From Candidatus Bathyarchaeia archaeon (GTDB taxonomy: Archaea; Thermoproteota; Bathyarchaeia; Bathyarchaeales; Bathycorpusculaceae), in NCBI GenBank assembly GCA_049512075.1, contig JBEKXL010000036.1, positions 1-10,104 of the forward strand: 10,104 nucleotides of DNA. The letters run 5' to 3'. How positions within the stretch are numbered: the first letter of the stretch is position 1; the number at the start of each line of letters is the position of its first letter. The translations under genes were made by a program, and so were the position numbers. This document shows, in pieces, positions 1 to 10,104 of the stretch. The notes under the pieces were generated by a model, which was given only the letters and a program-made list of their open reading frames with translations, made no database searches and was not told the DNA's origin.

Positions 1-42
1 CAACGTTTGCTGAGACCGTGCCACTTTCTTTCTTTTTTCCAT
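1..42 (-). CDS. Possible 5' end of a gene running off the left edge (MEKRKKVARSQQTL...)
   Basis: ATG at 42-40 followed by 13 open codons to the window edge, downstream of alba on the same strand. Too short to identify. Confidence 0.25.
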   Translation of the reverse strand, partial: MEKRKKVARSQQTL

Positions 43-205
43 CTTTTCTGTCTCTATCATATGGAGTAGGGTCATAACAGATAACCTTCACAAAACGCAA
101 TTCCTCATATTACGCGTCAGAATTTGAACGATTTGATTGTTAGTCCACAGTGCGCGCTAGAAGGAAGGATATTATCGGTTGACGCTTTGTTCAGCAGGGC
201 TTTTC

Positions 206-493
206 CTACTCTTTTGTAAGCGTTATTTCTATTGTTGAAACCATCCTTGCTCTGTTCTCGCCTTCTCTCGGTGGCATTTCCTCTGTTCCTATGGAGATTT
301 TGCTTACTTTTAGGTCTTTTAGGAAGCGATTTCTGGTTATTTCAGCCGCGTCAACTGCCGTGGTGATCGCTTGTCCTCTGGCCTTCAAGGTTATTTCTTT
401 AGCATTGCTCGCGGATAGGCTTGTGATAATCGCCATAACATAGTCCATTGGTGTTTTGCTTCCTATGAAAACTATTCCCGATTTTTCCGACAT
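206..493 (-). CDS. albA: Alba-family DNA/RNA-binding chromatin protein
   Basis: 95 aa with Alba hallmarks: VFIGSK..MDYV, ITLKARGQAITTAVDAAEI, ISIGTEE, VSTIEITL. Confidence 0.95.
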   Translation of the reverse strand: MSEKSGIVFIGSKTPMDYVMAIITSLSASNAKEITLKARGQAITTAVDAAEITRNRFLKDLKVSKISIGTEEMPPREGENRARMVSTIEITLTKE

Positions 494-595
494 TTTCCAT
501 CACATCTTTCATCATTGATTGTAACGTGTAACGTTGCTGTGTTCTTCTCGTCCTTCAACAACAGAACGCTACTGCCCCATAATGCGCAAACCTCC

Positions 596-602
596 TTATA
601 AA
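596..602 (-). promoter_or_regulatory. Probable TATA box of the alba promoter
   Basis: TTTATAA on the minus strand ~100 nt upstream of the alba ATG, implying a leader of roughly 80 nt. Confidence 0.5.
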
Positions 603-1060
603 CCGATTAAACAACAGAGCATCGTGAGGATATTTTCGTGCGGCTCCCTTGCCCCAGATTCCGGTTTTAGGCGCAGCATTCACTTCGCATTTAAGTGATG
701 CGTTATGATTCGGTGCAGAAAACTTGTATATGCCTTTTCAAACCTGCGCCTTTAAAAGCTGGCTATTTTTGCGAGAACGAAGTTGAAATTGCAGAATTTA
801 AGAGTTTTGACGTTTGCAAGATTTTTGGCTTCAGCGCGTGCATTCTTATAGCTTTCTTAGGATGGAAAGGGTTAATCGCCTTGAGCGCTACCAAGTAGGG
901 GAGCAAAAGAGCCTCAAAAAAGAGCTTGAAGAGGCCACATCTATTAGGGTGATATACAGGGGAAGCAGAGACTGGCGAATGGAAATTCGAGAGTGGTATT
1001 CCAGATATTCTCTTCTGGCGGAGTTCGTCTGCGCGCTGTCTAAACGGAGGCGCTTCAAAA

Positions 1061-1558
1061 CTGTTCATTGCGGATGACGAGACGCTAAAGAAGGTGGCCG
1101 CGTTGTTCGGAGAGGATGCTGTGAGAGTAGTTGAGGTCCTCAAAGGGGTTCACGAGATTACAGATAATGAGATAGCGGATAAAACCCAAATACGCCTCAA
1201 CCTGGTTCGCAAGGCAGTCTACAGGCTCTACGACCACTCCATCGGGGCCCTCAGGCGATGCCGCGACAAAGAAACAGGCTGGTTTGTCTTCAACTGGAGA
1301 CTCCAACCAGACCAACTGGAAGGCTTTATCCTAAACCAAAAGCGCCGTGTTCTCGAAAAACTGGAAACCCGACTTGAATACGAGAAAAGCCACGAGTTCT
1401 ACACCTGCCAAACGCTAGACTGCAAGCGATATCCCTTCGAGGAGGCGTTTGAGCTTCTCTTTAAGTGTCCCGCTTGCAACAAACCAATGATCCACATCAA
1501 CAACGACTTGAGTGCTGAAATCCTAACCAGAAAAATTGAACAAATAAAGGTTCTGTGA
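1061..1558 (+). CDS. tfe: Transcription initiation factor E alpha subunit (TFE), probably starting at CTG 1061
   Basis: Winged-helix part (ITDNEIADKTQIRLNLVRKAVYRLY, RDKETGWFVFNW) plus Zn ribbon (FYTCQTLDC..FEEAFELLFKCPACNKPM). The frame is open upstream of GTG 1094 to CTG 1061, with GGAGG at 1046-1050. Confidence 0.92.
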   Translation: MFIADDETLKKVAALFGEDAVRVVEVLKGVHEITDNEIADKTQIRLNLVRKAVYRLYDHSIGALRRCRDKETGWFVFNWRLQPDQLEGFILNQKRRVLEKLETRLEYEKSHEFYTCQTLDCKRYPFEEAFELLFKCPACNKPMIHINNDLSAEILTRKIEQIKVL

Positions 1559-1661
1559 GAGTTGAAATGTTAGAGAATTGTTCTATCCCGCATTTGCCAA
1601 GCATTACTGAAACCATTCTATCTTATGTTGTACCTTCATCAAAGAATGTAGGGGCTATTGA

Positions 1662-1798
1662 TTGAGAGATCCTGTGTGCGGCACTGTGCTCGACGAAAAA
1701 ACAGCAAAATTCAAGATAAATTTCTAGAGACATACTACTTCTGCTCTGCGAGTTGCAAGAAAAAATTCAAATGCCATCCAAAGAAGTTCGCTAAATAA
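1662..1798 (+). pseudogene. YHS/TRASH-type metal-binding microprotein, frameshifted
   Basis: TTG start gives MRDPVCGTVLDEKTAKFKINF* (TAG 1725-1727). A second frame from 1727 gives ETYYFCSASCKKKFKCHPKKFAK*. DPVCG...YYFCS..C is the YHS signature. Confidence 0.85.
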
Positions 1799-1923
1799 TT
1801 TACGCCTCAAATCTGCGCATGCATTCTAAGCTGTAGCAGTCAAATCTAACTACACAACACGGAGACTTTCAGCGGCTTCACCAAACTATCGTTTCCTTTA
1901 ATGTAAAGGCATCCCGAAAATGT

Positions 1924-1938
1924 GAAAAAAAGGAGAAT
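1924..1938 (-). terminator. Oligo-T terminator candidate for the lysine-rich microprotein
   Basis: TTCTCCTTTTTTTC-type pyrimidine run on the minus strand ~25-35 nt after the stop at 1961. Confidence 0.4.
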
Positions 1939-1960
1939 AACCTATATCTTTGTTAGCTCT

Positions 1961-2017
1961 CTACCTAGTTTTCTTTTTACTTCCTTTTTTCTTCTTTCCG
2001 GTTGGACTCTTAGACAC
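1961..2017 (-). CDS. 18-aa lysine-rich microprotein MSKSPTGKKKKGSKKKTR
   Basis: GTG start with GAGGT Shine-Dalgarno at 2028-2024, an (AT)n TATA-like element at 2054-2063 and a T-rich tract downstream. Confidence 0.6.
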   Translation of the reverse strand: MSKSPTGKKKKGSKKKTR

Positions 2018-2052
2018 GTCGAGACCTCAAATCTATAATATTCAGCGATTTC

Positions 2053-2064
2053 CATATATATATG
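2053..2064. promoter_or_regulatory. Palindromic TATA-like element CATATATATATG, possibly bidirectional
   Basis: Lies between the divergent microprotein gene (-) and the structured element (+). Spacing to the microprotein RBS fits an archaeal TATA box. Confidence 0.45.
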
Positions 2065-2132
2065 ATTTCGTATGCACTCGTTATCTTAACACATCATCCA
2101 AAATCTGTCCCAAACATGGTCATTAACAGTAC

Positions 2133-2176
2133 TTGAACCCAATTGGGTATGGGGACGGGCAGCCCCATTATCGGAC
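2133..2176 (+). repeat. Dispersed hairpin repeat, copy A
   Basis: 37/44 identical to the reverse complement of 4739-4782. Contains the palindrome ACCCAATTGGGT and the stem ATGGGG-acgggcag-CCCCAT (2149-2168). Confidence 0.9.
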
Positions 2177-2547
2177 CTGAACCCTTCTGAGCATAAGTAC
2201 GATGGAAGCCTAAACATTTCCAGGTATTAGTCCACCTGCGAAGCGTGCGCTCTCAGAGAAGTGACTTAGGTACAGGCAACTTGGAGAGCATATCCTGTTA
2301 CCAAGGACTCTTTCTAGGTGCCAACTTTCTTAAATGCCCCCAAGCTAGGCAAGCTTTACTCCTGCACGTTTCCTCAAAAGGAAAGAGAGGGTTTCCAACG
2401 ATCCAACCCTGTAGCAAACTGACAGGCACCAGTTGCATTTGTTGGATTGAACCGGGAAACCCATCCAAGGCTGAAGGGTTCCTAAATAAAAGTGTTCCTA
2501 AGAGCACGCTAATTCCCTCGAAACAGAGCTAGGTCTTCTTTCTTTTC
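2149..2547 (+). ncRNA. Candidate large structured non-coding RNA, family unassigned
   Basis: No convincing ORF. Many helices: 2179-2187/2473-2481, 2242-2248/2504-2510, 2265-2270/2497-2502, 2389-2396/2455-2462, 2400-2407/2441-2448, 2369-2374/2379-2384, 2203-2208/2217-2222. G-U pairs favour the + strand. Ends in a pyrimidine tract. Confidence 0.6.
2534..2547 (+). terminator. Pyrimidine-rich archaeal terminator candidate
   Basis: TCTTCTTTCTTTTC immediately after the structured region. Confidence 0.45.
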
Positions 2548-2570
2548 AAAACAACATAGGCGGTGACTGA

Positions 2571-2861
2571 ATGAACCTAAAGAAAGCACTGCCAACAATC
2601 ACGGTTATTCTAGCTGTGATTGCACCAGGATTCTTAGCAGTCAGCGCAGCGATCGACAACGTCAGCCTTAACGCGCGCGCCTGGCACGTCAAATTCAATG
2701 TTCACTATATATTTAACGTGGACTATTCTGGCTCGACTTATCACTTTTTCCTGGTCTTTGCCAAAGCTCGCCCATTGATTATGAGCGTGGGTATCCACTA
2801 TAATGTTTCGCCTTTCCTGCGCGCTCATCACTTTAGCCAAATATTAATCTGCGTAGTTTAA
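2571..2861 (+). CDS. Hypothetical small secreted or membrane-anchored protein
   Basis: GGTGA RBS at 2562-2566. The N-terminus MNLKK + hydrophobic stretch + AVSA resembles a signal peptide. The C-terminal end is uncertain. Confidence 0.6.
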   Translation: MNLKKALPTITVILAVIAPGFLAVSAAIDNVSLNARAWHVKFNVHYIFNVDYSGSTYHFFLVFAKARPLIMSVGIHYNVSPFLRAHHFSQILICVV

Positions 2862-2905
2862 GATTAGTAGTAAAAATGTGTAGACGAAAATTTGGAGGAA
2901 AAGCC

Positions 2906-3554
2906 ATGACAAAGAAGTTGTTTTGGGAGAATCAATATCAAGTTGAGTTCGATGCAACCATAACTAAGATTATTGGAAACAGTGTTGTTCTAGATGCTAC
3001 AGGTTTTTATCCGCAAGGCGGAGGCCAGGTTGGGGACACAGGATACCTTAATGGAATCAGGGTAGTTGACACACAACCAGGCGAAGAAACAGACATCGCT
3101 CACATTCTTGAAATAAGGCCGCTTTTCAGTGTTGGGGCCTTAGTTCATGGGAAAATAGATTGGGAAAGAAGGTATAAGATAATGAGGCTGCACTCTGCGG
3201 CTCACATAGTCTATTTTCTCATGCAAGAGGTTTTTGGAGAAGATTGCAAACCAGCCTCTTCAGGTCTTTTGGACGAAGAGAAAGAGAGGTCAGATTATCT
3301 CTTCGAAGAGAAGTTAGACGAGGAAAAACTCAAGTTGGTTGAAGAGATTACCAATCAAATCATAAAAAAAGGGCTATGAGATCAAAACATGGAGTGAGAA
3401 CGGCAAAAAATATTGGAAAATGGAGCTCTTTCCCGCAATGAAATGTGGAGGGACCCATGTTAAAGATTCGAGTGAAATCGGGGAGATTAAAGTAAAAAGA
3501 GGAAAGAAACCCGGAAAGGGAAAGGAAAGAATAGAGATTAGCCGATTACCATAA
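2906..3554 (+). pseudogene. alaX: AlaX (AlaXp-M type) free-standing alanyl-tRNA editing protein, split by a +1 frameshift
   Basis: GGAGG RBS then ATG 2906. Motifs LDATGFYPQGGGQVGDTG and RRYKIMRLHSAAH (HxxxH). The CGGTHV Zn motif and GKGKERIEI end lie in the +1 frame (3372-3554) after the A7G3 run at 3364-3373. Confidence 0.9.
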
Positions 3555-3717
3555 GTTTGAGCGTGACCGCATCTTCCTGACGTTTTGTATGTAGCGCGTT
3601 AAGTTGCCAGATCAATTGACGATTTCATACCAACTATTTATCACAGAAAATTGATAGTTCAAATTCCACGAGCTGTCTGACTGGATTGAGATGATGCTGG
3701 ACATTAAGACGTTGCTT

Positions 3718-4543
3718 TTACTGAATTTCACCCCGTTGTCTCCGCAGGGTATCGCTTTCCAAGATTTCTTTTAGGTAATTTACAGGTGTTATAGCCGCAA
3801 TTCCTATGTGATACCTTATTTCGCTGGGCCCATAATGTCCTTTCATGATTCCGAGCAAAAAGTATCTCTCTGGGCCCACCACTAGCTGGTTTGATCTTCT
3901 TGTAGGGCCAAATTTCAAAAAGACAGGCGAACCACTATTTCCCCCAAATGGGAAGCACTCAGCGAAATGGAACTTTGTGCTTCCTTCCGGCATTGGAATG
4001 TCTTCCTCAGACATAAGAGCAAGTTTCCCAAATCTAATGACAGGATTATTTCGTCTTTCTTGTTGTATTTCGGGAGTAAAACATGGGAAAAATATCTCGT
4101 CACCTTCAGCAACTCCTTCTCTTTGAATGACTTCATCGGTAGCGAACATCGTTGCTGGAATTGAGCTAAATTCGTATGTTTCAAGATTCTGGAACCTTTG
4201 GATGAGTGCAAGGTCAACAGCAGGATTGGAATGAACAGTCCATTGCAGGTTCCCTTCTCCGTCTAATATAGGCAATCTAAGAAAACTGACTCCCGCCTGG
4301 TTACTGCTCGAGGACCAGCCTTTCAGATTTACTCTTAAGAATATTTCTGCAAGGTATTTTCCTGGGTTATCTTTTAGCACATGTGTTGCCGTCACGAAGT
4401 ATGGCCAAATTACGTTTTTATTTATATGGTGAGGAACGGAGACAAAAAAAACCAGTGCCCAGAGGATGAACGCCATGAACTTCACCTGAATAAATATAGA
4501 CCACAGTTTTCTTGATAGCACCTATTTCTGAAATAACAGACAT
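3718..4543 (-). pseudogene. Trypsin-like (S1) serine protease, frameshifted near the N-terminus
   Basis: Catalytic triad motifs FVTATHVL, VDLALI and GGNSGSPVF. Removing one base from the A8 run at 4444-4451 restores MSVISEIGAIKKTVVYIYSGEVHGVHPLGTGFFVSV from ATG 4543, including the typical GTGF motif. Confidence 0.85.
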
Positions 4544-4738
4544 TAAGCATCTGCAGTCCTAAGAACAAGATTGCTAAAAAGCTTTTCTCAACCAACACTC
4601 TTCCAAAGTTTGATTGAGAGGTCCCCCAAATTGTCGCAACTTGATTTACTTTAAAACAGTCTAGAATCTTTCTCATAACCTCGTCTTTAATGTTTAAGTT
4701 GAAACTTATTTTCCTCTCCGCTATATTCGTGTGTGTAC

Positions 4739-4782
4739 GTCCCATGATGGGGGTGCCCGTCCCCATGCCCAAATGGTTTAAA
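4739..4782 (-). repeat. Dispersed hairpin repeat, copy B (inverted relative to A, truncated)
   Basis: Minus strand TTTAAACCATTTGGGCATGGGGACGGGCACCCCCATCATGGGAC is 37/44 identical to 2133-2176. Similarity ends after GGAC. Confidence 0.9.
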
Positions 4783-5054
4783 CCCGATCTCTATGACCCT
4801 GCCCCCTACCAGGCTAGGGCAACCCCTTTTGTCGCTCATAAATAACTGCTCAGCCCCAAGTTCAGAGGCCCTCCAGGAATTCTCCATGGAACCCGACATG
4901 GCAAAATGGATGGCTTGGAACACGAGTGCAATTAAATTAGCCATGAGTCTTGAAGAAAGCATGAAACTACTAAAATAAGCCAAACACGCGTGTGCATATT
5001 TGATTTGAAGCCTAAATATGACTTGAATGTACAAGACGGTGGAGAGAATATTAG

Positions 5055-5336
5055 ATGGTTGGGTTTATGGCATCTTTACCTGCAAAGTGGGCAGAGTATT
5101 TGAAACGTTTAGCCGACGATCACGAAATTAACCTAAACAACGTGATCAGTGAACTGTGCGAATGGGCCTTTTCTGGTCCTGCGAGCAAGGAACAGTTTGA
5201 AGATTGGTTAGATGAGGCTTATCCGCCAAAAGGTGAAGCGGGAGGCAAAGCAAATGCTGCAAGAGAAGAAGCGGGCGAGATTGAAGAAGAAGAGGGAGAT
5301 GAAGCTGAAGAAGAATCCCACGAGCATAGAGATTAA
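5055..5336 (+). CDS. Hypothetical protein: ribbon-helix-helix-like N-terminus with an acidic C-terminal tail
   Basis: GGAG RBS at 5041-5044. FMASLPAKWAEYLKRLADDHEINLNNVISELCE fits a strand-helix-helix pattern, followed by a Glu-rich tail. Confidence 0.7.
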   Translation: MVGFMASLPAKWAEYLKRLADDHEINLNNVISELCEWAFSGPASKEQFEDWLDEAYPPKGEAGGKANAAREEAGEIEEEEGDEAEEESHEHRD

Positions 5337-5471
5337 AGTGTAGGTAAAGATCAAAGCGCAACAGCGTGATCCTAAGATAGTTTCATTATTTAGCAAGTTT
5401 TTTGTTTTGGAATGACCAGTGATGAGAGTTGAGCGTGCGAGGTGTGAAATCGGTCGAGCTGAAAAGAGCGT

Positions 5472-5729
5472 TTAGGTGCTAGTGACTATTTCTGCTCCTG
5501 CGGCTACAGGTCCTGATGTCGTGATTTTGATTCTTAAATGGTCTCCGGGCTTTGCGTTACCAACGAAAACTGGGAAACCCTTGATTCTGGCTATGCCTTC
5601 CCCTTGAGGGCTTGTTTCGATTATATCCACTTCGTATTCTTTTCCAGTCTCAACTGGGCAGTTCTCAACGCCTCTGCCACGTTTGCTCTTGGCATTTCTC
5701 GGGCTTCTTTTTCGCGGGCTCATTGGCAT
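5472..5729 (-). CDS. Stand-alone TRAM-domain RNA-binding protein with a basic N-terminal tail
   Basis: PVETGKEYEVDIIETSPQGEGIARIKGFPVFVGNAKPGDHLRIKIT...AEIV matches archaeal single-TRAM proteins. Confidence 0.92.
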   Translation of the reverse strand: MPMSPRKRSPRNAKSKRGRGVENCPVETGKEYEVDIIETSPQGEGIARIKGFPVFVGNAKPGDHLRIKITTSGPVAAGAEIVTST

Positions 5730-6002
5730 CTTCCTTTTTCTGCTTTTATGATGATATGATTATCGTCCCTCAGTGGCTTAAGTGTTCCGCATTTTACTGC
5801 TCGCGCTAACCCAATTGAAAGTGCAATAATCTATCTAAAGTCCATATTCAGGAACGGCCCCCAATCTTCTTTCGTTTGCAATTGAGACGAAAATTCAAAA
5901 CCCACATACCTCCAACAGAAGACATACGCCGAAGAGAAGAGAAACGCCTAAACAGTCACAGCAAAACAGAAAAAAGGGAAAGACGCGGGAGATATCTCCA
6001 CG

Positions 6003-6034
6003 CGATCCTGGGTTCAAATCCCAGCGGCTCCGCC
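6003..6034 (+). other. Orphan tRNA 3' portion (T arm + acceptor 3' strand)
   Basis: CTGGG-TTCAAAT-CCCAG T arm at 6008-6024 followed by CGGCTCC-G-CC. No GGAGCCG 5' acceptor strand or D arm at the expected upstream position. Confidence 0.75.
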
Positions 6035-6057
6035 TCTACACGATGTACGATTAACTG

Positions 6058-6185
6058 ATAAGGATCCCAAGTGGGCCAGCAGCCTTATGAGAATTTTGCC
6101 CGTCAAAGAGTTGCGGTAATAATCCGGGCCCGAACCCTTTTGGGTTTAATTCCCTAGAGGTCTAATCTCTTTTGGGTATGGGCTT
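6058..6185 (+). ncRNA. Diverged structured repeat, copy C, homologous to 2149-2233
   Basis: 6125-6185 aligns to 2172-2233 (38/62 identical, one gap, mismatches mostly transitions). Stem ATAAGG/CCTTAT (6058-6063/6083-6088) corresponds to ATGGGG/CCCCAT. Confidence 0.6.
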
Positions 6186-6348
6186 AGCTAGATTTGCAAC
6201 TAGGTTGTCGTGGGCTGAGCACAGAAAAAATCGAAGTGCTTGGTGGAGGGATACGTGCGCATTAGCCAACATCGACGCGCTTGTTTCGAAAGTTTAAAAA
6301 AACACCGCGCGTGCTACACCTTATCAATCGTTTTAGGGTTTTTCAAAT

Positions 6349-8263
6349 TCACGGCGCGGGCTTGCATGGTCTGTGAGGCGCCTGCCAAAAACTCTTTATT
6401 CGTTTGGCACAATCAGATGGGCTTCCCACGGTTATCATCTCTTTCGGGTAATAGCTTGGAAGTTGTCGTTTGATGTGAGGTTGGGTAATCCGTTCATCCA
6501 ACATCACTATGCACCCTCTGTCTTTTGCTGACCTGTGGGCACGTCCGCAAGCCTGAACTAGCCGCAGTATGGCTGGGGTCAAATAATCATAAGTTCTCCC
6601 ATTCCCCGGGAACTGTTGTTCAAGATAATCTATGAGTGATTCCTGTAAGCATCCCACGTTGCATATGGCAATCCTATGGTTACAACACATTTGAGGATGT
6701 TTTCAGGGTAGTCCATTACCTCGCTCAGTTTAGCTCCCATTACTCCATACAGAACGTAGTTGGACGAACTTGTCAGCTTCTCAATCACGTCCTTTCTCTT
6801 CGTGTTCGACTCTTCCATGATTATCTTTCTGTCTGTTTTTGTCAATGATACGACCTTGTGCATTAGTCCGTAGCTCGTGAAGACAGCCATATTGCCTTGA
6901 CTGGCGTTGGATATTGCTTCAACGTAGCTTTTCGACTTTTCAAGCATCAAATCGGTTCTTCTCTTGAACTCTGACGACACATCCTCAGCAGCTAGGATAA
7001 CTCTGTTCTCAGGTGGAAAAGAAGGGTCAAACTCTGTCAGACAAACGTTGCTCGGCTCATAGAGCATCAAATCCCTGTAAACGGTTGGAGGAGATAGAAA
7101 ACCGCTCATGAGGATGGTTCCTCGTGCTTCTCTCAGAACTGGATCAACGATCTCTCTTCCATCGAAACTTCTGACTTCCAAAGCAACCCTGTTCTTCTGA
7201 TCTCTTTCGATCAGATGCATATACTTCGGCTCAACGTTCTTGAAGAATCTCTCCATGAACATGCCAATTCGATAATTGTAACTTGAAATTCTCTCAGAAC
7301 CAGATTCAAGTCGCTTCTCTTTCACAAATTCGCCATATTCTTGAAGTGTTGCGGCAGCTTCAAGACCAGATACGTCGTTGTGAGCCAGAAACAAGTCACT
7401 GAGTTCCTGGAGGTTAAGCTGTCTAAGATCTTCGATTCTTAATGTCTGCCGAGCATGCTGAAACACCTCTTCCAAGAGAACGTTTAGACATTCTCTAATA
7501 GATCCGACTGACTCGTGTTCGAAAATTCCAGTCTCCCTTAGGGCTCCTTCTACTGTACTCTCAGTCAATTGATCAGAAAGTAATTCTCTGGCGAATGTTG
7601 GAACATTGTGAGCCTCGTCCACGATTAAAAAGACCTTCGAAAGACCGACTCCGAAGCTCTTTAGTATTGATTCCCTAATCCTCGGATCGAAGACGTAGTG
7701 ATATGTTCCAAGAAAAACATTCACCTTGGGGAGAATCCTCTTCAAGGCTTTGCGAGCACAGAATCCTCGTCCAGACATGAACTCAACCGATTCCTCTGAC
7801 GCAAGAATCCTTTGGGCGCAATCCAAAGCCAATTCCTCCGCCTCTTTTTTCCCTCTGGAGATATTCATATAGAATTTACAGAAGGGCTTGATGGAAGACT
7901 CGCCGTTATCCTTCAGTCTCTTGCACTCTTCAAAAAAGCCAACGTAGGAGAGATCGCCTTTTGACTTCAACGGACACATGTCTTGTTTGCTAAAGAAAGA
8001 GACACTGTTAATGTCTCTCGAGAGTGTTCTCAACTCTTTGAGGTATATGTGCAGCTGGCTTCTGGTTCTGAAGCAGATCATCAATCTGTTTTCCTCGAGC
8101 TGAGGCAAAACTGCAAGCAACGACGCAAGAGACTTGCCTATTCCACATGGAGCACTTCCCACGAAAACCTCTTTGCTTCTAAGTGCCTTTGCTGCCTCTG
8201 AATAAGCGCGCGCGCTTGACTCAAGACATAAATGCGTCTGTCTTCTTGCAACCCTAATATCAT
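6349..8263 (-). pseudogene. XPD/Rad3/DinG-family Fe-S 5'-3' DNA helicase, frameshifted
   Basis: Walker A APCGIGKS, four Fe-S-type Cys (MCP, ECK, FCK, FCA), DEAH, motif III MSG, and motif VI QACGRAHRS in a second frame after a 1-nt deletion at ~6645. A probable second 1-nt deletion at ~8198 joins an N-terminus from ATG 8263 (start uncertain). Confidence 0.9.
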
Positions 8264-8347
8264 ATCATTCCTTGCCTAGGACCCGATGATCCGTTAGGGG
8301 AGGGCAAAATTCATGGTTAGTAGTCTTTACCCGAAGGGTGAGCAATC

Positions 8348-8509
8348 ATGAGATCTGAGCAAGAAATAAAAGACAAGCTGAAAGAGTTTGAGGAGATCAT
8401 GAAGACAAATCCGCGATTCTACGGTTGCCTTGCATACGAATTCTATGCGCAGAAAGACGCTCTCAAGTGGGTTCTGGGACTAAAAGAGCTTTTGGTACCG
8501 ACAACCTAG
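8348..8509 (+). CDS. 53-aa hypothetical protein MRSEQEIKDKLKEFEEIMKTNPRFYGCLAYEFYAQKDALKWVLGLKELLVPTT
   Basis: GGTGA RBS at 8337-8341, ATG 8348, TAG 8507-8509, T6 tract right after. Helical-hairpin pattern. Absent from the supplied ORF track, whose shortest entries are 60 aa. Confidence 0.8.
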   Translation: MRSEQEIKDKLKEFEEIMKTNPRFYGCLAYEFYAQKDALKWVLGLKELLVPTT

Positions 8510-8762
8510 TCCATTTTTTCTCTTAAGTGCCATTATGCAAAGGGTGCATCAAGTGAAGCCAAAGAAAAAGATCGTAGACGGAATACCTCTATGAGAGTGC
8601 TTTCTCGATCATATTGGCTATGCGAAGACTGCCATCAGCGCGCGTATGTGTCTTAAGTGTTACGGTGTAAGGACTCTATCAAATGGTAATGCGTATGCTA
8701 AACGTTAGGGCATTCCTCAAAGGACTTCAATAACTATAGGCAGGTATGCCTGGCAGTTAAGC

Positions 8763-8769
8763 TATATAA
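8763..8769 (+). promoter_or_regulatory. Probable TATA box for the SSB-TBP operon
   Basis: TATATAA ~90 nt upstream of ATG 8861. Confidence 0.5.
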
Positions 8770-8860
8770 GTGATGTTGAGAATACTGATATGCGCGTTCC
8801 AGTTCTATTATTTTAGCGATGGATTTGCGCGTCAAAAACAACAGAGTGGAAACAAGTTAG

Positions 8861-9523
8861 ATGGCGAAACATATTTGGAGAGGTAGAGGCAGGCCTCCGA
8901 GCATGTATTCATACAAAGATGGAAGGATTCTGGAGAACCTTGCCAGAATCGCAATGCTGCATAAGGTTGATGCGAGTGAATTTTTCAATCGCATTGTGGA
9001 AGCTTGGAATCACGAAGGGTCAGAATGTGAGCAGTTGGTTATAGAATGTCGTAAGAGGACGAAGAATTCAGCGATTTTTCTCTTCACCACCGGTTGTAAG
9101 ATTGTAGCTCAATTTCCAATATCGATTAGCATCTTGCAAGGAAAGAATCAGCTTGAAAGCTACACGAAAACCATTTTTGCCAGAATTTCCTCGGTCAAGA
9201 ATTTTGAGGGTGTAAACTCTAAGATTGGGGACTTGAAAGTTGGAATGAAAAAGGTCAGCCTCAAAGCAGAGGTGCTTGAGATTCCAGAATCTAAAATCGT
9301 TTACACGAGATACGGAACAACGGCTTGTATATCAAACGCGCTCATCAGAGACGAAACTGGTTCAATGAAAATGAGTTTATGGAACCAGCAGATCAACACG
9401 GTGCATAAGGGCGACGTAATTGACGTCAAAAATGGTACAGTAGCTTGGTTCAGCGGTGAAAGGCAGTTGCGACTGGGGAGAAGCGGAAGCTTAAGCGTCA
9501 TCGAATGCGCGCTCGCACCATAG
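8861..9523 (+). CDS. OB-fold single-stranded DNA-binding (SSB/RPA-like) protein with an extra N-terminal domain
   Basis: C-terminal KIGDLKVGMKKVSLKAEVLEI...ALIRDETGSMKMSLWNQQINTVHKGDVIDVKNG...FSGERQLRLGRSG is a typical archaeal SSB OB fold. Confidence 0.9.
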   Translation: MAKHIWRGRGRPPSMYSYKDGRILENLARIAMLHKVDASEFFNRIVEAWNHEGSECEQLVIECRKRTKNSAIFLFTTGCKIVAQFPISISILQGKNQLESYTKTIFARISSVKNFEGVNSKIGDLKVGMKKVSLKAEVLEIPESKIVYTRYGTTACISNALIRDETGSMKMSLWNQQINTVHKGDVIDVKNGTVAWFSGERQLRLGRSGSLSVIECALAP

Positions 9524-9535
9524 GAAGCGGTGTTA

Positions 9536-10093
9536 ATGCCGAAGACTAAAGCCATAATAAACATTCAAAACGTCGTTGCCGCTGCCACCTTAAACCAGAA
9601 AGTTGACTTAAACGCGGTCGTGAAGAGTTTTCCAGGGGTTGAATATCGGCCAGAACAGTTTCCAGGCTTGGTGTTTAGGCTTAAGAGACCGAAGACAGCC
9701 ACGCTGATTTTCAATTCTGGAAAAATGGTCTGTACAGGCGCCAAATCAGAGCAGGAAGCGCGCAGGGCTGTTATGACAGTTGTTAAAGAGTTGAAGAAGG
9801 GCGGAATAATCATCCTCAGCAAGCCGGACTTGAAGGTTGTGAACATGGTTGCTTCTGCAAGCCTAGGCGGAAAAATAGATTTGGAAGCAGTTTCCACGCT
9901 TGGAAAAACGATGTATGAGCCGGAGCAGTTTCCAGGCTTGATCTACAGGATGGACGAGCCCAAAGTGGTTATACTCGTATTCGCAAGCGGGAACCTTGTC
10001 TGCACCGGAGCCAGAAGAGAACAGGACGTCTATGACGCCGTGCACAAGCTTCACGAAAGATTGGAGGAACAAAACCTCATATTCTACGAATAA
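9536..10093 (+). CDS. tbp: TATA-box-binding protein
   Basis: Two TBP repeats: IQNVVA..YRPEQFPGLVFRL..LIFNSGKMVCTGAK and NMVAS..YEPEQFPGLIYRM..LVFASGNLVCTGAR. ATG 9536 follows GGTG; GTG 9530 is the alternative start. Confidence 0.97.
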   Translation: MPKTKAIINIQNVVAAATLNQKVDLNAVVKSFPGVEYRPEQFPGLVFRLKRPKTATLIFNSGKMVCTGAKSEQEARRAVMTVVKELKKGGIIILSKPDLKVVNMVASASLGGKIDLEAVSTLGKTMYEPEQFPGLIYRMDEPKVVILVFASGNLVCTGARREQDVYDAVHKLHERLEEQNLIFYE

Positions 10094-10104
10094 AAACTTC
10101 ACAC

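Follow-up and report, generated by a model that had tools for sequence, protein, structure and literature searches.

The window analyzed here is the whole of contig C36 (10,104 bases) of a Bathyarchaeia genome, G000, of 2.73 Mb in 86 contigs. As judged by sequence comparison, positions 2131-2680 are a mosaic of at least six modules, each of which occurs separately elsewhere and several of which are joined at (GC)n tracts. One of them, module E, holds a conserved element of about 135 nt (2362-2496), a candidate small noncoding RNA motif without a match in Rfam 15. The most likely nature of this element, with a probability that we put at about 0.55 to 0.6, is a small structured RNA of the + strand. 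The original prediction had taken 2149-2547 for one undescribed archaeal RNA of about 400 nt with crossing long-range helices. What survives of it is the ~135-nt element with its covarying hairpin, and not the ~400-nt unit. The stretch would be accessory noncoding DNA assembled from small modules, often joined at (GC)n tracts, and the long-range “helices” would be either chance matches between modules or two palindromic (GC)n copies.

Table 1. Features of the window, with coordinates in the whole contig
Feature	Position	Strand	Remark
Alba	206-493	-	
TFE-alpha	1094-1558	+	
Module A	1800/1829-2128		
Module B	2127/2131-2167		36-37-nt repeat related to tRNA-Pro
Module C	2156-2215, to 2251 in some loci		separately repeated; holds helix arm 2179-2187
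Degenerate (GC)n joint	2243-2250		7-of-8 alternating-GC detector; includes arm 2242-2248
Module D	2247/2252-2348		left flank in some element copies only
Module E	2349-2496, core 2362-2496	+	conserved Bathyarchaeia element
P0, small 5' hairpin	2370-2373/2380-2383	+	
P1	2389-2396/2455-2462	+	
P2	2399-2407/2441-2449	+	
P3	2408-2412/2422-2426	+	
Possible pseudoknot	2414-2421/2430-2436	+	apical loop with bulge
Right joint of module E	2497-2510		short linker plus degenerate (GC)n; includes arms 2497-2502 and 2504-2510
Module F	2511-2680	+	shared right flank plus start of ORF 2571-2861
Perfect (GC)n tract	2671-2681		end of module F
Module G	2688-2809		matches a different locus, L015
Complementary pair	2173-2179/2530-2536		imperfect
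Complementary pair	2179-2187/2473-2481		9 bp
Complementary pair	2242-2248/2504-2510		
Complementary pair	2265-2270/2497-2502		
Complementary pair	2389-2396/2455-2462		
Complementary pair	2400-2407/2441-2448		
tRNA-synthetase-type editing-domain fragment	2876-3379	+	
Trypsin-like peptidase	3718-4521	-	
Inverted copy of module B	4739-4782		right arm of 44-nt pair
TRAM protein	5472-5729	-	
XPD-type helicase	6349-8162	-	two overlapping frames
OB-fold protein	8861-9523	+	
TBP-like ORF	9530-10093	+	named by eye

The module map was drawn from searches of relatives (Bathyarchaeia MAGs) and from BLAST comparison of 1800-2900 with the loci fetched by then. Homology blocks begin or end at 2128/2131, 2167, 2244-2252, 2322, 2349, 2496-2510, and 2680. 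A contig of the same genus (G004:C13) is 98 to 99% identical to the window up to 2167 and unrelated past it. Module C has separate matches to 2156-2200 in many genomes of the family, and its blocks (2156-2215 in L017 and L094, 2156-2251 in L092, and 2131-2244 in L068) all stop at or before a (GC)n-like site. Blocks from L029, L051, and L032 begin at 2247-2252 and end at 2680, and two genomes, G366 and G400, share exactly 2247/2252-2680. Module D is common to the first three of these loci from 2247/2252 and to L052, L059, and L027 from 2322; the remaining copies of the element carry other left flanks. Genome G323 combines the left flank of the second host copy of the element, on contig C32, with the element itself and the right side of the window, and its identity over 2349-4001 is 98%. 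DNA contigs of two runs bridge the region, 2043-2469 in X2 (one other letter, one gap) and 1973-2385 in X5 (five other letters), and for this reason the layout is not an assembly error. ORF 2571-2861, which spans the joint at 2671-2681, belongs to no Pfam family, and its homolog in L053 has 76 aa, not 96.

The (GC)n tracts extend well beyond this region. The 8-mer GCGCGCGC has 646 copies in the host genome, compared to about 30 expected under a first-order model, and the 10-mer palindrome has 115 copies, compared to 4 for its reversed control. Thirteen of 53 distinct block endpoints, which were hand-picked and are not independent, have a (GC)n-like site no more than 12 nt away, whereas 2,000 random placements gave a mean of 1.9 and a maximum of 8. 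The 10-mer palindrome is distributed very unevenly over 401 genomes of the order, with at least 29 copies in 22 of them and 0 to 3 in most; the element is present in 11 of those 22 and in 9 of the 379 others, a comparison confounded by kinship. Most copies of the element have a palindromic (GC)n tract on both sides. On the side 3' of 2496, a perfect tract follows in most other copies, either directly or after the same 6-nt linker. We considered the tracts as terminal repeats of the element or as a target duplication and dropped this reading, since the motif is genome-wide.

For module B, we infer a repeat derived from a tRNA-Pro end and its trailer. The repeat at 2131-2167 has six copies in the host genome. 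An inverted copy of the first 37 bases is found at 4739-4775, and further short copies lie on contigs C7, C6, C3, and C14. The inverted pair 2133-2176 and 4739-4782 is 44 nt long and 84% complementary, with 2,562 nt between its arms. Among 151 family genomes, 41 contain matches to module B, with one to five sites per genome and unrelated flanks. Its last 12 letters (2156-2167) are the 3' end of both host tRNA-Pro genes, and this 12-mer occurs three times in the genome: in the window and at the 3' ends of tRNA-Pro(CGG) and tRNA-Pro(TGG). The first half of the module trails tRNA-Pro(TGG) on C32, and the entire repeat stands within a few bases after tRNA-Pro(CGG) in L073 and L086. Its fold is ordinary (z = +0.13).

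Archaeal integrative elements leave attachment-site repeats at tRNA genes. Module B is like these repeats in its tRNA-Pro 3' end, in its position beside tRNA-Pro(CGG) in the two loci just named, and in marking joints between unrelated flanks. It is unlike them in that tRNA sequence makes up only about a third of its length and in that the two copies in the window are inverted, not direct. For the pair in the window, direct repeats around an integrase element were not found; the ORFs between the arms match a tRNA-synthetase-type domain and a trypsin-like peptidase alone. Module B is perhaps an old attachment site. A coding reading of the module was rejected: in 30 of 34 copies, a stop closes the upstream frame within 31 codons, and the sequences upstream are unrelated. 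Copies aligned in one frame do show a conserved peptide with synonymous-looking third-position changes. T-arm-like words beside the C6 and C3 copies were considered as tRNA and set aside, neither ARAGORN nor Rfam giving a gene there; the sole Rfam match near these copies, 100 nt away, is a tRNA read as tmRNA.

The predicted structure of module E was assessed on an alignment (A3) of 82 matches, 77 of them distinct, fitted to the structure of the covariance model. Over P0 to P3, 93.0% of cells in the distinct copies are paired, compared to 90.0% in shuffles. Eleven pairs are changed on both sides (6.6 +/- 1.3 in 500 shuffles), 54 cells are changed on both sides (11.2 +/- 2.9), and there are 33 further pair types (25.9). 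Each pair statistic was reached by 0 of the 500 shuffles, and slid partners gave 3 to 4 double-changed pairs. Exchanges are seen in P1 at alignment pairs 37-107 (UA 55, GC 8, CG 1) and 38-106 (UA 63, CG 10) and in P2 at 47-92 (UA 60, CG 9, UG 7) and 46-93 (AU 57, GC 4, GU 3, unpaired 12). Of the 77 copies, 75 retain a G-U pair at 45-94, and there is almost no variation in the apical loop or in P3 over the whole set. The possible loop-bulge pseudoknot is 95.2% paired, with one variable pair (AU 47, GC 11, GU 1, unpaired 18). By this structure-fitted alignment, the hairpin 2389-2462 is kept by compensatory changes in few independent events; most of the covariation signal comes from a single divergent clade of about 10 metagenome copies, and the remainder from several smaller events.

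The first 28 copies gave a different picture: RNAalifold finds the long arm with a covariation term of +0.33, and five of the eight P1 pairs depart through broken cells only. On an unfitted MAFFT alignment (A2), RNAalifold does not recover P1 or P2 and returns 12 pairs with a covariation term of -0.14. We ascribe the poor consensus of A2 to a shift of the divergent clade by one column, as judged by eye. The folding energy of the element is ordinary on both strands (z = -1.32 on + and -0.76 on -). The hairpin was also considered as a K-turn, an H/ACA, or a C/D-box structure, and these readings were discarded because the expected boxes are absent, by eye only.

The + strand is indicated chiefly by P2, which holds 153 G-U cells and is 92.9% paired on that strand compared to 73.3% when read as -. 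Over P0 to P3 together, pairing is 93.0% on + versus 87.7% on -, with P0 and P1 fitting the - strand slightly better. Neither a conserved promoter nor an oligo-T terminator is apparent on the + strand. A gene model on the minus strand conflicts with the G-U asymmetry of P2, and we keep it as a caveat. By eye, the - strand shows a TATA-like box near 2481-2490 together with a T-rich tract near 2372-2388, and T-rich tracts suited to a - strand RNA occur in most, not all, of the divergent copies that were read.

RNA-library contigs aligned with 1900-2900 show presence only, uncovered parts carrying no meaning. One contig of 163 nt covers 2365-2505, the contigs giving neither strand nor ends. Another, of 1,716 nt, spans 2322-2505 and has flanks that belong to a different type of copy; such libraries may contain DNA. 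Two RNA runs of one study, X23 and X24, contain only 0.07 of the sampled words. The mosaic, the conservation, and the pair statistics are observations, and transcription of the RNA, its ends, and any function are inferred. On this reading, 2362-2496 would make a small structured RNA of roughly 100 to 135 nt from the + strand, borne on exchanged accessory cassettes in certain genomes from two families of the order. We would guess that its invariant loop (2413-2421) and its bulge (2427-2440) bind a protein or another nucleic acid.

The element is confined, as far as the searches reach, to relatives of the host. The host genome has two copies, the second being a 95% copy of 2349-2496 at G000:C32:2056-2204, and one to three copies are found per genome or record. 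When 401 genomes of the order were searched with a 135-nt query (2366-2500), 24 gave matches at E<=0.01. The matches in 20 of them are real (E<=7e-10, 66-135 nt), and those in the other four are at chance level (19-32 nt). A class-wide sample of 401 genomes gave 7 with a match, every one from family f1 or f6 within the order to which the window belongs. The exact 22-letter core pattern was found in 65 metagenome contigs, in 0 viral contigs, and in 15 genome records, all of these titled Bathyarchaeia or Bathyarchaeota MAGs. A covariance model (R1) run on 151 genomes of the order hit 5 of them, returning solely the copies found by BLAST and no more distant relatives. The copies are 74 to 99% identical while their flanks are unalignable. 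Conservation ends sharply on the 3' side at 2496; the 5' edge is ragged, several copies being cut at differing points, at a (GC)n tract. That copies in different genera are nearly identical (99% with G323) can be explained by recent transfer as readily as by constraint. A coding role for the element was rejected on indels of 1 to 2 nt and stops in most copies; in the window copy, frames are open on both strands.

Candidate structured noncoding RNA motifs, reportedly filed in Rfam from comparative-genomics work with function not known, are the closest known counterparts. The element is like them in being short, intergenic, and conserved across genera, and in having a hairpin with some compensatory changes and nearly invariant loops. 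Unlike them, it is archaeal, restricted to Bathyarchaeia, and without an Rfam 15 match; it has no fixed locus, lying in shuffled accessory DNA between (GC)n tracts, and its folding energy is ordinary. A literature search, covering titles and the starts of abstracts, found no Bathyarchaeia noncoding RNA family and no (GC)n motif. The omega RNAs, or reRNAs, are guide RNAs of TnpB and IscB in IS200/IS605 elements, and the element recalls them in its size (roughly 130 to 150 nt), its possible pseudoknot, and its sharp 3' conservation edge. It differs in that a tnpB- or iscB-like ORF stands upstream in 0 of 30 loci, and in that the same (GC)n tract follows its 3' edge in most copies, leaving no variable guide. 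The original suggestion of a guide RNA lacking its protein fails on these grounds, a transposase-like neighbor being common to 0 of the 30 loci.

The main rival to a small RNA, and clearly the less likely of the two, is that the element acts as DNA, either as a MITE-like nonautonomous mobile element or as a recombination or binding site whose hairpin is an inverted repeat. Its patchy occurrence at one to three copies per genome, near-identical copies in different genera, a position exactly at the joints of swapped flanks, the palindromic tracts on both sides of most copies, and the ordinary folding energy all favor such a reading. MITEs are small nonautonomous elements with terminal inverted repeats of their own, a target-site duplication, and many copies. 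Like them, the element is small, noncoding, and patchy, has internal inverted repeats, and sits at swap points. Unlike them, it has just 2 copies in the host genome, lacks both terminal repeats and a target duplication of its own, and shows compensated base pairs; the palindrome beside it is genome-wide and not element-specific. The ragged 5' edge and the lack of any transposase or recombinase common to the 30 loci also argue against a mobile element, and compensation through G-U intermediates with strand asymmetry is not what would be expected of decaying inverted repeats. A single-stranded DNA hairpin would also fit the compensatory changes and the strand asymmetry.

It is improbable that the element is a functionless, neutral relic of older noncoding or coding sequence spread by recent transfer. 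In close pairs, it is no better conserved than its neighbors (identity over 2247-2680 is 95% with L029, and over 2349-4001 it is 98% with G323), and the first 28 copies showed no covariation. Against this, the element is 74 to 86% identical between families f1 and f6 with nothing around it alignable, the pair statistics exceed both shuffled and slid controls, and the apical loop and P3 hardly vary in the 77 copies.

We regard as somewhat less probable still a cis-acting leader, riboswitch-like or an attenuator, of a downstream gene such as ORF 2571-2861, which the original prediction had offered as one possibility. The element does lie upstream of an ORF on the same strand in many loci, and Alba follows 320 to 700 nt downstream in 3 of them. 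Alba is the commonest neighbor, yet it is within 3.5 kb in only 7 of 30 loci and then on either side and either strand; a TRAM protein is nearby in 5 of 30, and elsewhere the neighboring genes are unrelated or one is convergent. Between the element and the downstream DNA lies a (GC)n joint, downstream genes vary among copies, and ORF 2571-2861 itself crosses a module joint, lacks a Pfam family, and differs in length in L053. The inconsistent neighbors thus argue against a leader of one gene family as well as against a guide RNA beside its nuclease.

The element sits between two (GC)n tracts and is more frequent in palindrome-rich genomes, a count confounded by kinship. One may also imagine it as the RNA or single-stranded DNA partner of a process that cuts and rejoins DNA at such tracts in these Bathyarchaeia, perhaps as a guide- or bridge-type RNA in the shuffling of modules, although we consider this very improbable.

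The reading of 2149-2547 as one ~400-nt RNA is the least tenable. The complementary words that the original prediction listed are all present where it placed them, and the contigs of near-identical strains in X2 and X5 keep the entire arrangement; the whole helix layout is kept solely there. In count and length, the listed helices are not above chance. The stretch has 8 perfect complementary 7-mer pairs compared to 6.3 in 1,000 dinucleotide shuffles, 3 versus 1.6 for 8-mers, and 1 versus 0.44 for 9-mers, and a helix of at least 9 bp is present in 27.6% of the shuffles. The fold, said to be highly structured, is no better than that of dinucleotide shuffles: for 2140-2550 (411 nt), the energy on the + strand is -124.5 kcal/mol, while shuffles average -114.0 +/- 6.2 (z = -1.70) and 8 of 100 of them are equally good; z on the - strand is -0.95.

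The helix arms, moreover, sit in modules of separate evolutionary history. Those of the 9-bp helix fall in module C (2179-2187) and module E (2473-2481), and in the BLAST comparison of 1800-2900 with the fetched loci, no relative has both: the first arm is covered by five rows (four places), the second by 40, and both together by 0. Arms 2242-2248 and 2504-2510 each represent the genome-wide palindromic (GC)n motif in degenerate form, and so they pair trivially. As for the local hairpins, the long arm 2389-2462 is conserved in relatives, but the 5' hairpin 2149-2168 is part of the repeat common to tRNA-Pro flanks. The original prediction found no conserved motifs of RNase P, SRP, or group I/II introns, and Rfam 15 gave 0 matches in the window at the gathering threshold and, at E<=10 in 1900-2700, chance-level matches alone, none above 22 bits. 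The RNase P RNA (C3:197264-197570) and SRP RNA (C20:30495-30808) of the host genome lie outside the window. The one-RNA model of 2149-2547 is therefore refuted as far as sequence comparison reaches.

A mosaic of repeats can thus mimic a large pseudoknotted RNA in a first-pass reading, and the mosaic itself, joined at (GC)n tracts and at a tRNA-Pro-related repeat, may hold the greater biological interest. The Bathyarchaeia, which have not been cultured, are abundant in peat and sediment. A small RNA that is conserved and covarying, and limited to two of their families, would be a concrete target for metatranscriptomics and binding studies.

The 2.65 kb spanned by the inverted pair contains the element (module E, the candidate small structured RNA), ORF 2571, the editing-domain fragment, and the trypsin-like peptidase. 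The repeat that forms the two arms has an end in common with tRNA-Pro genes, and it marks places where flanks are swapped in many genomes; it could be an attachment site or a transposon end, or be of some other nature. At two loci elsewhere in the same genome, L005 and L006, copies of the repeat are accompanied by T-arm-like words in which a TTCGAAT loop sits on a canonical 5-bp stem. No tRNA was called at these words by ARAGORN or Rfam, and they may be fragments of tRNA genes or tRNAs that bear introns.

Repeats, T-arm-like words, and palindromic tracts, with their positions (G000 is the genome of the contig; C, contig)
Feature	Coordinates	Remark
Inverted pair, 44 nt	2133-2176 and 4739-4782	Flanks 2.65 kb
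T-arm-like words	G000:C6:107980-108060 (L005), G000:C3:54400-54500 (L006)	Immediately upstream of repeat copies
(GC)n tracts in the window	150-157, 2671-2681, 8205-8216, 8637-8645, 9507-9516	Also genome-wide

The alternating (GC)n tracts are located at ends of homology blocks, as exemplified by the 95% match of 8213-8638 to contig C14 of the same-genus genome G004, which runs exactly from one such tract to another. These palindromes are in roughly 20-fold excess in the genome, where GCGCGCGC occurs 646 times compared to about 30 expected. The copy number of the 10-mer palindrome varies across 401 genomes of the order, from 0 to 121 per genome.

Conservation extends beyond the element in some of its copies. 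One clade (L062, L039, L129, L138, and L140) has conserved sequence for ~75 to 100 nt on the 5' side and ~65 nt on the 3' side, unrelated to the flanks in the window, and the functional unit in this clade may be closer to 300 nt. In a divergent clade from metagenomes (L153, L161, L146, L114, L107, and L158), a 39-codon frame begins 24 nt 3' of the element; among the nine copies that reach it, the frame is open in six, broken at codon 5 in two, and truncated where the contig stops in one. It is either conserved non-coding sequence or a very small gene.

The Alba, TFE, and TBP genes of the contig (1-700, 1220-1506, and 9516-10104) each have several matches per related genome, at 70 to 94% identity, and such small nucleic-acid-binding genes seem to move, as paralogous copies, within the same mosaic regions. 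Positions 1665-1789 have weak matches (68 to 74%) at one to three places each in many genomes, both within the family and across the order, and may represent a conserved small gene or RNA. The XPD-type helicase (6349-8162, minus strand) is divided into two overlapping frames of 510 and 113 amino acids, and the alanyl-tRNA-synthetase-type editing-domain ORF (2876-3379, plus strand) encodes 167 amino acids, compared to at least 452 in the relative at locus L035. Both genes appear to be decayed or to carry frameshifts, which fits an accessory region undergoing decay.

What the first reader, a model, noticed from the sequence alone, without database searches (positions are those of the whole stretch)
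6058..6185. Diverged second copy of the RNA's 5' domain shows compensatory base changes
Seen: 2172-2233 and 6125-6185 align with 38/62 identity, and 16 of the 22 substitutions in the two ungapped blocks are transitions. Helices survive: TGGAAG/TTTCCA becomes TAGAGG/CTTTTG with all 6 pairs kept (loops CCTAAACA and TCTAATCT). GGAC/GTCC becomes GGGC/GCTT, and the upstream ATGGGG/CCCCAT becomes ATAAGG/CCTTAT with the loop still ending GCAG. GAACCCTT, TAA and GGTAT are invariant. Translation is not conserved in the frame I checked. Retention of G-U pairs points to selection on a + strand RNA fold. Inference: a multicopy, unassigned archaeal RNA motif (ribozyme, riboswitch-like module or protein-binding scaffold).
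Basis: partly seen in the sequence, partly recalled or inferred. Interest (0 to 1): 0.85.

Follow-up and report, generated by a model that had tools for sequence, protein, structure and literature searches.

The report
Decayed tRNA-Pro-end recombination junction copy
The stretch is a real but worn second copy of a roughly 116-base DNA module that imitates the end of a proline tRNA gene and marks where accessory gene cassettes are spliced into these archaeal genomes; it is probably not a structured RNA gene.

Summary
2172-2233 and 6125-6185 share 38 of 61 aligned columns. A profile built from copy A plus four relatives, without copy C, finds 6126-6184 at E=1.7e-8.

The RNA reading is not supported. 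Rfam has no match. Fold energies equal shuffles (z +0.15 and -0.38).

Copy A belongs to a composite module, 2129-2244. It has a hairpin arm, a 12-15-nt copy of the tRNA-Pro 3' end, and two more hairpin-like units. The arm plus core occurs in 57 of 151 family genomes. At seven or more loci it lies 0.8-11 kb downstream of an intact tRNA-Pro gene, in the same orientation, with cargo genes between. Homology between strains breaks at its core, at 2167 and 6091.

Best reading: att-type junctions of cassettes and islands inserted into tRNA-Pro. C is a decayed one. The enzyme is unproven; a tyrosine integrase lies in or beside two such loci.

Earlier notes of this scan describe similar tRNA-end-like sites in other Bathyarchaeia genomes.

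The parts
2129..2155 (+). Copy A, unit 1: arm hairpin (GTACTTGAACCC / AATT / GGGTATGGGGA)
   Evidence: Seed of model R1. R1 hits window 2127-2170 at 52 bits. It is 84% complementary to 4739-4782.
2156..2170 (+). Copy A core: CGGGCAGCCCCA + TTA, a copy of the last 12 nt of tRNA-Pro(TGG/CGG)
   Evidence: Identical to the 3' ends of the tRNA-Pro genes on C14 and C32. Homology with G004:C13 (98% over 1470-2167) stops after 2167.
2171..2244 (+).
   Evidence: R2 hit 2168-2242 at 65.9 bits. 87% identical to the sequence directly after tRNA-Pro in G022. 93% identical over 2131-2244 to G080:C4, with similarity ending at 2244.
4739..4787 (-). Copy B: arm plus core (GGGCACCCCCATCA), inverted relative to A
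   Evidence: R1 hit at 36.5 bits, E=1.7e-6; inverted repeat I1.
4798..4826 (-). 29-nt fragment of the 5' part of tRNA-Ser(GCT), next to copy B
   Evidence: 100% identical to C17:46774-46802, inside the ARAGORN tRNA-Ser gene.
6007..6034 (+). Orphan tRNA-Leu(AAG)-like 3' end (T arm plus acceptor strand), 24 nt before copy C
   Evidence: 96.4% over 28 nt to the 3' end of tRNA-Leu on C22. ARAGORN finds no tRNA gene in the window.
6058..6090 (+). Copy C, decayed arm and core (core-like CAGCAGCCTTATGA at 6077-6090)
   Evidence: Read directly from the sequence; 13 of 20 positions match the R1 consensus by my own hand alignment, which was not scored. A DNA contig of run X6 is collinear up to 6091 and then carries 1648 other letters in place of 6092-8212.
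6126..6184 (+). Copy C, units 2 and 3 (R2 module): the finding proper
   Evidence: R2 (built without C) hits it at 28.1 bits, E=1.7e-8. Aligned with five homologues.

Best explanation
6058-6185 is a worn copy of a composite DNA module of about 116 nt. The intact copy is at 2129-2244.

The module has three parts:
- an arm: a 12-nt sequence, a variable 4-nt centre and a partly complementary right arm;
- a 12-15-nt copy of the 3' end of tRNA-Pro;
- two further hairpin-like units.

I read it as an att-type site-specific recombination junction of gene cassettes and islands that insert into the 3' end of tRNA-Pro genes in this Bathyarchaeia family.

Inferred mechanism: a circular cassette carries arm-core-units 2/3. 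Crossover within the shared core joins units 2/3 to the tRNA gene, which keeps its body but swaps CCA for TCA/TTA. The arm plus the displaced native tRNA end (often with CCA) is left at the far boundary. Tandem or repeated events give arm-core-unit junctions such as copy A. Old ones decay into copies such as C.

Shown: the homology, the module anatomy, its placement relative to tRNA-Pro and cargo genes, and the breakpoints at the core.

Inferred: the crossover itself and the enzyme. The enzyme is most likely a tyrosine integrase, often acting in trans.
For: 1. C belongs to the module family.

2. The core equals the tRNA-Pro 3' end. 12 of 53 aligned arm-core copies continue with CCA.

3. tRNA-Pro is followed 0.8-11.2 kb downstream by an R1 copy in the same orientation on the same contig at seven or more loci: G013:C160, G108:C104, G000:C14, G007:C7, G023:C9, G013:C101 and G023:C16.

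4. The intervals hold accessory cargo and mostly no recombinase: a MazE/PIN pair, a GNAT acetyltransferase, and an AAA_14 ATPase plus a weak (below cut-off) HEPN-like match. Clusters of same-orientation copies flank P-type ATPases, an Mrr-WD40 protein and a cohesin-dockerin protein.

5. Only 4 of 31 tRNA-Pro 3' ends are followed at once by a hairpin unit. All four read TCA or TTA where 20 of the 31 read CCA.

6. Breakpoints sit at the module:
- G004:C13 shares 1470-2167 at 98% and diverges after the core.
- Its other flank matches G000:C7 instead.
- Run X6 replaces 6092-8212, starting 4 nt after C's core-like A at 6087.
- The two C7 copies share the left flank and diverge just after the 4-nt centre.
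- Many R1 hits lie at contig ends.

7. A tyrosine integrase lies inside the G023:C16 tRNA-Pro-to-R1 interval. A 39%-identical one (E=4e-54) sits beside tRNA-Pro(GGG) and an R1-like copy on G023:C5. A homologue on G114:C102 is about 0.9 kb from an R1 hit.

8. Published principle: islands in tRNA genes regenerate the target and leave a displaced fragment at the other end (PMC4383910, abstract in the listing). Archaeal elements mostly use the 3' part of tRNA genes, with att sites as short as 8 bp, and form tandem arrays (PMC6563490, passages).
Against: - No recombinase lies near most copies. None of the 23 PF00589 matches in G000 is within 10 kb of its ten R1 copies, and none lies in the arrays examined in five other genomes.
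- No clean empty-site against occupied-site pair was found. At G000:C14 against G002 the 3.1-kb difference is not bounded by the motif. The flank search for G013:C160 found no empty site.
- The direct repeat is short, 9-13 nt.
- The arm is conserved across genera at about 90% although both flanks vary. Selection on an RNA or ssDNA fold could also cause this.
- + strand G-U pairs are frequent: columns 80/95 give GU in 16 and GC in 8 sequences; columns 12/42 give GU in 24.
- A and B are inverted, not direct.
- C is not detected by R1. Its arm and core are read by eye only.
Confidence: 0.6

Rival explanations
1. A structured small RNA on the + strand. Units 2/3 would be a tRNA-linked RNA that always begins just after a tRNA-Pro 3' end, real or mimicked. 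It would be released by tRNA 3'-end processing, and C would be a diverged paralogue.
For: - The R2 module starts 0-4 nt after the discriminator A, both behind real tRNA-Pro genes and behind the mimic.
- Many + strand G-U pairs would be A-C mismatches on the other strand.
- The module is 93% identical between different genera.
Against: - No covariation beyond shuffles.
- Fold energies are no better than shuffles, and the minus strand folds as well or better.
- Predicted folds differ between homologues.
- No Rfam family matches.
- C is absent from all relatives searched.
- This idea does not explain the R1 copies 0.8-11 kb behind tRNA-Pro with cargo between, the CCA/TYA swap, or the breakpoints.
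- No RNA-library contig covered 2129-2321, but contigs cannot show absence.
Confidence: 0.12
2. Landing pads and target duplications of Cas1 (casposase) transposons, as earlier notes of this scan proposed for other Bathyarchaeia genomes. The tRNA-Pro T loop would guide insertion, a 14-15-bp duplication would follow, and cassette ends would carry a spare pad.
For: - The A. boonei casposase inserts beside tRNA-Pro. It needs TCAAATC in the T loop and makes a 14-15-bp duplication (PMC5137440 and PMC6614799, passages).
- The native tRNA-Pro here carries TCAAATC just before the duplicated CGGGCAGCCCCA.
- At G013:C160 the 15 nt after TCAAATC match the far-end copy in 13 of 15 positions (my count on the sequence).
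- By my tally, 18 of about 27 genomes with casposase-like Cas1 also have R1, against 57 of 151 overall. This is confounded by kinship and genome size.
Against: - No Cas1 match lies within 10 kb of an R1 match on the same contig; the closest is about 10.1 kb, on G107:C26.
- Over all Cas1 genomes the overlap with R1 genomes is 23, with 21 expected.
- 0 of 8 casposase-like loci carry an R1-like unit. The terminal inverted repeats found at 3 of them are unrelated in sequence.
- No hairpin units lie near the four Cas1 loci of G000.
- Cassette ends are not inverted repeats at G013:C160.
- The arm lacks TCAAATC on the + strand.
Confidence: 0.12
3. Sites of a serine recombinase. The 12 + 4 + 12 bp geometry of the arm resembles resolvase/invertase crossover sites (recalled from general knowledge). 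Crossover would be at the 4-nt centre.
For: - A 607-aa protein with Resolvase (E=1e-27) and Recombinase domains ends about 30-40 nt before an R1 copy on G007:C8.
- The two C7 copies diverge right after the 4-nt centre.
- Half units (centre plus right arm) directly follow some tRNA genes.
Against: - PF00239 has no match in G000.
- It matches in only 9 of 151 family genomes, 3 of which carry R1.
- The 4-nt centre varies among copies, which does not fit a fixed crossover dinucleotide.
Confidence: 0.05

Closest known systems
Genomic islands and integrative elements in tRNA genes, with tyrosine integrases (Islander principle, PMC4383910; archaeal cases in PMC6563490)
   Same: An intact tRNA gene sits at one end and a displaced copy of its 3' end, as a direct repeat, at the other. 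Cargo is accessory. Arrays are tandem. The att core is short. An integrase lies inside one island (G023:C16).
   Different: Most intervals are small (0.8-4.4 kb) and carry no integrase. The site includes a conserved composite of about 116 nt with three hairpin-like units, shared by at least 21-37 genera. Copies also occur away from tRNA-Pro.
Integrons (attI/attC cassettes); archaeal integrons reported in 10.1101/2022.02.06.479319 (search listing only)
   Same: Short cassettes without a recombinase, each ending in a hairpin-forming site. Copies lie in the same orientation in clusters. The site usually lies 3' of the upstream gene. On G023:C5 an integrase gene lies on the opposite strand beside the primary site.
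   Different: The primary site is a tRNA gene. The site sequence copies a tRNA end and does not resemble the attC consensus as I recall it. IntI-type integrase features were not tested. The arrays are short.
Family 2 casposons targeting tRNA-Pro (AciBoo-C1; PMC5137440, PMC6614799)
   Same: Same target gene and sublocation (T loop to 3' end). The duplication is of similar length.
   Different: No Cas1, no terminal inverted repeats and no polymerase in or near the cassettes examined.
Tycheposon-type cargo arrays at tRNA genes in Prochlorococcus (10.1101/2020.12.28.424599, search listing only; the name and details are recalled)
   Same: Cargo elements, some without their own integrase, stacked at tRNA genes and flanked by partial tRNA copies.
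   Different: Bacterial. No conserved multi-hairpin site is known to me there. Not compared by sequence.

Membership tests
Any Rfam RNA family | Covariance-model match at or near the gathering score | tested here: not met
   Whole window at E<=1: 3 weak matches, none in 2127-2244 or 6058-6190, and all far below their gathering scores.
Structured non-coding RNA (generic) | Compensatory changes beyond what column composition gives | tested here: not met
   28 sequences: 80.5% paired against 79.9 +/- 0.8% shuffled; score 0.123 against 0.120, with 174 of 500 shuffles as high. The family hairpin model gives 71.9% against 71.7%.
Structured non-coding RNA (generic) | Fold more stable than shuffled sequence | tested here: not met
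   z = +0.15 (A +), -0.73 (A -), -0.38 (C +), -0.47 (C -). Homologues range from -0.27 to -1.66.
Structured non-coding RNA (generic) | Discrete transcript | not testable with these tools
   Only Logan contigs were available. They cannot show starts, ends or strand.
tRNA-gene integrative island (tyrosine integrase) | Intact tRNA at one end and a displaced 3' fragment as a direct repeat at the other | tested here: met
   Seven loci with tRNA-Pro and an R1 core in the same orientation, 0.8-11.2 kb apart.
tRNA-gene integrative island (tyrosine integrase) | Integrase gene within or beside the island | tested here: inconclusive
   Present on G023:C16 (inside) and G023:C5 (beside). Absent from the small cassettes, from within 10 kb of the G000 copies and from arrays in five genomes.
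tRNA-gene integrative island (tyrosine integrase) | Empty site in a close relative with the breakpoint at the core | tested here: inconclusive
   Breakpoints at the core are seen at 2167 and 6091. No empty tRNA-Pro site was matched to an occupied one.
Casposon | Cas1 gene and terminal inverted repeats bounding the element | tested here: not met
   No Cas1 within 10 kb of R1 hits. 0 of 8 Cas1 loci carry the unit. The ends at G013:C160 are asymmetric.
Casposon | 14-15-bp target duplication next to the tRNA-Pro T loop | tested here: inconclusive
   13 of 15 positions match at G013:C160 (my count). Only 9 nt are shared at G000:C14.
Integron | IntI-type integrase next to attI, and attC sites with R''/L''-L'/R' boxes | not tested
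   Only general PF00589 searches were run. No attC model was available.
Serine-recombinase site | Serine recombinase encoded with the sites | tested here: not met
   0 matches in G000. 9 of 151 genomes have a match, 3 of them with R1. There is one adjacent case.

The most novel reading that the evidence does not exclude
An integron-like capture system of Bathyarchaeia. Small gene cassettes without a recombinase each carry a site of about 116 nt with several hairpins that imitates the tRNA-Pro 3' end. A host- or island-encoded integrase moves them in trans into tRNA-Pro genes and into each other's sites. This would spread toxin-antitoxin, transporter and nucleic-acid-binding genes across at least 37 of 70 genera sampled. 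The site might act in folded single-stranded form, which would explain the + strand G-U pairs.
Probability: 0.25. Interest if true: 0.7.

Novelty: new variant of a known kind. Interest (0 to 1): 0.4.

Why it matters
If the reading holds, the two "RNA domain" copies are landmarks of how this archaeal family shuffles accessory genes. The window's extra Alba, TFE, TBP, SSB-like and TRAM genes are among them; they are multicopy and scattered in relatives.

The module gives a 40-116-nt search handle (models R1 and R2) for mapping cassette boundaries in Bathyarchaeia metagenome assemblies. It also explains why contigs break there.

It corrects a likely false RNA-gene call. It also narrows the enzyme question: tyrosine integrase, Cas1 or serine recombinase. 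Earlier notes of this scan answered that question differently on other genomes.

Tried and rejected
- **T arm of a minus-strand tRNA.** The arm's reverse complement reads GGGTTCAAGTCC, but no copy has a matching T stem (my reading). ARAGORN calls no tRNA there. Rejected.
- **Coding conservation.** The four variable bases are contiguous, not at third codon positions. Rejected.
- **C/D-box or K-turn readings of the arm.** The boxes lie on different strands or in the wrong register (my own reading, no tool). Dropped.
- **Terminal inverted repeats of a 2.65-kb transposon (A/B pair).** Most clusters in other genomes are direct repeats. I saw no flanking duplication. G004 shares the motif but diverges after the core instead of at the outer tip. 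Considered unlikely.
- **Native, universal trailer of tRNA-Pro.** Only 4 of 31 tRNA-Pro ends carry the hairpin. Rejected.
- **The roughly 400-nt RNA as one unit.** Similarity to G080 ends at 2244. In runs X24 and X10, 2322/2346 onwards is joined to the end of a TBP gene. 2349-2496 recurs alone on C32 and in five relatives. So it is a mosaic.
- **Expression.** The one RNA-library run (X24, share 0.05) gave contigs over 2322-2505 and 5353-6147 only. Contigs cannot show transcription, and no cover over 2129-2321 proves nothing.
- **Empty-site searches** and self-repeat scans around the G000 Cas1 loci led nowhere.
- **Literature.** No paper held Bathyarchaeota + integrase + tRNA-Pro. Searches listed nothing on this module.

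Full report
**The observation.** It has 38 identical columns of 61, plus one gap. I count 23 substitutions, 16 of them transitions. A word-based BLAST of 6030-6300 against the 2.73-Mb genome did not report it at E<=10. A permissive local alignment scored 16, against 10.0 +/- 1.3 for shuffles; 3 of 1000 shuffles and 0 of 1000 random genomic chunks reached that score.

The decisive test was a profile. I found homologues of the A segment in other genera: G108, G022, G138 and G003. I built a sequence-only model, R2, from A plus these four, without C. R2 hits 6126-6184 at 28.1 bits, E=1.7e-8 in the window. Genome-wide the E-value is 4.5e-6 and the hit ranks second. So C is a true, diverged copy.

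**What the copies belong to.** The window is a whole 10.1-kb contig (C36) of a genome with 86 contigs. Earlier notes call the organism a Bathyarchaeia.

It recurs in the genome and in relatives with unrelated flanks on both sides. [quoted passage not shown] 12 of 53 aligned copies go on with CCA.

A covariance model of the motif, R1, hits 57 of 151 family genomes in 37 of 70 genera. Copy number is 1-10 per genome, and ten in this genome.

In G080, a different genus, arm, core and R2 together are 93% identical to window 2131-2244. Similarity ends at 2244. That defines a composite module of about 116 nt.

C repeats the same layout in worn form:
- a core-like CAGCAGCCTTATGA at 6077-6090;
- a 35-nt spacer;
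- the R2 units at 6126-6184.

R1 itself does not detect C.

**Is it an RNA?**
- Rfam finds nothing at E<=1 in either region.
- Minimum free energies are ordinary. A + strand: z=+0.15. A - strand: -0.73. C + strand: -0.38. C - strand: -0.47. Two homologues give -0.27 to -1.66. The predicted folds differ from one homologue to the next.
- On 28 homologues the figures are 80.5% against 79.9 +/- 0.8%, with 162 of 500 shuffles as high. The covariation score is 0.123 against 0.120.
- The alternative family-hairpin model does no better: 71.9% against 71.7%.
- Sliding the partners by one column lowers pairing to 62-65%. So the helices can be drawn, but only because the columns are conserved. There is no compensatory signal.
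- G-U pairs are frequent on the + strand. That keeps a single-stranded role possible.
- C has no counterpart in 40 relatives. All listed matches to 5960-6320 fall within its first 93 bases, that is the tRNA-like T arm and a purine-rich stretch.
- Window 5922-6370 has no match in four same-genus genomes.

**Context.**

(a) In G022 an intact tRNA-Pro gene is followed at once by a sequence 87% identical to window 2156-2215. The same holds in G108, G000:C32, G004:C17 and G023:C16. Only 4 of 31 tRNA-Pro 3' ends have such a unit directly behind them. Those four read TCA or TTA after the discriminator, where 20 of the 31 read CCA.

(b) At seven loci an intact tRNA-Pro gene is followed by an R1 copy in the same orientation:
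- G013:C160, 0.8 kb;
- G108:C104, 1.1 kb;
- G000:C14, 2.0 kb;
- G007:C7, 2.9 kb;
- G023:C9, 3.0 kb;
- G013:C101, 4.4 kb;
- G023:C16, 11.2 kb.

On G000:C14 and G007:C7 the gene upstream of the tRNA is the housekeeping nrdD, so the tRNA sits at a conserved chromosomal place. The DNA between tRNA and R1 differs between loci. It holds a MazE/PIN pair, a GNAT acetyltransferase, an AAA_14/DUF4143 ATPase with a weak (below cut-off) HEPN-like match, or unknown ORFs.

(c) Elsewhere R1 copies cluster 1-6 kb apart in one orientation. They flank P-type ATPases, an Mrr-WD40 protein and a cohesin-dockerin protein. In 30 loci the nearest upstream ORF is co-oriented in 15 of 22 cases, and the nearest downstream ORF is opposed in 21 of 28.

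(d) Breakpoints:
- G004:C13 is 98% identical to window 1470-2167 and diverges immediately after the core. Its other flank matches G000:C7.
- A DNA contig of run X6 follows the window to 6091, four bases after C's core-like A. It then carries 1648 other letters in place of 6092-8212.
- A contig of the RNA library X24 is collinear over 5353-6147 and then runs on unlike the window.
- The two C7 copies share their left flank and diverge after the variable centre.
- Many R1 hits lie within 200 nt of contig ends.

(e) The window also holds a 29-nt exact copy of the 5' part of tRNA-Ser(GCT) next to copy B. A tRNA-Leu-like 3' end lies 24 nt before C. Such leftovers of tRNA-targeted integration accumulate in regions of this kind.

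**Mechanism.** The simplest account is the established one for islands in tRNA genes. The element carries a copy of the target's 3' part. Recombination regenerates the gene and leaves the displaced native end at the far junction (PMC4383910, abstract seen in the listing). Archaeal examples, short att sites and tandem arrays are described in PMC6563490 (passages).

Here the element-borne site would be arm-core-units 2/3. Copy A has exactly this form. So it is either a cassette-cassette junction or an unrecombined site. C is an older junction of the same kind.

**The enzyme is not settled.**
- No PF00589 integrase lies within 10 kb of the ten G000 copies or in the arrays of five other genomes.
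- On G023:C16 an integrase lies inside the tRNA-Pro-to-R1 interval.
- On G023:C5 a 39%-identical one (E=4e-54) sits on the opposite strand beside tRNA-Pro(GGG), with an R1-like copy 270 nt downstream.
- Relatives of this integrase are common: 99 of 151 genomes at E<=1e-15. One lies 0.9 kb from an R1 hit on G114:C102. Others sit beside tRNA-Leu genes.

Most cassettes would then be moved in trans, or be remnants.

**Rivals.** Earlier notes of this scan ascribed similar tRNA-end-like sites in other Bathyarchaeia genomes to Cas1 transposons.
- For that view: the A. boonei casposase targets tRNA-Pro through TCAAATC and makes a 14-15-bp duplication. At G013:C160 13 of 15 positions after TCAAATC are repeated (my count).
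- Against it: no Cas1 lies within 10 kb of an R1 copy. 0 of 8 casposase-like loci carry the unit. The four Cas1 loci of G000 lack it. Cassette ends are not inverted repeats.

A serine recombinase ends 30-40 nt before one R1 copy on G007:C8. But the family has no match in G000 and matches in only 9 of 151 genomes.

**Verdict.** The observed homology is confirmed. The RNA interpretation is not supported by covariation, energy or conservation of C. The best-supported reading is a decayed tRNA-Pro-end recombination junction, a new variant of a known kind.

Noticed in passing
window 2349-2513: A 150-165-nt element is 95% identical to G000:C32:2056-2204 and 79-93% identical in five relatives. In runs X24 and X10 the end of a TBP gene (10094/10101) is joined directly to 2322/2346, so this piece travels with TBP paralogues and not with the hairpin module.
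   Followed up: partly
window 188-1588, 4852-5337, 8741-10104: The Alba, TFE, 93-aa ORF, SSB-like and TBP segments each match several scattered places in the four same-genus genomes (for example six or more TBP-like places in G004). The window looks like a mosaic of multicopy cassettes.
   Followed up: partly
G000:C10:494; L084 (G004:C17) after tRNA-Pro: Hairpin arms are cut short by alternating GCGCGC tracts (GGACTTGAACCC followed by GCGCGCGC). A GCGCGC tract also sits at the G000:C14 / G002 junction. Other notes on this genome flag these tracts as junction markers.
   Followed up: no
L070 3435-5258 (G007:C8): A single 607-aa ORF combines Resolvase and Recombinase domains with a C-terminal MobA-like nucleotidyltransferase domain, directly before an R1 copy and a P-type ATPase cassette.
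   Followed up: partly
G000:C1:295944-298381: ARAGORN's tRNA-Leu(TAG) with a 2338-nt 'intron' contains a tyrosine integrase (296073-296966). It is an element integrated in the tRNA gene, and its 3' flank carries a half hairpin unit (TTTTGGGTCAAGTCCCGCAATTC) like the one behind tRNA-Pro(TGG) on C32.
   Followed up: partly
L067 5460-5600 and 11380-11620 (G156:C1); L072 6640-6800 (G051:C30); L068 5300-5440 (G136:C1): A larger conserved composite. A Pro-type unit ending in GGGCAG is followed by a conserved spacer of about 60 nt (CTCTGAACCAG...) and a second hairpin unit with a different tRNA-like tail. It recurs in three genera.
   Followed up: no
L071 (G136:C1:770000-784000): Behind tRNA-Gly(TCC) lie three same-orientation hairpin units whose tails resemble the tRNA-Gly 3' end (GGGTCCAAATCCCGGCG...). 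The same arm seems to be used with other tRNA ends.
   Followed up: no
L118 (G021:C24, whole 17.5-kb contig): A Cas1-bearing contig ends in 163-bp terminal inverted repeats (99% identical). It is probably a complete Cas1 transposon, with ends unrelated to the hairpin module.
   Followed up: no
window 5962-6023: The purine-rich stretch plus the palindrome CGCGGGAGATATCTCCACGCG before the tRNA-Leu fragment matches many places in relatives at 75-83% identity. It is another dispersed repeat.
   Followed up: no
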